Source: an uncultured Gammaproteobacteria bacterium (GTDB taxonomy: Bacteria; Pseudomonadota; Gammaproteobacteria; Eutrophobiales; Eutrophobiaceae). Taken from it: a stretch of DNA of 64,000 nucleotides. Location of the stretch: the NCBI GenBank assembly GCA_943788815.1, contig CALSRS010000003.1:161193-225192 (forward strand). Direction: 5' to 3'. Made by a program: the position numbers and the translations under genes. Positions 1 to 64,000 of the stretch are shown piece by piece; the first letter of the stretch is position 1; the number at the start of each line of letters is the position of its first letter. Below the pieces are notes generated by a model. The model was given only the letters and a program-made list of their open reading frames with translations. It was not told where the DNA came from and ran no database searches.

Positions 1-492
1 CCGGGTTGGTTAAATGTGGATATATTTCCTCCAGCAGATCTTACCTTGGATCTGAGAGAAGAGTTTCCATTTCCTGATGTAAGTTTTTCTTTAATTTATT
101 CAGAGCATTTTTTTGAACACATAGAATACCCCACAACAGCCAAATTATTTCTATCAGAATGTAATCGAGTTTTGAAAAAAGATGGAAAAATAAGATTAGC
201 TGTTCCTGATACTGTATGGCCAATGATGGAATATTGTGGTGTCAGTAATAATGGTTACTTTAATATTGCAAAAGAGGATTGGCATCCAGACTGGTGCACA
301 ACAAATATAGAACATATTAATTATCATTTCAGGCAGGACGGAGAGCATAAGTTTGCATACGATTTTGAGACTCTAGAAAAAATTCTGTTATTAACAGGCT
401 TTATCAATATTGAGCAGACAGAGTTTCAAGTAGATATAGATAGTGAAGCAAGAAAAAAAGGAACTTTATATATAAATGCAATAAAAGCATAA
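1..492 (+). CDS. Class I SAM-dependent methyltransferase (Methyltransf_11-like), 5'-truncated by the window edge
   Basis: The frame is open from nt 1 (PGWLNVDIFPPADL...). The ORF track shows the C-terminal part of a small MTase fold (DGKIRLAVPD, EHFFEHIEYP). The stop codon is 4 nt before the next GT gene. The region is AT-rich. Confidence 0.55.
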   Translation, partial: PGWLNVDIFPPADLTLDLREEFPFPDVSFSLIYSEHFFEHIEYPTTAKLFLSECNRVLKKDGKIRLAVPDTVWPMMEYCGVSNNGYFNIAKEDWHPDWCTTNIEHINYHFRQDGEHKFAYDFETLEKILLLTGFINIEQTEFQVDIDSEARKKGTLYINAIKA

Positions 493-495
493 TAG

Positions 496-1599
496 ATGAA
501 AATCCTTTACCTCACTAAGCGTTTCTATATGTCCAGGGACATAGTTAATGACCACTATGGTCGTTATTATGAAATTCCAAAATATCTTTCTATCATGGGA
601 CATGATGTGAGTTTATTTTGTCTTAGTTATAGGAATGCTAATGAAATAACAATATCTTCTGAAACAAATTTGACTGTGAAATCATGGAATTTGGGAATTA
701 ATCCAATTTATGGATTAATAAGACACTACAGTCGTCTTAATCAGATTGTTAGAGATTCAAGACCAGATATTATTATTGCTGGCTCAGACTGTTTTCAAGT
801 GATCATGGGGGCCCGTTTGGCAAAACATAATTCTATCCCAGTTATTGCTGATCTTTATGATAATTATGAAAGTTATAAGGCATCCAGAATCCCTCTCGTC
901 TTACTAATATTTTACCGACGTTTGCTTGATGTTGACTTCATTACAGTTATCTCCAACAAATTAAAAAAATTAATTATATCAAGGACAATATCAAATAAGA
1001 GAATAGATGTTATTGAAAATGCTGTGTCTGAAAATTTCCTTGGGAAAAATGAAAAAGATATGTCTAGAGAAGCATTTAATTTTAAATCAAATGAATTGTA
1101 TATAGGAACTGCTGGAAGTCTAAGTGTAGATAATGGTGTTAAGATCCTAATCGATGCCTTCACAGAACTATCTATTCAAAATAGTAAACTAAATTTAGTA
1201 CTTGCAGGTAGAATAGATAAAAATCTAAATATACCTGATAATGAAAATATTCATTATGTTGGAGACCTTCCACATAAACAAATTCCAATATTTTTATCTG
1301 CCCTGGATCTTGGTGTTATCTGTATTAAAGATAATGATTTTGGACGATATTGTTTTCCTCAGAAATTCTATGAGATGGTTGCATGTATGCTTCCATTAAT
1401 ATCTACCAATGTTGGTGAGATGAGCCGATTACTAAATGGAAATGAGCAATTATTATTTAAAGAAAATAATAAAGATGATTTAATTCGGGCAATTAATTAT
1501 CAGATTAAAAATAAAGTCATCCTCAATAATAAGGTCCCAACTTGGAAAGATCAGGCGGGAAAATTAGATAATATAATTAAGACCATGATAACTAATTAG
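496..1599 (+). CDS. Glycosyltransferase family 1 (GT4-like, retaining)
   Basis: 367 aa. The C-terminal half carries the GT1 E-X7-E-like signature (FPQKFYEMVACMLPLISTNVGEMS). It has a two Rossmann-domain layout and ATG start with the upstream gene ending 4 nt before. It is very AT-rich relative to the core genes. Confidence 0.65.
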   Translation: MKILYLTKRFYMSRDIVNDHYGRYYEIPKYLSIMGHDVSLFCLSYRNANEITISSETNLTVKSWNLGINPIYGLIRHYSRLNQIVRDSRPDIIIAGSDCFQVIMGARLAKHNSIPVIADLYDNYESYKASRIPLVLLIFYRRLLDVDFITVISNKLKKLIISRTISNKRIDVIENAVSENFLGKNEKDMSREAFNFKSNELYIGTAGSLSVDNGVKILIDAFTELSIQNSKLNLVLAGRIDKNLNIPDNENIHYVGDLPHKQIPIFLSALDLGVICIKDNDFGRYCFPQKFYEMVACMLPLISTNVGEMSRLLNGNEQLLFKENNKDDLIRAINYQIKNKVILNNKVPTWKDQAGKLDNIIKTMITN

Positions 1600-1626
1600 C
1601 AATCATGAGAGATTAAACAATAAATT

Positions 1627-2415
1627 TTAATTTACGTTGTTTTCACTGCGGATTAACTTGAAGAGTTCTTCGTGTAATTTTGAATTAGCCGTGAGAATAT
1701 TACCTGTTTTAAGGTAGGAATCATCATTGTTAATGCTGGTGACTATTGCTCCTGACTCCTGGAGCAAGAGGGCCCCCGCAGCCATGTCCCACTCTTTAAG
1801 GCCAAATTCCCAGAAACCATCTAATCGTCCGCATGCAACATAAGCAAGATCGAGTGATGCTGCCCCGGCCCTTCTTATACCGGCAGTTTTGGGGAAAATT
1901 GCTCTAAATATATTTATAAAATCTTCCAGCTTGTCACTTTCACCAAAAGGAAAGCCTGTCCCCAATAAGGCACCGTTAAGATTTTTGCGGTTACTTACAC
2001 GAATTTTTCTGCCGTTCAATTGTGATCCGGCCCCTTTGCTTGCAGTAAATAATTCTTGTTTAAAGGGATCATATATTACTGCATGTACAATTTTCTCTTT
2101 ATGTTTTACAGCAATTGATACTGCAAATTGGGGGAAACCATGAAGAAAATTGGTTGTACCATCCAGGGGATCAATTATCCATTGGTATTCTCCTGATCCT
2201 TGTTCCCCACTTTCTTCTGCAAGAATCGCGTGGTCAGGATAGGATTTTAGAATTGTATTAATAATGAGTTGTTCAGATTTCTTGTCAACTACAGAAACAT
2301 AGTCATGCATACTTTTATCAGTAACCTCAAGATTAGCTACGTCATCAAGGCTCTGAATAATAAAATCACCAGCTATTCGTGCTGCGCGTATTCCAATTGT
2401 TAGTAGAGGGTGCAT
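1627..2415 (-). CDS. suhB: Inositol-1-monophosphatase SuhB
   Basis: 262 aa with IMPase motifs (WIIDPLDGTTNFLHGFPQFAVSIA; EESGE; GAAS). ATG confirmed at 2413-2415. Confidence 0.9.
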   Translation of the reverse strand: MHPLLTIGIRAARIAGDFIIQSLDDVANLEVTDKSMHDYVSVVDKKSEQLIINTILKSYPDHAILAEESGEQGSGEYQWIIDPLDGTTNFLHGFPQFAVSIAVKHKEKIVHAVIYDPFKQELFTASKGAGSQLNGRKIRVSNRKNLNGALLGTGFPFGESDKLEDFINIFRAIFPKTAGIRRAGAASLDLAYVACGRLDGFWEFGLKEWDMAAGALLLQESGAIVTSINNDDSYLKTGNILTANSKLHEELFKLIRSENNVN

Positions 2416-2477
2416 AACTTAGAACAGATACTCAATTAATCGGATAAAACGGTATGTAAGTTTAGGATTGTAACCTA

Positions 2478-4046
2478 TTACCTTAAAGTAGTATTGATAA
2501 TTTTTTCAAGAAGAAAGATTTCTATATTGTTATTGCGGTCTTTAAAGTAAGCAACTTCATGGTAGTCATCATTTGATACTCTTTGCATGGGATAAAATTC
2601 AGGATATTTCCCCGCCGCATCATATACAGGCATAGCCAGTATGTAATTGCAGGCACTAGACCCATTAGTAAATTCTTCATCAGAGACTTCAGGACGAGGT
2701 AATACACTGGAAACTCTTTTGGCATGTAACATAATAATAGGCGCTTGTATCGAGTAAATACATTCATTCTCAGGAACAAAGTTTTGTATTTCTTTTATCG
2801 ATTTGACTATAAAGTATGAATTATTAATCAGTATCTCTGCATTTTCTATATTATTCGCCATTAACCAATTACGGTCGCGGCGATAAGGCATTAACTCTGT
2901 ATCAACACTTGCATAAGCTCTGCTTATATATTGATAAGACGAAGGGGATAATACAGAAATGATTAGAACAATTATTAGAGAATTTCCAAATAATCGTAAA
3001 TTATAGGACTTGTGAAAATGAAAATATTCCATGATGAAATACAATAGACAAATAGGAATTATAGGGTAAAGAAATCTAGATACAAAAAAAATACTGTCGT
3101 ATGGCCAAATTAAAACTATCGCCATATATAAAATTAAAAATATTGCATCAAGTTCAAATTTTCTGATTCGTTTCAGTAATCTTGTAATTGTAAATGTAAG
3201 TATAATAAGTAGTAGAATATTTGTTAAAATTTGATGCAATAATCCAGTCTCAATTCCTGAAAATAGCCAATATATCGACTTGTAGAATATAAGGATTTTC
3301 TGAGTAATGAGATCCAATGCATCTGTTGGGGATAAATTGAATATAGTAGAAGTGAATATATCTATATAACTTGACCGGTCAGGATTGCTTTGCCTTATAA
3401 AATTCCAAAATAGAAAAGGAAGTAAGCAAGCTACTGAATATATTGCTGAATATTTATTTTTTTTCAGAAACATATGAATAATAAAAGCGAAAACAAATGC
3501 AATTCCGATAGATCTTGTAAGAGATGCAAGCGCTACTAAAAGTACTATGCCAATCCAATCCCTGCTATCACGATTCACTTTGCAACTAAGTAACAATGCT
3601 CCGTAGATAAAAATCATAAAGAGAAACTCACTCCACAATTCTTGGGAAAAAATTATGCTGCCAGGCAACATTAGCAGCAGTAAAAATGAGCCATAGGCAA
3701 AAAAATAATTACCAGTGTTTTTGTATATCCATAATGCAGAAATTAAAAAAGACATAACTTGCATTGTGACTGTAATATTTGTTGCCGTTGCAAGGTTATT
3801 GGAGTTGCCACCGAATAAACCAAGTATCATTGGGTATACTGGTGGGAAATAACTGTTTGTACGGAGTAAATCATATATGGCCTGAGCGCCGTTAGTACTG
3901 AATGTGTACATATCAGCGAGTAACAAATAAACAGCGTCATCAGAATTCGACCCAGCAAGCTGGTCATTGTATGTTATAGAAAAATAAAAAATATATCCTG
4001 AAACTACTAGTAGAATGAAAAAGTAATATTTTAAATTGACGAACAT
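2478..4046 (-). CDS. Polytopic membrane protein, GT-C-fold glycosyltransferase-like (ArnT/PMT-like), function unknown
   Basis: 522 aa. The N-terminal ~380 aa is extremely hydrophobic with more than 10 predicted TM helices. An acidic DD motif lies in the first extracytoplasmic loop (GSNSDDAVYLLLADMY), as in GT-C enzymes. The C-terminal ~140 aa is soluble. It lies adjacent to a DPM1-like GT2 and is AT-rich. Confidence 0.45.
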   Translation of the reverse strand: MFVNLKYYFFILLVVSGYIFYFSITYNDQLAGSNSDDAVYLLLADMYTFSTNGAQAIYDLLRTNSYFPPVYPMILGLFGGNSNNLATATNITVTMQVMSFLISALWIYKNTGNYFFAYGSFLLLLMLPGSIIFSQELWSEFLFMIFIYGALLLSCKVNRDSRDWIGIVLLVALASLTRSIGIAFVFAFIIHMFLKKNKYSAIYSVACLLPFLFWNFIRQSNPDRSSYIDIFTSTIFNLSPTDALDLITQKILIFYKSIYWLFSGIETGLLHQILTNILLLIILTFTITRLLKRIRKFELDAIFLILYMAIVLIWPYDSIFFVSRFLYPIIPICLLYFIMEYFHFHKSYNLRLFGNSLIIVLIISVLSPSSYQYISRAYASVDTELMPYRRDRNWLMANNIENAEILINNSYFIVKSIKEIQNFVPENECIYSIQAPIIMLHAKRVSSVLPRPEVSDEEFTNGSSACNYILAMPVYDAAGKYPEFYPMQRVSNDDYHEVAYFKDRNNNIEIFLLEKIINTTLR

Positions 4047-4113
4047 ATGATCAGAGAGTCATATTCTTTAATATTTTTGAAGCTGAACATTAATAAAACG
4101 TGAGGCTGTTAAT

Positions 4114-4815
4114 TTATATTCTGAGAAAACCATATTTTATTATGCAATAAATCGCACTTATCCCATCACGCCAGTTGATCTTCTTCCCCTCTGCATATGT
4201 TCTTCCAGCATATGATATACCAACTTCATATATTTTTATTTCAGGAATACGGGAGATTTTGATTGTCACTTCTGGCTCAAATCCAAATCGGTCTTCCGTT
4301 AATTCAATGCTCTTAATTATTTCTTTCTTAAATAATTTATAGCAGGTCTCCATATCTGTAAGATTTAAATCACTAAACATATTGCAAAATAAAGTTAAAA
4401 ATCTATTACCAATGGAGTGCCAGAAATATAGCACTCGGTGAGATTCTCCTCCCAAAAAGCGACTTCCGTAAACCACATCCGCATTATTCTTGATCACAGG
4501 TTCTATCATTAAGCAATATTCAGCTGGATCGTATTCAAGGTCAGCATCCTGAATAATTATATAATCACCTTCAGCTATACTTATACCTGTTCTAATCGCC
4601 GCCCCTTTTCCCTGGTTTGAATTATGTAATTCAAGCAAATCTATATATTTGTTTAGTTTTCCAGAAAGTAAATCGCGAGTGCCGTCAGTTGATCCATCAT
4701 CAACAACAATAACCTGTTTATTTTTCACTGGAGAAGAGTTGACCTTTTCCAGCAAGCGTTCTATGGTCGCTTCTTCGTTAAAACAAGGAATAATTATTGA
4801 AAGAGTGTATGACAT
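4114..4815 (-). CDS. GT2 family polyprenyl-phosphate sugar transferase (DPM1/ArnC-like catalytic domain, no C-terminal TM anchor)
   Basis: 233 aa: LSIIIPCFNEE...VVDDGSTDGT...QDADLEYDP (GT-A DXD region). ATG at 4813-4815. The stop codon lies 67 nt after the start codon of the GT-C gene on the same strand. Confidence 0.75.
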   Translation of the reverse strand: MSYTLSIIIPCFNEEATIERLLEKVNSSPVKNKQVIVVDDGSTDGTRDLLSGKLNKYIDLLELHNSNQGKGAAIRTGISIAEGDYIIIQDADLEYDPAEYCLMIEPVIKNNADVVYGSRFLGGESHRVLYFWHSIGNRFLTLFCNMFSDLNLTDMETCYKLFKKEIIKSIELTEDRFGFEPEVTIKISRIPEIKIYEVGISYAGRTYAEGKKINWRDGISAIYCIIKYGFLRI

Positions 4816-4948
4816 GTTATTTTATATAATTATGAATATGGAGTATGAAAATATATTATCTTTTGGATAAATTATAATTGTGTTTGTTTCAAGCTGAGCA
4901 TTATAAATTATCGGGATTATTAAAACTTATTTTTTGAAAAAAAAACAT

Positions 4949-5692
4949 ATGAATTCGGTAACATTACATAATATTAAGATAATTTTAGTTGAAACCACTC
5001 ATCCTGGGAATATAGGTGCGTCTGCCAGAGCAATGAAAACCATGGGTTTAGGAGCACTCAGACTAGTAAACCCAAAATTATTTCCCAGTGCAGATGCTAC
5101 AGTCCGTGCCGCAGGTGCAGATGACATTCTATCAGAAGCAGAAATTTATGATTCACTTGCCGATGCAGTTGGAGATTGCAAGTATCTTTATGGAACAAGT
5201 ACCAGGAAACGTTCTTTACAATGCGAAGTCTTAAGTCCTGAGTCTGCAACGAATGAAATTATTAATGTCATGGACAATGACATTAATATAGGGATAGTGT
5301 TTGGAAGGGAGAGAACTGGATTGACGAACAGTGAACTGGATCTCTGTAATAAGATGGTTGCGATACCCACAAATCCAGAATTTTCATCTCTCAATATTGC
5401 CTCTGCAGTTCAGATCATATGTTATGAAATAATAAAAAGATCTCTCATTACAGGCCAGGATAATGTGTCTGCTAAATACGAAAATACTCCTGTAGATAGT
5501 TCTGAATTGGCCCGGCTTTATGCTCATCTGGAACAATGTTTGATAGATATTGATTTCCTGGATCCCTTAAAACCCAGACGATTGATGAGGAGGTTGAAGC
5601 AATTATTTAACCGGACAGAAATGGATCAGAATGAATATAATATTTTACGAGGGATACTGACAGCAGTTCAGGAAAAAATTAAACAAAAATAA
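4949..5692 (+). CDS. trmJ: tRNA (cytidine/uridine-2'-O)-methyltransferase TrmJ (SpoU family)
   Basis: IKIILVETTHPGNIGASARAMKTMGL aligns with the E. coli TrmJ N-terminus. The ORF-track start at 4934 is TTG. The in-frame ATG at 4949 gives MNSVTLHNIKI..., matching the E. coli start. Confidence 0.85.
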   Translation: MNSVTLHNIKIILVETTHPGNIGASARAMKTMGLGALRLVNPKLFPSADATVRAAGADDILSEAEIYDSLADAVGDCKYLYGTSTRKRSLQCEVLSPESATNEIINVMDNDINIGIVFGRERTGLTNSELDLCNKMVAIPTNPEFSSLNIASAVQIICYEIIKRSLITGQDNVSAKYENTPVDSSELARLYAHLEQCLIDIDFLDPLKPRRLMRRLKQLFNRTEMDQNEYNILRGILTAVQEKIKQK

Positions 5693-6728
5693 CTTGCTCA
5701 TCTTTGTTAGAGACGGCTGAGGAAATTTCTCCCAGACGCCATGCGATTTCACCCATAGATTGTAACTGGCTAATAACTGGGTCCGTATCCTTTTCCTCTA
5801 CGATTATTACCAAACCAACACCACAGTTAAATACCCGGTACATTTCATCCTGGGAGATATTTCCGGTTTCTTGTAACCAGTTAAAGATTTCTGGACGTTG
5901 CCATGAATTCTGGTCTATAGAAAGTTTAACGGTTTCTGGGAGTATCCTCGGTAAATTTTCCACTAAGCCACCACCGGTAATATGAGAAATACCTTTTACC
6001 GTATGTCTTTTACAAATCTCAAGTACCGAATTTACGTATATTCGTGTTGGTGTTAATAGTACTTCCTGCAGACTTTTATCATCGAGCTTATCTGTTAATT
6101 TCGTATTGGAAATTTCAAGTACCTTACGAACCAGAGAAAAACCATTTGAATGCAAACCACTAGAAGCAAGACCAATAGCAACGTGTCCGGGTTCGATTGA
6201 ATTACCATCAATAATATTATCTTTTTCCACTACCCCTACACAGAACCCTGCGAGGTCATAATCGTTTCCCTGATACATCCCAGGCATTTCTGCAGTTTCA
6301 CCACCCAGCAGCGCACAGTTCGCCAATTCACATCCCTTGACTATGCCTTGAATGATAGATTCTCCCTGCTTAACATCAAGTTTACCCGTAGCAAAATAAT
6401 CCAGGAAAAATAATGGTTCAGCACCCAGTACCAGTAAGTCATTAACACACATTGCGACCAGATCAATACCGACTTCATCGTGTTTATTTGCCTCAATGGC
6501 GATTTTTAATTTTGTGCCTACTCCATCTGTCCCTGAGACGAGCACCGGCTTTTTATATGGCAGGGAGGAAATATCAAAGAGTCCTCCAAAACCCCCAATA
6601 TTCCCAAGTACACCCTGGCGCTTAGTCCTTTTAACCTGGTTTTTAATTCGATCAACTAATTCATTACCACTATTGATATCAACACCGGCATCGGAATAGT
6701 TCAATTTTGTCTTTTTTGGCTGCACCAT
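5679..6728 (-). CDS. purM: Phosphoribosylformylglycinamidine cyclo-ligase (AIR synthetase) PurM
   Basis: MVQPKKTKLNYSDAGVDINSGNELVDRIK matches the PurM N-terminus. The ORF-track 395-aa version, starting at 6866, overlaps the divergent DUF2066 gene. Trimming to the ATG at 6726-6728 gives 350 aa. Confidence 0.9.
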   Translation of the reverse strand: MVQPKKTKLNYSDAGVDINSGNELVDRIKNQVKRTKRQGVLGNIGGFGGLFDISSLPYKKPVLVSGTDGVGTKLKIAIEANKHDEVGIDLVAMCVNDLLVLGAEPLFFLDYFATGKLDVKQGESIIQGIVKGCELANCALLGGETAEMPGMYQGNDYDLAGFCVGVVEKDNIIDGNSIEPGHVAIGLASSGLHSNGFSLVRKVLEISNTKLTDKLDDKSLQEVLLTPTRIYVNSVLEICKRHTVKGISHITGGGLVENLPRILPETVKLSIDQNSWQRPEIFNWLQETGNISQDEMYRVFNCGVGLVIIVEEKDTDPVISQLQSMGEIAWRLGEISSAVSNKDEQVIFV

Positions 6729-6805
6729 GGGGTGTAATAGTATCTGGAGAGCAATAGACTGGCAATCCTTGACTTGTAAGACACTCTTGCTTAGCTTATC
6801 CACAC

Positions 6806-7855
6806 ATGAGAATAGTAATTTTCCACTTAGTTTTGTATTTCCTGGTATTGATTTCATATCAGGCACATGCCATCAGGGTCCCAGGCCTTTATGAGGCCGA
6901 GGTATTTGTTGATGATCAGTCTGTATCATCACGAGAACGTGCGATGGAGTCTGCAATGAAGCTGGTATTGGTTAAATTGACCGGGGACAGAAATGCAGAT
7001 ACCCGTTTAGAGCTTCGACCCGTAATTAGCCAGGCTGGGGATTATGTCCAGCAATATAGATATCTTGAGCCTGAAATAGCCCAGCCCTTGGCTGGATTAG
7101 ATGATCAATTACCCATAATTATACGATTTGATGAGACGAATCTTAATAATGCATTAAGAAATCTCGGGATTCAGGTTTGGGGCAGGGAAAGACCTTCTAC
7201 TTTAGTCTGGATTGCCAAACAGGACGAGTCTTATAGAGATATAATCCAGCCTGAAACATTTCCTGAGGTATTTAGCGAAATTGAAGGACGCGCAAAAGAA
7301 AGGGGAATCGTTCTTATTAATCCCCTATTTGACCTGCAAGATAATTCAGCATTACGGCCCAGTGATATATGGGGCGAATTTCATTTTTCGGTCAAAAATG
7401 CATCTCAGCGTTATTATCCGGATATTATCCTTACAGGAAAGATTGAAGCACCGATCCCAGGTATATGGGAAGGGCAATGGACAGTCTATTTGGGTGATAG
7501 TATTGAGCAGTTTTCTACCGAAGGTTCTTACCTTGAAGCAGTCCTTCGAGAAGGTGTCGATGGATTATCAGATATTATTGCAAACAATTACAGCACTACC
7601 ATCATGGCGGATGTTGGCACTGTTTTACTCCAGATCGTTGATATTATTACGGTGGAACAATATGCAAAAGTCCTGAAATACTTTGAATCTTTAAGTCCGG
7701 TTACTGAAGTTGAAGTACTTGAAATAACGCCGGGTCAAATTGATTTTAAAATTCATGCCCACGGCGGAGCTACTGCAATAATTCAGGCAATAAATTTTGG
7801 GCGTGTTCTTGAAGCAGTCGGAAATAGCCAGAACATGTATCGCATCTTACCTTGA
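6806..7855 (+). CDS. DUF2066 domain-containing secreted protein
   Basis: 349 aa with an N-terminal signal-like segment (LVLYFLVLISYQAHA). Its position between purM and perM/hda matches the conserved pseudomonad arrangement, recalled from memory. The start could be later. Confidence 0.6.
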   Translation: MRIVIFHLVLYFLVLISYQAHAIRVPGLYEAEVFVDDQSVSSRERAMESAMKLVLVKLTGDRNADTRLELRPVISQAGDYVQQYRYLEPEIAQPLAGLDDQLPIIIRFDETNLNNALRNLGIQVWGRERPSTLVWIAKQDESYRDIIQPETFPEVFSEIEGRAKERGIVLINPLFDLQDNSALRPSDIWGEFHFSVKNASQRYYPDIILTGKIEAPIPGIWEGQWTVYLGDSIEQFSTEGSYLEAVLREGVDGLSDIIANNYSTTIMADVGTVLLQIVDIITVEQYAKVLKYFESLSPVTEVEVLEITPGQIDFKIHAHGGATAIIQAINFGRVLEAVGNSQNMYRILP

Positions 7856-8904
7856 TGGTGTCAGACTCTCTAAAATGGCTGATTATCTTCTCTGCAATTA
7901 TATTTGGATGGTTGATTTATTTATTGGCACCTATTATCACCCCATTTTTAATCTCTGGCGTTATTGCATATCTGTTTGACCCACTGGTTGACAAGTTGGA
8001 AAAGAAATTTTCCAGGACGTTCTCAGTCATTACGATATTCTTTTTAATCATAATTTTAATTCTTGGCTTATTTCTCATATTAATACCGATACTTCACAAT
8101 GAGATAGTTAAGCTTATTCAGTATGCTCCTGAGCTTTTGGTGCGTATTCAAAATGAATATTTACCCCTTATTTCAGATTTTATCGGATACGAACTTAAGA
8201 GTCTGGACATTGAAACCATTAGAAATAGTCTCAGAAATAATTGGCAGGAAGTGGGGAATCTAGCCAGTGCTATTATGTTTAACATTACGAGTTCTGGTCA
8301 GGCACTATTTACCATACTGGCCTATTTGCTTCTTATTCCCGTGGTTACATTTTATCTATTGCGAGACTGGGATGAGCTTTTGGAAAAAATGAAAATACTT
8401 ATTCCAGTAAAATTTAAAAAAACGATAATTAGCTTGTTTAATGAGTGTGACAATGTTCTCTCAGAATTCTTACGAGGTCAGTTGCTGGTAATGCTATCAC
8501 TCTCGCTAATATATTCCTCTGGACTTTGGTTAGCCGGGATTGAGTACTCCTTGTTAACTGGCTTTTTCTCTGGTTTTGTCAGTTTTGTTCCTTATCTTGG
8601 AGCTATCACAGGAATAGTGATTGCAGGTACTATTGCTTTTTTTCAGCATCAGGATCTACTGCATTTACTATTTGTTGCACTAGTTTTTGGGACGGGGCAA
8701 GCTATAGAAGGCATGATCTTATCTCCACTCCTGGTTGGTGACAGAATAGGTTTACATCCAGTTGCTGTCATTTTTGCTGTCATGGCAGGGGGGCAATTAT
8801 TTGGGTTTACGGGAATATTAATTGCCTTGCCTGTGGCAGCAGTTTTATTGGTAGTAGGGCGGTTTGTATTTGATAAATATACCATCAGTAAATTGTATTC
8901 TTGA
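7855..8904 (+). CDS. perM: AI-2E family transporter (PerM/YdiK-like permease)
   Basis: Polytopic protein with the typical C-terminal GFTGILIALPVAAVLLVVGRFVF segment. TTG-ATG-GTG occur at 7852-7860. The ATG at 7855 overlaps the stop of the upstream gene. Confidence 0.8.
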   Translation: MVSDSLKWLIIFSAIIFGWLIYLLAPIITPFLISGVIAYLFDPLVDKLEKKFSRTFSVITIFFLIIILILGLFLILIPILHNEIVKLIQYAPELLVRIQNEYLPLISDFIGYELKSLDIETIRNSLRNNWQEVGNLASAIMFNITSSGQALFTILAYLLLIPVVTFYLLRDWDELLEKMKILIPVKFKKTIISLFNECDNVLSEFLRGQLLVMLSLSLIYSSGLWLAGIEYSLLTGFFSGFVSFVPYLGAITGIVIAGTIAFFQHQDLLHLLFVALVFGTGQAIEGMILSPLLVGDRIGLHPVAVIFAVMAGGQLFGFTGILIALPVAAVLLVVGRFVFDKYTISKLYS

Positions 8905-8907
8905 AAA

Positions 8908-10551
<1,644 letters not shown>

Positions 10552-10658
10552 AGTTACCTCCAGGTAGGTATCAGTGATATTCTTATGTATGATATTGTTC
10601 GCTTTACTGAATTAAATATGAAAACGACATGCCCATGATTATACTTCATATATAAATT

Positions 10659-11924
10659 ATGAATATACGATATTTACATCGTTTTCAGTATCTTTTGGAA
10701 TGGGTATTTTATTTTACTCGTTTTTTCTTCAGACAGTTCTATCAACAACGCGGTTTACAAATCGCTTCTTCATTGGCTTACGCAACATTACTTGCACTGG
10801 TCCCAATTATCACTGTGATGTTTGGATTTCTTGGCGGGTTGCCCGTATTTGAAAATGTTGGCACTTCTGTTCAAACTTATATTTTTAATAATTTTGTTCC
10901 TGCATTTGGAGAAACTATACTTACATATTTAAGGACTTTTTCTCAAAAAGCATCACAATTAACCATTACCGGCCTGGCAATGATTTTTTTTATAGCCATT
11001 ATGTTGATGGCAACAATTGATAATGCTTTTAATACGATATGGCATATTCGTAACAAGAGGAACCCCGTTGCCCGTTTTCTTGTTTACTGGGCAATTCTCA
11101 CTATGGGTCCCCTATTATTGGGTGTGGGTATGTTTTCAACTTCCTATATCTTGTCTCTACCGGCAATCAGCGATGTCGATGCAGGGTTTGGACTGAAAGA
11201 AAGTTTCTTATCATGGCTACCTTTTTTGACTACGTCTGTTGCATTCACAATTTTATATGTTCTTGTTCCAAACTGTTTTGTTCTGAGGAGACATGCAGTA
11301 GTGGGTGGTATAACAGCAGCATTATTGTTTGAATTTGCAAAATATGGTTTTGGAATCTATGTCAGGGATATTGCAAGTTTTGAAACCATTTACGGCACAC
11401 TGGCGATTGTTCCAATATTTTTGATATGGATATACACATCGTGGGTTGTCTTAATCCTTGGCGCCCATATTACATTTTGTCTCTCTGCTTTTCATTTCTC
11501 GGTTGAAAGGCGTGGAATTAAGGATCACGAATGGTCTTTTGCGGATGTTTATCATGTGATTTATTTTTTGTGGATGGCACAAAAGGATGGGAAAACGTTG
11601 TCTAGTTATGATATCCGGCGTAGCGGGGTTAAGGCGCCTCAATATCAGATAAATGAAATTATGGGGAATTTGCAGAATGCCAATTGGGTCCAGACAACCG
11701 GAGCAGGTCACTGGATATTGTCACGAGATATGGATGAAGTGTCCGTAATGGACCTGGTTAAAATTACACCAAAACCCCTTCCGGTCGATTTAGATATTGA
11801 GGGCCATAATACAAAGCTCGGAGGTTTAAATGATCTACTATTGGAATATCATGATAGCCTTGGGAAAAATCTGGGGGTTCCTTTAAGTCAGCTCCTTGTA
11901 AAGACTTTAGAGCAAAAAGACTGA
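10659..11924 (+). CDS. yihY: YihY/BrkB (virulence factor BrkB / RNase BN-like) family inner-membrane protein with C-terminal extension
   Basis: LQIASSLAYATLLALVPIITV plus six TM segments, with a ~130-aa soluble C-terminal domain. Confidence 0.75.
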   Translation: MNIRYLHRFQYLLEWVFYFTRFFFRQFYQQRGLQIASSLAYATLLALVPIITVMFGFLGGLPVFENVGTSVQTYIFNNFVPAFGETILTYLRTFSQKASQLTITGLAMIFFIAIMLMATIDNAFNTIWHIRNKRNPVARFLVYWAILTMGPLLLGVGMFSTSYILSLPAISDVDAGFGLKESFLSWLPFLTTSVAFTILYVLVPNCFVLRRHAVVGGITAALLFEFAKYGFGIYVRDIASFETIYGTLAIVPIFLIWIYTSWVVLILGAHITFCLSAFHFSVERRGIKDHEWSFADVYHVIYFLWMAQKDGKTLSSYDIRRSGVKAPQYQINEIMGNLQNANWVQTTGAGHWILSRDMDEVSVMDLVKITPKPLPVDLDIEGHNTKLGGLNDLLLEYHDSLGKNLGVPLSQLLVKTLEQKD

Positions 11925-11944
11925 TGTTAGATTAAATTTCAATT

Positions 11945-13552
11945 TCAAGCTGACACGTTTTTATTTATTGTAAATTGTTCAAATCCAGTAGTAGATTCTG
12001 TTAATGATCCTGTAATTGCCTTGATGCTGTTGCCCTTTATATTAAGCTCAATTTCTCGGTTTTTAATGAACATACCTTTATCTGTAATTATAGAATTACC
12101 ATTGCCTGTATTATTACTTAACAAAAACGCTCGCCGATAACGCATGTCCTGTGCACTTCCAGTGCATGCTCTGATTGCGGCGGTCCGTGTATCAGTTGAT
12201 ATAATCTGTGCCCCAATCCTGAATATTTCTCCATCTTTTATCATCAGCCAACGCACCGTCCCTATCGCCCACTTTTTATCAGAATTTTTAGTATCTATAA
12301 TAACCAGTTCTCCAACCTTAATATTATGTGCAGGTTTTAATTTACGTATAACTGCAAATCCACGTGAGCTTTGGTCAACTAATTCCCAAATGTCAGTTTT
12401 ATAATCCTTCATAGGGGCAGTTGGATTGTTGATTATCTCATATTCCAGATCTTCTTCTGACTCAATGATTGGAGGAGGAGAGAACTCTTCCTGATTATTA
12501 AGGAAATAATATACGTCGTTTAAACCGCACGCGAGTTCAAGCTTGCCAGAACGTTGCTTTCTGGGACTACTACGTTTGGGTGGTCGCCCCCAAACAACGG
12601 TTAGGTGTTCCAGAATCATTTTTGCAAAGTAAGGTGAAATAACAATAGATTTTTCCGGTCGCCCACTAGATTCTATGGTGTGTAAATGTTCATTTATTTT
12701 TTTATAAAGTTTTGTTGCATCAATAATGCGATGTTTATCACTAGCCTTGCTCAAGTTGAATTTTGAATAAGGTATAGGAATATTATCTGACTGTAGATTT
12801 GCGACAAACCGATTAATATCATTTTCAGTTTTTTCAAATGGTGAAATTTCAATTAATCTTATCCAATCACTCAGTTGTTCATAAATTTCCCAAATCGCAC
12901 CATAAGGAAGGTGATGGGGATCTGCTAATGAAGCTAGTAGGATTCGTTTATATGCGTCAGCGATTGTATTAATATTTTTGTTGGGAAATGATTCCGAAGA
13001 TGCAATGGTTGTATTTTCTTGCTTTAGAGATTCTGCAAAATCATAAATAAAGTTTATTTCTTTCCAAACATTTTTAGGTGCTGGTGAATATTCCAGATAA
13101 CTGAAAATAAGAGCGTGTGATAAATAATTTAAAGAGTATAAAAGATTTGCCAATGGTGGCTTGGATTGTTTCCAGAGTGTTTTTTTCTTAAGAGTATCTT
13201 CAGCCGATAATCTACATGCCTTGGCAAGGTTGGTTGCAATATTTTTTAATACTCTGATTTGTTCCTGTGCCGTTTCAATAGATTGTAAGGTATGTTGGGC
13301 ACCAGCCTTAATTTGTGAATCAATATAATACTGATACGGTTGTGCATATAATTCCACAAGTTCCAGGCGAGTTGATGGCTTAACATCTTGCTCATTGGTT
13401 AATGCTGTTGCTTGAGCCAATAATTGGCTGGTTTTTTTAAAATCAATATAGGGCAGTTTCTCCAGCCACTCTTCAATGTACATAGGCCGGGTATCAATCT
13501 GCAGGCCATTTGAGGTTTTTCGAGTTGGAATTTCAAATATGCTTGATGTCAT
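11945..13552 (-). CDS. Conserved hypothetical protein, 535 aa, possible PilZ-like C-terminal domain
   Basis: Long ORF with ATG confirmed, syntenic between yihY and acyP/proS. The C-terminus contains DQSSRGFAV, which is D-x-S-x-x-G-like, followed by a beta-rich segment. No clear RxxxR motif lies upstream of it. Confidence 0.5.
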   Translation of the reverse strand: MTSSIFEIPTRKTSNGLQIDTRPMYIEEWLEKLPYIDFKKTSQLLAQATALTNEQDVKPSTRLELVELYAQPYQYYIDSQIKAGAQHTLQSIETAQEQIRVLKNIATNLAKACRLSAEDTLKKKTLWKQSKPPLANLLYSLNYLSHALIFSYLEYSPAPKNVWKEINFIYDFAESLKQENTTIASSESFPNKNINTIADAYKRILLASLADPHHLPYGAIWEIYEQLSDWIRLIEISPFEKTENDINRFVANLQSDNIPIPYSKFNLSKASDKHRIIDATKLYKKINEHLHTIESSGRPEKSIVISPYFAKMILEHLTVVWGRPPKRSSPRKQRSGKLELACGLNDVYYFLNNQEEFSPPPIIESEEDLEYEIINNPTAPMKDYKTDIWELVDQSSRGFAVIRKLKPAHNIKVGELVIIDTKNSDKKWAIGTVRWLMIKDGEIFRIGAQIISTDTRTAAIRACTGSAQDMRYRRAFLLSNNTGNGNSIITDKGMFIKNREIELNIKGNSIKAITGSLTESTTGFEQFTINKNVSA

Positions 13553-13771
13553 CGTAATTATTATAATTTTTTTATTAAATTAATAAGAGCAATTTTTATT
13601 CCAGTTTTCTTCACATCAATCAAATTTACGTTTAAGTTGGGATTATAATGATTGCTTTGAGAGCCGGATCACATTTTGTATCATTCATAATGGAATTTTT
13701 AGTCAACTAAGCCGGTTTATTTCATTACCTGACACGATTGCATGCTTATTATATTAGATAGGAAGAATTGA

Positions 13772-14071
13772 TTGTCTCAAATTAGCGACACTGTTCCAGA
13801 TCAATTTAAGACGGTTTACTTCAGGGTAAAAGGACGGGTACAAGGTGTTTATTTTCGAGCATCAACCAAATCAGCTGCAGATAAGTCAGGTATTACAGGC
13901 TGGGTCAAAAACAGGACCGATGGTGATGTGGATGGTATGGCTACTGGTAGTGAGGAACAACTGTCTGGATTTGTCAGTTGGTTAAAACAGGGGCCCAAGC
14001 TGGCAAATGTTAGTACCGTTGAAATCTGCACATCTGACGCGCAAGAATATGAAGGTTTTGAAATACGTTAA
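13772..14071 (+). CDS. acyP: Acylphosphatase
   Basis: VYFRVKGRVQGVYFRASTK...GWVKNRTDGDV is the acylphosphatase signature. The frame has a stop immediately upstream and no in-frame ATG. A TTG start at 13772 has a GGAAG SD sequence 6 nt upstream. Confidence 0.8.
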   Translation: MSQISDTVPDQFKTVYFRVKGRVQGVYFRASTKSAADKSGITGWVKNRTDGDVDGMATGSEEQLSGFVSWLKQGPKLANVSTVEICTSDAQEYEGFEIR

Positions 14072-14072
14072 C

Positions 14073-15773
14073 CTATTTTTTCTTAATAAAGTTCAGGACA
14101 TCGTCAATCTGTAAATCTTGATGGTCTTTATCCTTTCGTCCCTTGTATTCAACTATTCCTTTATCTAACCCTTTTTCACTCATGACAATACGATGAGGAA
14201 TTCCCAGAAGTTCCATGTCAGCGAACATCACACCTGGTCGCTCCTTTCTGTTGTCCAGTAATACATCGAAACCGGCATCTCGAGCGATATTGTAGAAATC
14301 TTCTACAGCTTCACTCAAGCGTCGGGATTTATGCATATTGATCGGTACTATTGCTATATCGAAGGGTGCAATGGATTCTGGCCAGATAATTCCATATTCA
14401 TCATGATTTTGTTCTATTGCCGCGGCGACGATTCTGCTAATTCCAATCCCGTAACATCCCATAATTAATGTGACTGATTTACCTTTTTCATCGAGACAGT
14501 TTACCTTCATGGAACTGCTGTATTTAGTCCCTAGCTGAAATATATGTCCAACTTCTATGCCTTTGGCTATCCTGACAGTATTTTTAGTACCTGGCGCTGT
14601 TTCCCCTACTGAAATATTTCTTAGATCTAAAAAATCAGGTGCTGGCAGGTCTTTGTCCCAGTTTACCCCTGTATAGTGGTAGCCATTCTCATTTGCACCA
14701 CAAACAAAATCAGACATTATCGCAGTACTATGATCGGCATAAACCGGGATTTTTAGATCAACTGGTCCTATAGAGCCGATATCGCATCCAAGGTGTTTTG
14801 AAATATCTTCCGAAGATGCAAACTTTAATGGTGTGTGAATGCCCTCAATGCGTTCTGCCTTGATACGGTTTAATTCATGATCTCCGCGTAGTAATAAGGC
14901 GATTAGTTGATCATCTTTTCCATGAACTATCAGTGTTTTGAGGGTCTGTTTGCTTGGGATATTAAGATAGCTGCTAATATCAGAAATGCTATGTTGTTTC
15001 GGGGTTGAAACCTTTTCCATATCCTGACCTGGGTCCTCCCGACTTTCTGATGGTGCTTGAGTCTCTACCATTTCAATATTTGCGGCAAAGCTACCATCAT
15101 CAGTAAAAACGATTTCATCTTCACCTGATTCTGCCAGTACGTGAAATTCGTGAGATGTATCTCCGCCAATGTTTCCGCTATCTGCCAGGACAGCACGATA
15201 TTCCAGTCCCAGGCGATCAAAGATTTTAGAATAGGTTTGATACATGGTTTCATAGGTGGCATTTAGTGATTCTTCGTCGAGATGAAATGAATAAGCATCT
15301 TTCATAATAAATTCCCGGGCACGCATTACACCAAATCTGGGTCTGATTTCATCTCGGAATTTCGTTTGAATCTGGTAAAAGATGGCAGGTAATTGTTTAT
15401 AACTTCTAATTTCACGTCGAACCAGATCAGTAATGACTTCTTCATGTGTTGGGCCCAGGCAAAATCCTCTATCGTGGCGATCAGAAAATCTGAGGAGTTC
15501 CGGACCATACTGCTCCCATCGGCCAGTTTCTTGCCAAAGCTCAGCAGGTTGAACCCCTGGCATCAGTAATTCCTGTGCAGTTACTGCGTTCATTTCTTCT
15601 CGGACAATTTGCTCAACTTTTCTCAATACTTTCAGACCGGTAGGCAGCCAAATATACACGCCAGAGGCGAGTTGTCGTATGAGTCCGGCACGCAGCATTA
15701 ATTGGTGACTAATCGTTTCCGCATCTGCGGGCACTTGCCGTTGTGTTGCTAAAAGTAACTGCGCTGTTTGCAT
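14073..15773 (-). CDS. proS: Proline--tRNA ligase (bacterial type with editing domain)
   Basis: 566 aa with class II aaRS motifs and the ProRS N-terminus (MRASQLLLATLRE-like). It is convergent with acyP, with 1 nt between the stop codons. Confidence 0.95.
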
Positions 15774-15882
15774 TATTTAATACTCTTTAGTTATCCATCT
15801 GTGGTCGCGTATGTTATCTCACTAGTCACCTGAGCTTAAATTGATTACCAGATACAGATACTGGCCAGGATTTTTAAAAAAT

Positions 15883-15927
15883 TGTGCAAAGCACAACTTG
15901 ACCTCTGTCAGGAAAATCAGTAGTTTA
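15883..15927 (+). promoter_or_regulatory. Candidate ilvIH promoter with adjacent perfect palindrome TTGTGCaaaGCACAA
   Basis: The palindrome at 15883-15897 lies immediately 5' of TTGACC (15899-15904). A 17-nt spacer and TAGTTT (15922-15927) follow, ~40 nt upstream of the ilvI GTG. Confidence 0.3.
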
Positions 15928-15966
15928 GCAGGATTTATCTATTAGGAATATTCGAGAGAAAAATCG

Positions 15967-17691
15967 GTGGAAACGAACGAAAAACTACGTGGAGCAGACA
16001 TATTTGTCCGATCATTAATTGATGAAGGGGTAACTCACCTATTTGGTTATCCAGGCGGTGCCGTTTTACATATTTATGATGCGCTATATAAGCAGCAAGA
16101 AATCAATCACATCCTGGTGAGACATGAACAGGGTGCAACACACGCAGCAGACGGATATGCCCGGGCAACGGGTAAGCCGGGTGTCGTCCTTGTAACCTCA
16201 GGACCTGGCGTTACAAATGCGATTACCGGTATTGCTACTGCCTATATGGACTCTATTCCCCTGGTGGTCTTTTCCGGTCAGGTAATAACAAGCATGATAG
16301 GCAATGATGCATTTCAGGAGGTCGATGCCATCGGTATTTCCAGGCCATGTGTTAAGCATAATTTCCTGGTAAAAGATGTTAAAGACCTGGCAAGCACCAT
16401 TAAGAAGGCATTTTATGTTGCCATGAGTGGACGTCCTGGTCCTGTATTAGTGGATATCCCTAAAGATGTGACAGCTGATATGTGTGATTATTCCTATCCT
16501 AAGGATATCGAGATGCGGTCATACCGTCCTGTTACCAAGGGACATCCCGGGCAAATTAAACGTGCAATCAAGATGCTTATGTCAGCAAAAAAACCGATGG
16601 TTTATACCGGTGGTGGAGTCATCCTCAGCGATGCTCATGAAGAATTAACATTTATGACACAAAAGCTTGGATATCCTATAACCAATACCTTAATGGGGCT
16701 AGGGGGCTATCCGGCAACTGATAAGCAGTTTCTGGGCATGCTGGGTATGCATGGTACTTATGAAGCAAATATGGCCATGCATCATTGCGATGTACTATTG
16801 GCAATCGGTGCTCGGTTTGATGACAGGGTTACGGGTGACCTGGAAAAGTTCTGCCCTTATGCAAGGATCATACATATCGATGTTGACCCAGCATCAATTG
16901 CAAAAAATGTCCCGGTTGATATTCCAATTGTGGGTGATGTGAAAAGTGTATTATCTGACATCAATAAATCCCTGGAATCCCAGCTGCACAAGATTGATAA
17001 AGAAGCAATTGCACTCTGGTGGAACCAGATCCATGAATGGCAAAAAATGGATTGCCTGAGATTTGACAGGCAATCAGAGAAAATTAAACCTCAGCATGTA
17101 ATTGAAACACTTTATAATTTAACCAATGGTGATGCATATGTAACATCTGATGTTGGTCAGCATCAAATGTGGGCCGCCCAGTTTTATAAATTTAATAAAC
17201 CAAGGCGCTGGATAAATTCGGGTGGATTAGGAACTATGGGTTTCGGTCTTCCTGCGGCGATGGGCGTCAAGGTGGCACACCCGGATGATACGGTTGTCTG
17301 TATCAGTGGAGAAGCCAGCCTGGTGATGTGTATACAAGAACTGTCTACCTGTTTGCAGTATGGTCTACCCGTTAAGATCATTCTGTTGAATAATCGGTAT
17401 ATGGGCATGGTTCGTCAATGGCAGGAATTTTTTTATGACAAAAGGTATTCGCATTCCTATATGGATGCCTTACCTGATTTTACTAAACTTGCTGAAAGTT
17501 TTGGACACGTGGGCTTACGTGTCGAAAAATCAAGTGATGTAAAAGGGGCTCTGGAAGAAGGTCTGGCCATGACGGATAGACTGGTATTGATGAATTTCAT
17601 AACTGATCAAACTGAGAATGTTTATCCAATGATAGCGGCGGGCAAAGGGCAGCATGAAATGCACCTTACGCCAGAACGAGAATTGGCCTGA
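15967..17691 (+). CDS. ilvI: Acetolactate synthase (acetohydroxy-acid synthase) large subunit
   Basis: 574 aa with ThDP/FAD-binding AHAS motifs (GYPGGAVLHIYDAL; GLGTMGFGLPAAMG). GTG start at 15967 has a GAGAG SD sequence. Confidence 0.9.
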   Translation: METNEKLRGADIFVRSLIDEGVTHLFGYPGGAVLHIYDALYKQQEINHILVRHEQGATHAADGYARATGKPGVVLVTSGPGVTNAITGIATAYMDSIPLVVFSGQVITSMIGNDAFQEVDAIGISRPCVKHNFLVKDVKDLASTIKKAFYVAMSGRPGPVLVDIPKDVTADMCDYSYPKDIEMRSYRPVTKGHPGQIKRAIKMLMSAKKPMVYTGGGVILSDAHEELTFMTQKLGYPITNTLMGLGGYPATDKQFLGMLGMHGTYEANMAMHHCDVLLAIGARFDDRVTGDLEKFCPYARIIHIDVDPASIAKNVPVDIPIVGDVKSVLSDINKSLESQLHKIDKEAIALWWNQIHEWQKMDCLRFDRQSEKIKPQHVIETLYNLTNGDAYVTSDVGQHQMWAAQFYKFNKPRRWINSGGLGTMGFGLPAAMGVKVAHPDDTVVCISGEASLVMCIQELSTCLQYGLPVKIILLNNRYMGMVRQWQEFFYDKRYSHSYMDALPDFTKLAESFGHVGLRVEKSSDVKGALEEGLAMTDRLVLMNFITDQTENVYPMIAAGKGQHEMHLTPERELA

Positions 17692-17697
17692 TATAGC

Positions 17698-18189
17698 ATG
17701 CGCCATATACTCTCTTTGCTCGTTGAAAACGAAGCTGGTGCTTTGTCCCGAATATCTGGTTTGTTTTCTGCACGAGCCTTCAATATTGAGTCACTGACTG
17801 TGGCCCCGACAGAAGATGAATCGCTTTCACGCATGACAATAGTGACAACGGGTTCGGACCAGATTATTGAGCAGATCACCAAGCAGTTAAATAAGTTGGT
17901 TGATGTAATTAAGGTTATTGATCTTAATGAAAGGAATTATATTGAAAGGGAGTTATTATTGATCAAACTGGATTCGACCAAGATAGGTACCCCACAGCTG
18001 GAGTCAATTGTAAGTGAGTTTAAGGGTGTAGTGATCGACGATAGTGACAATACAATTACAATAGAATTAATCAATACAGGCGAAGTTCTGGATAGTTTTA
18101 TTGATAAACTAGAGAAAGATTGGATATTCGAAGTAGTCAGGACAGGAGTTTCAGGAATTGCCCTGGGGGCCAGTGTTATAAAATATTAA
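17698..18189 (+). CDS. ilvH: Acetolactate synthase small (regulatory) subunit
   Basis: ACT domain: LSLLVENEAGALSRISGLFSARAFNIESL. It lies 6 nt after ilvI. Confidence 0.9.
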   Translation: MRHILSLLVENEAGALSRISGLFSARAFNIESLTVAPTEDESLSRMTIVTTGSDQIIEQITKQLNKLVDVIKVIDLNERNYIERELLLIKLDSTKIGTPQLESIVSEFKGVVIDDSDNTITIELINTGEVLDSFIDKLEKDWIFEVVRTGVSGIALGASVIKY

Positions 18190-18193
18190 TTAA

Positions 18194-19228
<1,035 letters not shown>

Positions 19229-19292
19229 TCTATTCATTGAGTGTAGCTGAAATAACCATTTTAAATAATGTAGTTAAAACACAGGTAGATTA

Positions 19293-19940
19293 ATGATAAT
19301 AGCCCGAGAGATAAGGCTCACGCTGAGTATCCTTATCATTATCGCCATAATGTCTAAAGTTTACCTGGGATGGTTGCCTGCATTACTTTTACTCTGCGTA
19401 ATCTCATTAGTTGCGTATATCTTTCGAGACCCCGTATGTAATATCCCTTCGGCCCCATTGGCAATAGTCAGTCCTGTCAGTGGGACTATACTGAAAGTCG
19501 AAAGTACGACAGATACCTGGCTAAACAGACCAGCAGTAAAAATTCGTATAGGAATGTCGTATTTGGATGTACATACATTGCGAAGTCCAATAGAAGGAAA
19601 AGTAAGAAACCAGTGGGCACAATCTGATTCTGAAAAAGGAATAAAAAATCGATATACCTACTGGATACAGACTGATGAAGGGGATGACATTGTTTATTCG
19701 ATCGGTACTGTTAATTTTTCGCCATTTTTAGGAATTAATTTACGTTGTGGTGAACGCACGGGGCAGGGGCAAAAATCAGGTTATTTATACTTTTCAGGAA
19801 TTGTGGATGTCTATATTCCAGAAACTTCCAGGGTGCTTATCAATCCTGATGAGAAAATTGATGCTGGTTCAAGTATCCTTGCACTGATCATTCATAAAAG
19901 TGGAGCACAACTGACAAGTACTCAGGTCCCTGTGACATGA
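19293..19940 (+). CDS. Phosphatidylserine decarboxylase-related protein (short PSD family)
   Basis: 215 aa with an N-terminal TM segment and a C-terminal G-S-S autocleavage-like motif (DAGSSIL). It is located immediately upstream of pssA. Confidence 0.55.
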   Translation: MIIAREIRLTLSILIIIAIMSKVYLGWLPALLLLCVISLVAYIFRDPVCNIPSAPLAIVSPVSGTILKVESTTDTWLNRPAVKIRIGMSYLDVHTLRSPIEGKVRNQWAQSDSEKGIKNRYTYWIQTDEGDDIVYSIGTVNFSPFLGINLRCGERTGQGQKSGYLYFSGIVDVYIPETSRVLINPDEKIDAGSSILALIIHKSGAQLTSTQVPVT

Positions 19941-20043
19941 GATTTTGAAAGTAATGTGTGATTTTTCATCATTTATCAGGTAATTCACATTAGCCAGTAG
20001 GCTGAAAAGTTTAAACTGTGGTCTACCTGTGGTATATCAAGCT

Positions 20044-20787
20044 ATGGTAAATCGTCGACCAGGAATTTATTTATTACCCAATCTGTTTACAACTTCAGCT
20101 TTGTTTGCTGGGTTTTATTCTATTATTGCAGCAATCAATGGTCGTTTTGAGGCCGCTGCTATCGCTGTATTTGCAGCAATGATCCTGGATGGTATGGATG
20201 GCAGGATTGCCCGACTTACCAATACACAATCTGATTTTGGTACCCAGTATGACAGTCTCTCCGATATGATTTCCTTCGGACTGGCTCCCGCCTTGTTAAT
20301 TTATCAATGGTCACTATTTAATCTAGGTAAAGTTGGTTGGTCTGCTGCATTTATATATACAGCAGCGGCTGCATTGAGACTGGCACGTTTTAATACGCAG
20401 GTTGCAAATGATGATAAGCGTTATTTTCAGGGACTGGCAAGTCCACCCGCGGCAGCCCTAATCGCGGGCATAGTCTGGTTGGGAGAAAGTATTGGGATAC
20501 CAGATGATAAGGCAAATTTACTGATTACTTTACCCGTAACTGTGATAACTGGTGTATTAATGGTTAGCAATATTCGTTATCACAGTTTTAAGCAAATTGA
20601 TCTCAAAGGAAAAGTCCCCTTTGTATCAATATTGATAGTCGTTTTGGTGTTCTTTTTATTCTCGAGCAACCCACCTTTGATCCTCACATCTGTTGCATTT
20701 TGTTATGCGTGTTCAGGGCCAGCGTTTACACTTTTTATGATTCGAAAACGCCGTGCAGCAAGGAGGTTTTCCGAGGATGAGAATTGA
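20044..20787 (+). CDS. pssA: CDP-diacylglycerol--serine O-phosphatidyltransferase (CDP-alcohol phosphatidyltransferase class)
   Basis: DGMDGRIAR motif. The N-terminus RRPGIYLLPNLFTTSALFAGFY is typical of PssA. The ORF-track start is GTG at 20029. The ATG at 20044 (MVNRRPG...) is preferred. Confidence 0.85.
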   Translation: MVNRRPGIYLLPNLFTTSALFAGFYSIIAAINGRFEAAAIAVFAAMILDGMDGRIARLTNTQSDFGTQYDSLSDMISFGLAPALLIYQWSLFNLGKVGWSAAFIYTAAAALRLARFNTQVANDDKRYFQGLASPPAAALIAGIVWLGESIGIPDDKANLLITLPVTVITGVLMVSNIRYHSFKQIDLKGKVPFVSILIVVLVFFLFSSNPPLILTSVAFCYACSGPAFTLFMIRKRRAARRFSEDEN

Positions 20788-20833
20788 AATAAATACTTGG
20801 CAAATTACGATTCTACAGCTATAGTTGCGCTTT

Positions 20834-20923
20834 ATGTTTACCATCATCAAATTAAATATTCAAAGATCATTTTCTATTTCATTGCCAATCCTTGGTAATG
20901 GCTGCCTGCTCCTGCCCTGTTAG
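20834..20923 (+). promoter_or_regulatory. Candidate leu leader peptide (29 aa, MFTIIKLNIQRSFSISLPILGNGCLLLPC) / attenuator region upstream of leuA
   Basis: A small ORF in the 236-bp pssA-leuA spacer ends with three consecutive Leu codons (CTG CTC CTG). The Leu codons overlap an inverted repeat TGCCCT-gtt-AGGGCA (20913-20927). T-rich runs follow at 20946-20958. Confidence 0.35.
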
Positions 20924-21023
20924 GGCATATACTTTATACATACACTGTTTTTCCCTTTTTGATAAATTTATGTCTTAATTAGGCATGAAAACGGTATAGG
21001 TTAATGCTAAGTGGAGCATTCTA

Positions 21024-22559
21024 ATGAACGATAAATTAATCATATTTGATACAACATTACGAGATGGTGAGCAGAGTCCTGGCGCGTCCATGAACAAGGA
21101 CGAAAAAATTATGATTGCAAGGGCCCTGGAGAAATTACGTGTTGATATCATTGAAGCAGGGTTTCCTATCGCAAGTCCGGGAGATTTTGAGGCGGTTAAA
21201 GCGGTTGCTGAAGTAATATCAGATAGTGTTGTTTGTGGACTGGCCCGTACCAGCGATGCTGATATTGATGCAGCAGGAGAAGCACTAAAACCAGCCAGAC
21301 AGGCGAGGATCCATACTTTTATAGCAACCTCCCCTATTCATATGCAGCACAAATTACGAATGTCGCCAGATGACGTACTTACAACGGCTGTAAAAGCCGT
21401 GAAAAGGGCGGGGAAATATACTGACAACATTGAGTTTTCACCTGAAGATGCAGGAAGATCAGATATCGACTTTCTCTGCCAGGTTATTGAAGCTGTTATT
21501 AATGCAGGCGCGAAAACGATTAATGTTCCTGACACCGTGGGATACAGTATGCCTCATCAGTTTGGAGAGACTATCCGACAATTAATTGAAAGAGTTCCAA
21601 ACTCGGATAAGGCGATTTTTTCTGTGCATTGTCATAATGACCTGGGTCTTGCCGTATCTAATTCCTTGTCTGCAGTACTCAATGGCGCCAGGCAGGTTGA
21701 ATGCACAATTAACGGACTTGGGGAACGTGCTGGCAATGCCGCGCTGGAAGAATTAGTAATGGCCGTAAGGACACGAAGAGACATTTTCGCATGTGATACG
21801 GAAATAGATACTACTGAAATTATGAATTGTTCCAGACTAGTCTCGAATATTACCGGCTTTCCAGTTCAGCCAAATAAGGCAATAGTTGGTGCAAATGCAT
21901 TCGCTCATGAATCCGGTATACATCAAGATGGCGTAATTAAGAGCCGTGAAACATATGAAATCATGAAGGCAGAAGATGTTGGTTTAAATACCAATCGTCT
22001 GGTTTTAGGAAAACATTCAGGTCGAAATGCTTTTAAAACTAGATTAAAAGAACTGGGGTTTGAATTTAACAATGATGAAGATATGAATGCCACATTTAAA
22101 AATTTTAAACAACTAGCAGATAAAAAGCATGAAATATTTGATGAAGATCTCCAGGCCCTGGTTACAGACAGTCTTCAGGATACGTCACTTGAAAGAGTCA
22201 AGTTTGTATCATTGGCAGTAAAGACAGAGACTGGAGAAGTTCCCACAGCAGATATCATACTTACAATTGATGGGAATGAACGCAGGAACCAGTCAACAGG
22301 TGATGGTCCGGTTGATGCTGTATTTAAGGCGATAGAATCGATTTTGAATAGTGGTTGTAGTTTGCTGTTATATTCAGTCAACAGTATTACTGGTGGCACA
22401 GATTCCCAGGGAGAAGTATCTGTCAGAATGAGTAAAAATGGGCGTATCGTAAATGGCAGAGGGGCAGATACGGATATTATTGCAGCATCTGCAAAGGCAT
22501 ATATCAATGCATTGAACCGTGCAATGGGAAATGACGACAGGGAACACCCACAGTTATGA
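21024..22559 (+). CDS. leuA: 2-isopropylmalate synthase
   Basis: 511 aa: [15 protein letters not shown]...[19 protein letters not shown] sequence is present. Confidence 0.95.
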
Positions 22560-23239
22560 CCCTGAGTTTGAGTCAAAAAGAGTATCTTGATCTGATGGGT
22601 ATTGATGTTTGGGTCGCCAGAGGGAGTAGTGCAAGTAATGAAATGCAAGAAATGGAAGTAAATGAATTTCCTGCTTCGCAAACTCTCAATGAGCTAAAGT
22701 CCACGGTTTCTACCTGTACAAAATGCAGATTACATGCCGGTAGGATACAGACAGTATTTGGTGCTGGTTCACATGAAGCTGACTGGATGCTAATTGGAGA
22801 AGCACCAGGTGCCGAAGAGGATAAACAGGGAATGCCCTTCGTTGGTAGGGCGGGTAAACTCCTTACCGCCATGCTTGCGTCAATTGGATTGGACAGGGAA
22901 AAAGTTTTTATTGCAAACATTCTTAAATGTAGGCCGCCAAATAACCGAGACCCGTCGGCTGATGAGGTCCTGGCATGTGATGATTATCTGAAGACTCAAA
23001 TTAAAATTATTCAGCCCAAGATGATACTTGCTCTAGGTCGGATTGCGGCCCAAAATCTATTAAAGTCCGATGTGCCAATTGGTAAAATGAGAGGGAAGAT
23101 TTATCAATATGGAGAAGCTGAAATTCCTGTCGTAGTTACCTACCATCCAGCATATTTGTTAAGATCGCCAAGGGAAAAACGAAAGTCATGGCAAGATCTA
23201 CAACTTGCTGTTCAGTTATACAAGGGAACTGACAATTGA
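22556..23239 (+). CDS. Family-4 uracil-DNA glycosylase-like protein (4Fe-4S) with N-terminal DNA pol III psi (HolD)-like segment
   Basis: The UDG4 core is CTKCRLH...[23 protein letters not shown]...HPAYLLR. N-terminal residues 5-23, [15 protein letters not shown], resemble the E. coli psi N-terminus (RRDWQLQQLGITQWSLRR). ATGA overlaps the leuA stop, and it is located upstream of rimI as holD is in E. coli. Confidence 0.7.
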
Positions 23240-23703
23240 GTGCTGTAATCAAAGAAGATAATTTCTCATTTAGACCCATGATTGAAAATGATCTGGATGA
23301 TGTCCTGCTTATAGAAGGGCTGGTTTATAACTTTCCATGGAGTCGAAGTATATTTACCGATTGTCTGCGTGTTGGGTATTGCAGTTGGATATTACAAACT
23401 AGTAATAATGAAATTAATGCCTATGGCATTATGTCAGTTGCGGTAGGTGAGTGTCATATTCTCAATCTATGCGTACATCCCCGTTCACAACGGATGGGTT
23501 TCGGTAACAATTTATTACATTATTTATTAGATGTAGCAAGAAAGCATAGTGCAAATGTTGCATTTCTTGAAGTTAGGCCTTCAAATGACGCCGCACGTCA
23601 TCTTTATGCTAATGCCGGTTTTAATGAAGTTGGTATGCGGCGAGATTATTACCCTGCCAAAAGTGGTCGCGAAGACGCTATTATATTGGCTCGTTCAATT
23701 TAA
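23236..23703 (+). CDS. rimI: Ribosomal-protein-alanine N-acetyltransferase RimI (GNAT)
   Basis: GNAT motifs (HILNLCVHPRSQRMGFGNNLL; FLEVRPSNDAARHLY). The longest ORF starts at a TTG overlapping the upstream stop. An alternative ATG lies at 23278. Confidence 0.75.
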   Translation: MSAVIKEDNFSFRPMIENDLDDVLLIEGLVYNFPWSRSIFTDCLRVGYCSWILQTSNNEINAYGIMSVAVGECHILNLCVHPRSQRMGFGNNLLHYLLDVARKHSANVAFLEVRPSNDAARHLYANAGFNEVGMRRDYYPAKSGREDAIILARSI

Positions 23704-23713
23704 AATTATATAA

Positions 23714-24616
23714 ATGTCTATAAATAAAAAATATCCCACACTTGAAACAACTATCGGAAATACTCCATTAGTTCGATTACAGAAAATCGGAGCTGATACA
23801 GGTAATGTGCTATTGGCAAAACTGGAAGGTAATAACCCCGCCGGATCTGTGAAAGACAGGCCTGCGGTGAGTATGATCAAATACGCGGAAATTAGAAATG
23901 AGATAAAGCCAGGCGATACATTGATTGAAGCAACCAGTGGTAATACTGGTATTGCTCTTGCCATGGCAGCTGCGATGAAAAGTTATAAAATGATTTTAAT
24001 AATGCCTGAGCATATGAGTCTGGAAAGAAGGGCTGCTATGAAAGCATTTGGTGCAGAAATAATTCTGGTTAGTAAGGCAGAAGGCATGGAAGGTGCCAGG
24101 GACATTGCCGATGAAATGGAAAAAAAGGGACGGGGAAAGGTTTTGAATCAATTTTCTAACCCCGATAATCCTCGTGCTCACTATGAAGGTACCGGGCCAG
24201 AAATCTGGAAAGCAACAAATGGAGAAGTAACTCACTTTGTAAGCGCGATGGGTACGACGGGTACAATTATGGGTGTATCCAGGTATCTGAAAGAAAAAAA
24301 TCCTGATATAAAGATCGTGGGTGTTCAGCCTGAAGGTAACGAGAGTATACCGGGCATTAGACGATGGCCTGTGGAATACCTACCTGAAATATATGAATCT
24401 AATCGAGTAGATCAAGTTATAGATATATCACCGGCTCAAGCTGAGGTGATGACGAGGCGTCTTGCAACACAAGAAGGTATATTCGCCGGGATTTCTTCAG
24501 GAGGTGCAATCCATGCAACACTTGAGCTTGCAAAACAGGTGGACAATGCAGTCATGGTAACGATCATCTGTGACCGTGGTGACAGGTATTTGTCAACGGA
24601 TGTATTTCCTGCATGA
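23714..24616 (+). CDS. cysM: Cysteine synthase B-like (PLP-dependent, CysM/CysK family)
   Basis: 300 aa: NPAGSVKDRPA lysine motif and GNTGIALA. The length is typical of CysM. Confidence 0.8.
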   Translation: MSINKKYPTLETTIGNTPLVRLQKIGADTGNVLLAKLEGNNPAGSVKDRPAVSMIKYAEIRNEIKPGDTLIEATSGNTGIALAMAAAMKSYKMILIMPEHMSLERRAAMKAFGAEIILVSKAEGMEGARDIADEMEKKGRGKVLNQFSNPDNPRAHYEGTGPEIWKATNGEVTHFVSAMGTTGTIMGVSRYLKEKNPDIKIVGVQPEGNESIPGIRRWPVEYLPEIYESNRVDQVIDISPAQAEVMTRRLATQEGIFAGISSGGAIHATLELAKQVDNAVMVTIICDRGDRYLSTDVFPA

Positions 24617-24663
24617 TTAGTCTGAACATGAAAAGAATTAGTTAACTAAAGAAGATAAGCATA

Positions 24664-25458
24664 ATGAATGTCCTGGTATTTGATATTGAGACCATACCTG
24701 ATACTTCATCAGGCAGACTATTATACGACCTTGAAGGATTGTCAGATAAGGAAGTAGCAGAAGTGATGTTTAGTCGCCGTCGTCAAGATACAGATGGCGC
24801 GTCAGATTTTTTGCGGTTACACCTTCATAAAGTCGTAGCAATATCGGTGTTGTTAAAAACAAAAGATAGTGTAAATGTTTGGTCGCTTGGAGAACCAGAT
24901 TCAGATGAAAAAGAAATTATTAAACGTTTTTATGAAGGAATAGATAAGTATATCCCTCGGATAGTTTCCTGGAATGGACGCGGATTTGATTTACCCGTAT
25001 TGCATTACAGAGCATTGCTTTATGGCGTTAATGCTCAGAGGTATTGGGAAACAGGCAATGATGACCAGAGTTTTCGTTGGAACAATTACCTAAGCAGATA
25101 CCATGATAGACACACAGATTTAATGGATTTACTTGCTGGTTACGAATATCGTGCTGTCGCCCCGCTTGAACAGATTGCAACTATGCTTGGTTACCCCGGA
25201 AAAATGGGCATGAGTGGTGACAAAGTATGGGATACCTTTCAGGCAGGAGATATTGGTTCCATCAGGGACTATTGCGAGACAGATGTCCTGAATACGTACC
25301 TGGTCTACCTGAGATTTGAATTGATGAGAGGCAATATGACACAAGAGGTCTACCAAATGGAATGTGACTCTCTGAAAGAATTACTGGCAAAGGAATCAAA
25401 ACCTCATTTACTCGCATTTCTGGATCAGTGGAGTGCAAGAAATGACAAGACACAATAG
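24664..25458 (+). CDS. Predicted 3'-5' exonuclease, PolB-exonuclease-like (RNase H fold)
   Basis: MNVLVFDIETIPD gives the Exo I motif DIE; later YCETD. 264 aa. Confidence 0.6.
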   Translation: MNVLVFDIETIPDTSSGRLLYDLEGLSDKEVAEVMFSRRRQDTDGASDFLRLHLHKVVAISVLLKTKDSVNVWSLGEPDSDEKEIIKRFYEGIDKYIPRIVSWNGRGFDLPVLHYRALLYGVNAQRYWETGNDDQSFRWNNYLSRYHDRHTDLMDLLAGYEYRAVAPLEQIATMLGYPGKMGMSGDKVWDTFQAGDIGSIRDYCETDVLNTYLVYLRFELMRGNMTQEVYQMECDSLKELLAKESKPHLLAFLDQWSARNDKTQ

Positions 25459-25492
25459 ATATTGATTTCAAGTTAGCGTCTCTCAATTATGT

Positions 25493-26821
25493 ATGTCAAA
25501 CCTCCAGAAAAATAATCAGTTCTCCACGGAAGATGTCCAGATAGAATCCCTGTCACATGAGGGCAGAGGTGTTGCAAGAATTAATGGAAAAACTGTTTTT
25601 GTGTCTGGTGCATTGCCTGGTGAATCCGTTGCAATTAATTATACTCGGCGGAAACCCAAGTTTGACGAAGCTGAGGTGCAGGAAATTAAACAGCCATCTC
25701 CAAACCGGGTCGAGGCTGCTTGTAATCATTTTGGTTTATGCGGAGGCTGCAGTCTCCAACATGTTGATAGTGATTACCAAATTGCACATAAGCAGGCAGT
25801 CGTGCTGGAGCAGCTATCTCATATTGGTAATGTACAGCCCCAGAAAATAATATCACCGATTACAGGAAATATTTGGGCTTACAGATTTAAAGCCAGATTG
25901 GGGGTAAAGTATGTTGCCAAAAAGAATAAAGTTCTTGTAGGTTTTCGGGAAAGAAAAAATCCCTCTTTTATTGCTGATATAGATGAATGTTTAGTCCTGG
26001 ACTCGTCAATAGGTAAACGGATTGCAGAGCTTAAATTATTAATCGATAGTTTAAGTATTCGGTCAAAAATTCCTCAATTGGAAGTTGCTATAGGTGAGAG
26101 TGAATCGGTAATCATCCTACGCCACCTGGAAAATTTATCCACTGAAGACATTGCCCTTCTTGATGCATATTCAATAGATTCAGGCATAGTCATTTTGTTA
26201 CAAGGTGGAAATATAAATTCAGTGACAACCTTGCATGGATCTAAGCCAAATTTTCTAGACTATAATTTGCCAATTGAGGATATCAGGATACAGTTTTCTC
26301 CAATGGATTTTACGCAGGTCAACCCTGAAATAAACCAAAAAATGGTTGAAAAAGTAGTTGAATTTTTGGAGTTGCATAACAGGGATACAGTATTGGATCT
26401 ATTTTGTGGATTAGGAAATTTTACATTGCCAATAGCTAGACATTCCCATTTTGTAACAGGTGTAGAAGGAGCACAGCGGCAGGTAGATGGTGCAATAAAA
26501 AATGCTGAAGTAAATGGAATTAGCAACGCTGAATTTAAATGTATTGATCTATATTCAGATAATATTGATTACGCACAGTTATCAGGTAAATATAATAAAT
26601 TATTACTTGATCCTCCAAGAAGTGGGGCAAAAGAAGTCATCAGTAGTCTAAATATGGACAAAATTCAAAAGCTGGTCTATGTTTCCTGTAATCCGGCCAC
26701 CCTGGCAAGAGATGCAGGAATACTTGTAAAAGAAAAAGGGTATATGTTTAAAATGCTTGGGGTAATTGATATGTTTCCACATACCAGCCATGTGGAGTCT
26801 GTTGCGGTTTTTGATAAATAG
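25493..26821 (+). CDS. rlmD: 23S rRNA (uracil1939-C5)-methyltransferase RlmD (RumA)
   Basis: TRAM domain plus 4Fe-4S Cys cluster (CNHFGLCGGCSLQH), an MTase fold (LDLFCGLGNFTLP), and the catalytic VYVSCNPATLARD. Confidence 0.9.
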   Translation: MSNLQKNNQFSTEDVQIESLSHEGRGVARINGKTVFVSGALPGESVAINYTRRKPKFDEAEVQEIKQPSPNRVEAACNHFGLCGGCSLQHVDSDYQIAHKQAVVLEQLSHIGNVQPQKIISPITGNIWAYRFKARLGVKYVAKKNKVLVGFRERKNPSFIADIDECLVLDSSIGKRIAELKLLIDSLSIRSKIPQLEVAIGESESVIILRHLENLSTEDIALLDAYSIDSGIVILLQGGNINSVTTLHGSKPNFLDYNLPIEDIRIQFSPMDFTQVNPEINQKMVEKVVEFLELHNRDTVLDLFCGLGNFTLPIARHSHFVTGVEGAQRQVDGAIKNAEVNGISNAEFKCIDLYSDNIDYAQLSGKYNKLLLDPPRSGAKEVISSLNMDKIQKLVYVSCNPATLARDAGILVKEKGYMFKMLGVIDMFPHTSHVESVAVFDK

Positions 26822-26831
26822 AATAATTATT

Positions 26832-27326
26832 ATGGATATCACAAGTGCAAAATATATAGAAATTTCTCTATCTAAGCAGGTTCTAATATTACAACAAGGT
26901 AGAGCAATACTATTTAAATCAAAAATTTCTTCAGCATTAAACGGCGCAGGAGAATTGTCCGGCAGTTTGTGCACACCAAGGGGATTGCATTTTATCAGCG
27001 ATAAAATTGGCAGTAATTGTCAAGAAGGTACCGTATTTGAAGCCAGGAAACCTACCGGTGAAATATATTCCGATGACCTTGCTCTTAAATACCCTGATCG
27101 GGACTGGGTACTAACACGAATTCTAAGGTTATCTGGGAAGGAGGTCGGTCGAAATAAAGGAAGTAATGTGGATTCATTTGATCGGTATATATACATACAT
27201 GGAACACCTGAAGAATCTGCTATCGGAAATCCAGTGTCCCATGGATGTATACGGATGAAAAATCCGGATATTATGGAATTATTTGAAATGGTTAATGTTA
27301 ATACTGAGGTCCTTATTAACGAATAA
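26832..27326 (+). CDS. L,D-transpeptidase (YkuD/ErfK family)
   Basis: The catalytic HGCIRM motif is present. The ORF-track start at 26766 overlaps rlmD. The ATG at 26832, 11 nt after the rlmD stop, is preferred. Confidence 0.8.
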   Translation: MDITSAKYIEISLSKQVLILQQGRAILFKSKISSALNGAGELSGSLCTPRGLHFISDKIGSNCQEGTVFEARKPTGEIYSDDLALKYPDRDWVLTRILRLSGKEVGRNKGSNVDSFDRYIYIHGTPEESAIGNPVSHGCIRMKNPDIMELFEMVNVNTEVLINE

Positions 27327-27413
27327 TCGTAATTGCGTTCGCTGTAAACCTCTACCCGCTTGGGACGTTAATATTAGTGAACGAAAATAATTAACATAGT
27401 CAGGAGATTTGTA

Positions 27414-27995
27414 ATGATAAAATTTTTAATTCACAGACTTTTACTCACAACAGGGATTATCCTTTCAGTATTGCCGGTTTATTCCATTGCACAGATTGAA
27501 TCACCTCAAGGGATTGAGGATCGAGGTCCAATCCATGCAGAGCAGCGAGAAGCAAGAAGGGCAGAATTTCTTGCCAATAATCCTGAAATTGAAGAGCGTA
27601 TGCAGCAACGTAGAGCACAAATGGAATCCCGGCGTGTAGCATTCGAAGAAAAATATCCAGAAGCAGCTGCAGAAATGCAAAGCTGGGTAGAAGCAGATAG
27701 TGAAAGCCGGCAGTTAATGCGTGAGCAAAAAGAAGTTGCTAGAGCAGAATTTGAACGTAAGTATCCACAAGCCTTTGCTGAAATGAAGGCATTGCGAGAG
27801 CAAGGCAGACAAGAGAGAGAAGCGAGGCGGGCAGAAATGGACGCGCGTCGTGGCGAGTTCGAAGCAAAGTATCCAGAAGCTGCGGCTGAACTACATTCGA
27901 TGCAAGAAGGCTTGGGTCGCCGTGGTGGTGAATTTCGTCGAGGAGAAGGAAAAGGATTTGGACCAAGGTTTGATCGGAATCAACCTGACATTTAG
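27414..27995 (+). CDS. Secreted Arg/Glu-rich tandem-repeat protein (four ~25-aa repeats, R-A-E-F-x-x-K-Y-P-E-A-A-A-E-M), Gly/Arg-rich C-terminus
   Basis: AGGAG SD sequence and a signal peptide (MIKFLIHRLLLTTGIILSVLPVYSIAQ). The internal repeats are visible at DNA level (AAATATCCAGAAGCAGCTGCAGAAATG and AAGTATCCAGAAGCTGCGGCTGAA). Confidence 0.6.
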   Translation: MIKFLIHRLLLTTGIILSVLPVYSIAQIESPQGIEDRGPIHAEQREARRAEFLANNPEIEERMQQRRAQMESRRVAFEEKYPEAAAEMQSWVEADSESRQLMREQKEVARAEFERKYPQAFAEMKALREQGRQEREARRAEMDARRGEFEAKYPEAAAELHSMQEGLGRRGGEFRRGEGKGFGPRFDRNQPDI

Positions 27996-28004
27996 ATAAA
28001 TCTA

Positions 28005-28035
28005 TCTCCTGTAAGCGGGAGAAACGGTCATATTT
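28005..28035 (+). terminator. Possible intrinsic terminator after the repeat-protein gene
   Basis: Hairpin TCTCCTG-taag-CGGGAGA, a 7-bp stem with one G-U pair, followed by a weak T-rich tail (AACGGTCATATTT). Confidence 0.3.
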
Positions 28036-28348
28036 ACCGCTCCTCCTTAATATTTATTTTACAGCTCTTGATGAAATAGTAGTAAAAACAACTGCTTAGT
28101 ATAAAAATACTTTTTCAGGTCGAATGTATCATGTCAACCTTGATTCAAGTTTATGCGTTGTGCTTAGTATGGTCAGCGCTTTTTTGCAGATTAATATGCT
28201 CCCAGGAGTACCTATGGAAGCCATGTTTATAACTATATCTGAATGTATTTTTTGTTAGTAACAGCACGGGCAGAAGATTACGTGACGATACTAATATATT
28301 CCGTTTGTTATTGTAGTCGCCATACCATTAATCAAGAGGGGAGTTATT

Positions 28349-28888
28349 CTGGGAAACCAAAAGGAACTGGATCGGTTTCTGGCAGAGGTAGAACGTCGGG
28401 CATACCGAATGGCTGAGATTGCGACAGGTAATGGTGATGATGCATTAGATATTTTACAGGATGCAATGTACAAGTTGGTACAAAAGTATTCCCACAAGCC
28501 TGCTGAGGAATGGGGACCATTATTCCATACGATACTTCAGAGTCGGATTATGGACTACCATCGTCGGAATACAGTACGAAATAAGTATATGGTTTGGTTT
28601 GGAAGCAAAGATGGGGACAAAGAGATCGATCCTATACAGACGGCAGTGGATGAGCATACCCTCGGGCCTGCTGCCAGTGTAGATCAGGGAATGAGCATGC
28701 AGGTCCTGGATAAAGCGATACGCGAACTTCCTGCGCGCCAACAACAGGCGTTTATGTTGAGGGCACTGGAGGGTCTGAATGTAGCTGAAACGGCGAAGAT
28801 TATGAAATGCTCACAAGGAAGTGTTAAAACACATTATTTCCGGGCGGTATCTGTATTACGAGAAAAATTAGGTGATTACAGGATATGA
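28349..28888 (+). CDS. ECF (group IV) sigma-70 family RNA polymerase sigma factor
   Basis: Region 2 (DDALDILQDAMYKLVQKY) and region 4 HTH (LRALEGLNVAETAKIMKCSQGSVKTHYFRAVSVLREKL) are present. The frame is open upstream of the first ATG (28409) back to 28295. The strong SD sequence AAGAGGGGAG (28335-28343) is followed by CTG at 28349. The ATG-only version would lack ~20 N-terminal residues. Confidence 0.7.
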   Translation: MGNQKELDRFLAEVERRAYRMAEIATGNGDDALDILQDAMYKLVQKYSHKPAEEWGPLFHTILQSRIMDYHRRNTVRNKYMVWFGSKDGDKEIDPIQTAVDEHTLGPAASVDQGMSMQVLDKAIRELPARQQQAFMLRALEGLNVAETAKIMKCSQGSVKTHYFRAVSVLREKLGDYRI

Positions 28889-29220
28889 GTAACGACAAAA
28901 CATTAGACATAGAAACAAAAATTAGAGAACGATTTAATGAAAGCGTATCAGCGTTGGACGGATCAACTTTATCCAGAATTGCGTCTGTAAGAAATCGAGT
29001 ATTGGATGTCTCGTCAGAACCGGTAAGAAATAGGTTTTTATGGATTCCTGTTGGTGCAGTAGCAACATTTTGTGCTGCTATAGTGCTTTATAGTCTAGTG
29101 CCGCAGGAAAATATGGAAAATAAAACATTCATAGATGAGGTTGATATAATCTCTGAACTGGATTTATATGAGAACCTGGAATTCTATGATTGGCTTGAAC
29201 AACATGAGTTACCTTCCTAG
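28885..29220 (+). CDS. Small single-TM membrane protein, putative anti-sigma factor (DUF3619-like by recollection)
   Basis: ATGA overlaps the sigma stop. 111 aa with a central TM (FLWIPVGAVATFCAAIVLYSLV) and an acidic C-terminus. Confidence 0.5.
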   Translation: MSNDKTLDIETKIRERFNESVSALDGSTLSRIASVRNRVLDVSSEPVRNRFLWIPVGAVATFCAAIVLYSLVPQENMENKTFIDEVDIISELDLYENLEFYDWLEQHELPS

Positions 29221-29437
29221 GTTATTATTCTTAGTGATAAGTATTGTTTCAACAATGAGTTTTGCAGGTTCAAGCAAACACGATGAAGTGGAAATTTCAA
29301 TGGAATTTCTTGAATTTCTTTCTGAGTGTGAGACAGATCAGGGAGAATGGAGCGGCCCGGATGGATTTATTGATGATTCTTTTGATCAGTTTTTTATAAT
29401 AGAGCAAGAAAATTTTGAAAATGAAACTGATAAATAA
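29204..29437 (+). CDS. Small acidic secreted protein (hypothetical)
   Basis: Signal peptide (MSYLPRLLFLVISIVSTMSFAGS) then highly acidic (...DDSFDQFFIIEQENFENETDK). It overlaps the anti-sigma 3' end and the DUF3106 5' end. Its coding status is uncertain. Confidence 0.3.
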   Translation: MSYLPRLLFLVISIVSTMSFAGSSKHDEVEISMEFLEFLSECETDQGEWSGPDGFIDDSFDQFFIIEQENFENETDK

Positions 29438-30125
29438 AATATTAATATACAGATTATTGTTTTTGTATGTTATCGCATTTTCGGTAAATGCTCAGGACAT
29501 ATTACCTTGGGAAGAACTTTCTTCTGAACAGCAACAAGTATTAAAACCATTTGAAGAAAAATGGGAAGAAGTGCCTGGAAACAGGAGACGGGCAATGCAA
29601 CGTGGAGCTGAACGATGGAGTAAGATGTCACCAGAGCAACGCCAGAACTCAAGAAACCAGTTCAGACGGTGGAATTCGTTTGATCAGGATAAGAAACAGG
29701 TTGTCAGAAGACGCTTTAATCAGTTCAATAATATTAGCATCGCTGAACGAGAACAATTGAAGCGAAGACAAGAATGGTTCAGAGATTTATCCCCTGAGAT
29801 CCAGACTGCATTAAGGCGAAGGTGGGAGACTATGTCGCCTGAGGAAAGAACCGCCATGCGGCAAAATCGACCTGAGATCAACCAGCAACAACGAGATTTG
29901 GTCCGCGAATACGTACTGAGTTTGAATCCAGACGAACGGTCAAACCTGGAATCCGAGTGGAGATTGATGACTCCTGAAGAAAAAGTTGATTTTATCGAAC
30001 AAACAACAAGACAAAGACCCGATTTCAGATCTCCTCCAAATAATCGTCAACGCGATCAGATTATCCCTAGAATTCAGGACCGAATTAATGACGAGATGCG
30101 GTCAAGAAGACAAGCTCCACGTTAA
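29421..30125 (+). CDS. DUF3106-like secreted repeat protein (W-x-x-M/L-S/T-P-E-E-R repeats)
   Basis: Signal peptide (MKLINKILIYRLLFLYVIAFSVNAQ), then RWSKMSPEQR, FRDLSPEIQ, RWETMSPEER, LSLNPDER, WRLMTPEEK. The ORF-track start is TTG at 29415. The ATG at 29421 is preferred. Confidence 0.7.
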   Translation: MKLINKILIYRLLFLYVIAFSVNAQDILPWEELSSEQQQVLKPFEEKWEEVPGNRRRAMQRGAERWSKMSPEQRQNSRNQFRRWNSFDQDKKQVVRRRFNQFNNISIAEREQLKRRQEWFRDLSPEIQTALRRRWETMSPEERTAMRQNRPEINQQQRDLVREYVLSLNPDERSNLESEWRLMTPEEKVDFIEQTTRQRPDFRSPPNNRQRDQIIPRIQDRINDEMRSRRQAPR

Positions 30126-30244
30126 CATTCCTTAATTCCTTTTAATTTGCAAACTCACCTGGGTTTTTCAAGAGTGTAGTTTCTAGTTACTTTTTATTAA
30201 TGTTTTTGGATGCGTAATTTCGGGGTTCGAGTTAAGATATTGTC

Positions 30245-31309
30245 ATGACTACTGGTCCAATAATGCTGGATATTGAGGGAACTGAGTTAACGCCAGAAGA
30301 TATCGAACTTCTAAAGCACCCAGATACCGGTGGTGTAATTTTGTTCTCAAGAAATTTTGCTGACATTGAGCAGCTCTCATTTCTTACGTCTCAAATTAAA
30401 AAACTAAACAAAACTGAATTAATAATTGGTGTTGATCATGAAGGTGGACGTATACAAAGATTTAAAGATGAATTTACCAGGCTTCCGCCAAGTCGATTGC
30501 TGGGTGAACTATATGAAAAAGATAGACGAAAGGCAGCTCAGTTAGCTGAATCTACTGGATGGTTAATGGCAGCTGAACTTTTGGCAGTTGGTGTTGATTT
30601 TAGTTTTGCCCCGGTGCTTGATTTAGACAGGGGTAACAGTCAGGTTATTGGTGACAGGGCATTTCACCACTCTGCTGACATCGTTGCTGAGCTGGCGAAG
30701 CACTTAATTAAAGGGATGCGTAAAGCGGGCATGGAAGGAGTGGGTAAACATTTTCCCGGTCACGGATGGGTTAAGGAAGATTCTCATGTGGCTGTTCCAA
30801 GAGATCCGCGTCAATATGAAGATATGATGTTATCAGATTTGATCCCATTTGAACGTCTAATAAATGCCGGTATTTCTGCAATTATGCCTGCTCATGTGAT
30901 CTATGAAAAAATTGATAAATATCCTGCAGGATTTTCTAAGATCTGGTTAACAGAATTGTTACGAAATCAAATGGGATTTCATGGAATGATATTTAGTGAT
31001 GATATTACGATGGCAGGTGCCGAAGTACTGGGTTCACCTATGGATAGAACCAGTGCAGCATTAGAAGCAGGATGTGACATGGTGTTGATATGTAATAACC
31101 GACAAGCGGTATACGAGGTACTAGATAATGTTAAGTTTGGACCTATGCCTGCATCTCGAGTGAGATTAATGAGGATGTACGGTAAAACGTCAAATATAAA
31201 TATGCTTGAATTGAAAAGAACAGAAAATTGGAAAAGTATTTCAAATCAGGTCTCTTTTCTGGATAAGGAACCTGAACTGGATCTGGGTGACGATGAATAT
31301 CATGCGTAA
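30245..31309 (+). CDS. nagZ: Beta-N-acetylhexosaminidase NagZ (GH3)
   Basis: IMLDIEGTELTPEDIELLKHP...GGVILFSRN; KHFPGHG; 354 aa. Confidence 0.9.
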   Translation: MTTGPIMLDIEGTELTPEDIELLKHPDTGGVILFSRNFADIEQLSFLTSQIKKLNKTELIIGVDHEGGRIQRFKDEFTRLPPSRLLGELYEKDRRKAAQLAESTGWLMAAELLAVGVDFSFAPVLDLDRGNSQVIGDRAFHHSADIVAELAKHLIKGMRKAGMEGVGKHFPGHGWVKEDSHVAVPRDPRQYEDMMLSDLIPFERLINAGISAIMPAHVIYEKIDKYPAGFSKIWLTELLRNQMGFHGMIFSDDITMAGAEVLGSPMDRTSAALEAGCDMVLICNNRQAVYEVLDNVKFGPMPASRVRLMRMYGKTSNINMLELKRTENWKSISNQVSFLDKEPELDLGDDEYHA

Positions 31310-32213
31310 TAACATTATAGCATTTTTATTAATTCTGTTTTTGCATATTCCTCTGGCTTATGGTGAATTTTTGTGTCGGCCATATGAAGTAGTAGAAAAT
31401 ACTAACTCAGGTTTAAATAAATTTAAGAATGGTCTGCTTTGGAAAATAAGTCATAATGAAAAAGTATTTGGATATCTATATGGAACTATCCATATAGGTG
31501 ACAGTGAAGTACTTAATCTACACGAGTCCGTAATACAAAGTTTAATGGCAAGTGATAATTTTTTAATGGAAGTAGTACCCCAACCTGAAGATGTATTAGA
31601 GATGTCTACGACCATGTTTTTTATGGATGGTAACAGGCTGGAAAACATCGTCAATCAGGAGATATTCAACAAAACAATAACTATATTGAGCAACTATGGG
31701 TTTACCAGGGAAATGGTTTCAGTAATGCAGCCATGGGCAGCGTATATTGTTATGAGCTATCCCAAAAATCCAGGTGAGATTCTCGATTTTAAGCTAATGG
31801 AGATAGCGCAAAGTAATGGTGCCCATGTATCTGGACTTGAATCTGCAATGGAGCAGGTGAAAATTTTTAGTGATCTTAGTTTGGATGATCAGGCAAGAAT
31901 TTTGACCGATGCAGTATGCCATTACGAGAATACCACCGAAGATTTTAATGAAGTGAAAAATCATTATTTAAACAGGGATCTTGATAGTCTGTATTCATTT
32001 AGTGAAAAATATACCTTTGGTGACGATTCTGTTTACGAGCGTATTGCAATGGAATTAATAACTTATCGTAATGGTAAGATGGTAGATGGAATTTTGGAGT
32101 ATTTGAGTAGTGGAATTACATTTATTGCAGTTGGTGCAATGCATCTCCCCGGAGAAGATGGGATATTAAATCAATTGGAACTACGAGCATATAATATTGA
32201 GAAGATTTACTAA
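31302..32213 (+). CDS. TraB/GumN family protein
   Basis: GYLYGTIHIGD...AVGAMHLPGEDGILNQL. A GTG at 31287 is the ORF-track start. The ATG at 31302 gives a signal-like N-terminus and overlaps the nagZ end. Confidence 0.65.
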   Translation: MRNNIIAFLLILFLHIPLAYGEFLCRPYEVVENTNSGLNKFKNGLLWKISHNEKVFGYLYGTIHIGDSEVLNLHESVIQSLMASDNFLMEVVPQPEDVLEMSTTMFFMDGNRLENIVNQEIFNKTITILSNYGFTREMVSVMQPWAAYIVMSYPKNPGEILDFKLMEIAQSNGAHVSGLESAMEQVKIFSDLSLDDQARILTDAVCHYENTTEDFNEVKNHYLNRDLDSLYSFSEKYTFGDDSVYERIAMELITYRNGKMVDGILEYLSSGITFIAVGAMHLPGEDGILNQLELRAYNIEKIY

Positions 32214-32222
32214 GGGATCGGT

Positions 32223-33353
32223 ATGAATATTTCGGAATACATCAACAAAATTGTGGCATACCTGCAAACGGACGCATGGATAATCCAGGTTTTTATTATA
32301 GTATTTATATCTCTAATAGCAGACTTTATACAGAAACGTCTCATTTCAAGATTTCTTATAAAATTGGAGAAGACAGAAAATTTTTGGGATGATGCTCTTT
32401 TAGTCGCTTTGCAAGGACCGCTCAGTTTACTTATTTGGTTGTTAGGGCTGACATTTGCAGCAGACGTTGTCAGGTCTGTGTCTGATGCATATATCTTTAA
32501 TGCCGTTGCTCCTGTCCGTACTGTAGGATCCGTAATCATTGTTGCCTGGTATATTTCGCGTTTTATTCTTTATGCGGAAGAAAATATATTAAAACGTAGC
32601 GAGATCATCGGTAAACCTGTAGATAGAACGACAGCAGATGCAATTGCAAAACTGCTCAGAATTTCCGTTTATATCACTGCAATTATGGTGATATTACAAA
32701 CCCTGGGTTACAGCATTTCTGGTGTACTTGCCTTTGGTGGAATTAGTGGAATCGCTGTAGGTTTTGCAGCAAAAGATTTACTGTCAAACTTTTTTGGTGG
32801 ATTAATGATTTACCTGGACAGGCCATTTGCAGTAGGAGACTGGATCAGGTCCCCGGACAGAGAAATTGAAGGTACAGTAGAAGCAATTGGGTGGAGGTTA
32901 ACCCGTATCAGAACATTCGATAAGCGACCGATTTATGTGCCTAACTCTATTTTTACCAGTATAACGGTAGAGAATCCGTCAAGAATGACGAGCCGAAAAC
33001 TCTACGAAACGATCGGAATACGCTACGATGATGTCGATAAAATGGAAGATATCGTAAAAGATGTAAAACAAATGCTTATAGAACATCCTGAAATAGATGC
33101 TCATCAAACAATGATTGTTAATTTTAATAAATTTGCATCATCATCTCTTGATTTTTTTATATACACATTTACCAAAACCACACAGTGGGTAAAATTTCAT
33201 GAAGTAAAACAGGATGTCATGTTAAAGATAATCAGGATCATAGAGTCCCGCGGGGCACAATGTGCATTTCCAACTTCCACCGTTCATGTCCCGGAAAGTG
33301 TTAATATTTCCAGCGGAGTGTCGGATGGGTATAAGCCTATAACTGAGGATTAA
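32223..33353 (+). CDS. Mechanosensitive ion channel (MscS family)
   Basis: 376 aa with TM helices and an MscS beta-domain (GDWIRSPDREIEGTVEAIGWRLTRIRTFDKRPIYVPNS). Confidence 0.8.
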   Translation: MNISEYINKIVAYLQTDAWIIQVFIIVFISLIADFIQKRLISRFLIKLEKTENFWDDALLVALQGPLSLLIWLLGLTFAADVVRSVSDAYIFNAVAPVRTVGSVIIVAWYISRFILYAEENILKRSEIIGKPVDRTTADAIAKLLRISVYITAIMVILQTLGYSISGVLAFGGISGIAVGFAAKDLLSNFFGGLMIYLDRPFAVGDWIRSPDREIEGTVEAIGWRLTRIRTFDKRPIYVPNSIFTSITVENPSRMTSRKLYETIGIRYDDVDKMEDIVKDVKQMLIEHPEIDAHQTMIVNFNKFASSSLDFFIYTFTKTTQWVKFHEVKQDVMLKIIRIIESRGAQCAFPTSTVHVPESVNISSGVSDGYKPITED

Positions 33354-33355
33354 GG

Positions 33356-34186
33356 ATGTTGATTGAATTTACCAAAATGCATGGGTTGGGAAATGATTTT
33401 GTTGTAATAAATAACCTCGATGGCAGTATCAATCTTGACTCGGATAAAATCAGGTATATTTCCAATCGAAATACTGGCGTTGGGTGTGACCATGTATTGC
33501 TAATATGCTCAAGTAATAAACCTTCAGTTGACGTAATGTATCGAATTTTTAATGCTGATGGGAATGAAGCCGAGCAAAGTGGAAACGGAGTGCGATGCCT
33601 TGGTAAATATTTAGTAGATAAAGGGATTGTCGTTGAGAATGAAATGACTGTTGAAAATACTAAGGGACTAATCAAAATCAATGTTAACGATAACGGTGAT
33701 ATACAGGTAAATATGGGTAAACCTGTATTTGAACCAGAATTAATACCAATTAAAGCTTCAATGAGACAAAAAAAATATGAAGTTACTCTGAATGAAGCCG
33801 AGGTGAGTCTCTTTTCATTGTCTATGGGTAATCCTCATGCAGTAATACTTGTAGATGATGTTATAAATGCAGATGTGGGATGTATCGGACCACAGGTACA
33901 GCAAAGTGATTTGTTTCCTGAAGGTGTAAATGTGGGGTTTATGCAGATTCTAGATAATAAAAATGTCAAACTCAGGGTGTTTGAGCGAGGTGTAGGTGAG
34001 ACTATGGCCTGTGGAACGGGTGCGTGTGCCGCAGTGGTTTCAGGCATCATAGATGGCAAGCTTGATAATAATGTGAATGTTGAATTGACCGGTGGCTTAC
34101 TTGATATACGTTGGGATAAGCAAGATAGCGATGTGTGGATGACAGGACCGGCAATGACAGTATTTGAAGGAAAAATTAGTTTATGA
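33356..34186 (+). CDS. dapF: Diaminopimelate epimerase
   Basis: FTKMHGLGNDFVVIN; GNGVRC; ACGTGACA. Confidence 0.95.
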   Translation: MLIEFTKMHGLGNDFVVINNLDGSINLDSDKIRYISNRNTGVGCDHVLLICSSNKPSVDVMYRIFNADGNEAEQSGNGVRCLGKYLVDKGIVVENEMTVENTKGLIKINVNDNGDIQVNMGKPVFEPELIPIKASMRQKKYEVTLNEAEVSLFSLSMGNPHAVILVDDVINADVGCIGPQVQQSDLFPEGVNVGFMQILDNKNVKLRVFERGVGETMACGTGACAAVVSGIIDGKLDNNVNVELTGGLLDIRWDKQDSDVWMTGPAMTVFEGKISL

Positions 34187-34884
34187 GCAATGCAAAAGAA
34201 AGTGATGGACCAAATTTAAAAGCTGAAGATGTATCAGAATTTTTATTATGTAACCCAGATTATTTTATAGCAAACCCGGAAGTTTTAACAGCAATACAGG
34301 TTCCACATGTCACGGGAGAGGCTGTATCTCTTGTTGAGAAGCAATTATCCTTGTTAAGAGAACAAAACAGCCAGGCACAAAAGCAATTGCATGATTTAAT
34401 CGAAATTGCCAGACAAAATGAAGAGCTTGCCAGGAGAATGCATTTACTGTCGCTGACATTAATGGATGCAGCTGAGCCCAGAGATATTTTTACGACCTTA
34501 TATGAAGATTTGAAAGAAAATTTCAAGGTAAACCACGTGTCTGTCAGGTTATTTGCAAAACCTGCCTTTGTTGATACCTATGCGGGACCGGAGTTTGCCG
34601 GACCAGATATTCCTGAAAAAGGTCTGTTTGACTCAATTATTAATAAAAGAATTCCTATTAGCGGACGCCTGAAAAGACAGCAGCAGGTATTCTTATTTGA
34701 CGATGATGGAGATGATATTGCTTCGGCAGTAATAGTTCCCTTGCATGGAAAAGGGTGGGGAGGCGTATTGTCGATTGCAAGCAAAGACTCAAACCGATTT
34801 ACAGAAAGTATGGGTGTTGAGCTGCTTGCTAATTTGGGAGAGATATTAAGTTTTATCGTAAAACCCTGGATTGTGGAATCTTAG
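34183..34884 (+). CDS. yigA: DUF484 family protein (YigA-like)
   Basis: The ATGA overlap with dapF, 233 aa length, and N-terminal NPDYFIANPEVLTAIQVPH...VSLVE are as in E. coli YigA. The dapF-yigA-xerC synteny is also present. Confidence 0.75.
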   Translation: MSNAKESDGPNLKAEDVSEFLLCNPDYFIANPEVLTAIQVPHVTGEAVSLVEKQLSLLREQNSQAQKQLHDLIEIARQNEELARRMHLLSLTLMDAAEPRDIFTTLYEDLKENFKVNHVSVRLFAKPAFVDTYAGPEFAGPDIPEKGLFDSIINKRIPISGRLKRQQQVFLFDDDGDDIASAVIVPLHGKGWGGVLSIASKDSNRFTESMGVELLANLGEILSFIVKPWIVES

Positions 34885-34904
34885 TTTCATTCAGTCATTG
34901 TTAA

Positions 34905-35798
34905 ATGAATAAATCTGACAAACTAAAATTATCAGAATTTCTGGAAACACTACATCACCTCTCCAGACATACTCAAATCGCTTATGAGCATGATATTAAG
35001 TTATTGCTGGATTACTGCAATATAAATGGTATCAGCTCATGGAAAAATCTCGATGGCAGACAGGTTAGTGCTTATATAGCATCACGTCATAGACAAGGTA
35101 TTGGTGGAAAAACATTACAACGCAACCTGTCAGCGATAAGGGCATTTTATCGCTACCTTAATAAGCTGGGGCATACGCCTAATAATCCAGCGCAGGGTAT
35201 AGCAACACCTAAAACAGAGAAAAAGCTGCCTAAAACACTTGATGTAGACCAAACTGTTCAATTGGTTGAAATTAATGATTCCAATCCCCTGGCGATCAGA
35301 GACAGGGCAATTCTTGAGTTAATTTATTCGTCCGGATTAAGACTTTCTGAGCTTGTTAACCTGAATTTGGATGGTATAGACCTAAGCGAAGCATTGGTTA
35401 CAGTGACCGGGAAAGGAAAGAAAATACGAAAAGTTCCAGTCGGCGTAAAGGCAATAAGCGCAATTACTAACTGGTTAAATATAAGGTCTGATTTTGTGAA
35501 TCATGATGAGAAGGCCTTGTTTGTCAGTCAACGTGGTTCACGCCTGGGCGCAAGGTCTATACAAAAGCGTATAGGACAGTGGGCTATAAAACAAGGTTTG
35601 GCAACAGATGTACATCCTCATATGTTAAGACACTCCTTTGCATCACATATACTGGAATCGAGTAGCGATCTAAGAGCTGTACAGGAACTTTTAGGTCACT
35701 CAGACATTAGTACAACGCAAATATATACTCATCTCGATTTTCAACACCTTGCCAAAGTTTACGACAAGGCACATCCGCGGGCAAAAAAACAAAATTAG
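34905..35798 (+). CDS. xerC: Tyrosine recombinase XerC
   Basis: The R..HxxR..Y catalytic set is present (HMLRHSFASHIL...LGHSDISTTQIYTHL). Confidence 0.9.
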   Translation: MNKSDKLKLSEFLETLHHLSRHTQIAYEHDIKLLLDYCNINGISSWKNLDGRQVSAYIASRHRQGIGGKTLQRNLSAIRAFYRYLNKLGHTPNNPAQGIATPKTEKKLPKTLDVDQTVQLVEINDSNPLAIRDRAILELIYSSGLRLSELVNLNLDGIDLSEALVTVTGKGKKIRKVPVGVKAISAITNWLNIRSDFVNHDEKALFVSQRGSRLGARSIQKRIGQWAIKQGLATDVHPHMLRHSFASHILESSSDLRAVQELLGHSDISTTQIYTHLDFQHLAKVYDKAHPRAKKQN

Positions 35799-35913
35799 TT
35801 AAATTCGTAAATTATCGCTGTGCGATATTTCCATATCGTCGTAGAAAGGTCTCACCTATTATTAGATTACTTAGTGTAAAATATCTTGTTTTACAGAATT
35901 GGAGGTATTAATT

Positions 35914-36453
35914 TTGGAACAATTCAAGGGCACAACAATTCTTTCCGTTAGAAGGGAGGGGCATGTTGTTACTGGAGGAGATGGTCAAGTATCACTTGGT
36001 GATACGGTAATGAAAGGTAATGCCAGGAAAGTAAAGCGATTGTACCAGGAAAAGGTAATTGCTGGCTTTGCCGGCGGCACTGCCGATGCATTTACTTTAT
36101 TTGAAAGATTTGAAGGAAAACTGGAGCAGTATTCAGGCAATCTTGCTCGTTCAGCTGTGGAACTTGCAAAGGACTGGCGAACGGACAGGATGTTACGCAG
36201 ATTAGAAGCCATGCTATGTGTTGCAGATGAGACAACCTCATTAGTTATTTCAGGTAATGGTGATGTCATAGAGCCTGAAGATAATATTATGGCAATTGGG
36301 TCTGGTGGCAACTATGCTAAATCTGCAGCAATGGCATTGATGAATAATACCGATCTTGATGCAAGAAACGTTGTTGAAACTTCACTGGGTATAGCTGCAG
36401 ATATTTGTATATATACTAATCACTCATTGGTAATAGAAGAAATTAAATATTAA
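35914..36453 (+). CDS. hslV: ATP-dependent protease subunit HslV
   Basis: [34 protein letters not shown]. No ATG precedes the catalytic Thr. The TTG at 35914 has a GGAGG SD sequence 8 nt upstream and gives MEQFKG-TT..., whereas the TTG at 35899 (ORF track) has no SD sequence. Confidence 0.9.
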
Positions 36454-36465
36454 CGGCAAAAGAAA

Positions 36466-37788
36466 ATGGAAGAGTTAACACCACAACAAATAGTCAATGA
36501 ACTAGATAAGCATATTATCGGTCAAGATGCTGCAAAACATGCTGTGGCCATCGCACTGCGAAATAGATGGCGTCGTATGAATGTCGATGAGTCCTTAAGA
36601 AATGAGATTACACCAAAGAATATTTTAATGATTGGTCCCACGGGTGTTGGAAAAACAGAAATTGCACGTAGATTAGCCAGGTTGGCAAATGCACCATTTA
36701 TAAAAATAGAAGCGACGAAGTTCACAGAGGTTGGATATGTTGGTCGTGACGTCGAGTCTATAATTCGAGACCTTGCAGATGTTTCAGTAAAAATGACGCG
36801 GGAATTGGAATTTGAAAAAGTTTGGCCCAGGGCACAAGAAGCTGCTAAGGAAAGGATACTCGATATTCTTCTTCCACAGGCAAGAGATATCGATGAGCCC
36901 GAAGAGAATGAAAATTCTACTAGAGAAAAATTTAGAAACTTGCTTGAAGAGGGAAAGCTTTCAGATAAGGAAGTTGAAATTGAAGTAAATATGCAAGCCA
37001 TTGGGGTTGAGATAATGGCACCCCCAGGCATGGAAGAAATGACCAGTCAATTGCAAGGTATTTTTCAAAATATGGGCAGCAATAAAAAGAAACTCCGGAA
37101 ATTAAAAATCCAGGATGCGCTTAAAGTGCTATCAGAAGAGGAAGCAGCAAAGCTTGTTAATGAAGATGACATAAAAGTTCAAGCAATAGAAAATGTTGAA
37201 CAAAATGGCCTGGTATTTCTGGACGAAATAGATAAAGTGACTCGGCGAGGTGACCATAGCGGTCCAGATGTTTCGCGAGAAGGTGTCCAAAGAGACCTAT
37301 TACCCTTAGTTGAGGGCTGTACTGTATCAACTCGCTATGGAATGGTTAAGACAGACCATATTTTATTTATTGCATCTGGTGCTTTTCATCTATCAAAACC
37401 TTCAGATCTTATTCCTGAACTACAGGGTAGGCTACCTATACGTGTTGAATTAAGGGCATTGCTTGCTGAAGACTTTGTCAGAATATTGACTGAGCCAGAT
37501 GCCTCCTTGACACAACAATATCAGGCACTAATGGCAACTGAGAATCTCAAGCTTGAATTTACTGATAATGGCATCGCGAGAATCGCAGAAATTGCCTGGA
37601 AGGTAAATGAATCAACAGAAAATATTGGGGCAAGGAGGCTGCATACTGTTATGGAAAAATTACTGGAAAAATTATCATTTGAGGCATCAGAATTATCTGG
37701 CAAATCAATTACTATTGATGATTTATATGTAAATCAGCAGTTAAATAATTTAATCGAGGATGAAGATCTTACAAGATATATTCTGTGA
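36466..37788 (+). CDS. hslU: ATP-dependent protease ATPase subunit HslU
   Basis: [15 protein letters not shown] Walker A; 440 aa. Confidence 0.95.
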
Positions 37789-37803
37789 TTTTTAAATATT
37801 TAA

Positions 37804-38157
37804 ATGGCCAATATAGATTTAATTAAATTAAAAAAGAAGTCGAGAATATTACAGATTAAATTTGATGATGATCTGTCCGCAGACCTTGATTTTGAATATT
37901 TGCGAGTGCATTCTCCGTCTGCAGAAGTCAGGGGGCATGGTAAAGGTCAGGAAATATTACAAGTCGGTAAACAGGATGTGGTTTTGTTGGAAATACTCCC
38001 TGTTGGTAACTATGCCGTTAAACTGATTTTTGATGATGGACATGATAGTGGTATCTATACCTGGAACTACCTCTATGAATTAAGTATAAATAAAGATGAC
38101 TATTTGAAGGTTTATAAAAGTAAAGTAGAGATATTCAATAATCAGGAAAATTTATGA
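37804..38157 (+). CDS. DUF971 family protein (gamma-butyrobetaine hydroxylase-like N-terminal domain)
   Basis: 117 aa located upstream of ubiE with an ATGA overlap. It shows the LQIKFDD...YLRVHSPSAEV pattern. Confidence 0.7.
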   Translation: MANIDLIKLKKKSRILQIKFDDDLSADLDFEYLRVHSPSAEVRGHGKGQEILQVGKQDVVLLEILPVGNYAVKLIFDDGHDSGIYTWNYLYELSINKDDYLKVYKSKVEIFNNQENL

Positions 38158-38903
38158 GTAATACTGAATTTACAGATTTTGGAATTGAGAATATCCATCC
38201 AGATGAAAAACGAAAGCGTGTAAACGACCTGTTTGATTCAGTGGCATCAAATTATGATTTAATGAATGATTTAATGTCATTAGGAGTACACAGGTTATGG
38301 AAAAGATATGCAGCTCATATTTCCAATGTTAAATCTGGTGATATCGTTCTTGATGTCGCAGGTGGTACCGGCGACATGGCCAGGAAGTTTTCGCAGCGTG
38401 TTGGCGATCAGGGAAGTGTCTATATTTGTGACCTAAGTTATGAAATGCTTGCTATGGGTAGAAATCGCCTGATTAATTCGGGTGATTATAATAATATTAA
38501 AATCATACAAGGGGATGCAGAGAATCTGCCGTTTCAAGATAATCAGTTTGACATGATTTCAGTAGCATTTGGATTAAGAAACATGGCAGATAAACAACAA
38601 TCCTTAGCTTCGATGTATTCTAAATTAAAGTATGGAGGGAAATTATTAATTCTTGAATTTTCTCATCTAGTAATCAATATATTTAAACCACTATACCATT
38701 CATATTCTGATGGCTATATTCCTGCCTTGGGTAAAATAGTTGCCAGAGATGAACCAAGTTATCGATATCTTGTTGATTCAATTAAACGTCATCCCAATCA
38801 AGAAACCTTAAAAACTATGATAGAACAGGTCGGTTTTTCCAGGGTTTGTTATCATAATTTGTCTGGAGGTATCGTTGCTATCCATACGGCTTACAAACTC
38901 TAG
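38154..38903 (+). CDS. ubiE: Ubiquinone/menaquinone biosynthesis C-methyltransferase UbiE
   Basis: VLDVAGGTGD SAM motif and the UbiE N-terminus (KRVNDLFDSVASNYDLMNDLMS). Confidence 0.9.
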   Translation: MSNTEFTDFGIENIHPDEKRKRVNDLFDSVASNYDLMNDLMSLGVHRLWKRYAAHISNVKSGDIVLDVAGGTGDMARKFSQRVGDQGSVYICDLSYEMLAMGRNRLINSGDYNNIKIIQGDAENLPFQDNQFDMISVAFGLRNMADKQQSLASMYSKLKYGGKLLILEFSHLVINIFKPLYHSYSDGYIPALGKIVARDEPSYRYLVDSIKRHPNQETLKTMIEQVGFSRVCYHNLSGGIVAIHTAYKL

Positions 38904-38926
38904 ATTAATATATAGGTCATAATGCG

Positions 38927-39538
38927 TTGAGGCTAGATCTCTTTAATTCTTTTGAGCAGATGTTCAATAAAATTTTGCTTGATAACCCTGATTTGTTTGA
39001 TGAGATTCAGGAGCATAAGGGTAGCGTGCTTTATATTGAGTTACTAAATACTAAGACACATCTGACAATAATTATTGTAGAAAAGGGTATAGAAATAAGC
39101 GAAGAGCATGCTAGTAATCCTGACTTAATAATACGTGCAACTCCATTTGAACTGCTCAATTATTTTAAATTGGCCAATCAAAAAATAGCTCATGGGTCAG
39201 GTAAAATCGAAATTTCTGGGAATATTAATCTTGCACAGAGATTACAGACAATAATAGTAAGACTTAGTATAGATTGGGAAGATAAATTATCTGAACTCAT
39301 TGGAGATGAACTATCACATAGCCTTGGGTTCATGATTAGGAAAATATCAAAAAATGTGAGTTATGCTAAAAAGGAGTTTTTGTATAATGTTGCTGAATAT
39401 ATCAAATATGAAAATGACGTTATTATAAATGCAGATAAGCTTAATCATTTGAATAGAGCTATAGACCAACTTCGTGATGATGTGGAAAGACTGAAGTTCA
39501 GAATAAATCGGTTGTCTCCACCAACTGAAGGAGGTTGA
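38927..39538 (+). CDS. ubiJ: Ubiquinone biosynthesis accessory factor UbiJ (SCP2 domain)
   Basis: Located between ubiE and ubiB as in E. coli (yigP). 203 aa. The longest ORF starts at TTG 38927. An alternative ATG lies at 38960. Confidence 0.6.
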   Translation: MRLDLFNSFEQMFNKILLDNPDLFDEIQEHKGSVLYIELLNTKTHLTIIIVEKGIEISEEHASNPDLIIRATPFELLNYFKLANQKIAHGSGKIEISGNINLAQRLQTIIVRLSIDWEDKLSELIGDELSHSLGFMIRKISKNVSYAKKEFLYNVAEYIKYENDVIINADKLNHLNRAIDQLRDDVERLKFRINRLSPPTEGG

Positions 39539-39539
39539 T

Positions 39540-41201
39540 ATGTTAAGTCCTGGGCAAATACTACGATTATTGTACATACAACGAATTCTGATTCGTAACG
39601 GGCTTGATGAAATTGTATTTTCATTAAATTTATTCAGAAAAGTCAGGTTTCTTCAGTATTTATTACCCTGGAACTGGAAGAAAAAAGTCAGGTCACCCCG
39701 TGGTGTAAGGATACGGACTGTGCTGGAGGAATTAGGGCCTATTTATATAAAATTTGGGCAAATATTATCTACTCGGCGTGACATGTTGCCAGATGACATT
39801 TCTTTAGAGCTGGCAAAATTGCAGGATAATGTTCCTCCGTTTCCCGGTGAAGTAGCAAGAGATATTATCGAAAAATCATTAAATACCAGGCTTACTAATA
39901 TATTTGAAGATTTTGACCTTGTACCTCTAGCATCTGCATCTATTGCACAGGTACATACAGCCAGACTAAATGATGGCAGAGAAATGATAGTCAAGGTAGT
40001 CAGGCCAGGGATAGAGAAAATAATACGTCGAGATCTCGGCTTAATGCATATCATTGCTGAAATGGCTGAAAGCTATTCAGGTGATTTTCATAATTTACGT
40101 CCCACTGGTGTGGTTAAGGAATTTGAGAAAACACTACTGGATGAACTTGATTTGATGCGTGAAGCAGCTAATGCATCACAATTGCGACGAAATTTTACAG
40201 ACTCTCATATCCTTTATGTTCCTCAGGTTGAGTGGGAATATACCAGACATGATGTCATGGTTATGGAGAGAATCCAGGGAATTCCGATAAATGATTTTCA
40301 AGCATTGCGTGATGCTGACATTAACTTTCAATGGCTTGCAGAAGCTGGGGTAGAGGTATTTTTCACCCAGGTATTTCGAGACAGTTACTTTCACGCAGAT
40401 ATGCACCCAGGAAATATTTTTGTAAAACCAGGTGTAGATGGTGAGCAGGCAAAAATAATGGTGGTTGACTTCGGGATAATGAGTTCGTTAAGCGAATTTG
40501 ATAAACGCTATCTGGCAGAAAATTTTCTCGCATTTTTAAATAAGGATTATCAAAAAGTTGCAGAATTACATGTGCAATCAGGCTGGGTTCCTGCAGGGAC
40601 CAGGGTGGATGAGTTTGAATTTGCAATCCGTGCAGTTTGTGAACCTTTGTTTGATAGACCTCTCAAGGACATATCGTTTGGCACTTTATTATTACGACTA
40701 TTCCAGACAGCAGAGCGATTTAATATGGTAATCATGCCTCAATTATTACTTTTACAAAAGACCCTTGTTAATATCGAAGGACTTGGACGAGAACTCTATC
40801 CTGATTTAAATCTATGGAAAACAGCAAGGCCACATCTTGAACGATGGATGACTGATCGTACAGGTATCCGTGGATTGATAAAGGGAACACAGGAAAATTT
40901 TCCATACTGGGTTGATAGATTGCCAGAATTGCCAACTGGCTTACTCGATTTGCTAGATAGAATAAGAGAAGGCAGATTTAAATTCGAATGGAAACAGGAT
41001 GAACTGGAAAAACTGAGAAAAGAAATGCAGCTTAGTAACCGTAGAACTATCCTGGCAATAATTGGCGCAACATTAATGATTGGGTGTTTTATTTTATTAG
41101 GGTTTAATAATCCGATCCTTGGATTAGCAGATACAACGATGATTACCTGGATGCTAGGTGTCATTGGTACTCTTATACTTTATCTATCCTATATTAGATA
41201 A
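39540..41201 (+). CDS. ubiB: Ubiquinone biosynthesis protein kinase-like UbiB (ABC1 family)
   Basis: 553 aa with ABC1 kinase motifs (ASIAQVH; HADMHPGN; VDFG) and C-terminal TM helices. An AGGAGG SD sequence is present. Confidence 0.9.
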   Translation: MLSPGQILRLLYIQRILIRNGLDEIVFSLNLFRKVRFLQYLLPWNWKKKVRSPRGVRIRTVLEELGPIYIKFGQILSTRRDMLPDDISLELAKLQDNVPPFPGEVARDIIEKSLNTRLTNIFEDFDLVPLASASIAQVHTARLNDGREMIVKVVRPGIEKIIRRDLGLMHIIAEMAESYSGDFHNLRPTGVVKEFEKTLLDELDLMREAANASQLRRNFTDSHILYVPQVEWEYTRHDVMVMERIQGIPINDFQALRDADINFQWLAEAGVEVFFTQVFRDSYFHADMHPGNIFVKPGVDGEQAKIMVVDFGIMSSLSEFDKRYLAENFLAFLNKDYQKVAELHVQSGWVPAGTRVDEFEFAIRAVCEPLFDRPLKDISFGTLLLRLFQTAERFNMVIMPQLLLLQKTLVNIEGLGRELYPDLNLWKTARPHLERWMTDRTGIRGLIKGTQENFPYWVDRLPELPTGLLDLLDRIREGRFKFEWKQDELEKLRKEMQLSNRRTILAIIGATLMIGCFILLGFNNPILGLADTTMITWMLGVIGTLILYLSYIR

Positions 41202-41206
41202 TTAGC

Positions 41207-42010
41207 CTATTTTAGCATGGTAAGTTGTCTAATATGGCTGACATGATTTGCATCGAGCATTTCCATTAGACTAACTAATTTAACTCCAAAAGCTTCCAGT
41301 TTTTCAAGGTTGTTTACCAGAACGTCAGTTGTTTCAGGGTAGGGATGGCCAATTGCAATAGCGCTGCCTTTTCGTTTTGCTATTTTAATAAGTTCAAGAA
41401 ATTGAGAGTTGATATATGATTTATCTCTTGTGTTGTCGAGAAAAACATCACGTTTTAAGTAAGGAACGTGGTTAATTTCCGCCATATTTCTGGTCACCGT
41501 ATTGCTAGCAGTGACACTATCGACAAATATTATCTTTTTTAAATATAAATATTCCATCAACCATTCCATCTGCTGTGTTTTACTCGTAAGCAGGCTTCCC
41601 ATGTGATTATTGACGCCAATAATGTTGGGCAAAGATTCAAGGTTATTACTGAGAGTATTAATGAATTGAGATTCTTTCATCTCAAGCTTTAACGCTCCTG
41701 GTCCGAGAAACTTGTTTTTTTCGGATTCTATTGCCTCCATAGGCAAATGTAGAATGACTGACTTGCCTGAATCTTTGGCAATATTTGATATTTTTATTGA
41801 ATTTGGTGCATGGGGCATTATTGCATAAGTAATCGGCCCTGGTATGCTTAGGGCATTAATATCATCAATGCTACGGTAGCCTATATCGTCAATAATTATG
41901 TTGATTATGGGGGTACTTACATGCCCAGCGGTGGAGGAATAGCAAAATATTGAGAGTAAGTAAGCAAGCAGGAATCTTGATAAGTTAAGTGCAAGTCCCT
42001 TTATATACAT
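41207..42010 (-). CDS. Divergent polysaccharide deacetylase family protein (YibQ-like)
   Basis: 267 aa with a signal peptide. Its position downstream of ctpA/envC/gpmI matches the conserved arrangement. Confidence 0.7.
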   Translation of the reverse strand: MYIKGLALNLSRFLLAYLLSIFCYSSTAGHVSTPIINIIIDDIGYRSIDDINALSIPGPITYAIMPHAPNSIKISNIAKDSGKSVILHLPMEAIESEKNKFLGPGALKLEMKESQFINTLSNNLESLPNIIGVNNHMGSLLTSKTQQMEWLMEYLYLKKIIFVDSVTASNTVTRNMAEINHVPYLKRDVFLDNTRDKSYINSQFLELIKIAKRKGSAIAIGHPYPETTDVLVNNLEKLEAFGVKLVSLMEMLDANHVSHIRQLTMLK

Positions 42011-42014
42011 CGTC

Positions 42015-43349
42015 TTAATCTGCTTTGTTTTGTGATAACACCATTCCTTTTAGAACATTAAGCGCTTCATATAATGCATAATCTGATTGGGATAATGTCA
42101 GTTCCTGCTCAGATTCTGAACTTGATTGTGATTGAGGATTTTCGGGTGAACTCGATGTGTCATCAGCTTGCTGCTCATTATTACTTTCAAGGTGACCACT
42201 CAAGTTTGCTTCGGAAACCCTTAATACATTTTGTTTAATTAATTCAATCTTTACTTCATCAATGGCGATATCAGGTACTATTCCAGATGCCTGTATAGAC
42301 CTGCCTGATGGAGTGTAATAACGTGCTGTGGTTAGCTTTAAAGCAGATTCGTTTGTCATTGGGAGTATCGTCTGTACAGAGCCCTTGCCAAATGTTTTTT
42401 GTCCGATTATTAAAGCTCTGTTGTGATCCTGTAAAGCGCCAGCAACAATTTCAGATGCAGAGGCGGATCCGCCGTTCACAAGGACTACCATGGGGGCGCT
42501 GTTTATCAGATCTACTGGTTTTGCATCAAATGTCAGTTTTGAGTCATTGACTCTTCCTTCCGTATAAACGATCAAACCCTCTTCAAGAAATAAATCTGAA
42601 ATAGCCACAGCACCACTTAAAATACCACCTGGATTATTTCTTAGATCCAGTATCAGGCCCTTTAAACTACCATCATTCTCTTCTTTTAATGACTCCAGGA
42701 CTCGTTGTGCATCATTCGCTGTATTTGTCTGGAAATTTGAAATTCTCAAGTAACCATAACCAGGTTCAAGAGTTCTGGTCCACGCACTTTTTCGAGTGAT
42801 AGTCTCTCTGGTAATTGTTAGCACGAGAGGTTGATCCAGTCCTTCTCTTGCAATTGTCAGATTAATATCCGTACCCGGTTTGCCTCGCATTATTTCTATA
42901 GCTGCACCTAATGACATACCTTTTACGGGTGAATCATCAAGCCTGATAATCAAGTCTCCAGCCTGTATACCAGCTTTTTGCGCGGGCGTGTCATCAATTG
43001 GTGCTATAACCTTTACAAAACCGTTCTCCATACTAATTTCTATACCCAGTCCACCAAATTCACCACTGGTACCTTCTTGTAAATTTTGAAACGCAGTTTC
43101 GTCCAGGTATGAAGAATGTGGATCCAGACCTTCTAGCAACCCTCGAATGGCGCTTTCAATTAATTCCTTATCATCAATAGATTCAACGTAATCGTTCTTA
43201 ACTTTATCGAATACTTCAGCAAATATTCGAATTTCATTAAATGGAATTTCCTGCGTTGAGTTTTGCGGTTCATCTTGTGCAATAAGATTTGTACCGAAAA
43301 ATGCCAGAAAAAGTGATAGCGGGATTTGATGGGATAATATTTTTTTCAT
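42015..43349 (-). CDS. ctpA: Carboxyl-terminal processing protease CtpA (S41A) with PDZ domain
   Basis: S41 catalytic Ser region GGSASASEIVAGALQD, K in TFGKGSVQ, and a PDZ domain. Confidence 0.9.
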   Translation of the reverse strand: MKKILSHQIPLSLFLAFFGTNLIAQDEPQNSTQEIPFNEIRIFAEVFDKVKNDYVESIDDKELIESAIRGLLEGLDPHSSYLDETAFQNLQEGTSGEFGGLGIEISMENGFVKVIAPIDDTPAQKAGIQAGDLIIRLDDSPVKGMSLGAAIEIMRGKPGTDINLTIAREGLDQPLVLTITRETITRKSAWTRTLEPGYGYLRISNFQTNTANDAQRVLESLKEENDGSLKGLILDLRNNPGGILSGAVAISDLFLEEGLIVYTEGRVNDSKLTFDAKPVDLINSAPMVVLVNGGSASASEIVAGALQDHNRALIIGQKTFGKGSVQTILPMTNESALKLTTARYYTPSGRSIQASGIVPDIAIDEVKIELIKQNVLRVSEANLSGHLESNNEQQADDTSSSPENPQSQSSSESEQELTLSQSDYALYEALNVLKGMVLSQNKAD

Positions 43350-43484
43350 TTTACCATGCCAGACTAAATAGTGAGTATTTGGACAAATGTGAGACCTGAT
43401 AATTCAATTGACCTGATTATAAATTGAATACTGCAATTAGGATATAGCGCATATTCATCTCGAACAAGCAATATCCATTTAGGA

Positions 43485-44678
43485 TTAATTTTTGCACCAC
43501 AATCCGGGATTTTGAGGTGCTCCCTGCTGCCTTATTTCGAAGTACAGAGCAGGTTCAGTTTGGCCTCCAGTATTTCCAACTTTAGCAACAATCTCTCCAG
43601 TATTCACAAAGTCATCTGCTTTTTTAAGAAGACGCTCATTATGTCCATACAAGCTCATAAAACCATTACCATGGTCTATTATCATTAGTAAGCCAAGGTT
43701 TCTGAACCAGTCAGCAAATATCACTTTCCCTGCGCTTACCGCCTGCACATCATTACCAATCTCGGACGATATTCTGACACCGTTCCATTTCAACTTACCT
43801 TCCCTTTTGGGAGACCCAAAACGTGTAATTAAATTTCCTTTAACTGGCCAGCCTAACTTCCCTTTAAGAGATGAAAATGGAGGCAAATTTTCATAAAGCT
43901 CAACAATATCCTGTTCATTTTTTAAATTATTAATCAGGTTGCTCAGTTCTTGTTCGTCATATTGTAGGTTAACTAGCTGCGTGTCTTGCTCTGAAATATA
44001 AGAATTTAATTCTGATATTGATGATTTTCTTACGTCTCGCAATCCTGATAATTTTGATAATTCAATAAGTTGTTCAGATTTAAATGTTTCTAACTTTTCA
44101 GATTCATTAGAAATTGCTATTTTAATCTGATTTAGGTTGTTTAATGTTATTTGCACTTCGGAAATTCTATCTGCACGTGCTTTATTATAATAATCATGGT
44201 ACGCCATCATTCTACCAACCAATTCTGGGTTCTCTTGATTTAGAAGCATCTTTACAAAATCATGCCGCCCAGTTTTATATGCAGTTCGAATTTGTTCGGC
44301 AAGTAGATCACGTTCATGAAGTAGAATATTTTCCTGATCGCGGCTTTCAATTTGTAATTGATCAAGTCTACTTAACTGAGTTTCAATCTTTATTTTAAGT
44401 TCATCGATATTTAGTGATAAGTTAGCAATAGACTTTTCATTTGATTCGATCTCAGTCATATATTTATCGACACTTTCCTGGGCAGAGGAAATTCTCGATT
44501 GGACATTTTTTATTTCAGAACGAATGGATTCAAGTTCGATTTCTTGCTCTTCAACATCATTTTGATGCTCGGATGCTAATGGATTTGTTGGGGTGAAAAA
44601 TAAAATGCTTAAGCAAAGCAACAGGCACAGTGAAAAAAACCGCGCCCTTAACAGGGTTATTCTGTCTTTAGTTTCCAC
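43485..44678 (-). CDS. envC: Murein hydrolase activator EnvC-like (coiled coil + LytM/M23 domain)
   Basis: Long coiled-coil N-terminal half. The C-terminal M23 domain is GNGFMSLYGHNERLL...GNTGG. It overlaps the gpmI end by 11 nt. Confidence 0.8.
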   Translation of the reverse strand: METKDRITLLRARFFSLCLLLCLSILFFTPTNPLASEHQNDVEEQEIELESIRSEIKNVQSRISSAQESVDKYMTEIESNEKSIANLSLNIDELKIKIETQLSRLDQLQIESRDQENILLHERDLLAEQIRTAYKTGRHDFVKMLLNQENPELVGRMMAYHDYYNKARADRISEVQITLNNLNQIKIAISNESEKLETFKSEQLIELSKLSGLRDVRKSSISELNSYISEQDTQLVNLQYDEQELSNLINNLKNEQDIVELYENLPPFSSLKGKLGWPVKGNLITRFGSPKREGKLKWNGVRISSEIGNDVQAVSAGKVIFADWFRNLGLLMIIDHGNGFMSLYGHNERLLKKADDFVNTGEIVAKVGNTGGQTEPALYFEIRQQGAPQNPGLWCKN

Positions 44679-46257
44679 CTATGGCCTGTTTTTGATCGAA
44701 TATAATTTCAAAAAGATTACGTCCTGTCATTTCTGGAGGTTGTTCCAGTTCCATAATATTTAATAATGTTGGGGCAATATCACATAAGGCCCCAACCCCC
44801 GGGTTTGCCACTGCATCTCTGCCAATATATATAAAAGGCACATAATTTATTGTATGTGCTGTATGTGCTTCTGCTTTAATTTTTTCAGTAATATAAGATT
44901 TCATTTGTTCAGCGTTACCATGGTCAGAGGTAATTAATATTTCACCACCTTTTTCAGTTACAGCATCAATTACCTGACCAAGACAGCTATCTATACACTC
45001 TATTGCCTTTACTGCAGCATCAAATTTACCAGAATGTCCGACCATGTCAGCATTTGCATAATTGCATATAATGACATCGTATTTATCACTATTAATTGCA
45101 TCAACAAGTTTGCCAGTCACTTCATTAGCACTCATTTCTGGCTTCAGATCATAGGTTGCAATATTTGGTGACGGTATCAGGATTCTATCTTCTTTATCAA
45201 ATACTCTTTCTTCACCTCCGTTAAAGAAAAAAGTGACATGGGCATATTTTTCTGTTTCTGCAATACGTAACTGGCTAAGACCAAGATTTGACAAATATTC
45301 ACCTAAAACATTTTCGAGTCTTTCAGGTGGATATGCCATGGGAAATTTGAAATCAGCTTTGTACTGGGTCATGCTAATAAAGCAATTCAGAGGTACAGTC
45401 CTGCTTTTTTCAAAATGTTCGAACTCTGGATCAGTGATTGCCTGTGAAAGTTGCCTGGCTCTATCTGCTCTGTAATTTGCAAACATAATAATATCACCAT
45501 CTTCAACCTGTACCCGTTGATCATTATCAGGAAGAATAGCAGTTGGTTTTACAAATTCATCAGATTCACCTCGCTCATACGCAAGATCAATTGCAATAAA
45601 AGGATCTTCGGCAACAAATTCAGATTTCCCATCCATAATTAAATCATATGCAAGTTTTGTGCGGTCCCAAAAATTATTTCGGTCCATTGCAAAATATCGT
45701 CCTGTAATACTTGCAAAACTCCCTATTTCAAGTTCACGCATTTTTACCTGTGCCTGGTGTACATATTCCTGAGCACTTTTAGGTGGTGTGTCTCGTCCGT
45801 CCAGGAATGCATGGAGATAAACTTTTTCCAATTGGCACTGCTTTGCCAGCTCGAGTAACGCAAATATATGGTCTTGATGGCTATGAACGCCACCAGGAGA
45901 TAATAATCCCAGGATGTGCAAAGATTTTTTGTTTTTTGCTGCTCGTTTGAATGCTGGAACCAGAGTCTGATTGTTAAAGAAGTCACCATCCTCTATAGAC
46001 TGCATGATACGGGTAAATTCCTGATGGACTACCCGGCCAGATCCGATATTCATATGCCCAACTTCAGAATTACCCATTTGAAGATCAGGCAGGCCAACAT
46101 CTGTACCTGATGCGCTGACCAGTGTGTGTGGATATTTCTTCCATATACTATCCCAGACAGGCTTATTGGCACTGTGAATTGCATTGAACAGGGTATTTTC
46201 AGAATACCCCCATCCATCAAGAATTATTAGTACGTATGGTTTCTTCGCTAACTGCAT
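44668..46257 (-). CDS. gpmI: 2,3-bisphosphoglycerate-independent phosphoglycerate mutase
   Basis: 529 aa: VLIILDGWGY...SEVGHMNIGSGR; TSDHGNAE. Confidence 0.95.
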   Translation of the reverse strand: MQLAKKPYVLIILDGWGYSENTLFNAIHSANKPVWDSIWKKYPHTLVSASGTDVGLPDLQMGNSEVGHMNIGSGRVVHQEFTRIMQSIEDGDFFNNQTLVPAFKRAAKNKKSLHILGLLSPGGVHSHQDHIFALLELAKQCQLEKVYLHAFLDGRDTPPKSAQEYVHQAQVKMRELEIGSFASITGRYFAMDRNNFWDRTKLAYDLIMDGKSEFVAEDPFIAIDLAYERGESDEFVKPTAILPDNDQRVQVEDGDIIMFANYRADRARQLSQAITDPEFEHFEKSRTVPLNCFISMTQYKADFKFPMAYPPERLENVLGEYLSNLGLSQLRIAETEKYAHVTFFFNGGEERVFDKEDRILIPSPNIATYDLKPEMSANEVTGKLVDAINSDKYDVIICNYANADMVGHSGKFDAAVKAIECIDSCLGQVIDAVTEKGGEILITSDHGNAEQMKSYITEKIKAEAHTAHTINYVPFIYIGRDAVANPGVGALCDIAPTLLNIMELEQPPEMTGRNLFEIIFDQKQAIGGN

Positions 46258-46522
46258 GTTCTTAGTATAAAATTGAGATAAAACAGTTCATATTGTGTAT
46301 GTCCAATATACCCTAAGTTGAAATATATCCACCAATATTTGGGCGCAGAGTTTATCATGAAAAACATTGTGTTCCGAGGACATATCTATGAATTGTTGAT
46401 TCCTGACTGATATGCAGTGGTTCTATTTTAAACTAAGAGCATATTAACTAATTCATCAATAATTTTTTATTCAATCCAATATGACGTATGATTTCGTTGC
46501 TTAAATAAAATGTGTGAATCTA

Positions 46523-46957
46523 ATGGACAAACTACTGGAATTTTTAGGAAATAATCTTTTTTGGGCAAGCTTATGGTTTGCTATACTAATCTTGTTGCTT
46601 TGGAATATGTTTAGCGATTTGATAATGGGTATCGTCCAGCTTGAACCGATGGATGTTACGCGGCGAATGAATAACGAAAACGCAGTTCTTATTGATTTGA
46701 GGCAAGAGTCAGATTATAAATCAGGTCACATTATTAATTCTATAAATATGCCTGAGAATGAATTCGCAAATAGAAAAAATGAACTGGACAAGTATAAGAA
46801 TAAACCTTTAACTCTGTACTGTCAGACTGGCTCTGTTGCTACACGAATAGTGCGCCAATTAAAATCAGAAGGATTTGAAGATATATCCTGCCTAAAAGGT
46901 GGTGTACTAAGTTGGCAACGTGCAAATCTCCCGTTGTCCCGTGGAGACAAAAAATAA
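46523..46957 (+). CDS. Rhodanese-like domain protein with N-terminal TM anchor (YibN-like)
   Basis: An N-terminal TM segment and rhodanese active-site loop YCQTGSVATR. The ORF-track start is GTG at 46514. The ATG at 46523 is preferred. Confidence 0.7.
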   Translation: MDKLLEFLGNNLFWASLWFAILILLLWNMFSDLIMGIVQLEPMDVTRRMNNENAVLIDLRQESDYKSGHIINSINMPENEFANRKNELDKYKNKPLTLYCQTGSVATRIVRQLKSEGFEDISCLKGGVLSWQRANLPLSRGDKK

Positions 46958-46969
46958 CCTGGAATTAAT

Positions 46970-47443
46970 ATGACTACAGAAACACAGACTAATCAGGAAG
47001 CAGAAAAGTCTAATAATCAGGCTCAATTTTCCATTGAAAAAATTTATGTTAAAGACTTGTCTTTTGAAACCCCTAATTCACCTCAGATCTTTCAGAAAAA
47101 ATGGGAGCCTGTTGTTAATATGGATCTGGCTAATTCGTCAACATCACTTAACGAAGACTTTTACGAGGTAGTCCTTTCAATAACTGTCACAGTTAGTTTT
47201 GAGAATGACACCGTGTATCTTATTGAAGTCCAGCAGGCGGGGATCTTTAAGGTACTGAATGTCCCGAATGAAGTATTAGGCAGGATGTTAAATACTATTT
47301 GCCCAAATATTCTATTTCCATTTGCAAGGGAAGTTATATCTGACCTTGTAACCAAAGGTGGCTTCCCTCAATTATTGGTGGCACCTGTAAACTTTGGTGC
47401 ACTATATCAACAACAATCTGATAAAATTTCAAAAAGTAATTAA
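46970..47443 (+). CDS. secB: Protein-export chaperone SecB
   Basis: FSIEKIYVKDLSFETPNSP; 157 aa. Confidence 0.9.
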   Translation: MTTETQTNQEAEKSNNQAQFSIEKIYVKDLSFETPNSPQIFQKKWEPVVNMDLANSSTSLNEDFYEVVLSITVTVSFENDTVYLIEVQQAGIFKVLNVPNEVLGRMLNTICPNILFPFAREVISDLVTKGGFPQLLVAPVNFGALYQQQSDKISKSN

Positions 47444-47497
47444 TGTTAATCATTTTTCAAGTGACGAAGATTCTTAGTAAACATTTCCGGTAAGAGT

Positions 47498-48499
47498 ATG
47501 GATAAAAGAAAATCAGTTTTTGTGATTGGGGCCGGATCATGGGGGACAGCACTTGCCTTGGTGCTGGCAAAAAATGAACGAACTGTATTTTTGTGGGATA
47601 AGGACACACAGCACATTAATAGTTTGATCCAGGATTGTTGTAATCAGAAACATTTGCCTGGCATTATGTTTCCTGAAAATTTAAAGCCTGTTATAAAATT
47701 TCCTGCAGATAATAATGTGGTCGATTTCGTTATCGTTGTACCGTGTGAGTATTTAGAAGATGTTCTACACAAATTAAAAAATAATAAATCTGGCGAAATC
47801 AGCTTATGTCTTGCAAGCAAAGGACTTGCCCCGGATTCTCTAAAACTCAATCATGAAATTGTTTCCGATATTATGGGAGATATTCATGTGGGCATATTAT
47901 CAGGACCATCATTTGCAAAAGAGGTTGCAACAGGATTGCCAACAGCAGTAACCATAGCCTCTTCTAACCCAGATATTGCTGAGCATTATATGCAAATGTT
48001 TCATAATGAATCATTTCGAATCTATACCCACGATGATATTGTCGGAGTGCAGGTTGGAGGAGCAGTGAAGAATGTAATGGCGATAGCTGCAGGAATTTCA
48101 GATGGACTTGGTTTCGGTGCAAATACCAGGGCAGCTGTTATAACTCGTGGACTTGCTGAGATTACCCGGCTGGGTATAGCTATGGGTGGAAGGCTTGAAA
48201 CATTTATGGGTTTGGCCGGCTTAGGTGATCTCGTGTTGACATGTACAGATGACCAATCACGTAACCGAAGGCTGGGTCTTGCATTGGCAAAAGGTCAAAA
48301 TCTGGAATCGGCAAAATCTGAAATAGGTCAGGCCATTGAAGGTGTAAGGACGGTAGTCGCAGTAAAAGAACTGGCTGATAAATACCAGATTGAAATGCCG
48401 ATTAGTGAACAAATTTACCAACTGATAAATGGTGAAATTGATCCCCGCCAGGCGGTCCAGAACCTGTTGCATCGAGACCCCAAGCAGGAAAGGTTTTAG
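47498..48499 (+). CDS. gpsA: NAD(P)H-dependent glycerol-3-phosphate dehydrogenase
   Basis: VIGAGSWGTALA; 333 aa. Confidence 0.95.
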   Translation: MDKRKSVFVIGAGSWGTALALVLAKNERTVFLWDKDTQHINSLIQDCCNQKHLPGIMFPENLKPVIKFPADNNVVDFVIVVPCEYLEDVLHKLKNNKSGEISLCLASKGLAPDSLKLNHEIVSDIMGDIHVGILSGPSFAKEVATGLPTAVTIASSNPDIAEHYMQMFHNESFRIYTHDDIVGVQVGGAVKNVMAIAAGISDGLGFGANTRAAVITRGLAEITRLGIAMGGRLETFMGLAGLGDLVLTCTDDQSRNRRLGLALAKGQNLESAKSEIGQAIEGVRTVVAVKELADKYQIEMPISEQIYQLINGEIDPRQAVQNLLHRDPKQERF

Positions 48500-48544
48500 G
48501 TATTATTTTTTATTAGGAAAATACATTGCGCTAGGTTCAAATAT

Positions 48545-49009
48545 CTAAGCAACTCCTCCAAAATTAATTTGCCTTAAGGCTTCATACAAAATAACAGCAA
48601 CAGCATTCGATAGATTCAAACTTCGGCTATTATTTTGCATTGGTATCCTTAAAATATTATTTTGTCCAGTATAGTTAAGAATATCTTCTGGTAATCCGCG
48701 TGTTTCAGGACCAAAAATGATTGTGTCACCCTCACTAAACGCTACATTTGTATATCTTTTTTCTCCTTTAGTTGAGGCTGCAAACAATCTATTTGCAGTA
48801 TGGTTTTTAATGAAATTTTCAAATGAATCATGTTCTACGACTCTGGATAATTCCCTGTAATCCATACCGGCCCGCCTTAGCTGTTTATCATTTAGATCAA
48901 ATCCAAGAGGATGAATCAGATGGAGGTAAGCACCTGCATTTGCTGTTAATCTTATTATATTACCAGTATTTGGTGGGATTTCGGGTTCAAACAATACAAT
49001 ATGAAACAT
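48545..49009 (-). CDS. trmL: tRNA (cytidine34/cmnm5U34-2'-O)-methyltransferase TrmL (SpoU family)
   Basis: MFHIVLFEPEIPPNTGNIIRL matches E. coli TrmL. The ORF-track start is TTG at 49015. The ATG at 49009 is preferred. Confidence 0.85.
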   Translation of the reverse strand: MFHIVLFEPEIPPNTGNIIRLTANAGAYLHLIHPLGFDLNDKQLRRAGMDYRELSRVVEHDSFENFIKNHTANRLFAASTKGEKRYTNVAFSEGDTIIFGPETRGLPEDILNYTGQNNILRIPMQNNSRSLNLSNAVAVILYEALRQINFGGVA

Positions 49010-49102
49010 ATTCAAGTATAAAATCTATAGATGGATTGTTTAATCTATCTGATTAATGTCCTTAACGCTATAATGGGAATATCTAAATCATAAATATAAC
49101 TC

Positions 49103-50053
49103 ATGAGTAATATGGCTGCGCGAAATACACCCTTGGTACTGGATTTTTGTGGGATGAAGTTATCCAATCCACTTGTTTTGTTGTCAGGTTGTGTCGGTTT
49201 TGGTGAGGAGTATACGAGAATAAAAGGGTTCTCAAACAAGGATGTCGGCGCGATCTGTCTCAAGGGAACCACGCTGAATGCCAGGTTGGGTAATAACCCA
49301 CATCGTGTCACTGAAACTAATATGGGGATGCTGAATGCTATCGGCTTGCAAAACCCTGGGGCTGTCACTGTGGTAAAGGATTATTTACCACTACTTGATT
49401 TTTCCGAAACTCGCTTTATTGCCAATGTTAGTGGTTCAACGATAGATGAATATGAAGAGGTGACAAGAATATTCGATGATTCGCCAATAGATGCAATAGA
49501 AATAAATATTTCCTGTCCTAATGTAAAAGAGGGTGGTGTTCAGTTTGGAAATTTTCCGGAGATGTCCGCCAAAGTAGTTGAAGCCTGTAGAAGAGCGACC
49601 AATAAACCCTTGATAACCAAATTATCCCCAAACCAAACAGATATTGCAGAAAATGCAAGGTGTTGTATTGAAGCCGGAAGTGATGCTTTTGCGGTGATTA
49701 ATACAGTAACTGGCATGTCTATTGATATTAAAAAACGGATTCCCGTTCTTGGAAATAATCTGGGCGGGCTTTCAGGACCAGCAATTAAACCCATTGCCTT
49801 GCTAAAAGTCCATCAGGTATATCAGGCATGTAAGGACAAAAATATTCCAATAATTGGGCAGGGAGGGATAACAACAGTAGATGATGCACTGGAATTTATT
49901 ATCGCCGGCGCAACTGCGATTGGAATTGGAACGGCACTGTTTTATGAACCACTACTCTGTAAAGATCTGGCAGATGGGTTGACAACATTTCTTAAGGAGA
50001 ACAACCTGTCTCATGTTTCTGAATTGACAGGTACTTTGCGTTTGAATGAATAG
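49103..50053 (+). CDS. Dihydroorotate dehydrogenase-like flavoenzyme, class 1 (DHOD/DPD family, Cys active-site base)
   Basis: NISCPNV active-site motif with Cys rather than Ser. TIM-barrel FMN motifs (GQGGITT; GATAIGIGTA) are present. 316 aa with no N-terminal membrane helix and no adjacent PyrK-like subunit. Confidence 0.7.
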   Translation: MSNMAARNTPLVLDFCGMKLSNPLVLLSGCVGFGEEYTRIKGFSNKDVGAICLKGTTLNARLGNNPHRVTETNMGMLNAIGLQNPGAVTVVKDYLPLLDFSETRFIANVSGSTIDEYEEVTRIFDDSPIDAIEINISCPNVKEGGVQFGNFPEMSAKVVEACRRATNKPLITKLSPNQTDIAENARCCIEAGSDAFAVINTVTGMSIDIKKRIPVLGNNLGGLSGPAIKPIALLKVHQVYQACKDKNIPIIGQGGITTVDDALEFIIAGATAIGIGTALFYEPLLCKDLADGLTTFLKENNLSHVSELTGTLRLNE

Positions 50054-50080
50054 GCTCGCAGCTTGGCTACAACGGTAATT

Positions 50081-50659
50081 TCATATAGATTTTTGCGCGA
50101 CCAACATCGCTATCCCCTGAAATTCTTCATTATCTCCTGAGTTTCCATCTTCGCGGTAATATTTTATTGAGAGCGGAGCAAATAGTCTCAATAGTTCATT
50201 TTGATCGAGCTTATAGTTTGGGTTAACTGGCGCAGGTTGTGTTACTCGCTGTTTTGTAAATGTTTGATAAAATACCAGCCCATTATTCTTGAGGGCAGAT
50301 ATTATTGCCGGGATTAAGGATCTCTCAAGAAAATTCGAAACGACAATTACATCAAAGCTATTAGAATCTGGAGGTTGATTGACAACATCTCTGTGGGCAA
50401 TAGTAATCGATACTTTTCTTGATTTGGCAGTCTGATTTAAATGTGACAGTGCAACTCCAGACAAATCCCATGCGGAGGTTTCTAATCCATTTTCTGCAAG
50501 AACAAGTGCGTTTCCCCCAGGGCCGCAGGCCAGATCCAGTGCAGATCCCTGGTCAGGCAATAAATGTAAATTTGTAGTCAATACACTCGAGGGGGAGTTG
50601 GTTATTATATTTTTAGACTGATATTTACTGTCCCACTTAAGGCCTATATCTTCAGTCAT
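50081..50659 (-). CDS. Class I SAM-dependent methyltransferase (TehB-like small MTase)
   Basis: LDLACGPGGNALVLAENG motif I. 192 aa, located immediately downstream of trkH with abutting stop/start. Confidence 0.65.
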   Translation of the reverse strand: MTEDIGLKWDSKYQSKNIITNSPSSVLTTNLHLLPDQGSALDLACGPGGNALVLAENGLETSAWDLSGVALSHLNQTAKSRKVSITIAHRDVVNQPPDSNSFDVIVVSNFLERSLIPAIISALKNNGLVFYQTFTKQRVTQPAPVNPNYKLDQNELLRLFAPLSIKYYREDGNSGDNEEFQGIAMLVAQKSI

Positions 50660-52111
50660 TTACTTTCGCCAAAATGCTGGTGATAGTAATACCAGCAAGG
50701 TGAAAATTTCTAATCGACCAAGCAACATAGCAAGACAAAGAACCCATTTAGCAAACAAATTAATGTCGGCATAATTTGCACTAACATCACCTAGTCCCGG
50801 ACCTAGATTATTTAGACATGCTGCCATTGCTGAAAAAGCAGTAATCTGATCAAGACCTGATGCCATTAACAATAACATCAAAAAGGCAAACACAACTGTA
50901 TAAACCGCAAAAAATCCCCAAACAGCATTTATGATTGTTTCCTCAACTGGCTTATCTCCAAACTTGATTGTGAAGATAGCACTGGGATGTATAAGTTTTT
51001 TGATTTCTCTCATTCCTTGCTTGTACAGTAGTAATACCCGGATTACTTTTAATCCGCCGCAGGTAGAACCTGCACAAGCCCCCATAAAACTTGCAAAAAT
51101 CAGCAGTATAGGCAAGAAAGTAGGCCAGCTCTGGTACGAAGTCGTGGTAAAGCCTGTTGTCGTAGCGATTGAAACCGTCTGAAATATTCCATGCGTAATT
51201 GCTGTCAAGTGATTACCATAAATATTTTCCAGGATGAGATAACTGCAGCAAACAAAACACAAGCCAGCAATTATTTTCAGGAAAATCTTAAGTTCATAAT
51301 CATGTATGTATCCAGCTAAACTCATAGAACGCCAGGCAAGAAAATGTAGTGTGAAATTAGTGCCAGCGATTAGCATGAAGAAAATAGCAATTGCATCAAT
51401 TGTTCTACTGTCGAAATAGCCAAGACTTTGATCGTGTGTAGAAAATCCGCCTATAGAAATGGTAGAAAAACTATGTCCTATAGCATCAAACAGATCCATC
51501 CCGGCTAACCAGTAACAAATAGCACATAAAATTGTTAATGATAAATAGACGTACCATAGTACTTTTGCTGTTTCAGTAATTCTTGGTGTCAGCTTAGAAT
51601 CTTTGATTGGTCCAGGAGTTTCGGCGCGATATAGCTGCATACCACCAATACCCAGTAGAGGTAGTATTGCAACAGCCAGGACAATAATTCCCATGCCACC
51701 CAGCCATTGAAGCTCCTGGCGATAAAACAGAATAGATTTCGGTAACTGGTCTAAACCTATGATTACGGTTGCTCCAGTGGTGGTTAAGCCTGATATAGAT
51801 TCAAATACAGAATTCGTAAATGAGAGCTGCAAATGATTTGAAAGATAAAGAGGTACTGCACCTGATATGCCCAAGACTACCCAGAACAATACTACAACCA
51901 TGAATCCATCTTTTAACTTTAATTCTTTTCTATATTGACGTACGGGTAACCAGGCAATAATCCCAGTAAATAGAATAGTCACAAATGCGGTTATAAAAGG
52001 GATTAATGTTCCATCCTTATAAAACAATGAAAACAAAATGGGAGGAACCATTGTAAGGCTAAACAGGATTAGTAGTATCCCTGTTATTCTTTGAATTACC
52101 TTAAATTGCAT
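50660..52111 (-). CDS. trkH: Trk system potassium uptake protein TrkH
   Basis: 483 aa, polytopic, with repeated GFS/GGF selectivity-filter-like segments. Confidence 0.9.
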   Translation of the reverse strand: MQFKVIQRITGILLILFSLTMVPPILFSLFYKDGTLIPFITAFVTILFTGIIAWLPVRQYRKELKLKDGFMVVVLFWVVLGISGAVPLYLSNHLQLSFTNSVFESISGLTTTGATVIIGLDQLPKSILFYRQELQWLGGMGIIVLAVAILPLLGIGGMQLYRAETPGPIKDSKLTPRITETAKVLWYVYLSLTILCAICYWLAGMDLFDAIGHSFSTISIGGFSTHDQSLGYFDSRTIDAIAIFFMLIAGTNFTLHFLAWRSMSLAGYIHDYELKIFLKIIAGLCFVCCSYLILENIYGNHLTAITHGIFQTVSIATTTGFTTTSYQSWPTFLPILLIFASFMGACAGSTCGGLKVIRVLLLYKQGMREIKKLIHPSAIFTIKFGDKPVEETIINAVWGFFAVYTVVFAFLMLLLMASGLDQITAFSAMAACLNNLGPGLGDVSANYADINLFAKWVLCLAMLLGRLEIFTLLVLLSPAFWRK

Positions 52112-52117
52112 TTAATA

Positions 52118-53491
52118 TCAGAGGAAAGTTATACCTACCTGAAATAATCTTTCAACTTCAGGTACACGGCGTTTATCTGCCACCAGAATAATAACGTGAT
52201 CTTCAGCTTCTACCATTGTGTCATGATGCGCCATTAACACCTTATTTTCACGAACGATTGCGCCGATACTGGTGTCCGGAGGAAGTGGGATTTCATCAAT
52301 GCTTTTACCAACAACCTTGGAAGATTGACTGTCTCCATGGGCAACTGCTTCAATAGCTTCTGCTGCCCCGCGTCTTAATGAGTGAACTACTACTACATCG
52401 CCCATTCTTATATGCGCCAGTAAACTTCCTATGGTGGCCTGCTGTGGAGAGATTGCTATATCGATCACATCATTTTGCACCAGGTCTACATAGGCTGGCC
52501 TGTTTGTAAGAGCCATTACTTTGCCTGCGCCAAGACGCTTGGCCAGCATGCATGAAATTATATTTGCTTCATCTGCATTAGTTAAGCAGCAAAATATATC
52601 TGTTTCTTCAATATTTTCCTCAATTAATAATTCGGCATCCGTTGCATCACCTTGTAAGACCAGTGCTTTTTTTAAGGATTGTGAGGCATTATTTGCCTGG
52701 TTTGGATCTATCTCAATTACTTTTACCTGATATTGGTCTTCCAGCAATTTTGCAAGGTTCAAACCGATGTTACCTCCACTTGCAATCATGATACGTTTTA
52801 TCGGTCGTTCCATATGAATAATGGATTTTAATATTGTGCGAATATTTTTAGGTGCTGAGATAATAAATAACTCATCATCTTCCTGGATAATAGTATCTCC
52901 ATCAGGGATTATGCCTTCACCTTCCCTGAATATGGTCACAATCCGAAATTCTGTTTTCGGTAAGTGTTCTGGCAATTCCGTTATCTTTCTATTATATAAA
53001 ACACTATTTTTTGTTACTTTTACGGCGACCATTTGAGCCTTGCCTTCTGCAAAATCCAGTACTTGTAAGGCTCCAGGATAACTAATCAGATTTTCTATGT
53101 ATTTTGTGACCAGTAATTCCGGATTAATAAGGACGTCTATAGGAAGGGCTTCCTGGGCAAAGAGGGTATTATGGTTGAGATAATCCAGGTTTCTCACTCG
53201 GGCTATTTTTGTTGGCGTGTGAAACAGCGTATATGCAACCTGGCAGGCAATCATGTTAATTTCATCGCTATTTGTAACAGCAATGATCATATCTGAGTCA
53301 TCCGCTCCAGCTTTTTTTAAAATAGATGGGTTTGAGGCATTTCCACAAACGGTTTGTAAATCATAGCGTTCACTCAGAATTTGGAGAGATTTCTGATTGT
53401 TATCAACAACGGTAATATCATTTGCTTCACTTGCAAGATTTTTTGCAACAGATGTTCCAACTTGACCGGCACCCAGGATGATAATATTCAT
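52118..53491 (-). CDS. trkA: Trk system potassium uptake protein TrkA (tandem RCK/NAD-binding)
   Basis: MNIIILGAGQVGTSVAKNL; 457 aa; two RCK_N domains. Confidence 0.9.
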   Translation of the reverse strand: MNIIILGAGQVGTSVAKNLASEANDITVVDNNQKSLQILSERYDLQTVCGNASNPSILKKAGADDSDMIIAVTNSDEINMIACQVAYTLFHTPTKIARVRNLDYLNHNTLFAQEALPIDVLINPELLVTKYIENLISYPGALQVLDFAEGKAQMVAVKVTKNSVLYNRKITELPEHLPKTEFRIVTIFREGEGIIPDGDTIIQEDDELFIISAPKNIRTILKSIIHMERPIKRIMIASGGNIGLNLAKLLEDQYQVKVIEIDPNQANNASQSLKKALVLQGDATDAELLIEENIEETDIFCCLTNADEANIISCMLAKRLGAGKVMALTNRPAYVDLVQNDVIDIAISPQQATIGSLLAHIRMGDVVVVHSLRRGAAEAIEAVAHGDSQSSKVVGKSIDEIPLPPDTSIGAIVRENKVLMAHHDTMVEAEDHVIILVADKRRVPEVERLFQVGITFL

Positions 53492-53567
53492 TGGCTTTCT
53501 ATGTACTTTACCTGGCTATAAAATTAGGTATTTTGATGTTTAAAGTGTCTGTGGTGATGCATTGTGC

Positions 53568-54923
53568 TTAGTGTTTAATGTCTATCCCAAGCATTTTTAG
53601 TTTTCTGTATAAATGTGTCCTTTCCATGCCTACGTTTTGTGCAATCTTACTTACACTACCATTTGATTGTTTTAGCTGATATTCAAGATAGGCCTTTTCA
53701 AATTTTTCCCTTGCTTCGCGTAATGGCAGATCAAAATTCCGTAAATCATTGTCTGCCCTGTACCCAGATTGTTCTCCCAATGCTTTTTCAACTTCTTCAC
53801 TTTCAATCGTTTCATCCAACCCCAGAATCAGTAATCTTTGAACCAGGTTTTTAAGTTCACGTATATTGCCTGGCCAGCTGTACATTCTTAAACGGTTTTT
53901 TGCCGAGGTTGAGAAGTGGCGATAGGGTAAACGTTCTTCAGATACAAAATAATTCACATAGTATTCAAGTAATTCCGGGACATCTTCAAAATGGTCACGT
54001 AGCGGCTGAACTAATACTGGCAAAACATTAAGTTGAAAATATAAATCACCTCTAAACTTTTCTTCCTTAATGGCATCTTCAATGGATTTACTTGTTGCAG
54101 TAATAACCCTGGCATTCAGTGGTACTGGATCACCACCACCCACTCTGGTAAAACTGGATTTTTCGAGTGTATCTTGCAATTTAGCTTGTGCATTGGCTTC
54201 AAGATCTACAATGTCTTTAAGGAAGATTATTCCATTGCCAGCTTCATCAAGGAGTCCCTTATTGATGCTGCCATTTTCATTCTTTCCAAATATTTCCCCA
54301 GAAAACTCTTCAGCTGTTAACGCAGATACATTAACCGTAATAAATGGTTCATCTTTCCTGTTACTTTTTCCGTGTATATATCTTGCGATTGCTTCCTTGT
54401 CAGTTCCTGATTCTCCGATGATTAAAAGGGGATTATCGCGGTCAGCAATTTTTTCAATAAGAGCTCTGATTTTTCCAACAACTTCACTTTTTCCAATTAT
54501 TTCAATCGGAAATGCTTGCTCCCCTTTTAGTTTCTGATTTTCCTTTTCTAGCCATCTGGTCTTGATGGCATTTTTAATGGTTAAGACCAACTTTGCCATG
54601 GACAATGGTTTTTCCAGAAAATCGCATGCACCTAATCTTGTAGCTTCCACAGCAGTTTCAACCGTGCCATGTCCAGACATGATAATAACCGGTGAATTGA
54701 AACCCTCAGTTTGGTTCCATTCTTTAAGTAAGGTAATGCCATCAGTATCTGGCATCCAGATGTCCAGGAGTACAAGCACAGGATTGGAATTGTTAATTAC
54801 TGCACGGGCTTCTGCTGCATCATTTGCAACGGTTACGTCAAACCCTTCGTCTTCAAGTATATCTTTTACAAGATTACAGATGTCCGGTTCGTCATCAACA
54901 ACCAGAATTTCGCCCAAACTCAT
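53568..54923 (-). CDS. ntrX: Sigma-54-dependent response regulator (NtrX-like, REC + AAA+ + Fis-type HTH)
   Basis: REC domain (ILVVDDEPDI...LLDIWMPDTDG), AAA+ (GESGTDKEAIA), and a C-terminal HTH. It overlaps the kinase gene by 4 nt. Confidence 0.75.
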   Translation of the reverse strand: MSLGEILVVDDEPDICNLVKDILEDEGFDVTVANDAAEARAVINNSNPVLVLLDIWMPDTDGITLLKEWNQTEGFNSPVIIMSGHGTVETAVEATRLGACDFLEKPLSMAKLVLTIKNAIKTRWLEKENQKLKGEQAFPIEIIGKSEVVGKIRALIEKIADRDNPLLIIGESGTDKEAIARYIHGKSNRKDEPFITVNVSALTAEEFSGEIFGKNENGSINKGLLDEAGNGIIFLKDIVDLEANAQAKLQDTLEKSSFTRVGGGDPVPLNARVITATSKSIEDAIKEEKFRGDLYFQLNVLPVLVQPLRDHFEDVPELLEYYVNYFVSEERLPYRHFSTSAKNRLRMYSWPGNIRELKNLVQRLLILGLDETIESEEVEKALGEQSGYRADNDLRNFDLPLREAREKFEKAYLEYQLKQSNGSVSKIAQNVGMERTHLYRKLKMLGIDIKH

Positions 54924-57154
54924 AATACTTGCCTATTATATATTGATTTTAATTCTTCATTTTTGGCTTGCATCACTGCAGGTAGCCTGATAATTGCACA
55001 TGCCCCGCATGAGTCAGGATTATTTTCTAACCAGACTATGCCACCATGTTCTTCTATAATTTTTTTAACTATCGCCAGACCCAAGCCTGTGCCCTTCGGT
55101 TTTGTTGTAACATAAGGATCAAAGATATTATCAATAATTTCATCGGAAATCCCTGATCCCATATCTTTTATCCTAATTTCAACAAAATCCATTCCATGTT
55201 CGGAAATATAATCGGTTTTGATATCGATTGCAGTTAGTTTCTTGTCGCCCATGGCTTCAAAAGCATTATTTAGTAGATTATTAAATACCCGCCGTATCCG
55301 ATTGGGGTCACCCTTAATATAGGGCAATGTTTCTGATAGTTCGAGTGTAACAGACATGTCAGAATTTAAGGTATTGTATAAATCTATAACTTCCTGGGTA
55401 AGCTGGTTCAAATTGATAATTTCATGAGATATGGTGGGAGTATGCGCATACTCTGAAAAAGTGTTAACCATATCTTTCATGGTCTCAACCTGTTGAATGA
55501 TCGTATTTGTAAGCTTGTCCATTGCTTCTCCCTGTGATGCATCCATTTTTTTCAGGTACTTTATGCGCAGTCTTTCAGCAGCGAGCTGGATTGGAGTAAG
55601 TGGGTTCTTTATTTCATGCGCTAATCTTCTTGCCATTTCACTCCAGGCAGCATCTTTTTGTCCTTGTATAAGAGCAGTAATATCATCGAACACAATAACC
55701 TGGGTTTTGGAATCTACAATTTCCTGCATGTATAAGGTTGTGCCACTACTCATCAATATTTGTCGGCCACTAGTGCCAAATATGGTTACCTGTTCACGCC
55801 ATTCATTAATATTTTTTTCATTATGATATTCAATTGTGTTAAGCAAGGGTTCCAGGTAAGCATAATCTTCAACAATTTTATTCAAAGATTGCCCAGTCAT
55901 TTCACTAATATCTATCCCAAGTACCTGATTACTGCTTAAATTCGCAGTTCTGATAGTATTATTTTGATCAACAACCAATACCCCTGATGAGAGTCTGCCT
56001 AATACGGCCTCCAGGTATACTTTCTGGGTTTCAGCCTGTAGCTGACTGGTTTTTGCCTGATCTCGTGCAGATGAGATTTTTCTTGTCATATCATTAAATG
56101 ATGCAACAAGAAATCCCAGTTCATCATTGCCAGGTACTGGTAATTGCTTACTGTAATCTCCTTGTGCAACAGATTTTGTCCCATCAGCGAGATTTCGAAT
56201 TGGTGCGGCCAATCTATTAGCAGAATAAAACGAAGCCCAAAGCGCAGAAAAAATACTAAACAATAAGACCAGCGTTAATATAGAGGCGAAGCCTACTTTT
56301 AGCTGATCTCTTAAATAGGTTAATTCCTGATATTCCCCGTATGTTATTTGTATATTTGTTGCGAGTGTATTAATTCTTTCTGTAGTCGGAAATAGTGCCA
56401 GTACAATTCTGGGTTCAATACCTATAGATATAATTGGAATGTTTACGACAGTTTGAACGGAAAAGTCAGATTGTGTAGTGGAGGTCAAACCTACGTAGTT
56501 ATTTCCCTGCTGTACCTGAAATAATATTGAATTATTTGGAGATGCTGGGACTAACTCACCCAAACTACTGCTTGAGGCTAAAAAGTTCCCCTGCTTTGAC
56601 ATGATAGTTAATTCTTCAGCGCCAATTCGGCTCCTGATTTCATCTATTTCAACAAGTAGCGTTTCATCAGATAGCAATGAAAAATCATTCGCCGCCTGCT
56701 CTGTAAGATTAAGCATATCTTTCATTCTTTCATTCAGAGAAATTTTGCTAAGTTCAAGTGAATCGTTTAATGCCTGTTCCACCTTTGGGTTAAACCAGCT
56801 GTCTATTCCCTGATATAAGAAATTAAGAGAGAAGTAATACAAAATAAGTACAGGGATGGTTGATAAAATTGCAAACATCGAAACTGTTTTGAACGTCATC
56901 CTTGAACCGGGTGATTTATTTTTTAATTGCACAACCAGATTTTTAAGGTTGGCAAATATCAATATCACAAGAACAAGTAGACCCAGGGCATTAAATATTA
57001 ACAAACCTGACATATACTCACCAAACCTGTCAGGGTTTTGTAAGGCGTCACCCATTAACACCAGGGAAGCCAACATGAACAGGAATAGAATTATTCCCAG
57101 TACAAGAATGATGTTCTTATCGTTTTTTTCGGGTTTATCTAATTGACCATTCAT
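54920..57154 (-). CDS. ntrY: Sensor histidine kinase (NtrY-like: 4 TM + HAMP + PAS + HisKA + HATPase)
   Basis: H-box HEIKNPLTPI; N, G1 and G2 boxes (NNLLNNAFEAM; DMGSGI; GLGLAIVKKIIEEHGG). The N-terminal region is polytopic. Confidence 0.75.
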   Translation of the reverse strand: MNGQLDKPEKNDKNIILVLGIILFLFMLASLVLMGDALQNPDRFGEYMSGLLIFNALGLLVLVILIFANLKNLVVQLKNKSPGSRMTFKTVSMFAILSTIPVLILYYFSLNFLYQGIDSWFNPKVEQALNDSLELSKISLNERMKDMLNLTEQAANDFSLLSDETLLVEIDEIRSRIGAEELTIMSKQGNFLASSSSLGELVPASPNNSILFQVQQGNNYVGLTSTTQSDFSVQTVVNIPIISIGIEPRIVLALFPTTERINTLATNIQITYGEYQELTYLRDQLKVGFASILTLVLLFSIFSALWASFYSANRLAAPIRNLADGTKSVAQGDYSKQLPVPGNDELGFLVASFNDMTRKISSARDQAKTSQLQAETQKVYLEAVLGRLSSGVLVVDQNNTIRTANLSSNQVLGIDISEMTGQSLNKIVEDYAYLEPLLNTIEYHNEKNINEWREQVTIFGTSGRQILMSSGTTLYMQEIVDSKTQVIVFDDITALIQGQKDAAWSEMARRLAHEIKNPLTPIQLAAERLRIKYLKKMDASQGEAMDKLTNTIIQQVETMKDMVNTFSEYAHTPTISHEIINLNQLTQEVIDLYNTLNSDMSVTLELSETLPYIKGDPNRIRRVFNNLLNNAFEAMGDKKLTAIDIKTDYISEHGMDFVEIRIKDMGSGISDEIIDNIFDPYVTTKPKGTGLGLAIVKKIIEEHGGIVWLENNPDSCGACAIIRLPAVMQAKNEELKSIYNRQVL

Positions 57155-57695
57155 GCCACGAACTACTCAATTCCCAACTTGGCGAGATTAATGCGAGAGG
57201 TTGCAAGGGAAGAGGAAGGTTTCTGATTCTTAATTCAGATTTAATAAAGCAATTATAGGACCGATCATCAAAGAGCTCATTCTCATTAATAACTGGAAAC
57301 TCATCAATATTTCCAAGGAATTCTAATGACTCCGGCAGTTCTTTGAATTGTCTTTTTTCTTCGGTAATTATATTGGTTATCTGGTAATTATTCGTCAGCG
57401 GCAGATAGTCCAGTGTGTAGCTCAAAATAGCTGTTGCTATATTTTGATCCCATCGCCATTTTCTAACGCGCTTTACCTCAACTGTGATGTCAAATCGTAG
57501 CTGAATTCCATGGTTCAGAGCTTCTATAACACTATCGCCCAGATCATATTTTACATTTGCATCTACCTGATAGAAACCGTCCTTAAGCCTTCCTGAGGCA
57601 TTCTCAATGCTTATACCTTGGGCCATAGCAACGAGCGGCGCGATTAAAAGCACTGAAAATATGAAAATATTGAGAAAAAATGTTTTCATGATCAT
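57135..57695 (-). CDS. DUF4390 domain-containing secreted protein
   Basis: Signal peptide then a conserved region. The usual partner of ntrY, located downstream of rsmB. It overlaps the ntrY start by 20 nt. Confidence 0.65.
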   Translation of the reverse strand: MIMKTFFLNIFIFSVLLIAPLVAMAQGISIENASGRLKDGFYQVDANVKYDLGDSVIEALNHGIQLRFDITVEVKRVRKWRWDQNIATAILSYTLDYLPLTNNYQITNIITEEKRQFKELPESLEFLGNIDEFPVINENELFDDRSYNCFIKSELRIRNLPLPLQPLALISPSWELSSSWHEWSIR

Positions 57696-58990
57696 GTTTT
57701 CTCTAAAATTGAGTAAAAGAAGCCATCTGCTTCATCTCTCCCAGGTATAGTTTGACGTCCATAAGTAGAATATACACCCCAATTATCCTTTATTGGCAGT
57801 AACTTCACATCATTATATATATTAATAAAATGGTCAATTTGTTCATCCGATTCTTCCTTGAACAGGGAACACGTACAATAAAGGAGTTTTCCACTCAATT
57901 TTAATATCGGCCACAGGGCTTCAAGCATGTTCATCTGGGTGCTAACAAGTGCAGTAATTTGTTCGGGCGATCGTAAATATTTTATGTCCGGATGACGTCG
58001 GATTATTCCTGTAGCACTGCATGGCACATCCAATAAAATACGATCAAATGGTACATCATCCCACCAGGACTTGATGTCAGAAACGTTGGCCTGGATAACG
58101 GTCGCGACTTTATTTGTTCTTTTTAAATTATCATTTAATAAACTAATGCGGCTCGATTCTATATCGATTGCGACTAACTCTGAAATATCCGGGTAGCTTT
58201 CGAGTATGTGACAAGATTTTCCTCCAGGTGCAGCGCAGGCATCCAATACTCGATGTCCTGCTTTGCAATCTAGCAGAGGAGCGGCAAGTTGCGCACCAAA
58301 GTCCTGTACCGAAACATAGCCCTCCATAAAACCTGGCACATCCTCGACTTTTTTTGATTCCGCAAGTAAAACCCCCGCATTTGATAATTTCGATGCCTGG
58401 GCGTTAATACCTGATGAATCAAGTATATCAAGATAGTTTTGTCTGGAATATTTTTCTAAATTCAGTCTAATGTGCATGGGTGGATACTGATTACTTGCAT
58501 CTAATATATCTTTCCAGTCTTCGGGGTATTGACTGCTAAGCTTTTCTGCAAACCAAACAGGAGATGCGTAATAAATATTATTAGATTTTAAAATTATTTT
58601 ATCAATTGCCTCCCTTTCGCGCTGATATCTTCTAAGTACGGCATTAACGAGCTTTGATGCCCAGGGTTTTCCAATACTTTTTGTTATGCCAACAGATTCA
58701 TTGATAGCGGCATAGTCCGGTGTTCTTAGATACTTGATTTGATATACACCACAAAGTAAAAGCACAAACAGATCTTTATCTTTATCTTTGAGTGGTTTTG
58801 GGATTAGGGAATTAACAATGAATTCAAGTTGGAAGTACCACCGCATAACACCATAACAAATTTCTTGAGTTAGGCTTTTAGTTTTACTATCGATATATGT
58901 GTCGATGTGTTTTTCCAAACAGTGGTCAAGGTTTTTTTTATTACTAATGACATCAGTCAGTACCCTTGCTGCAATTTCTCTTGCTTCCAT
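57692..58990 (-). CDS. rsmB: 16S rRNA (cytosine967-C5)-methyltransferase RsmB (Sun)
   Basis: N-terminal NusB-like domain plus MTase (VLDACAAPGGKS; PCSATG; TCS). Confidence 0.9.
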   Translation of the reverse strand: MEAREIAARVLTDVISNKKNLDHCLEKHIDTYIDSKTKSLTQEICYGVMRWYFQLEFIVNSLIPKPLKDKDKDLFVLLLCGVYQIKYLRTPDYAAINESVGITKSIGKPWASKLVNAVLRRYQREREAIDKIILKSNNIYYASPVWFAEKLSSQYPEDWKDILDASNQYPPMHIRLNLEKYSRQNYLDILDSSGINAQASKLSNAGVLLAESKKVEDVPGFMEGYVSVQDFGAQLAAPLLDCKAGHRVLDACAAPGGKSCHILESYPDISELVAIDIESSRISLLNDNLKRTNKVATVIQANVSDIKSWWDDVPFDRILLDVPCSATGIIRRHPDIKYLRSPEQITALVSTQMNMLEALWPILKLSGKLLYCTCSLFKEESDEQIDHFINIYNDVKLLPIKDNWGVYSTYGRQTIPGRDEADGFFYSILEKT

Positions 58991-59007
58991 AGTGACTGAT
59001 TATTCGT

Positions 59008-59952
59008 TCAGCTTTGATCAAGGCCGGACCAAATTGTGGGGTTCCCATTATAAAAATCTGACGAACTCAGGACTTTTTTTCCAGGTAGTTGTAATTTTGT
59101 TATATTGATATTCTTATCTCGTGTTGCAACTTCAAGTCCTTTTGGCGAATAACTTATTACTGTTCCTGGTTCGTGTTGTTCATCAAAACTACTCGAAATT
59201 TCTGCAGCCCAGACTCTAAGTTGTATTCCATCTATTTCAGTATGTGCAACTGGAGCTGGATTCATAGCGCGTACCAGCCTGTGAATTTCATCAGCGGTTT
59301 TAGACCAGTTAATGAAGGCGTCAGCCTTGTTAATTTTCTTCGCATAGGTAGCCAAATTCTCATCCTGAGGTGTAGACACTAGCTGGTCATTACCCAATGT
59401 GTCCAGCACATCAATAATGGAATCACTCCCCAATAGGCATAGTTTTTCATGTAATGATTCCGCAGTTTCATTTGTGTCCACACTACATTTTTTTTGAAAC
59501 AGGATATTGCCAGTGTCCAGTCCTTCGTCCATTTGCATTATCGTGATACCTGTTTCGTTGTCACCAGCAAGAATTGCATGTTGAATTGGAGCTGCCCCTC
59601 GCCATCTGGGGAGTAGTGACATATGGACATTAATACATCCTAGTCTTGGTAGCGATAAAACTTCTTTGCTTAGTATTAATCCATATGCAGCAACGATCAA
59701 AACATCTACTGAATTTAATATTTTTTCTTTTTCAAGCTCAGTCTTATTTAATGGTTGATAAATTGGGAGTCCGATATCCTCAGCTAAAACTTTAACAGGA
59801 CTCATGGTGATTTTCTTTCCCCGACCCGAAGGTCTATCGGGTTGGGTAAAAACTGCTGAAATCGTGTAATGACCAGTACGTTGAATATTATCCAATATCC
59901 GTGCAGCCAGTACTGGGGTACCAGCAAATGCGAGATTGATACCTTTTGCCAT
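59008..59952 (-). CDS. fmt: Methionyl-tRNA formyltransferase
   Basis: INLAFAGTPVLAA...HMSLLPRWRGAAPI. The ORF-track start is a TTG overlapping the def stop. The ATG at 59952 (MAKGINLAFAGTP) fits the E. coli alignment. Confidence 0.9.
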   Translation of the reverse strand: MAKGINLAFAGTPVLAARILDNIQRTGHYTISAVFTQPDRPSGRGKKITMSPVKVLAEDIGLPIYQPLNKTELEKEKILNSVDVLIVAAYGLILSKEVLSLPRLGCINVHMSLLPRWRGAAPIQHAILAGDNETGITIMQMDEGLDTGNILFQKKCSVDTNETAESLHEKLCLLGSDSIIDVLDTLGNDQLVSTPQDENLATYAKKINKADAFINWSKTADEIHRLVRAMNPAPVAHTEIDGIQLRVWAAEISSSFDEQHEPGTVISYSPKGLEVATRDKNINITKLQLPGKKVLSSSDFYNGNPTIWSGLDQS

Positions 59953-59960
59953 AATAAAAT

Positions 59961-60473
59961 TCAAGAATCCCGCGTTTGAAATTTTTCCAGTTTTTCAAAT
60001 TTTTTGAAAATTCGATTTCGTTTTAGAGGCGACAAATAATCAATAAAGAGTTTTCCATTTAAATGATCAATTTCATGTTGAATACAAACTGCATATAGTC
60101 CATCTACGGTTTCTTCGATAGTTTCTCCGTCGAGGTTTTGAAACCTGACAGTAATGATTTCCGACCGTATTACTGTATCAAAAACATCCGGAACAGACAG
60201 GCAGCCTTCCTGCATTTCTTCACTTCCTGAAAATGATAGTATTTCAGGATTTACGAGTACTTTTGCATCTGTATTCTCAGTGCTTAAATCAATAACGACC
60301 AGACGCTTTTGTACATTCACCTGAGTAGCAGCCAGGCCTATGCCATTTTCAGCATACATGGTTTCCAGCATGTTACTGGCGAGTTCTCTTACTGAGTCAT
60401 CAATGTCACTGATAGGTATAGCCTTTTTCCTCAATCGATTATCAGGGATATGTAAGACCTCAAGGATTGCCAT
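59961..60473 (-). CDS. def: Peptide deformylase
   Basis: GIGLAATQV; EGCLS; QHEIDHL metal-binding motifs. The start at [11 protein letters not shown] matches E. coli MSVLQVLHIPD. Confidence 0.9.
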
Positions 60474-60613
60474 GTAAATCACTCCAAAAAATTCTCTAAC
60501 TTACTGATAGTATACAGGAAAAACATCGTCCCCGGTAAAACTGTGGTGTGAGAGAATACATTCTGCTAGACTTTTCCGAATCTACATTAAATATTTTTCG
60601 TAAGGCTCGGCTT

Positions 60614-61714
60614 ATGTTACATAAAATTGTATTTTACCTGTCTTTACTGGTGATTAGTACAGCGGTGAGTGCGCAATCTGTCCAGGTGAATCCGGACCAC
60701 CCGGATCAATACACTGTGCAGGAAGGCGATACTTTATGGGATATCTCCGGAATGTTTTTGTTACAACCCTGGAGATGGCCAGAAATCTGGCAGGTAAACC
60801 CACAAATTGACAATCCCCATTTAATCTATCCTGGAGACGTAATCAGCTTGAGCTACGATGGAGAGTCACCAGTGTTGACAGTCTCCAGAGCTGGTATGGG
60901 TAGTAGGACTGTAAAGTTATCACCCACGATGCGAATTGAACAAACAACTCGCGCAATTAAAACCGTTCCAATTGATGTTATCAGGCCGTTTCTCACGAGA
61001 CCATTAATCGTCGAAGAAAATGAAATGGACAGCTGGCCATACATTGTATCAAGTTATGAACAGCATCTTGTGGCCAGTCCTGGTATTGAAATATATGTCC
61101 AAGGTTTAACGCCTGATTCGGTTGGAGAGAAATTTTCTATTTATCGACTTGGGACAGAATATGTCAGCCACTCTCGTGGACACCGTGAGGTTCTTGGTTA
61201 TGAGTCTATATATATTGGTGATGCAGAAGTAAAAGCTTTTGGTAATCCGTCTACAGTCAATATTACTCATGCAGTAAAAGAAGTGGTGAATGGAGATAGG
61301 TTGATTTTGCCATCAGATGAGGAAATTTATACTAGTTTTATTCCCAGCAGATCGTCGTCTGATATAACCGGAAGTATAATTTCTGCAGAGGGTGTCTTAA
61401 CTGAAATTGGCCAATACCAGGTTGTTGTACTTGACCGCGGCAGTAACGACGGCGTGGAGGTTGGGAATGTTTTTGGTGTGTATCAAAGCGGTGTTGTAGT
61501 GGAAGATAAAGTCAGAAACACTAAGAAATCTTATGAAGATACAGATTTGATAGATTACCTGGGTATGATGAAATCAAGAGGTGAGTCTGTCACTTTGCCT
61601 GATTACAGAGCTGGCGTTGTTATGGTATTTCGTACCTTTGACAAGGTAAGTTATGGATTAGTAATGGAAGCACTAGGTCCAATTCATCTCAATGATGCAA
61701 TTAAAAGTTTTTAA
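60614..61714 (+). CDS. LysM peptidoglycan-binding domain protein (TsaP-like)
   Basis: Signal peptide then LysM (YTVQEGDTLWDISGMF...PGDVISL). The position upstream of dprA matches the pseudomonad PA0020/TsaP arrangement. The ATG at 60614 has an AAGG SD sequence. The ORF-track start at 60548 adds 22 aa ahead of the signal peptide. Confidence 0.7.
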   Translation: MLHKIVFYLSLLVISTAVSAQSVQVNPDHPDQYTVQEGDTLWDISGMFLLQPWRWPEIWQVNPQIDNPHLIYPGDVISLSYDGESPVLTVSRAGMGSRTVKLSPTMRIEQTTRAIKTVPIDVIRPFLTRPLIVEENEMDSWPYIVSSYEQHLVASPGIEIYVQGLTPDSVGEKFSIYRLGTEYVSHSRGHREVLGYESIYIGDAEVKAFGNPSTVNITHAVKEVVNGDRLILPSDEEIYTSFIPSRSSSDITGSIISAEGVLTEIGQYQVVVLDRGSNDGVEVGNVFGVYQSGVVVEDKVRNTKKSYEDTDLIDYLGMMKSRGESVTLPDYRAGVVMVFRTFDKVSYGLVMEALGPIHLNDAIKSF

Positions 61715-61832
61715 AATTTGAATCATCAGAAATGTCATACAGTTTCAGTAAAACAGGCATTTTTTATTAAAGTAGTATTTCGGCAATTATAGATTAAAAC
61801 AACGTTTTTACCCGGTATTTACGGAGGTTTTC

Positions 61833-62945
61833 ATGGACGAAAACACCTATCAAGATCTTACTTCATGGTTGAAATTGGTTCGTGCTCCCGGACTCACTTT
61901 ACATCTCGCACATCTGTTGTTGTCCAAATTTTCACATCCTGAGAATATTTTATCCCAGAGCAAGAGTTATTTAAAAGCGAAGGGATTACAAAACAGGACA
62001 ATAGAATTTTTACATGGAAAAAATCAAAAACAGATTGATTTAGACATACAATGGATCGACGCAAAAAATAACCGTTTTATCCATATTTTTCACACGGATT
62101 TCCCTGATTTATTAAAGCAAATATCCAATCCACCTCTTGCTTTATTTGTATCTGGAATCCTCGATAATTTAAATAAACCCCAGATAGCTGTCATAGGATC
62201 TAGAAAATCAACCCCGGGAGGTAAAAGGATCGCATATGATTTTGCGAGAGAACTTGGGGAGTGTGGTATAACGATTACAAGTGGCTTAGCGACAGGAATA
62301 GACACCTCGGCACACAAAGGAGCGCTAAGTTCTTCCAGTGGAACATATGCAGTAATGGGAAATGGATTAGATATGGTCTATCCAAAATCTAATCTGAGTC
62401 TGGCCGAAGAAATAGCAGAATCTGGATTGTTAATTTCTGAATTCCCATTGAATACCAGGCCGTTGCCATACCACTTTCCGAGAAGAAATCGGATAATTAG
62501 TGGTTTGTCTCTTGGAGTTCTGGTTGTTGAAGCATCATTAAAAAGTGGATCATTAATAACGGCAAACTTGGCCGCAGAGCAGGGGAGGGAGGTCTTCGCA
62601 ATACCTGGTTCTATCCTTAATCCAATGGCGGAAGGCTGCAACAAATTAATCAGTAATGGCGCTAAATTATCTACCAAAATTGAAGATATTATTGAAGAAG
62701 TTCCATGCCTTCAAAATATGATTATTAATTATGAAGAGACAAAGAGAATATTACAGGTTGATAATGAAACACTTGACGAACAGGTAAAACTCCTGCTTGA
62801 TAATATAGGGTATGAACCAGTTAGTTTCGATGACATTATATCCAGCTCTGGTATTCCGGTGAAAAAATTACGAATTTTATTGCCAAAGTTAGAGCTCGAA
62901 GAGCTAATTCAATCCACGCCTGGTGGCGGTTACATAAAAAGATAA
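61833..62945 (+). CDS. dprA: DNA-processing protein DprA (Smf)
   Basis: Rossmann-like DprA core (IAVIGSRKSTPGG...GLATGIDTSAHKGAL). 370 aa with a GGAGG SD sequence. Confidence 0.9.
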   Translation: MDENTYQDLTSWLKLVRAPGLTLHLAHLLLSKFSHPENILSQSKSYLKAKGLQNRTIEFLHGKNQKQIDLDIQWIDAKNNRFIHIFHTDFPDLLKQISNPPLALFVSGILDNLNKPQIAVIGSRKSTPGGKRIAYDFARELGECGITITSGLATGIDTSAHKGALSSSSGTYAVMGNGLDMVYPKSNLSLAEEIAESGLLISEFPLNTRPLPYHFPRRNRIISGLSLGVLVVEASLKSGSLITANLAAEQGREVFAIPGSILNPMAEGCNKLISNGAKLSTKIEDIIEEVPCLQNMIINYEETKRILQVDNETLDEQVKLLLDNIGYEPVSFDDIISSSGIPVKKLRILLPKLELEELIQSTPGGGYIKR

Positions 62946-62961
62946 GCGGTAATATAAGAGA

Positions 62962-63441
62962 ATGAAAGAATCTGTTTTTGATGTATTAATGTACTTATTC
63001 AATAACTATCTTGATGATGAATATGAGTTGAATACTGATCAGGACTCATTACAGGGTATTCTTACGCATGCCGGATTTGCAGAGATCCAGGTGCGTAAAG
63101 CATTTGACTGGCTGGAAAGCTTAACTTATGAAGAAATAATTGAGGTTAGCAATAAATCTCAGAACAAAATTTCGCACAGAATTTTCAATACATATGAAAT
63201 GGAAAAATTAAGTACGGAATGCAGAGGCCTTCTAAGCTATCTGGAGCAAACAGGTATATTGGATTCTCATGACAGGGAGCTTGTGGTTGATAGAGTTATG
63301 GCACTCGAATCAGATGAAATTGATATTTATCAACTGAAGTGGGTTGTGCTAATGGTGCTGATGAACCAGCCTGGAAAAGAAGATGCTTTCACATGGATGG
63401 AGGAAGTTGTAATGAATGAAACGGAACTTGGTCTTCACTAA
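62962..63441 (+). CDS. smg: Smg protein (DUF494)
   Basis: MKESVFDVLMYLFNNYLDDE is the typical Smg N-terminus. Located between dprA and topA. Confidence 0.8.
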   Translation: MKESVFDVLMYLFNNYLDDEYELNTDQDSLQGILTHAGFAEIQVRKAFDWLESLTYEEIIEVSNKSQNKISHRIFNTYEMEKLSTECRGLLSYLEQTGILDSHDRELVVDRVMALESDEIDIYQLKWVVLMVLMNQPGKEDAFTWMEEVVMNETELGLH

Positions 63442-63477
63442 GGTACGTTATAAATTTAATAAGGATGTTTTTTAAAT

Positions 63478-64000
63478 ATGAGTGATACGTTGGTAATCGT
63501 TGAGTCCCCAGCAAAAGCAAAAACGCTTACACGCTATCTGGGAGATGGTTATACCGTATTGGCTTCATATGGTCATGTTAGAGACTTATTGCCCAAGACC
63601 GGGGCGGTTGATACTGAAAATAATTTTGAAATGAAGTACGAGATTATTGAGAAAAACTCAAAGTCTGTTGATGCAATAGCAAAGGCTTTGAAAAAAGCAG
63701 ACCACCTATTACTGGCAACTGATCCTGACCGCGAAGGAGAAGCTATCTCCTGGCATTTGCATGAACTCTTAAAGGAAAGGAATGCTCTGGGTGGTAAGGA
63801 CGTTAAACGTGTAGTCTTTCATGAGGTGACAAAGTCAGCTATACAGGATGCAATTGAGCATCCTAGAGAACTTTCTATTGATTTAATTAATGCCCAACAA
63901 GCAAGACGTGCACTTGATTACCTCGTTGGTTTTAATTTGTCGCCCTTATTATGGAAAAAAATTCACCGAGGTTTGTCAGCTGGCAGAGTACAAAGCCCGG
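63478..64000 (+). CDS. topA: DNA topoisomerase I, 5' portion (3'-truncated by window end)
   Basis: MSDTLVIVESPAKAKTLTRYLGDGYTVLASYGHVRDL is the TOPRIM N-terminus. The ATG is at 63478-63480. Confidence 0.9.
   Translation, partial: MSDTLVIVESPAKAKTLTRYLGDGYTVLASYGHVRDLLPKTGAVDTENNFEMKYEIIEKNSKSVDAIAKALKKADHLLLATDPDREGEAISWHLHELLKERNALGGKDVKRVVFHEVTKSAIQDAIEHPRELSIDLINAQQARRALDYLVGFNLSPLLWKKIHRGLSAGRVQSP

Follow-up and report, generated by a model that had tools for sequence, protein, structure and literature searches.

A predicted polyprenyl-phosphate-sugar synthase and a GT-C-fold protein at the end of a Wzm/Wzt O-polysaccharide-type locus of an uncultured gammaproteobacterium

Positions 1-4933 of the DNA analysed here (64 kb, hereafter the window) cover the downstream end of an O-polysaccharide-type locus that depends on an ABC transporter (Wzm/Wzt) and is placed at the trmJ/suhB/purM site. 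Adjacent to it lies a gene pair conserved in the lineage, which encodes a putative polyprenyl-phosphate-sugar synthase (GT2) and a 522-aa membrane protein of predicted GT-C fold. We consider it likely that this locus end and this glycosylation pair belong together as described, with the mechanism proposed below. By sequence comparison, the family of the 522-aa protein is new at the sequence level and previously undescribed, the rest of the locus being ordinary.

Gene content of the trmJ/suhB/purM locus

The order of genes at window positions 1-5692 is a methyltransferase fragment, a GT4-family gene, suhB, the gene of the 522-aa membrane protein, that of the 233-aa GT2 and the divergent trmJ. 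Searches with Pfam and NCBIfam gave the same gene content and coordinates for 1-4933 as the first-pass annotation of this DNA, including a methyltransferase gene running off the window start. This class I SAM methyltransferase (1..492, plus strand; Pfam Methyltransf_11, E = 8e-8) is represented by its 3' part, namely the last 158 codons and 5 in-frame upstream codons; the full gene, seen in contigs L001-L005, encodes 216 aa and is the penultimate one of a plus-strand O-polysaccharide operon. The operon is closed by a gene encoding a cytoplasmic GT4-family glycosyltransferase of GT-B fold (496..1599, plus strand; 367 aa; Pfam Glycos_transf_1 and Glyco_transf_4), which is convergent with suhB and separated from it by a 27-bp gap. 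The product of suhB (1627..2415, minus strand; 262 aa) is a member of the inositol-monophosphatase family and a homologue of the Nus factor SuhB (Pfam Inositol_P, E = 3e-69; NCBIfam PRK10757, 294 bits; 48% identity to E. coli SuhB). It ends a co-directional trio, GT2-GT-C-suhB, with the genes of the polytopic 522-aa protein (2478..4046, minus strand; GT-C by predicted fold, no Pfam model) and of the soluble GT2 (4114..4815, minus strand; Pfam Glycos_transf_2, E = 5e-35), and the three genes are probably co-transcribed. Between the trio and trmJ, the sequence reads as a divergent AT-rich intergenic region of 133 bp (4816..4948), which presumably holds the promoters of both; a consensus promoter scan gave no signal above chance. 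The tRNA Cm32/Um32 2'-O-methyltransferase gene trmJ (4949..5692, plus strand; 247 aa) matched NCBIfam TrmJ PRK15114 with 233 bits, scored above the family cutoff of TIGR00050 and its product showed 45% identity to E. coli TrmJ. Its start was set at ATG 4949, corresponding to the 247-aa form used by gene callers on the source contigs, and the furthest upstream possible start is TTG 4934. In E. coli MG1655, suhB and trmJ are indeed divergent neighbours, as stated in the first-pass annotation, and lie 118 bp apart.

The region upstream of the window was viewed in contigs near-identical to it (4 mismatches in 11.6 kb). As had been anticipated, the cluster continues there with further polysaccharide genes: Wzm, Wzt with a Wzt_C domain, several sulfotransferases, STELLO-like and GT7C-like transferases and three GT2. 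The presence of Wzm and of Wzt with its Wzt_C domain makes the locus ABC-transporter-dependent, and wzx, wzy and wzz, suggested earlier as genes to look for, were absent from the 9.5 kb visible upstream. The assignment of the region to surface-glycan genes is supported by the Wzm, Wzt, sulfotransferase and multiple glycosyltransferase genes directly upstream.

Base composition and inheritance

The four glycosylation genes had been proposed to form a recent, horizontally acquired and possibly strain-specific AT-rich island in which core suhB was trapped. The bulk composition is in agreement with this, since region 1-4933 has 33.1% GC, the second-lowest value of 591 sliding windows of equal length (mean 38.7%, sd 1.6%), and must be regarded as truly AT-rich as a whole. 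The entire upstream O-polysaccharide cluster has 32.6% GC, and the whole-window mean is 38.5%, lower than the 40-45% that had been attributed to the core genes. However, the AT-richness claimed for all four genes held at synonymous sites only for the methyltransferase (GC3 0.220, z = -3.0) and the GT4 (GC3 0.228, z = -2.8). The values of the 522-aa membrane protein (0.279, z = -1.3) and the GT2 (0.295, z = -0.8) are not distinguishable from that of trmJ (0.294), suhB (0.308) is usual for the window, and Karlin codon bias singles out none of the locus genes. The low GC of the membrane-protein gene arises mainly at codon positions 1 and 2, so that amino-acid composition is its main source. In addition, low GC3 is not diagnostic here, because the GT4 gene keeps its position in relatives and ordinary core genes in other parts of the window have values just as low (SpoU methylase, 0.229; ubiE and SCP2 protein, ~0.27).

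Relatives also have GT2, GT-C and GT4 at the trmJ/suhB/purM locus, even though their GT-C shows no more than 31-46% identity to the window protein, and synteny is kept in L014, L015, L018, L020, L021, L034 and L016. The identity of GT2 (68-75%) exceeds that of the flanking housekeeping proteins SuhB (60-69%), TrmJ (49-61%) and PurM (56-66%), and GT4 at the matching position shows 38-63% identity (29% in L014). Although the GC of the locus ranges from 35 to 62% in these relatives, the GC3 of the GT2/GT-C pair follows the host core genes in each. The conserved synteny, the protein identities and this host-tracking GC3 indicate that the lineage inherited the pair vertically from an ancestor and did not import it recently. 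The locus showed none of the marks of an insertion (tRNA, IS element, integrase, flanking direct repeat). Recent acquisition of the four genes as an island is thus improbable, and for GT2, GT-C and GT4 it is contradicted by their conserved position. This is largely the situation that the first-pass annotation had itself named as speaking against it, namely the same four genes at this locus in all relatives with a known LPS-core function. The AT-rich, variable component is the O-polysaccharide cluster beyond GT4, adjacent to the conserved pair. Gene content beyond GT4 differs between relatives, which makes diversification or exchange plausible in that part. No methyltransferase orthologue was found at the matching position in relatives. 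The position of suhB also varies, the order being suhB-GT2-GT-C in L021 and L016 and GT2-GT-C-suhB in the window, and in L016 the pair is located within an O-polysaccharide-type cluster.

The GT2 and the 522-aa membrane protein

The best NCBIfam matches of the GT2 were AglJ (1e-32), PpgS, Dol-P-hexose transferase and ArnC, and its best PDB matches were the Pyrococcus furiosus Dol-P-Man synthase 5mlz, ArnC and GtrB. Residues 3-213 align to 23-236 of 5mlz, covering the catalytic domain and the interface-helix region (E = 2e-18), and the DAD metal-binding motif of the Dol-P-Man synthase family is present at residues 90-92. These matches place the GT2 with DPM1, AglJ, PpgS, ArnC and GtrB and indicate that it probably synthesises a polyprenyl-phosphate hexose (or hexosamine). 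No hydrophobic segment that could serve as TM anchor is present. In this the GT2 resembles human DPM1 and the catalytic domain of Ppm1; the Dol-P-Man synthase family includes proteins without an anchor of their own, such as DPM1 in humans and Ppm1/PpgS in mycobacteria. It departs from the family in that no DPM2/DPM3- or Ppm2-like anchoring partner was identified for it and that, as it is bacterial, its lipid is presumably undecaprenyl phosphate.

The HMM searches that matched Methyltransf_11, Glycos_transf_1 and Glycos_transf_2 in the neighbouring products gave no match for the 522-aa protein in Pfam or NCBIfam, and no similarity to any PDB GT-C was detectable. Its earlier designation as GT-C-like thus found no echo in the profiles but was confirmed by the predicted fold, from which the protein is probably a GT-C glycosyltransferase. 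AF2 modelled it with confidence (pLDDT 89.5, pTM 0.90), and the model displays ~11 TM helices and, at the C-terminus, a periplasmic alpha/beta domain of ~145 aa in which two Cys (C429/C466) are conserved. The predicted helix boundaries and the K/R-rich short loops at 155-160, 195-199 and 290-297 point to an N-in, 11-TM, C-out topology, and all the invariant residues and the C429/C466 pair would therefore face the periplasm. In the first periplasmic loop, right after TM1, D36 is invariant and D37 nearly invariant down to ~20% identity; S139/E140, R178, W314/P315 and R324 are also conserved on this side.

The absence of any sequence-level match to a characterised enzyme, together with the L034 locus, where the GT-C is kept and the adjacent GT2 is missing, could suggest that the protein is GT-C-like in fold but works as a transporter or as a scaffold, comparable to PIG-U/GAB1, the GT-C-like subunits of GPI transamidase, and that it lies next to the GT2 by coincidence. 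This is very unlikely, as the invariant acidic motif stands at the canonical GT-C catalytic position, accompanied by other invariant periplasmic-face residues, and the family recurs beside polyprenyl-phosphate GT2s in differing genomic contexts. Core-clade members co-occur with such a GT2 in most loci inspected. At suhB loci the partner is an anchor-less protein of 233-234 aa, and at pilin loci a GtrB-like one that carries two TM helices at its C-terminus.

Proposed mechanism and acceptor

From gene content, fold, conserved motifs, synteny and composition we infer the following route. At the cytoplasmic face of the inner membrane, the GT2 would transfer one sugar from a nucleotide sugar to undecaprenyl phosphate; a flippase encoded outside the window would move the lipid-phosphate-sugar to the periplasmic side, where the 522-aa GT-C would use it as donor and pass the sugar to an acceptor. 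A hydrophobicity screen of the 64-kb window for a GtrA/SMR-like flippase revealed no ORF of 90-190 aa with at least three TM-like segments, and no candidate appears among the genes with Pfam families up to ~32 kb of the window. Two further points against this mechanism are that the GT2 has no TM anchor, unlike GtrB and ArnC, and that the GT-C of L034 is without a neighbouring GT2. Modules of synthase, flippase and GT-C that end ABC-transporter-dependent O-polysaccharide loci have been experimentally demonstrated (PMC11127046).

The acceptor would most likely be an LPS-associated glycan, and less likely a protein such as a pilin. One option is the exported O-polysaccharide, as in the Gtr-type three-component periplasmic systems, which include GtrA/GtrB/Gtr* of Shigella and Salmonella, Klebsiella O-antigen galactosylation and Citrobacter youngae O1, whose ORF15/ORF14/ORF12 system founded GT136 (PMC11127046). 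Like these systems, also the ABC-transporter-dependent ones, the window module lies at the end of an O-polysaccharide locus and pairs a polyprenyl-phosphate-sugar synthase with a GT-C-fold transferase (both predicted), the latter having an acidic motif in the post-TM1 loop and an extra periplasmic C-terminal domain. However, it has no adjacent flippase gene (GtrA/SMR or MATE), its synthase is shorter than GtrB (233 versus ~305 aa) as well as anchor-less, and its GT-C is not detectably similar to any in Pfam, NCBIfam or PDB. In addition, the window module is conserved across a lineage with differing O-polysaccharide clusters, whereas classical Gtr systems are accessory modules that convert the serotype and are often carried by phages.

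The other option is a conserved part such as lipid A-core, as in the lipid A modification pairs of ArnC/ArnT type, to which Francisella FlmF2/FlmK, Bordetella LgmA/LgmB and Rhizobium RgtE/RgtA-D are analogous. In such pairs a GT2 makes Und-P-sugar and a GT-C transfers the sugar, on the periplasmic side, to a conserved portion of LPS, and the lineage-wide conservation of the window pair fits such an acceptor. The GT2 has ArnC as one of its best sequence matches but scores far under the ArnC model cutoff (53 versus 529 bits), and the 522-aa protein has no sequence-level match to ArnT/PMT_2. Furthermore, no arnA, arnB, arnD, arnE or arnF-like genes are near the pair, which is linked to the O-polysaccharide cluster and suhB and not to a PhoPQ/PmrAB-type operon. 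As the pair is conserved while the adjoining clusters differ, a conserved acceptor is favoured over a role as serotype-specific side-chain transferase.

A conserved acceptor of another kind, a periplasmic or surface protein and most plausibly type IV pilin, would also account for a conserved pair beside variable clusters. A protein acceptor has to be considered because family members at type IV pilin loci interleave with the suhB-linked ones: in a quick NJ tree, crude and without support values, the pilin-linked members (L013, L024, L017/L023) are mixed with them. Family proteins that share 31-33% identity with the window protein are encoded next to pilin genes, with the order pilS-pilR-GT-C-pilA in L017 and L023 and three tandem GT-C paralogues divergent from a pilin in L013. 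Distant members (21-23% identical) lie ~7 kb or less from pilins in L027 and L030, and the weak Pfam matches of distant members are of protein O-mannosyltransferase type (PMT_2, TMEM260-like, PMT). [quoted passage not shown] TfpW, likewise a bacterial GT-C, has ~11 TM helices, a DDX motif located in periplasmic loop 1 and a C-terminal domain on the periplasmic side, and some members of the window protein's family are also directly beside pilA genes. However, TfpW has 646 aa and a C-terminal TPR domain, whereas the window protein has 522 aa, a small alpha/beta domain and no TPR, and the window contains neither D-Araf genes (DprE1/E2, phosphoribosyltransferase) nor, over its 64 kb, any pilin-like ORF. 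In L023 the family member and its pilin locus directly adjoin Wzm/Wzt, so that the pilin linkage may be incidental. On this balance protein O-glycosylation appears a rather unlikely alternative to an LPS-associated acceptor: in the window's own subclade the GT-C is always beside GT4 and a polysaccharide cluster, and never beside a pilin.

Gene layout and base composition around suhB

The first-pass annotation had described AT-rich glycosylation genes set around suhB, and this observation was largely borne out, as the gene order agreed with the ORF map of the window and region 1-4933 was AT-rich overall. An open frame that runs in across the window start and stops at 492 (+) encodes the C-terminal part of a methyltransferase (Pfam Methyltransf_11) and is followed by the gene of a 367-aa GT4-type glycosyltransferase (496-1599, +; Pfam Glycos_transf_1 and Glyco_transf_4). 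On the minus strand lie suhB (1627-2415), the gene of a 522-aa polytopic membrane protein, here called GT-C (2478-4046), and that of a 233-aa GT2 (4114-4815). The trmJ gene (+) starts at 4934 (TTG) or at 4949 (ATG), the latter being the choice of the gene callers. In E. coli K-12, as had been presumed, suhB and trmJ are divergent neighbours with 118 bp between them.

The GT2, GT-C and suhB genes share one orientation, 67 bp separating GT2 from GT-C and 62 bp separating GT-C from suhB. The trio diverges from trmJ over 133 bp and converges with the GT4 gene over 27 bp. Judged from this arrangement it looks like a single operon; consensus promoter and terminator scans gave results at chance level, which spoke neither for nor against its co-transcription. 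On the other side of trmJ (+), the convergent purM gene (-) shares its last 14 bp with the end of trmJ (5679-5692). The start of purM is not clear-cut: an ORF drawn mechanically from a GTG codon has 395 aa, against 349-374 aa in the versions of the gene callers. About 8 kb from the GT2/GT-C pair, 11945-13552 (-) codes for a protein of FimW type with FimW_N and FimW_C domains; the FimW family is tied to type IV pilus regulation.

The genes surrounding the region had been credited with 40-45% GC, but the window actually has 38.5%. With 33.1% GC, region 1-4933 ranked second-lowest among 591 sliding windows of the same length (mean 38.7%, sd 1.6%). AT-richness therefore held for the region as a whole but not as a uniform trait of the four glycosylation genes, whose GC3 was uneven: 0.220 for the methyltransferase (z -3.0), 0.228 for the GT4 (z -2.8), 0.279 for the GT-C (z -1.3) and 0.295 for the GT2 (z -0.8). 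The values for trmJ and suhB were 0.294 (z -0.85) and 0.308 (z -0.45), respectively. The low GC of the membrane protein gene (32% overall) was due mostly to codon positions 1 and 2 (0.365 and 0.317), reflecting a protein rich in Ile, Phe, Leu, Tyr and Asn. Karlin codon bias did not set any of the four genes apart from the core genes of the window. Moreover, the GC3 scan found similarly low values in plain core genes within 38154-39538 and 48545-49015, namely a small SpoU-family methyltransferase (0.229), ubiE (0.276) and an SCP2-family (UbiJ-like) gene (0.265), so that in this genome a low GC3 does not single out acquired genes.

The 522-aa GT-C protein and its GT2 partner

The predicted structure of the 522-aa protein contained a TM module of the kind that defines the GT-C superfamily (7-13 helices) and was superposable on solved GT-C enzymes. 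An acidic motif, G-x3-DDA-x-Y-L, follows TM1 (helix 2-25) in the first extracytoplasmic loop, and in the model its DD pair occupies the canonical GT-C catalytic position. In alignments reaching down to ~20% identity D36 was invariant and D37 at least 90% conserved; the other conserved residues were A38, P68, S139, E140, R178, R324, W314/P315 and the cysteines C429 and C466. This Cys pair lies in the modelled C-terminal domain, of ~145 aa and alpha/beta type, which gave no TPR match. The topology was drawn from the model helices and the short K/R-rich loops (155-160, 195-199 and 290-297) rather than from a dedicated predictor; it would be N-in, with about 11 TM helices and C-out, which would place the conserved residues and the C-terminal domain in the periplasm.

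At the sequence level, the protein gave no Pfam or NCBIfam match at E ≤ 0.01, it did not belong by HMM to any of the existing GT-C families tested (Pfam PMT_2, PMT, Glyco_transf_22, TMEM260-like and others), and the profile of its family found no PDB sequence even at E ≤ 10. PMT_2 was matched at E ≤ 0.01 by 12 of 46 distant relatives (best E = 2.4e-7), and these few weak matches place the family on the margin of the GT-C clan of ArnT/PMT type. A word-indexed search returned 40 relatives, all without Pfam domains. The size of the family emerged when 1.84 billion representatives were searched exhaustively with its profile: 585 clusters passed E ≤ 1e-30 and 2,677 passed E ≤ 1e-10; a second word-indexed search with a broader profile added almost nothing. 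Nearly all of the ~585 clusters (50% identity, E ≤ 1e-30) came from uncultured Gammaproteobacteria. The 522-aa protein is thus a member of the GT-C superfamily by structure and motif, outside every existing sequence family tested, and the model identifies it as a GT-C glycosyltransferase from a sequence family without an existing model.

Several known enzymes were rejected as its counterpart. A WaaL- or Wzy-like ligase or polymerase was discarded because every strong structural match was a GT-C transferase. The locus has neither an ArnT-family GT-C, nor an ArnC-equivalog GT2, nor the arnA/B/D/E/F genes of the lipid A aminoarabinose system, and orthology with ArnT was rejected for want of a sequence match and of arn genes. 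TfpW, the pilin GT-C of Pseudomonas aeruginosa, is a 646-aa protein with a TPR domain (bioRxiv 10.1101/2020.04.19.049825). The 522-aa protein has no C-terminal TPR domain and its gene is not immediately downstream of pilA; orthology was rejected on this differing architecture, in a comparison made with the description of TfpW and not with its sequence.

The best NCBIfam matches of the GT2 were AglJ (1e-32), PpgS, Dol-P-hexose transferase and ArnC, with scores so far under the equivalog cutoffs that it is orthologous to none of these. Its best solved relatives were the P. furiosus Dol-P-Man synthase (E = 2e-18, residues 3-213 against 23-236), ArnC and GtrB. A DAD motif is present at residues 90-92, no hydrophobic segment was found in the protein and the C-terminal TM helices of GtrB are missing. 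These features indicate an anchor-less enzyme of the polyprenyl-phosphate glycosyltransferase type.

In the mechanism that we consider likely, the GT2 would be a lipid-phosphate-sugar synthase making the donor, and the GT-C would be a periplasmic transferase taking the lipid-phosphate-linked sugar at the extracytoplasmic face, a role predicted from the polyprenyl-phosphate-type GT2s that adjoin the family at many loci. This GT2 and GT-C logic is common to Gtr-type three-component systems and to ArnC/ArnT-type pairs. As in the Gtr-type systems, a polyprenyl-phosphate-sugar synthase is encoded with the GT-C, 67 bp upstream of it. In contrast to them, the module of the window has no dedicated flippase (GtrA/SMR-like or MATE), its GT2 is anchor-less, its GT-C is novel in sequence and it is conserved in the lineage beside variable clusters. 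A hydrophobicity screen of the whole window found no ORF of 90-190 aa with at least three TM-like segments, and no MATE member appeared among the genes with Pfam calls; a flippase may be encoded elsewhere. Synthase and GT-C modules that end ABC-transporter-dependent O-polysaccharide (O-PS) loci have been demonstrated experimentally (PMC11127046). If the proposed mechanism is right, the protein represents a sequence-novel GT-C family and a candidate new CAZy family, like the recent GT136.

Conservation of the locus among relatives

Loci holding members of the GT-C family were collected from MAGs of uncultured Gammaproteobacteria by exact-protein look-ups and a genome scan. Four of them (L014, L015, L018 and L020) have the arrangement of the window, trmJ / GT2 - GT-C - suhB / GT4. 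In L021 the order is trmJ / suhB - GT2 - GT-C / GT4, and in L016 it is trmJ / suhB - epimerase - GT2 - ... - sulfotransferase - GT-C / GT4 - GT2 - ... rml genes, the GT2 and the GT-C being inside a glycan cluster. L034 has the window arrangement minus the GT2: only ~220 bp (L034:9687-9908) separate trmJ from the GT-C gene, and GT-C, suhB and GT4 are kept. The donor synthase gene of this relative may lie at another site, or its module may be in decay.

Across relatives, identity to the window protein was 68-75% for GT2, 60-69% for SuhB, 56-66% for PurM, 49-61% for TrmJ, 31-46% for GT-C and 29-63% for GT4. The loci ranged from 35 to 62% GC, and in each of them the GC3 of the GT2/GT-C pair followed that of the host core genes (for instance, 0.84 for GT-C and 0.83 for SuhB in L021, and 0.63 for GT2 and 0.61 for SuhB in L020). 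Repeat and tRNA scans revealed no tRNA, IS element or flanking repeat at the locus. The shared synteny, the host-tracking GC3 and the absence of insertion signatures argue that the GT2/GT-C pair is ancestral in the lineage, and the GT4 is probably ancestral too. The horizontal acquisition proposed in the first-pass annotation is, for this pair, contradicted by the same data. Relatives differ in where suhB stands with respect to the pair and in which polysaccharide-cluster genes lie beyond GT4; those of L014 include Methyltransf_21, GT1 and GDP-mannose dehydratase genes, and those of L016 include rml, MBOAT and radical-SAM genes. For genome scans, neither AT-rich surroundings of surface-glycan genes nor a departure from the E. 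coli gene order is, alone, a sign of recent horizontal transfer. Provided that the mechanism is right, the GT2/GT-C module would be conserved, vertically inherited envelope machinery of the lineage and not a mobile serotype-converting accessory.

Two of the relatives' contigs, L020 (CAMDWI010000009.1) and L034 (CAMBTO010000029.1), are titled 'Klebsiella pneumoniae' despite their window-type synteny (minus the GT2 in L034). The SuhB of L020 is 52% identical to that of E. coli and 69% to that of the window, and the SuhB of L034 is also 69% identical to the latter. Both labels look wrong.

The adjoining O-polysaccharide cluster and candidate acceptors of the GT-C

Many metagenome contigs, some as long as 1 Mb, carry identical copies of the GT4 and membrane-protein sequences. 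On one of these contigs from the same organism (L002) the window starts at position 9506, with 4 mismatches in 11.6 kb, and the cluster continues upstream, as had been presumed. Its genes, all on the plus strand, encode Wzm, Wzt, a sulfotransferase, a STELLO-like GT, a GT7C-like protein, two weak sulfotransferase matches, three GT2s, the 216-aa methyltransferase and the GT4. The cluster has 32.6% GC overall. Wzm and Wzt were assigned by the Pfam domains ABC2_membrane and ABC_tran, and Wzt also carries the Wzt_C domain (PF14524, E = 7e-8, 33.0 bits against a cutoff of 30.4) of the cap-recognising subtype. No Wzx/Wzy-type gene was present in the 9.5 kb visible upstream of the window, the start of the cluster being beyond that stretch. 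The wzx/wzy-type cluster that the first-pass annotation had suggested looking for was consequently rejected, Wzm/Wzt being found in its place. By this gene content the locus is classified as an ABC-transporter-dependent O-PS-type cluster, and it fits the pathway with a cap-recognising Wzt. No contig extending it further upstream was retrieved: the first 43 bases of L002 had no exact match among the metagenome contigs, and the Wzt protein matched only Wzt relatives of a generic kind there, none more than 56% identical.

The sulfotransferase genes, within L002:1911-6351, are one clear (Sulfotransfer_1/3) and two weak, one of the weak matches having a PKTGST PAPS-loop-like motif. Together with the STELLO-like GT they suggest a sulfated surface glycan, and the product of the cluster is probably both sulfated and methylated. 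Given the cap-binding Wzt_C domain, a methyl or sulfate cap may control export, and the 216-aa methyltransferase or the sulfotransferases would be the cap makers. Several genes, among them suhB, purM, the AI-2E transporter gene and wzt through the sulfotransferases, are fragmented in part of the assemblies of the same organism (L001, L006 and L007; ENA ERZ106465xx) and intact in the rest. These split genes are most likely indel errors of long-read assembly and not pseudogenes.

The locus is, overall, an ordinary surface-glycan locus with biology of a well-known kind; its novel part, moderately so, is the uncharacterised GT-C family with its secondary association with pilin loci. The exported O-PS as acceptor of the GT-C is supported by adjacency, since the module adjoins the Wzm/Wzt cluster, but the pair is kept beside differing clusters and family members are also linked to pilins. 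Overall, we regard an acceptor in LPS or O-PS as about as likely as not, and as more probable than a protein acceptor. The conservation of the pair throughout the lineage beside variable clusters favours a conserved acceptor over a serotype-specific side chain, the candidates being lipid A-core, a conserved O-PS region or a protein.

A protein acceptor, that is pilin, is unlikely for the window module, and no pilin-like ORF was found in the 64-kb window. It is similarly doubtful that the real target of the family is a protein, type IV pilin, or pilin together with O-PS, with the donor supplied by an anchor-less, unusually conserved DPM1-like synthase and no dedicated flippase; if true, this would give bacteria a new pathway of protein glycosylation alongside TfpW and PglL/TfpO. 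That members of the family turn up repeatedly at pilin loci is a testable lead on pilin glycosylation. In L017 and L023 the order is pilS - pilR - GT-C - pilA - pilA. In L023 (9971-18728; MAG chromosome OZ245888.1) the genes that come next encode a 607-aa membrane protein, a GtrB-like GT2, a helix-turn-helix protein, Wzm and Wzt (Wzt_C), so that a pilin locus is fused with an ABC-transporter glycan cluster. The 607-aa protein has a TfpW-like architecture, with an N-terminal 'FVFDD' motif and C-terminal TPR matches. In L013 (6292-11374, the same as L022; MAG chromosome OZ253477.1) a pilin gene diverges from three tandem GT-C paralogues of 553, 562 and 554 aa, and on the pilin side there are a 571-aa membrane protein without Pfam match, a GtrB-like GT2 and a GT4; the arrangement suggests a locus of several enzymes devoted to modifying pilin or glycan. 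Pilins were also located 5-7 kb from the family member in L024, L027 and L030. The GT2s at pilin-linked loci have 289-292 aa and two C-terminal hydrophobic helices. In a quick NJ tree that carried no support values, pilin-linked and suhB-linked members were interleaved, the former being L013, L024 and L017/L023.

Follow-up and report, generated by a model that had tools for sequence, protein, structure and literature searches.

Two adjacent genes in an uncultured gammaproteobacterium most likely encode a glycosylation system of a known kind, built round an uncatalogued and fairly abundant family of GT-C glycosyltransferases. The genes specify a soluble GT2 protein of 233 residues and a membrane protein of 522 residues, and their reading as a lipid-linked glycosylation module, put forward in a preliminary description of the locus, is supported. 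We consider it probable (about 60%) that the two proteins are the synthase and the transferase of an extracytoplasmic lipid-linked glycosylation whose acceptor is a polysaccharide exported by a wzm/wzt transporter. Throughout, the window means the whole stretch of DNA analyzed, 64 kb in length.

Organization of the Locus

Both open reading frames are real genes with many homologues each. They lie near the left end of the window among the following features.

16..1599 (+): methyltransferase gene (cut by the window edge) and GT4 glycosyltransferase gene, both assigned by Pfam; 3' end of a glycan-assembly operon
1627..2415 (-): suhB, inositol monophosphatase family (NCBIfam PRK10757, E 6e-88)
2478..4046 (-): GT-C-fold membrane glycosyltransferase gene, 522 residues, 11 TM helices
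4047..4113 (-): intergenic gap between the GT2 and GT-C genes, 67 nt, without a terminator-like site
4114..4815 (-): GT2 glycosyltransferase gene, 233 residues; soluble, DPM1/DPMS type, predicted polyprenyl-phosphate sugar synthase
4934..5692: trmJ, on the opposite flank of the pair from suhB, divergent

The two genes had been described as co-directional and 67 nt apart, and the open reading frames are found at these coordinates on the minus strand; the accompanying remark that no GtrA or other flippase gene is adjacent also stands, the flanks of the pair being suhB and trmJ. The suhB gene is co-directional with the GT-C gene and begins 62 nt downstream of it, and the end of the glycan-assembly operon, on the plus strand, converges on the suhB, GT-C and GT2 genes. 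A promoter/terminator scan found no terminator-like site in either the 67-nt or the 62-nt gap, so that a three-gene transcript of GT2, GT-C and suhB is possible. As a whole the scan of the locus is uninformative, with 14 promoter-like sites against 20 expected and terminator-like sites only within coding sequence. The placement of suhB relative to the pair differs among genomes, and suhB is not considered part of the glycosylation module but a positional neighbor.

The G+C content is ~33% at the locus and ~39% in the remainder of the window, which carries housekeeping genes (proS, ilvI, ilvC, leuA, rlmD, ubiB, gpmI, ntrYX and an S41 peptidase). Matches resembling pilR and pilS at 53568-57154 proved to be NtrX/NtrY-type regulators and not PilSR.

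The GT2 Protein Resembles Polyprenyl-phosphate Sugar Synthases

The 233-residue protein contains the Pfam Glycos_transf_2 domain (E 5e-35), and its top NCBIfam matches are all polyprenyl-phosphate glycosyltransferases, namely AglJ, PpgS, Dol-P-hexose transferase and ArnC. None of these is an equivalog-level match: the scores fall far below every NCBIfam cutoff (113 bits against 325 for AglJ, 63.5 against 370 for PpgS and 53.4 against 529 for ArnC), which sets the protein apart from the DPMS/DPM1/PpgS-like enzymes. The top PDB sequence match is the dolichyl-phosphate mannose synthase of Pyrococcus furiosus (E 2e-18, residues 3-213), followed by ArnC and GtrB, and in the fold comparison DPMS is again the top match, over the full length and four Z units ahead. 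The protein thus has a GT-A fold with a DXD motif and resembles a solved polyprenyl-phosphate glycosyltransferase along its full length; the motif, D90-A-D92, is invariant across 42 homologues. With DPMS as best match, and no characterized non-polyprenyl glycosyltransferase in its place, the earlier assignment as a polyprenyl-phosphate-sugar synthase-like GT2 holds.

So does the proposal that the protein has no TM helices: over 19-residue segments the Kyte-Doolittle mean peaks at 0.75, below the threshold of 1.6. Unlike the P. furiosus enzyme (PDB 5mlz), which has four TM helices at its C terminus, it has none there. Human DPM1 and mycobacterial PpgS/Ppm1 are likewise TM-less. Amphipathic helices at about residues 130-148 and 215-230 may lie at the membrane interface. 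More than 8000 homologues were found, many at 66-79% identity, and the GT2 is far more conserved and widespread than its GT-C partner.

The 522-Residue Protein Belongs to an Uncatalogued GT-C Family

The membrane protein gave no Pfam match at E ≤ 0.01 and no NCBIfam match, and neither phmmer nor a 38-sequence profile matched it to any PDB chain, even at E ≤ 10. It is nonetheless no singleton but a member of a sizeable uncatalogued family. A word-indexed search returned about 40 full-length homologues, all unnamed and without Pfam domains, and a second such search with a broad alignment (A3) again gave ~40 unnamed proteins, whose clusters are likewise nameless. When 1.84 billion cluster representatives were searched with a profile, 9394 proteins were retrieved at E ≤ 1e-3, 2677 at E ≤ 1e-10 and 585 at E ≤ 1e-30, the last figure counting clusters at 50% identity; the best 150 matches are mostly of 490-570 residues, with a few shorter fragments.

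At the level of structure the proposed ArnT/PMT/AglB-type GT-C architecture is borne out by a fold comparison in which the protein matches solved GT-C enzymes. The similarity resides in the membrane domain, which is polytopic, with a number of TM helices inside the 7-13 range of GT-C enzymes, and the listed figures are 22.2 for ALG12, 18.8 for AglB, 18.7 for Pmt4, 17.9 for ArnT (405 residues aligned), 17.5 for ALG3, 16.7 for STT3B, 16.3 for AftA, 14.4 for PimE and 14.2 for PglB. Among 75 diverse family members, 22 match PMT_2 (PF13231) weakly, with a best E of 1.3e-10, and a few match TMEM260-like, GT22, PMT or GT87 models; the PF13231 matches provide a sequence-level bridge from the family to known GT-C enzymes. 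From the fold and the linkage to a DPMS-like GT2 we infer that the donor is a polyprenyl-phosphate or -diphosphate sugar.

Topology and Conserved Residues of the GT-C Protein

The AF2 model helices together with hydropathy give 11 TM helices, in line with the more than 10 first described, and the soluble C-terminal domain of ~140 residues is recovered as an alpha/beta domain at residues 378-522 of the AF2 model. With the N terminus placed inside, lysine and arginine account in 38 homologues for 29% of the residues in the proposed cytoplasmic loops and for 4.4% of those in the proposed periplasmic ones (8.9 K/R per 31 residues in the five short cytoplasmic loops, 5.3 per 121 in the periplasmic loops). 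This bias strongly favors a predicted periplasmic location for loop 1 (residues 26-84, with three short helices), for the 49-residue loop 220-268 and for the domain 378-522. The topology follows from the positive-inside rule, a rule-based inference, and on that footing the Asp-bearing loop and the C-terminal domain are predicted to be periplasmic, as had been anticipated. Two cysteines of the C-terminal domain, Cys-429 and Cys-466, are conserved in >90% of the sequences, a pattern that would fit a periplasmic disulfide. An identity as an oligosaccharyltransferase (PglB/AglB/STT3) was considered and rejected, there being no WWDYG motif in this domain.

Asp-36, the first residue of the loop-1 helix (35-45), is invariant in alignments of 38, 75 and 140 sequences. 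The DD motif reported for the first loop is therefore correct in part: Asp-36 and Asp-37 do open the first loop helix, but Asp-37 is kept only within the close clade and not across the wider family, so that the family motif is D-x-A-x-Y-L-L rather than DD. Pro-68, Arg-178 and Arg-324 are invariant in both the 75- and the 140-sequence alignments, Glu-140, Pro-128 and Trp-314 in the 75-sequence alignment, and the pair Trp-314-Pro-315 is among the invariant or near-invariant residues. By analogy with solved GT-C enzymes, Asp-36 is the putative catalytic base, and Arg-178 and Arg-324, at the periplasmic membrane interface, are putative binders of the donor phosphate.

Linkage of the GT2 and GT-C Genes

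In the trmJ/suhB region of six related loci (L005, L009, L011, L012, L035 and L039) an orthologous GT2 of 68-75% identity lies directly upstream of the GT-C gene. One methyltransferase gene separates the two in L041, and 5 kb in L034, while L010 and L025 share the synteny and keep the GT-C gene with the adjacent GT2 absent. The two families also meet in an unrelated neighborhood (L042), where an epimerase, a GT2 of 69% identity, a methyltransferase and a PMT_2 protein of 614 residues are followed by a family GT-C of 521 residues (E 4e-142). Adjacency of GT2 and GT-C is conserved only in the close clade.

A metagenome scan that started from the GT2 produced 48 loci, at 55-62% identity, whose flanks could be used. 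A large polytopic protein is present in 25 of them. Of ten adjacent polytopic proteins examined for Pfam domains, PMT_2 accounts for three, GT87 for one and Wzy_C with TPR for one, and five have no Pfam match. Members of the soluble GT2 family thus lie repeatedly beside GT-C proteins, which supports a donor-supplying role. A GT-C of the present family is directly adjacent in only 3/48 (L049, L088 and L122), and the GT2 is therefore not exclusive to this family.

The Adjacent wzm/wzt Locus

Contigs of the same species reveal that the DNA to the left of the window forms a single operon converging on suhB, GT-C and GT2. Its order (L048) is wzm, wzt (with a Wzt_C domain), a sulfotransferase, a STELLO gene, three genes (one with a faint Glyco_transf_7C match and two without a Pfam match), three GT2 genes, a methyltransferase, inside which the window begins, and a GT4. 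In four further loci (L012, L034, L035 and L039) the pair runs straight on into glycan clusters of a similar kind, which vary among the loci. In the genome of the window suhB sits between the pair and the glycan operon.

Periplasmic modification of ABC-exported O-polysaccharides by a lipid-phosphate sugar synthase and a GT-C is established (PMC11127046). Weighing the wzm/wzt context against the pilin loci of relatives described below, we favor an exported polysaccharide as the acceptor, with pilin as a serious rival, and the most likely acceptor in the genome of the window is the polysaccharide of the adjacent locus. Several observations weigh against this reading of the pair as a whole: the missing flippase, the two loci that lack the GT2 (L010 and L025), the 3/48 adjacency, the separation by suhB and the pilin loci of the relatives.

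Proposed Pathway

The pair would supply two of the three components needed for lipid-linked glycosylation outside the cytoplasm. As its fold and homology suggest, the GT2 would act peripherally on the cytoplasmic face of the inner membrane and, with a nucleotide sugar as donor, load a single sugar onto undecaprenyl phosphate, in the manner of DPM1, GtrB, ArnC and PpgS. The lipid-phosphate sugar would then be flipped to the periplasm by a protein not encoded nearby; Pfam gene tables of ~10 related loci list no linked GtrA, SMR or MATE flippase gene. In the periplasm the 522-residue GT-C would transfer the sugar to the acceptor, with Asp-36, at the start of periplasmic loop 1, as catalytic base and Arg-178 and Arg-324 holding the donor phosphate. 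The acceptor is proposed to be an undecaprenyl-diphosphate-linked polysaccharide made and exported by the wzm/wzt locus, to which side chains would be added after polymerization, on the model of the gml system of Klebsiella and the ORF12-15 system of Citrobacter.

Alternative Acceptors and Functions

The main rival is that the GT-C, although unrelated in appearance to TfpW, acts in a TfpW-like fashion: in the periplasm it would O-glycosylate the major pilin of type IV pili with a lipid-phosphate sugar made by the GT2. A pilin gene lies within 10 kb of a family member in 6/25 species-level loci, where ~0.2 would be expected by chance given one pilA locus per genome of roughly 2.5-4 Mb, and pilS, pilR or pilA occurs in 8/25. 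The family gene stands between pilR and pilA in L014 and L037, three tandem GT-C paralogues stand beside pilA in L013, and GT-C relatives in L015, L018, L021, L028 and L040, the last a large pilin island, are also pilin-linked. Both contexts come together in L041, which runs trmJ, suhB, GT2, methyltransferase, GT-C, GT4, GT2, a 619-residue protein, pilin and a TMEM260-like protein, and in a rough neighbor-joining tree the GT-C clade of the window is nested among pilin-linked members. Against this, no pilin gene is present in the 64-kb window (by motif) or in the adjoining 10 kb on its left side (by Pfam), and distant GT-C family members have housekeeping neighbors only. The pilin loci moreover have a module of their own, a membrane protein of 573-626 residues (often with TPR) and an AglJ/PgfS-like GT2 of 286-292 residues; with such candidates for transferase and synthase at hand, the family GT-C could there be a passenger or an extra decorating enzyme. 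This membrane/TPR protein and GT2 resemble the TfpW arrangement (bioRxiv 10.1101/2020.04.19.049825). Pilin-locus proteins of 607 and 573 residues were tried as members of the GT-C family, and hhalign against the family profile showed no relationship. On balance we regard pilin as an unlikely acceptor for the enzyme of the window, though one to be taken seriously.

Modification of lipid A or the LPS core, the task of ArnT, FlmK, LgmB and RgtA-D, is a very improbable role for the GT-C; the GT2 would then stand in for ArnC, FlmF2 or RgtE. The 522-residue protein has no sequence similarity to ArnT, the window has no ArnA/ArnB/ArnD-like, deacetylase or ArnE/F genes nearby, and the pilin and O-polysaccharide contexts of the relatives do not suggest lipid A. 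That the two genes are neighbors without a shared pathway also appears improbable. The GT2 would then be an ordinary cytoplasmic transferase of the adjacent polysaccharide pathway or act on a small soluble phospho-acceptor like GpgS/MpgS, and the GT-C would depend on another source of donor, which might be an undecaprenyl-diphosphate oligosaccharide of the type used by oligosaccharyltransferases. GT2 and GT-C genes are linked in no fewer than three gene orders and in two unrelated neighborhoods, and the GT2 family is found repeatedly beside other GT-C families; the sequence of the C-terminal domain, read directly, is missing WWDYG, and the lead of DPMS among the GT2 fold matches, full length and by four Z units, likewise argues against separate roles.

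A doubtful but possible history is that the ancestral role of the family was periplasmic O-glycosylation of type IV pilin with single sugars from lipid-phosphate donors, which would make it a second lineage, independent of TfpW and without TPR. In that event the protein was either recruited here to an O-polysaccharide locus or is still pilin-directed from a distance, and the GT-C family would probably merit a CAZy family of its own.

Comparison with Known Systems

The polysaccharide-directed pathway favored here has its closest models in the three-component systems that modify O-polysaccharides, GtrA/GtrB/Gtr* of Shigella and Salmonella, galactose addition in Klebsiella and ORF12-15 (GT136) of Citrobacter youngae (PMC11127046). 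With these Gtr-type systems it shares the pairing of a GT2-type (or equivalent) lipid-phosphate sugar synthase with a GT-C transferase, a position of the genes at the edge of an O-polysaccharide locus (ABC-transporter-dependent ones included) and an acidic residue in the predicted first periplasmic loop of the GT-C. It differs in that no flippase gene is linked to the pair, the pair of TM helices at the C terminus of GtrB has no equivalent in the synthase and the GT-C has no detectable sequence similarity to solved GT-C enzymes.

The overall fold is that of ArnT/PMT/PMT_2-type GT-C enzymes (PDB 5f15, 6p2r and 9e61), as are the predicted N-in topology, with a periplasmic or luminal loop 1 that would carry the catalytic Asp, and the predicted extracytoplasmic C-terminal domain, whereas in sequence the window protein matches no Pfam model of that family, PF13231 included. 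ArnT has 13 TM helices. The 11 of the window protein distinguish it from that enzyme, as does the absence of arn pathway genes nearby.

TfpW, from Pseudomonas aeruginosa group IV strains, is a GT-C enzyme that arabinosylates pilin (bioRxiv 10.1101/2020.04.19.049825). Like the window protein it is predicted to have 11 TM helices and goes without an identified flippase; its periplasmic C-terminal domain and the DDX motif in its periplasmic loop 1 have counterparts in the predicted periplasmic domain and in Asp-36 of the window protein; tfpW adjoins pilA, as do the relatives of the window protein in L013, L014, L037 and L040. TfpW differs in having 646 residues with a C-terminal TPR where the window protein has 522 with a small alpha/beta domain and no TPR, in obtaining its donor through the PRPP/DprE pathway and not from a GT2, and in its gene position, the window GT-C gene not being beside pilA. 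Lacking TPR and not lying beside pilA, the window protein is by architecture not a member of the TfpW family.

The module would work like the DPM1/PMT, ArnC/ArnT and PpgS/Rv3779 pairs and departs from them in its TM-less synthase, the want of a linked flippase and a GT-C that lies outside curated sequence models. Current understanding of lipid-linked glycosylation pathways is left unchallenged by these findings. The GT-C family, although common in environmental Gammaproteobacteria, escapes Pfam, NCBIfam and PDB sequence searches, and annotation that relies on them consequently overlooks a whole group of steps in periplasmic glycosylation. Further unannotated GT-C partners might be traced through the recurrent soluble DPMS-like GT2, and the association of the family with wzm/wzt and pilin loci names concrete candidate acceptors. 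Decoration of surface glycans and pili by GT-C enzymes after export alters serotype, phage susceptibility and immune recognition.

Glycan Genes around the Glycosyltransferase Pair

A complete ABC-transporter-dependent glycan operon lies directly left of window position 1, on a contig of the same species (L048), and the window start cuts its methyltransferase gene, such that position 1 falls inside that gene. The operon has the following order.

L048:1-11104: wzm; wzt (with a Wzt_C domain); sulfotransferase; STELLO-family protein; faint Glyco_transf_7C protein; two proteins without a Pfam match; three GT2s; methyltransferase; GT4

Over the glycosyltransferase genes at window positions 1-6000 the G+C content is about 33-35%, versus 38-43% in most of the remaining window. 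Lowered G+C is typical of surface-glycan loci, and the value found here fits with the cluster having been exchanged horizontally.

Several relatives carry, along with the GT2, genes for an SDR-type sugar epimerase/dehydratase and a class I methyltransferase of 235-250 aa, at the following loci.

L034:2848-7995
L041:6246-6998
L042:5044-7384

L034 has, in addition, genes for a sulfotransferase and for radical SAM and MBOAT proteins; between the GT2 and GT-C genes of the window there is no gene of any of these five kinds. These accessory genes may set the donor sugar in the relatives concerned.

Annotations and Record Names

Rfam reports a match to "Rickettsia sRNA47" (RF02800) at window 42332-42644 (+), scoring 68.2 bits and thus above the gathering score. 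The match is antisense to, and lies within, a conserved gene for an S41 C-terminal processing peptidase (42015..43349, minus strand), and what the model picks up is probably not an sRNA but conserved coding sequence. Two of the related records (L011 and L025) are metagenome-assembled genomes titled "Klebsiella pneumoniae," and both show window-like, low-GC gammaproteobacterial synteny. Their housekeeping proteins share only about 60-70% identity with those of the window, and the naming of both records looks wrong.

Type IV Pilin Loci and the Window

Three tandem paralogues of the 522-aa GT-C family adjoin a pilA gene, from which they diverge in orientation, in one relative (L013:9824-14984, equal to L008:6211-11371) and share 31-34% identity with the window protein; L015 has two tandem copies. 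In L041 the gene for a 673-aa TMEM260-like protein (13514-15535, minus strand), a member of the eukaryotic-type protein O-mannosyltransferase family, immediately adjoins a pilA gene; it lies downstream of the syntenic genes for the GT2, the methyltransferase and the GT-C.

A separate module recurs at the pilin loci of relatives, with further examples in L015, L018, L021, L028, L040 and L013.

L014:11832-15701: one or two pilA genes; 573-626-aa membrane protein; 286-292-aa AglJ/PgfS/ArnC-like GT2; GT4 in some loci

The membrane protein often carries C-terminal TPR repeats, and its N-terminal part has no Pfam match. The module has the look of a pilin glycosylation system of the TfpW type, fed by a GT2-made donor, and has no sequence relationship to the 522-aa GT-C family.

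The window itself encodes a 535-aa protein (11945-13552, minus strand) with FimW_N and FimW_C domains, as given by the Pfam annotation of the identical gene in L001. FimW is associated with regulation of the type IV pilus, and the organism is therefore likely to produce such pili, despite the lack of a pilin gene in the window.

Follow-up and report, generated by a model that had tools for sequence, protein, structure and literature searches.

Introduction

The psi protein (HolD) of E. coli (PF03603; PDB 1EM8, 3SXU and, for its peptide, 3GLI) has 137 amino acids, no Fe-S cysteines and no enzymatic activity. Its N-terminus binds the collar made by three gamma/tau (DnaX) subunits (PMC11436948), and chi (HolC) contacts the psi core (PMC11436948, PMC3197488). 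According to reviews, HolC is found in alpha-, beta- and gamma-proteobacteria and HolD in the gamma class only; psi has been regarded as restricted to some Gammaproteobacteria, while chi spans all three classes (PMC3290774). The 2004 chi-psi structure paper, as it is cited in PMC3197488, noted several genomes in which chi was present and psi was not detectable. Pseudomonads have a 'cryptic' psi. In P. aeruginosa this protein, PA4679, has 278 aa and is the product of an essential gene that homology searches had missed (Jarvis et al. 2005, cited in PMC3197488 and PMC8879598). It has a long disordered linker that binds ssDNA and a core larger than that of E. coli psi, and its function requires the long form, in which the N-terminal motif is present (PMC8879598). 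Psi is essential in A. baylyi as well as in P. aeruginosa (PMC8879598, PMC3290774).

Family-4 uracil-DNA glycosylases (UDG4s) are a second point of comparison. Structures have been solved for T. thermophilus UDGA (1UI0), T. maritima TM0511 (1L9G/1VK2) and the S. tokodaii enzyme (4ZBX). The characterised UDG4s start at the equivalent of residue 43 of the protein described here and have neither a psi-type peptide nor a linker. To our knowledge, neither linkage to rimI nor essentiality has been described for any of them.

This work concerns a gene in a 64-kb window (the whole stretch of DNA that was analysed, 64,000 nucleotides) that encodes a psi-type peptide, a linker and a UDG4 domain, referred to below as psi-UDG4. 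We consider it probable that this gene is orthologous to holD by position and by sequence, that it still carries a working UDG, and that the canonical and cryptic psi proteins are its descendants.

The psi-UDG4 gene and its neighbors

A preliminary description of the window had placed, between leuA and rimI, a gene whose product joins a psi-like N-terminus to a UDG. The open reading frame and its N-terminus are real (Table 1). Its start overlaps the leuA stop as ATGA, as had been described, and the gene does lie 5' of rimI. The junction with rimI had also been given as ATGA; it reads AATTGAGTG, in which rimI begins with TTG and overlaps the psi-UDG4 stop as TTGA, and ATGA coupling is absent. 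In public gene calls rimI begins at ATG 23278, 38 nt past the psi-UDG4 stop. A scan for promoters and terminators gave counts no higher than those in shuffled sequences, so gene spacing is what the operon claim rests on.

Table 1. Features of the psi-UDG4 locus, with positions in the 64-kb window.
Feature	Position	Strand	Remarks
leuA	21024..22559	+	Pfam HMGL-like and LeuA_dimer; stop overlaps the psi-UDG4 start (ATGA)
psi-type peptide, linker and family-4 UDG domain, whole CDS	22556..23239	+	227 aa plus stop; ORF list, sequence
psi (HolD)-type N-terminal peptide, putative DnaX-collar-binding motif	22556..22621	+	residues 1-22
Variable, disordered linker	22622..22684	+	residues 23-43
Complete Fe-S family-4 uracil-DNA glycosylase domain	22685..23236	+	residues 44-227
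C54-T-K-C57, first [4Fe-4S] ligand pair (predicted)	22715..22726	+	alignment to 1ui0, 4zbx, 1vk2
Motif A GEAPG	22796..22810	+	residues 81-85; aligns to GEGPG/GEAPG of solved UDG4s
C125, predicted [4Fe-4S] ligand	22928-22930	+	same-position Cys in 1ui0, 4zbx, 1vk2
C141, predicted [4Fe-4S] ligand	22976-22978	+	same-position Cys in 1ui0, 4zbx, 1vk2
Motif B HPAYLLR	23144..23164	+	residues 197-203; alignment to 1ui0, 4zbx, 1vk2
rimI	23236..23703	+	TIGR01575, 121 bits; TTG start overlaps the upstream stop as TTGA

The psi-UDG4 gene adjoins rimI in 65 of 80 related genome loci, and leuA is at most 6 kb away in 35 of the 80. In Gammaproteobacteria rimI lies downstream of the psi-UDG4 gene; in Betaproteobacteria it lies upstream, in the order tsaB-rimI-udg. 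In E. coli, as the preliminary description had it, holD is located directly 5' of rimI and overlaps it, and holD of P. aeruginosa also adjoins and overlaps rimI. As the gene occupies the position of E. coli psi, it probably represents the psi that has been 'missing' in many proteobacteria, as well as the ancestral form of E. coli psi. A second holD was not found in the window by searching all six-frame ORFs with a HolD HMM, and none of ten small ORFs in it had a chi or psi Pfam match; a stretch of only 64 kb is too short for these absences to be informative.

The N-terminal peptide and the linker

The amino acid sequences of 86 relatives (down to about 60% identity) were aligned. L11 is invariant in the peptide, and conservation reaches 90% or more at Q7, Y10 and G15. 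The N-terminal extension is kept in 120 of the 120 best homologues, out of more than 8000, and in 73-75 of 80 genome loci; among the solved UDG4s, which lack it, none aligns ahead of residue 39-43. In an alignment-based AF2 model, residues 5-13 form a predicted short helix (pLDDT of about 66) and residues 21-41 have pLDDT values below 50; a single-sequence AlphaFold model, with a pLDDT of 35, was set aside. The peptide and linker together, ahead of Cys-x2-Cys, vary in length among relatives, from some 40 to over 300 residues.

The extension would be an annotation artefact if the true start were an internal methionine (M14, M30 or M33) and the 'peptide' were an untranslated overlap with the end of leuA. 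Inspection of the sequence revealed no strong Shine-Dalgarno ahead of ATG 22556, and some database entries (P0051, P0077) start at MGIDVW. Nonetheless, the conservation of L11, Q7 and Y10 in the 86 sequences is amino acid conservation upstream of M14, it is also observed at loci where the upstream gene is not leuA, and P. aeruginosa psi is functional only as the long form. We regard such an artefact as very improbable.

The preliminary description had likened this N-terminus to that of psi. In the profile alignments the likeness is clear at the level of the families and is not significant from the window sequence alone. The N-termini of the HolD and psi-UDG4 families aligned with a probability of 87% and an E-value of 4e-6 (hhalign), and the beta-proteobacterial variant aligned to the HolD N-terminus with a probability of 92% and an E-value of 5.8e-7. 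When 120 relatives were scored with an HMM of the HolD N-terminus, the median was 7.9 bits and 31 reached at least 10 bits, in the register of residues 1-22; the maximum in 2400 shuffled decoys was 4.9 bits. The window's own N-terminus gave a weak score with this HMM (3.8-5 bits, E 0.54 among 565 six-frame window ORFs), and one spurious ORF of the window outscored it. Nearly the same motif is found in Vibrio psi (EKQYLHEMGISTWEL) and in P. aeruginosa psi (RRRAFLGAMQITSWLPR), and a loose regular expression for the motif occurs 0.026 times per 1000 amino acids in background ORFs.

The window protein has no match to PF03603 in Pfam, even at E-values up to 1, and the validated P. aeruginosa psi likewise has none. 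PF03603 is the Pfam family most often matched by the N-terminal peptides, weakly and in 9 of 58 (best E 0.016). Against PDB sequences, a profile of the N-terminal peptide gave chance matches only and did not retrieve psi, and the HolD profile retrieved psi chains only and no UDG4 structures. HolD itself is a narrow family. A search with E. coli HolD in a set of 5.8 billion proteins gave only close enterobacterial relatives among the matches listed, and an exhaustive representative search gave 193 matches, none of UDG length.

A short motif of this kind could also have arisen by convergence or chance and have nothing to do with the clamp loader. It could then bind RimI or TsaB, act as a beta-clamp-binding motif (QxxYLxLM) or regulate the protein intramolecularly. 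The shortness of the motif, the lack of significance of the window sequence alone against HolD and the tight linkage with rimI and tsaB are consistent with this explanation, as is Q7-x-x-Y-L-x-L-M, which we take to be loosely like clamp-binding peptides. Q7, however, is conserved only in the closest relatives; the wider family has mostly R-R-x-x-Y-L-x-A-M-G-I, and the beta-clamp reading was rejected on this ground. Moreover, the family profiles match with the E-values given above, in register and at the extreme N-terminus of both families, and Legionella retains the motif without linkage to rimI. The independent, apparent similarity to psi in the core and in structure (see below) makes coincidence unlikely. 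A motif unrelated to the clamp loader seems improbable to us, less so than a misplaced start.

The UDG domain

The remainder of the protein is a complete family-4 UDG, in agreement with the preliminary description. It scores 224.4 bits with TIGR00758 (UDG_fam4, NCBIfam; cut-off 125.3), and residues 68-216 match the Pfam UDG family PF03167 with an E-value of 1e-37 (129.9 bits; threshold 24.3). The protein has the UDG alpha/beta fold and shares with the three solved enzymes the four [4Fe-4S] cysteines, GE(A/G)PG, PFVG, the asparagine and HPAYLLR, at 34-40% identity. In the alignment to 1ui0 (E 2.8e-46) C54, C57, C125, C141, GEAPG, F95, N121 and H197 are conserved. The Fe-S cysteines had been listed as CTKC…C; these are present, and the ligands number four rather than three. 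All four are invariant in the 86 relatives, and a [4Fe-4S] cluster is predicted for the protein.

The motifs GEAPG and HPAYLLR, named in the preliminary description, are present, and the catalytic residues that were to be checked are intact. In motif A, E82 is kept in at least 90% of the 86 relatives and the other four residues (G81, A83, P84, G85) do not vary, and in motif B all residues from H197 through R203 are invariant. The strong conservation of every catalytic and Fe-S residue indicates that an enzymatic role is clearly selected, and the glycosylase of this gene is apparently active, judging from the sequence.

These same conserved residues would be expected if the protein were a replisome-tethered repair enzyme only. 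In that case the peptide would tether the UDG at the clamp loader, or compete with psi, the protein would not bind chi, and a separate cryptic psi would exist elsewhere in these genomes. The pseudomonad psi escaped homology searches and Pfam, so another cryptic psi could hide in the same way. There is also precedent for tethering. Archaeal UDG4 is tethered to PCNA. In human UNG2, which works with PCNA and RPA, a short N-terminal peptide and a flexible linker attach a glycosylase to a fork component by the same logic, as outlined in PMC8053108. The partner in those cases is a sliding clamp or RPA and not the clamp-loader collar predicted here, the peptides are unrelated, and UNG2 belongs to a UDG family other than that of the window protein. 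We know of no tethered UDG from another domain of life that functions as a structural replicase subunit. Three observations argue against a tethered repair enzyme: the gene sits in the holD position beside rimI, the psi core aligns with the UDG core, and essentiality in Neisseria and Legionella, alongside a dispensable ung, is not what one would expect of a protein that is nothing more than a repair enzyme. We consider this explanation unlikely, although it is the most credible of the alternatives.

Comparison of the psi and UDG4 cores

E. coli psi lacks the active-site motifs GEAPG and HP(A/S)xxLR, both of which are found in the window protein (as GEAPG and HPAYLLR). In comparison with E. coli psi, the window protein is longer by a disordered linker of about 20 amino acids and by roughly 70 core residues. 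P. aeruginosa psi keeps UDG4-like segments, with GEPFxSRDPxYLLLKDLLRAAGL aligned to 21 residues of the window protein; the UDG4 Cys-x2-Cys, GEAPG and the motif B histidine are not evident in its sequence as read, rather than compared position by position. The psi function of the P. aeruginosa protein is biochemically proven, whereas that of the window protein is proposed from the comparisons made here.

The HolD and UDG4 profiles aligned in three collinear segments (hhalign), including HolD 102-131 to UDG 192-221. These segments are transitive with the alignments of P. aeruginosa psi to HolD and to UDG4; residues 252-266 of P. aeruginosa psi align to UDG 201-215. The 12 residues 3' of HPAYLLR align with the psi C-terminal motif SPxLxxLxxxPxAKRxLWQQI. 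With enriched core profiles the local E-value was 2.3e-4 over 99 columns and the global E-value 1e-4 over 118 columns, at core-to-core probabilities of only 30-45%. The observed local score was 29.2, against 13.6 ± 2.6 in block-shuffled nulls and 9.5-15.2 in ten unrelated families; the global score was 24.9, against 2.2 ± 1.4 and 0.2-4.7, respectively. The core signal was clear only once the pseudomonad psi and beta-proteobacterial UDG4 sequences were added to the profiles, and with narrow alignments of the core only it was marginal (z of about 3 locally and about 2 globally). As a single sequence, P. aeruginosa psi matched the UDG profile at an E-value of only 0.03, and Pfam detected no domain in it, including no UDG domain. 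The psi-UDG4 protein and psi also appear to match in structure. The psi core itself thus appears homologous to the UDG4 domain, and, as the cores align, psi and the psi-UDG4 protein appear to be one lineage and not two.

Essentiality and proposed role

In N. meningitidis, NMV_2063, annotated as 'putative DNA glycosylase', is one of 391 essential genes, among which ung, holC and rimI are not found (PMC7606547); the gene order is tsaB-rimI-NMV_2063. In L. pneumophila, lpg0262 (UDG superfamily, K21929) was scored as essential in four of four Tn-seq analyses (PMC7811196). Both genes were assigned to the psi-UDG4 family from annotation and gene order and not from sequence. Essentiality of such 'glycosylase' genes would be unexpected for a repair enzyme and typical of psi. 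With the apparent homology of the cores, this evidence extends beyond the preliminary description, whose interpretation is partly supported. The proposal made there that a UDG-like protein carries the psi function or gave rise to it agrees with the computational results (peptide, rimI position and core similarity), except that chi was named as the partner of the peptide. The known partner in E. coli is the DnaX collar, so a pull-down of chi with this peptide, as suggested there, would be misdirected. The data do not point to the alternative offered there, in which a UDG recruited a chi-binding peptide.

On the reading of the gene as a holD orthologue, the peptide would bind across the collar of three DnaX (tau/gamma) subunits, as in E. 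coli psi, so that each clamp loader at the fork would carry a single UDG-fold body. This body may excise uracil from DNA near the fork, and probably serves also as a docking platform for chi, linking the clamp loader to SSB. Canonical psi, as found in E. coli and Vibrio, and pseudomonad 'cryptic' psi would descend from the psi-UDG4 architecture, having kept the peptide, the fold and the adjacency to rimI but neither the Fe-S cluster nor the active site. The fullest form of this proposal is one to which we give slightly less than even chances: that the missing psi of most Betaproteobacteria and many Gammaproteobacteria is an active Fe-S UDG4 bridging DnaX and chi/SSB, and that E. coli-type and pseudomonad psi are its catalytically dead relics. 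If true, it would mean a replisome with a built-in uracil glycosylase and would account for an essential 'repair' glycosylase in Neisseria and Legionella.

No paper linking psi/HolD to a uracil-DNA glycosylase was found in the literature searched. As a candidate for the missing psi subunit, the psi-UDG4 gene is concrete and widespread, and it offers a possible evolutionary origin of psi, as a dead UDG4. Confirmation would place a DNA-repair enzyme as an integral part of a bacterial replicase, would require that the annotation of thousands of genes be corrected, and would define a pathogen-essential protein whose enzymatic pocket and peptide-protein interface are possible drug targets.

A protein identical to the window's psi-UDG4 product is present on 23 public contigs. 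The GC content is 38.5% ('Gammaproteobacteria bacterium' MAGs).

Results

Gene context in the window

The open reading frame described earlier between leuA and rimI was found as reported, and its ATG forms an ATGA overlap with the leuA stop codon, as the preliminary description had stated (coordinates are collected in the table). The gene located 3′ of it is rimI (TIGR01575, 121 bits), but the ATGA overlap claimed for this second junction is not present. The junction sequence, AATTGAGTG, permits an overlap only if rimI starts at a TTG (TTGA), and public gene callers place the start at the ATG at 23278, 38 nt past the stop codon of the target gene. A promoter and terminator scan found no convincing terminator between leuA, the target gene, and rimI. 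Because the promoter and terminator counts in the scanned region were not above those of shuffles, it is the spacing of the three genes that suggests co-transcription. The G+C content of the window is 38.5%, and the nearest named relatives are Gammaproteobacteria MAGs.

Features of the window around the target gene and other loci mentioned in the text
Feature	Coordinates	Strand	Remarks
ilvH-ilvC-psd-pssA-leuA block	17698-22559		Partly conserved beside the psi-UDG4 gene (related loci L008-L087)
Sigma-70-like promoter match	20797-20927	+	Best of the region (10/12); followed by a GC-rich hairpin with a T-run, ~100 nt before the leuA start codon; possible leu leader or attenuator
leuA	21024..22559	+	Pfam HMGL-like, HCS_D2, LeuA_dimer
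psi-UDG4 CDS (target gene)	22556..23239	+	227 aa; ORF and sequence reading
Predicted 3′-5′ exonuclease	24664-25458	+	Two genes downstream of rimI; PolB exonuclease domain-related (PF10108, E 2e-94)
ORF	27414-27995	+	No Pfam match; flanks the ECF-type sigma factor gene
ECF-type sigma factor gene	28409-28888		
ORF	28885-29220	+	No Pfam match; overlaps the stop of the ECF sigma gene; possible anti-sigma factor
Short, spurious-looking ORF	61341-61511	-	8 bits on the HolD N-terminal HMM

The exonuclease is a further DNA-metabolism gene of the same-strand cluster; its linkage is not conserved, since homologues occur in only 2/80 related loci. In ENA contigs encoding an identical UDG protein, ilvC, leuA, or ilvI is split into two gene calls (L002:5647-6566, L002:8468-10004, and L003:3411-5136). 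These are single ORFs in the window, and the split calls are probably assembly frameshift errors.

The UDG4 domain

Residues 44-227 constitute a complete family-4 uracil-DNA glycosylase (UDG4), with 224 bits on TIGR00758 (cut-off 125) and an E value of 1e-37 on PF03167. A phmmer comparison aligned residues 2-179 of the Thermus thermophilus UDGA (1ui0) to 43-216 of the target (E 2.8e-46), and the values for the S. tokodaii and T. maritima enzymes were similar. The Fe-S ligands noted earlier are present, although they number four (C54, C57, C125, and C141) rather than three. They align with the Fe-S cysteines of the solved UDG4s and, like GEAPG (motif A, intact at 81-85), the PFVG phenylalanine F95, N121, and HPAYLLR (197-203), which also align with the solved enzymes, are invariant or nearly so among 86 relatives. 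The protein is predicted to be an active enzyme carrying a [4Fe-4S] cluster.

The N-terminal peptide and psi

Since all solved UDG4s begin at the equivalent of residue 39-43, residues 1-42 are an addition. A structure model shows a short helix at residues 5-13 (pLDDT ~66) and disorder at 21-41. Other genomes share the extension. The homology search yielded more than 8000 proteins, and the best 120 all carry Q-x-x-Y-L-x-L-M-G-I-D-V-W-x-x-R at the extreme N-terminus. Across 86 relatives, L11 shows no variation and conservation is at least 90% at Q7, Y10, and G15; that residues ahead of M14 are conserved speaks against a wrongly called start.

A diverse set of psi (HolD) sequences was gathered by an exhaustive phmmer search of 1.84 billion proteins. 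It matched only 193 representatives, which marks HolD as a narrow family; its named members belong to Enterobacterales, Vibrionaceae, and Pasteurellaceae. A 28-position HMM of the HolD N-terminus gave a median of 7.9 bits on 120 psi-UDG proteins, with 31 of them at 10 bits or more and always in register at residues 1-22, while the maximum among 2400 decoys with shuffled N-termini was 4.9 bits. Profile-profile comparison of HolD with the N-terminus of the psi-UDG4 family gave P 87% and E 4e-6, and when 58 isolated 27-aa peptides were compared with Pfam, PF03603 (DNA_III_psi) was the family matched most often (9/58). The N-termini of Vibrio psi, EKQYLHEMGISTWEL, and the UDG extension, QQQYLKEMGIDVWV, can hardly be told apart. 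The similarity proposed in the preliminary description thus holds for the family; the window protein by itself is a weak match (E 0.54 on the N-terminal HMM among 565 window ORFs). Single-sequence matches to so short a motif are weak, as illustrated by the spurious-looking ORF at 61341-61511, which outscores the target. As PF03603 did not match the window protein, and a profile of the N-terminal peptides did not retrieve psi from the PDB sequences, the case for psi-likeness is made at the family level. E. coli holD does lie directly upstream of rimI and overlaps it, but the accompanying statement that the psi N-terminus binds chi (HolC) was wrong, as in E. coli the N-terminus binds the collar of the gamma/tau (DnaX) subunits and chi is bound by the psi core (PMC3197488, PMC11436948, PMC11044049).

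Comparison of the psi and UDG4 cores

Alignment of HolD with the UDG family using hhalign produced, besides the N-terminal match, two further collinear segments, HolD 52-71 (PLVSDVLRALTVSPDQVLQL) with UDG 101-120 and HolD 102-131 (QVASPALTELRANPTARAALWQQI...) with UDG 192-221. In these initial alignments, built from narrow sequence sets, the core alone gave a marginal signal. To bring in a bridging family, the holD-rimI locus of P. aeruginosa (L092) was recovered by scanning metagenome contigs with a primer sequence from the literature (PMC8879598 supplement). Its psi (L092:9396-10232) has 278 aa and the N-terminus MIEEQRRRAFLGAMQITSWLPRQP. The holD stop and the rimI ATG overlap as ATGA (L092:10216-10236, GAGATTCAATGAGCG), the coupling that had been assumed for the window, which instead has TTGA or a 38-nt gap. 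The pseudomonad family matched the HolD core (E 1.3e-6) and gave three weak collinear matches to the UDG family: GEPFxSRDPxYLLLKDLLRAAGL (E 0.017), the N-terminus (E 0.02), and LmeEPxxKxeLW (E 0.17). The pairwise alignments among HolD, pseudomonad psi, and UDG4 all agree with one another.

When a psi-core profile of HolD plus pseudomonad sequences was compared with a UDG4-core alignment of 121 sequences that included Betaproteobacteria, the local alignment spanned 99 columns (score 29.2, E 2.3e-4) and the global one 118 columns (score 24.9, E 1e-4). Ten unrelated real families scored 9.5-15.2 (local) and 0.2-4.7 (global) against the psi core, and 60 block-shuffled templates 13.6 ± 2.6 (maximum 21.3) and 2.2 ± 1.4 (maximum 7.1), respectively. 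This apparent core homology disfavors the main rival explanation, a UDG that is tethered to the replisome and is not psi.

Distribution and synteny

Eighty psi-UDG4-related loci were recovered from named genomes of Gammaproteobacteria (Methylococcales, Chromatiales, Steroidobacteraceae, Thiotrichales, Nevskiales, Legionella, and Arenicellales) and Betaproteobacteria (Burkholderia, Paraburkholderia, Thiobacillus, Gallionella, and Mycoavidus). The N-terminal motif is present in 73-75 of them and is lacking in two matches labelled Phycisphaerae and Bacteroidota; in background ORFs, a loose motif expression is matched 0.026 times per 1000 aa. The Betaproteobacteria have a variant one residue longer, L-x-E-L-G-L-x-x-x-W-V-R-R. 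Like the shorter form, this variant resembles the HolD N-terminus (P 92%, E 5.8e-7); in most cases a low-complexity linker comes after it (up to ~150 aa in Burkholderia). The rimI gene adjoins the psi-UDG4 gene in 65/80 loci, downstream in Gammaproteobacteria (51 loci) and upstream in Betaproteobacteria (14 loci); the order in B. cenocepacia, the only betaproteobacterial locus checked with Pfam, is tsaB-rimI-udg. This synteny also speaks against a UDG that is only tethered. leuA lies within 6 kb of the psi-UDG4 gene in 35/80 loci, and pssA in 39/80.

Outside these two classes, the UDG4s of Acidithiobacillus sulfurivorans (L065) and a Mariprofundus MAG (L075) carry partial motifs that lack the tryptophan, FLKLLGLAVP and YLREIGVHTP, and rimI was not found in their flanks (up to 6 kb per side). 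These could represent early versions of the peptide or decayed ones.

Essentiality in published screens

Essentiality is unexpected for a repair glycosylase, and psi is often essential. In N. meningitidis, NMV_2063, a 738-bp "putative DNA glycosylase" gene in the order tsaB-rimI-NMV_2063, is among the 391 genes that resisted disruption in a complete mutant collection, while the mutants obtained include those of ung, holC, rimI, and pyrE, the gene downstream (PMC7606547, Supplementary Data 3, 4, 8). L. pneumophila lpg0262 (UDG superfamily, K21929) was scored essential in 4/4 Tn-seq analyses and its neighbors were not (PMC7811196 Data Set S1). The Neisseria gene order is identical to that of B. 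cenocepacia, and L. brunensis has a psi-UDG4, without a rimI neighbor; these observations suggest that NMV_2063 and lpg0262 are psi-UDG4 orthologues. As for psi itself, P. aeruginosa and A. baylyi cannot do without it, and E. coli strains mutated in holD are very sick (PMC3290774, PMC8879598, PMC4900610). The essentiality data likewise disfavor the tethered, non-psi UDG.

Discussion

The reading with the best support makes the target gene this lineage's orthologue of holD, in a form of ancestral type. The N-terminal peptide would be a putative DnaX-collar-binding element, joined by a flexible tether to a UDG4 body that is predicted to be a still-active Fe-S glycosylase and probably serves as a chi platform too. 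For this protein we infer clamp-loader binding, chi binding, and glycosylase activity, and that its genome has no second psi. Chi occurs across the alpha-, beta-, and gamma-proteobacteria and psi is known only from part of the gamma class (PMC3290774); in several genomes that contain chi, psi is undetectable (PMC3197488). If psi-UDG4 is the holD orthologue, this mismatch would be resolved, and the finding makes an old question directly testable.

Full-text literature searches found no paper that connects psi/HolD with uracil-DNA glycosylases, and fold-classification databases may hold a structural note of their similarity; NCBIfam has no model for the psi-peptide/UDG4 fusion. Source databases label psi-UDG4 proteins "uracil-DNA glycosylase" or, wrongly, "DNA polymerase". 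The latter label, given by JGI to several UDG4 relatives (among the retrieved homologues P0019, P0049, P0050, P0070, P0096, P0101, and P0388), is a carry-over from the UDG-like domain at the N-terminus of the phage SPO1 polymerase. Pfam found no domain, PF03603 included, in the P. aeruginosa psi. NCBI and UniRef records call the biochemically validated pseudomonad psi (L092:9396-10232 and proteins P0456-P0568) "energy transducer TonB" or "protein TonB", probably due to its Pro/Ala-rich linker.

Follow-up and report, generated by a model that had tools for sequence, protein, structure and literature searches.

Introduction

The closest described relative of the module treated here is the SigAb-AabA-AabB system of Acinetobacter baumannii, which was characterized by Bacon et al. 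(mBio 2025, PMC12153292). Anti-sigma activity of both AabA and AabB, promoter specificity and a copper response were shown (PMC12153292). [quoted passage not shown] Mutagenesis defined a promoter with a -35 element GTCAAC, a -10 element CGTT and a spacer of 16-18 nt; the direct regulon consists of sigAb, relA and sabS and contains no secreted repeat protein (PMC12153292). SigAb was described as Acinetobacter-specific (PMC12153292).

Further points of comparison are RpoE-RseA-RseB of Escherichia coli, CnrH-CnrY-CnrX of Cupriavidus metallidurans and infC. The Cnr system has a class II anti-sigma factor with a periplasmic metal sensor. The infC gene, which codes for IF3, has a conserved AUU start codon that limits its own synthesis.

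We analyzed a 64-kb window (the whole stretch of DNA under study). Its source organism is an uncultured gammaproteobacterium known from metagenome contigs alone. The locus described here probably represents a SigAb-type ECF module with two transcription units and a common sigma-specific promoter, for which an anti-sigma action of P3 and P5 is proposed. Sequence analysis supports the gene content, the homologies, the two promoters, the initiation of the sigma gene at CTG and the conservation across lineages. The wide spread of the module, the P4 family, the CTG start and P1 as a predicted target would extend the published SigAb system.

Gene content and conservation

All five ORFs reported by the first-pass annotation (P1, the sigma gene, P3, P4 and P5) are real, and they are co-directional on the plus strand (Table 1). 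Chance ORFs are excluded: of 93 related loci, 90 have P3, 79 have P4 and 89 have P5, with the gene order unchanged. The arrangement of sigma factor, single-pass anti-sigma factor and DUF3106 protein was recovered in all 80 loci that were fetched from species-representative genomes, and it is not confined to Acinetobacter. SigAb-like systems are spread through the Gammaproteobacteria and also occur in Geobacter and Trichlorobacter isolates and in Nitrospira-labelled MAGs. This trio had been considered recurring but unstudied. It does recur; it is not unstudied, as the A. baumannii homolog was characterized in 2025 (PMC12153292). Its proposed nature as a signalling unit is supported, and the two remaining genes, coding for P1 and P4, are additions to the trio, as had been suggested.

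Table 1. Features of the SigAb-type locus, with positions in the 64-kb window
Feature	Position	Strand	Description
P1 promoter (unit 2), SigAb-type	27344..27369	+	-35 GTAAAC, 16-nt spacer, -10 CGTT
P1, secreted helical repeat protein	27414..27995	+	193 aa; from ORF and repeats
Sigma-operon promoter (unit 1), SigAb-type, predicted to be autoregulatory	28133..28159	+	-35 GTCAAC, 17-nt spacer, -10 CGTT
Sigma 5' leader	28160..28348	+	about 180 nt from the predicted transcription start
Leader uORF	28215-28259	+	14 codons; conserved only in sister species (leader alignment)
Shine-Dalgarno (SD) sequence of sigma	28338-28343	+	GGGGAG; from sequence
ECF sigma factor, SigAb-type	28349..28888	+	179 aa, starts at CTG; NF006550 family
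P3, candidate single-pass anti-sigma factor (DUF3619 family, AabA position)	28885..29220	+	111 aa
P4, secreted acidic protein	29204..29437	+	77 aa; best start ATG 29204, fixed by homolog alignment
P5, periplasmic basic DUF3106 repeat protein, AabB homolog	29421..30125	+	234 aa

The sigma factor and its start codon

The assignment as an ECF sigma factor was borne out by a match to the NCBIfam model NF006550 (PRK09047), which scored 231.9 bits (cutoff 173) and covered model positions 10-191 of 194. A tblastn comparison with A. baumannii SigAb showed 41.6% identity over 96% of the length (E 2e-35), and the target is the annotated sigma gene of the sigAb operon.

The mechanically called ORF (28409-28888, 159 aa) is N-terminally truncated, as homology continues upstream to 28349. 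No ATG, GTG or TTG was found in the sigma frame between the upstream stop codon and position 28409. The codon aligned at the sigma start is CTG in 76 of 82 lineages, and 26 of these 76 have no canonical start codon between the upstream stop and the CTG. Across lineages, conservation of the protein begins at this codon: stop codons occur at 18 of the 20 codon positions examined upstream of it and at none downstream. The stretch of 20 codons from the CTG to Met-21 (28409) is conserved at the protein level and varies synonymously. Other conserved leucine codons of the gene also vary synonymously, unlike the start CTG. An SD-like 4-mer is found 3-11 nt upstream of the CTG in 70 of the 76 lineages, and a purine block at -12 to -9 is conserved across the 76. 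The combination of CTG and SD sequence is not restricted to metagenomes, since it also occurs in the isolates Geobacter sp. OR-1, Trichlorobacter thiogenes and Lentisalinibacter salinarum. From this comparative evidence, rather than from protein N-termini, we infer that the sigma factor is initiated at CUG. The CTG start had been overlooked in the first-pass annotation.

Initiation at CTG would also explain the ragged N-termini (155-234 aa) of database entries for SigAb-type sigma factors. Bacteria rarely conserve a start codon other than ATG, GTG or TTG throughout a family of regulators, and besides infC few such cases are known. Among the papers listed by a literature search for CTG or CUG start codons in connection with ECF sigma factors, none had a start-codon term. 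Throttling an autoregulated sigma factor at translation initiation would be a simple design principle.

Promoters and the predicted target P1

When the regions before 82 sigma genes were searched for k-mers without bias, GTCAACC was returned in 51 cases (1.1 expected), followed by CGTT. The motif tGTCAACC-N15/16-CGTT has 61 strict matches, most of them at 130-260 nt before the start of the sigma gene, and a looser search seeded with GTCAAC, evaluated by inspection, detected it in about 70 of the 82 lineages. In the window, the elements upstream of the sigma gene are the same as those mapped by experiment in PsigAb of A. baumannii. When both strands of the 64 kb are searched with GT[CA]AACC-N15/16-CGTT, there are exactly two matches (0.04 expected), one before the sigma gene and one before P1. 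A generic scan for sigma-70 promoters and terminators remained at chance level (8 sigma-70-like matches, 8.1 expected), and an Rfam search with the long sigma leader gave no match.

The copy of the motif before P1 ends 44 nt upstream of the ATG. Because of this second copy, P1 is predicted to be a direct target, and thus an effector, of the sigma factor. The -35 element of P1 has the variant GTAAAC. Natural variants suggest that it is active, as about eight other loci have GTAAACC in the promoter before the sigma gene. The motif precedes P1 homologs in all seven lineages for which DNA was available, at a distance of 39-75 nt in loci L007, L013, L017, L096, L097 and L098.

P1 is a secreted protein with four KYPEAAAEM-type repeats, as initially described. 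It has a signal-peptide-like N-terminal segment and a Gly/Arg-rich tail, and 41% of the residues of the mature part are charged. The repeats, of the type RRAEFExKYPEAAAEM with the consensus F-x2-3-(K/N)(Y/N)P(E/Q)-x-(E/A/R)(M/L), start at residues 52, 77, 113 and 149, the first being degenerate. An AF2 model consists of long helices over residues 39-167 (pLDDT >90 for 60-160), and a fold search with this model gave no match. No relative was found in Pfam, NCBIfam or PDB sequences. Among 5.8 billion proteins, homologs form 11 clusters, and all clusters examined have the context ykuD-P1-sigma; by this distribution, P1 is clade-specific. It was also considered whether P1 is a diverged DUF3106 protein. 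The comparison of the P1 family profile with the DUF3106 family reached a probability of only 37% in hhalign (E 3.6e-4, 64 columns), and there is no Pfam hit; this assignment was not adopted.

In other lineages, the upstream slot is occupied by unrelated secreted, highly charged proteins with EF-hand or 11-mer repeats. The motif precedes a different secreted repeat protein adjoining the operon in 16 further loci, and most of these proteins are highly charged. The sigma-dependent neighbor codes for EF-hand Ca-binding repeats in loci L021 (EF-hand_1, E 8e-11), L014 and L016. These effector counts refer to strict-motif loci only, since a survey of the nearest upstream ORF was too noisy in GC-rich loci.

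The candidate anti-sigma proteins and P4

P3 was correctly described as a single-TM protein whose ATG overlaps the sigma stop codon as ATGA. This 4-nt overlap (ATGA or GTGA) is found in 62 of 79 loci. About 50 cytoplasmic residues are followed by a TM segment (54-72) and an acidic periplasmic tail (pI 4.05) that ends in LEFYDWL; a C-terminal heptad of the type LEFYxWL is present in 43 of 48 family members. In the family, 33 of 48 members match PF12279 (DUF3619; best E 3.4e-9). The window protein itself has no hit to PF12279 at E<=1, and nothing was found for it in NCBIfam and PDB sequences. The family as a whole resembles AabA only weakly (hhalign 11.7%, E 0.0025).

P5 has a signal peptide and a pI of 10.5. 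In Pfam it matches PF11304 (DUF3106) with 95.1 bits (gathering threshold 24.3, E 4e-27) over profile positions 1-103 of 104; P1, P3 and P4 are unmatched there. The profile of the P5 family matches AabB at 97.6% in hhalign (E 3e-12). P5 had been described as a DUF3106-like secreted protein, which is correct, with five W-x-x-(M/L)-(S/T)-P-E-E-R repeats, which is an approximation. There are three strict W-x-x-(M/L)-(S/T)-P-E-(E/Q)-(R/K) repeats, three degenerate ones and more W-units in the N-terminal part. The AF2 model shows short helices in an array, without a significant fold match; it is shallow (pLDDT 68) because a word-indexed search with P5 gave one homolog. A literature search for DUF3106 and DUF3619 returned nothing relevant. 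Both repeat proteins had been taken for effectors. For P1 this remains the prediction, but since AabB has anti-sigma activity, the downstream DUF3106 protein would be a regulator rather than an effector.

P4 had been noted as an acidic secreted ORF of about 78 aa that overlaps both neighbors. With the best start it has 77 aa; it overlaps P3 and P5 by 17 nt each and has a pI of 4.05 (18 D/E and 3 K/R). A signal peptide is followed by the motif P-D-x-EFLEFLG-x-WE-x-x-DGEW-x-DP and a D/E-rich tail. Wherever P4 is present (79 of 93 loci), it lies between P3 and P5. None of 39 family members matches Pfam, and no relative was found in PDB sequences and NCBIfam. Among 1.84 billion proteins there are 25 representatives, mostly of 54-117 aa. 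By its recurrence in these operons, P4 is a conserved fourth operon member that belongs to no described family. It is no peculiarity of this locus but represents a family shared by most relatives. The operons of A. baumannii and Ralstonia lack P4, as do about 11 others in which sigma, anti-sigma and DUF3106 genes are all present. Homology of P4 to the C-terminus of P3 lacks statistical support (hhalign 2%; strict heptad in 6 of 39 P4 members), leaving a motif resemblance only.

Proposed mechanism and alternatives

We propose that unit 1 codes for the sigma factor, P3, P4 and P5. P3 would hold the sigma factor at the membrane via its short cytoplasmic domain, similar to CnrY, and basic periplasmic P5 would bind the acidic, conserved C-terminal helix of P3 and thereby reinforce inhibition. 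The charges are complementary, with a low pI for the P3 tail and P4 and a high one for P5. The periplasmic complex may be disturbed by a signal from the envelope, which could be metal or cation stress, as in the case of SigAb. The released sigma factor would then transcribe its own operon and unit 2, which codes for P1, a secreted, highly charged helical repeat protein that may be the local effector. The CUG start should keep sigma synthesis low and dampen the positive feedback loop, and P3 would be translationally coupled to the sigma factor through the ATGA overlap. P4 may be an accessory periplasmic modulator, acting either through binding to basic P5 or in competition with the P3 tail for P5. 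The parts of this scheme that we infer are the nature of the signal, the contact between P3 and P5, and what P4 and P1 do.

The scheme can be extended to a large SigAb-like clade with a universally conserved CUG start as a throttle on the feedback loop, with P4 as decoy or partner of the DUF3106 protein and with variable secreted outputs. The EFLEFLG-WE helix of P4 might mimic the LEFYxWL tail of the anti-sigma factor, resulting in a periplasmic partner switch, and outputs that are polyampholytes or have Ca-binding or 11-mer repeats might mean that the system responds to cation or electrostatic stress in the periplasm. As a whole, this extension is speculative and we consider it doubtful.

Several other explanations were weighed. 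That the sigma gene is decaying or truncated (159 aa from ATG 28409), or reflects an assembly error, with the module being inactive, would agree with the missing ATG, GTG or TTG upstream and with the length given by gene callers. This is highly improbable, as many independent assemblies contain the identical sequence (22 contigs were read), the CTG and its SD sequence are kept in the great majority of lineages, isolates included, and the stretch up to Met-21 varies synonymously under protein-level conservation. P1 could also be an unrelated neighbor under a housekeeping sigma factor, with a coincidental motif match. It is separated from the sigma gene by 353 nt and restricted to one clade, its -35 element is one base off the SigAb core, and a weak sigma-70-like match (27391-27418, 9 of 12) overlaps its start. 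However, such matches occur at chance level, while the SigAb-type motif is expected only 0.04 times per 64 kb. The motif is also kept before P1 homologs of 42-48% identity though the spacer sequence diverges, and non-homologous secreted repeat proteins stand behind it in the 16 other loci. Coincidence is thus quite improbable.

Two further alternatives concern the periplasmic proteins, and both are unlikely, to a similar degree. P5 and P1 might be CpxP/Spy-like periplasmic chaperones or stress effectors outside the signalling switch, with the (M/L)(S/T)PE(E/Q)(R/K) repeats being analogous to LTxxQ motifs; fold searches did not support a CpxP/Spy fold for either protein. Or P4 might be the primary sensor, its D/E-rich tail binding metal or divalent cations and so deciding whether P5 stays on the anti-sigma tail. 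This would fit an acidic, conserved P4, the copper response of SigAb and the EF-hand repeats of sigma-dependent neighbors. However, a protein missing from A. baumannii, Ralstonia and the other complete operons is not a universal sensor, and conserved His, Cys or Met metal ligands are absent from the P4 alignment. We prefer the proposed P3/P5 anti-sigma module with P4 as modulator.

Comparison with known systems

CnrH-CnrY-CnrX resembles the module in its architecture. An ECF sigma factor is combined with a very small single-pass anti-sigma factor, whose cytoplasmic domain is short and whose C-terminus is contacted by a periplasmic partner, as we propose for P5. The gene order differs, the window module has no evident metal-binding site, and searches revealed no relatedness of P3, P4 or P5 to CnrY or CnrX at the sequence level. 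RpoE-RseA-RseB is alike in logic (an autoregulated sigma factor, a membrane anti-sigma factor and a periplasmic reinforcing protein). However, the window sigma factor scores 36 bits against the RpoE model TIGR02939 (cutoff 236), the promoters differ (GGAACTT/TCAAA for RpoE and GTCAAC/CGTT here), the anti-sigma candidate is half the size of RseA, and neither Pfam nor NCBIfam revealed RseA or RseB domains in P3-P5. Like infC, the sigma gene is a regulatory gene that has kept a non-canonical start codon in many species. In the present case this codon is CUG and belongs to an ECF sigma gene; with no known autoregulatory link to IF3 discrimination, the analogy is functional only.

SigAb-AabA-AabB is the only characterized relative. 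Both systems have a homologous ECF sigma factor, the same promoter elements (16-17 nt spacer) and autoregulation, which is predicted for the window. In both, the gene downstream of the sigma gene overlaps it and codes for a small single-pass protein (AabA 107 aa, P3 111 aa); the last gene codes for a periplasmic DUF3106 protein, and gene order and the overlapping of genes agree. The window operon has one gene more, which codes for P4 and lies between those for P3 and P5, and P3 is barely alignable with AabA. While sigAb starts at ATG after a leader of about 50-60 nt, as judged from the promoter position, the window sigma gene starts at CTG after about 180 nt. The local direct target in the window is predicted to be a secreted repeat protein, whereas those of SigAb are relA and the sRNA SabS. 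Since no such protein belongs to the SigAb regulon, the set of effectors is not conserved, and copper may not be the signal here either. What the system senses and does is a question left open by the Acinetobacter work; P4 and the sigma-dependent secreted repeat proteins offer testable handles on the sensing and output of the module. In contrast to the description as Acinetobacter-specific, many other lineages have relatives in which promoter and partners are the same. SigAb would thus be a single branch of a module that is widespread and shares one promoter code, and the A. baumannii results become testable elsewhere.

Genes of the locus

The first-pass annotation had described five co-directional ORFs in 27414-30125, and they are present as described when the ORFs of the window are read (see table). 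The second gene codes for an ECF sigma factor (NCBIfam NF006550/PRK09047, 231.9 bits against a cutoff of 173). It is preceded by the gene for the repeat protein P1, the mature part of which is 41% charged and the repeats of which lie at residues 52, 77, 113 and 149. It is followed by the genes for P3 (a single-pass anti-sigma candidate), P4 (a small acidic protein) and P5 (a DUF3106 protein). The sigma stop codon and the ATG of P3 overlap as ATGA, and P4 overlaps P3 and P5 by 17 nt each.

The source organism is an uncultured gammaproteobacterium known solely from metagenome contigs. ENA and Logan contigs as long as 1 Mb carry identical P1 genes, and all five genes also occur in a sister species (sigma identity 94%). 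The terminator scan of the window gave no call for the hairpin behind P1, so transcription may run on from P1 into the sigma operon.

Features of the locus and of corresponding loci in relatives (L-numbers: fetched loci)
Feature	Sequence	Position	Strand	Remarks
Flanks within syntenic block	window	25493-27326, 30245-32213
P1 promoter motif	window	27344-27369	+	strict match; end 44 nt upstream of P1 ATG
P1	window	27414-27995	+	193 aa; signal-peptide-like N-terminus; four F-E-x-K-Y-P-E-A-A-A-E-M-type repeats
Hairpin	window	27996-28060		imperfect, AGCGG-N18-CCGCT, then T-rich stretch; directly after P1 stop
Sigma promoter motif	window	28133-28159	+	strict match; ~190 nt upstream of sigma start
Leader uORF	window	28215-28259		14 codons (MEAMFITISECIFC)
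Shine-Dalgarno GGGGAG	window	28338-28343	+	5 nt before CTG
Sigma CTG codon	window	28349-28351		aligned codon also in L013-L092, L096, L098
P3	window	28885-29220	+	111 aa; one TM segment, residues 54-72
P4	window	ATG 29204 (best start)	+	77 aa
P5	window	29421-30125	+	234 aa; DUF3106 (PF11304)
Upstream-slot protein	L014	262-1104
Upstream-slot protein	L016	4699-5280
Upstream-slot protein	L021	5388-5885
Upstream-slot protein	L022	5487-5912
Upstream-slot protein	L024	5428-5907
Upstream-slot protein	L056	1626-2126
Upstream-slot protein	L089	5484-5909
Gly/Ser-rich protein	L027	336-668	-	divergent promoter
Gly/Ser-rich protein	L041	2611-2925	-	divergent promoter
SigAb loci	L094	3354-3382, 3441-4744		A. 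baumannii CP040041.1

Conservation of the module

The sigma factor has 5,909 homologs at E<=1e-10. A pattern scan of species-representative genomes returned at least 592 relatives; 80 loci were retrieved. Neighborhood conservation, proposed earlier as a check, was confirmed by iterated HMM searches of six-frame ORFs: among the window and 92 loci, P3 is present in 90, P4 in 79 and P5 in 89, and the gene order is invariably sigma-P3-P4-P5. The 4-nt overlap of sigma stop and P3 start occurs in 62 of 79 loci. In the Pfam check, P5 is assigned to DUF3106 (E 4e-27) and 33 of 48 members of the P3 family match DUF3619, but the P3 of the window is itself below threshold and none of 39 members of the P4 family matches. 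Profile searches against PDB sequences returned nothing for P1, P3, P4 or P5.

Many Gammaproteobacteria have operons of homologous sigma, DUF3619 and DUF3106 genes with a GTCAAC-N17-CGTT promoter, as do isolates of Geobacter and Trichlorobacter and MAGs labeled Nitrospira or other phyla. The module sits within a syntenic block (rumA - ykuD ... nagZ - TraB/GumN) common to L013, L014, L022, L024, L031 and L096-L098, so that peptidoglycan-recycling genes are found on both of its sides. The ykuD product resembles the L,D-carboxypeptidase ElsL (NF040925, 173 bits, below cutoff). No promoter motif joins these flanking genes to sigma.

Promoters and secreted repeat proteins

An unbiased k-mer count over the 300 nt preceding each of 82 non-redundant sigma genes, made independently of the published promoter (PMC12153292), found GTCAACC in 51 cases (1.1 expected), with CGTT following after 15-16 nt. 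The strict pattern GT[CA]AACC-N15/16-CGTT has exactly two matches on both strands of the 64-kb window, against 0.04 expected: one is upstream of sigma, the other upstream of P1. In all seven lineages with available DNA, the motif is also kept upstream of the P1 homolog, even where protein identity has fallen to 42-48%. In the 82 loci together, the strict pattern has 61 sigma-promoter matches and 19 others, and 17 of these 19 adjoin the operon and precede genes for secreted repeat proteins, mostly highly charged. The long sigma leader of the window contains a uORF with a good ribosome-binding site (GGAG-N6-ATG), which is kept in the sister species (L007) and is not found in L013.

The family of the promoter-linked protein varies with lineage. 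Besides P1-like proteins there are EF-hand repeat proteins (L021, EF-hand_1 E 8e-11; L014; L016), proteins with 11-residue LDRKGDRIDxR repeats (L022, L024, L031, L037, L038, L056, L064, L089), which have sub-threshold apolipoprotein-like matches, and others. The slot upstream of sigma in other lineages holds non-homologous secreted repeat proteins, 45-60% charged, each behind a sigma-type promoter; its EF-hand members carry DxDGDG repeats. L027 and L041 have an extra sigma-type promoter divergent from the operon, preceding a small secreted Gly/Ser-rich protein with conserved HNSVWGAG...DDNDTFLELVQQGGGADSVNRY, for which Pfam gave no match.

P1 itself is rare (11 clusters among 5.8 billion proteins), and its context is ykuD-P1-sigma in every case examined. 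The AF2 model (11 sequences, pLDDT 75.7) has five long helices with a break at each (Y/N)PE, and no fold match was found for it. Similarity between the P1 and DUF3106 families is weak (37%). The module is indeed bracketed by two repeat proteins, as had been claimed, but their roles differ: from its promoter, we predict that P1 is a target of sigma, while the downstream protein is best read as a regulator (see below).

The sigma start codon

The mechanically called sigma ORF opens with ATG 28409. Sigma homology and the NF006550 model reach about 20 codons farther upstream, and the window has no in-frame ATG, GTG or TTG from the upstream stop codon up to this ATG. When the DNA of 82 non-redundant lineages is aligned at window position 28349, 76 of them show CTG and two show TTG; in the other four, a canonical start lies no more than two codons away. 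In 26 of the CTG lineages, the stretch from the upstream stop to the CTG lacks any canonical start. Upstream of the CTG, 18 of the 20 codon positions examined have stop codons (none downstream), and pairwise amino acid identity is 0.06-0.15 at most positions, the exceptions being the Shine-Dalgarno block and the codon adjoining the CTG. After it, identity is 0.8-1.0 at conserved positions. The codon just before the CTG is hypervariable (27 different codons), and the next two conserved leucines are encoded by 6-7 different codons, mostly synonymous. A purine block at -12 to -9, the expected Shine-Dalgarno position, has G in 41-69 of the 76 sequences. This pattern points to family-wide CUG initiation of sigma. 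The ragged N-termini of database proteins (155-234 aa) are those that gene callers limited to ATG, GTG and TTG would give. Relatives from A. baumannii and Ralstonia start with ATG; the CTG is therefore characteristic of the large clade that holds the window.

Published measurements show CUG initiation to be weak in E. coli, and we infer that it throttles the autoregulated sigma factor. Among the papers listed for CTG/CUG start codons and ECF sigma factors in a joint literature search, none had a start-codon term.

P4 and the tail of the anti-sigma candidate

The P4 family has a signal peptide, a conserved block (P-D-x-(E/D)-F-L-E-(F/Y)-L-G-x-W-E-x-x-D-G-(E/D)-W-x-D-P) and an acidic tail. A phmmer search of 1.84 billion representative proteins found 25 relatives, mostly of 54-117 aa. 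About 11 of the fetched loci lack P4, as do the A. baumannii and Ralstonia operons; it is therefore an accessory part. The periplasmic tail of P3 ends with a conserved LE(L/M)YE(D/N)LEFYxWL helix in 43 of 48 members. Its motif and that of P4 are alike by eye, but statistics do not support the likeness (hhalign 2%, strict heptad in only 6 of 39 P4 members). P5 is basic (pI 10.5), whereas the P3 tail and P4 are acidic (pI 4.05 each). Purely as a hypothesis, P4 could act on P5 as its partner or decoy, or could be a cation-binding element.

Relation to the SigAb system

In annotated records, tblastn matched the sigma factor to A. baumannii with 41.6% identity over 96% of the query. The matched operon (sigma, a 106-aa hypothetical protein, a DUF3106 protein) is sigAb-aabA-aabB, characterized by Bacon et al. 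(mBio 2025, PMC12153292). The sigma/anti-sigma/DUF3106 trio, earlier taken to be unstudied, is thus no longer so. [quoted passage not shown] The P5 family aligns to AabB with 97.6% hhalign probability. P5, previously regarded as an effector, is best read as a co-anti-sigma factor. The P3 family aligns weakly to AabA (11.7% hhalign), with which P3 agrees in position, size and topology. Of the earlier interpretation, the sigma signaling module stands in its form, while the unstudied trio and the effector role of P5 do not.

SigAb was described as Acinetobacter-specific (PMC12153292), which does not fit the distribution found here. The loci concerned are L094 of A. baumannii and the relatives L013-L092. 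The module is a variant of this recently described type of ECF system. The A. baumannii operon lacks P4, which the window operon has, and its sigma factor starts with ATG rather than with the CTG of the window clade. Sequence comparison supports three variant features: the conservation of a CTG as the start codon, a small periplasmic protein as a fourth conserved component, and a putatively sigma-dependent secreted repeat protein.
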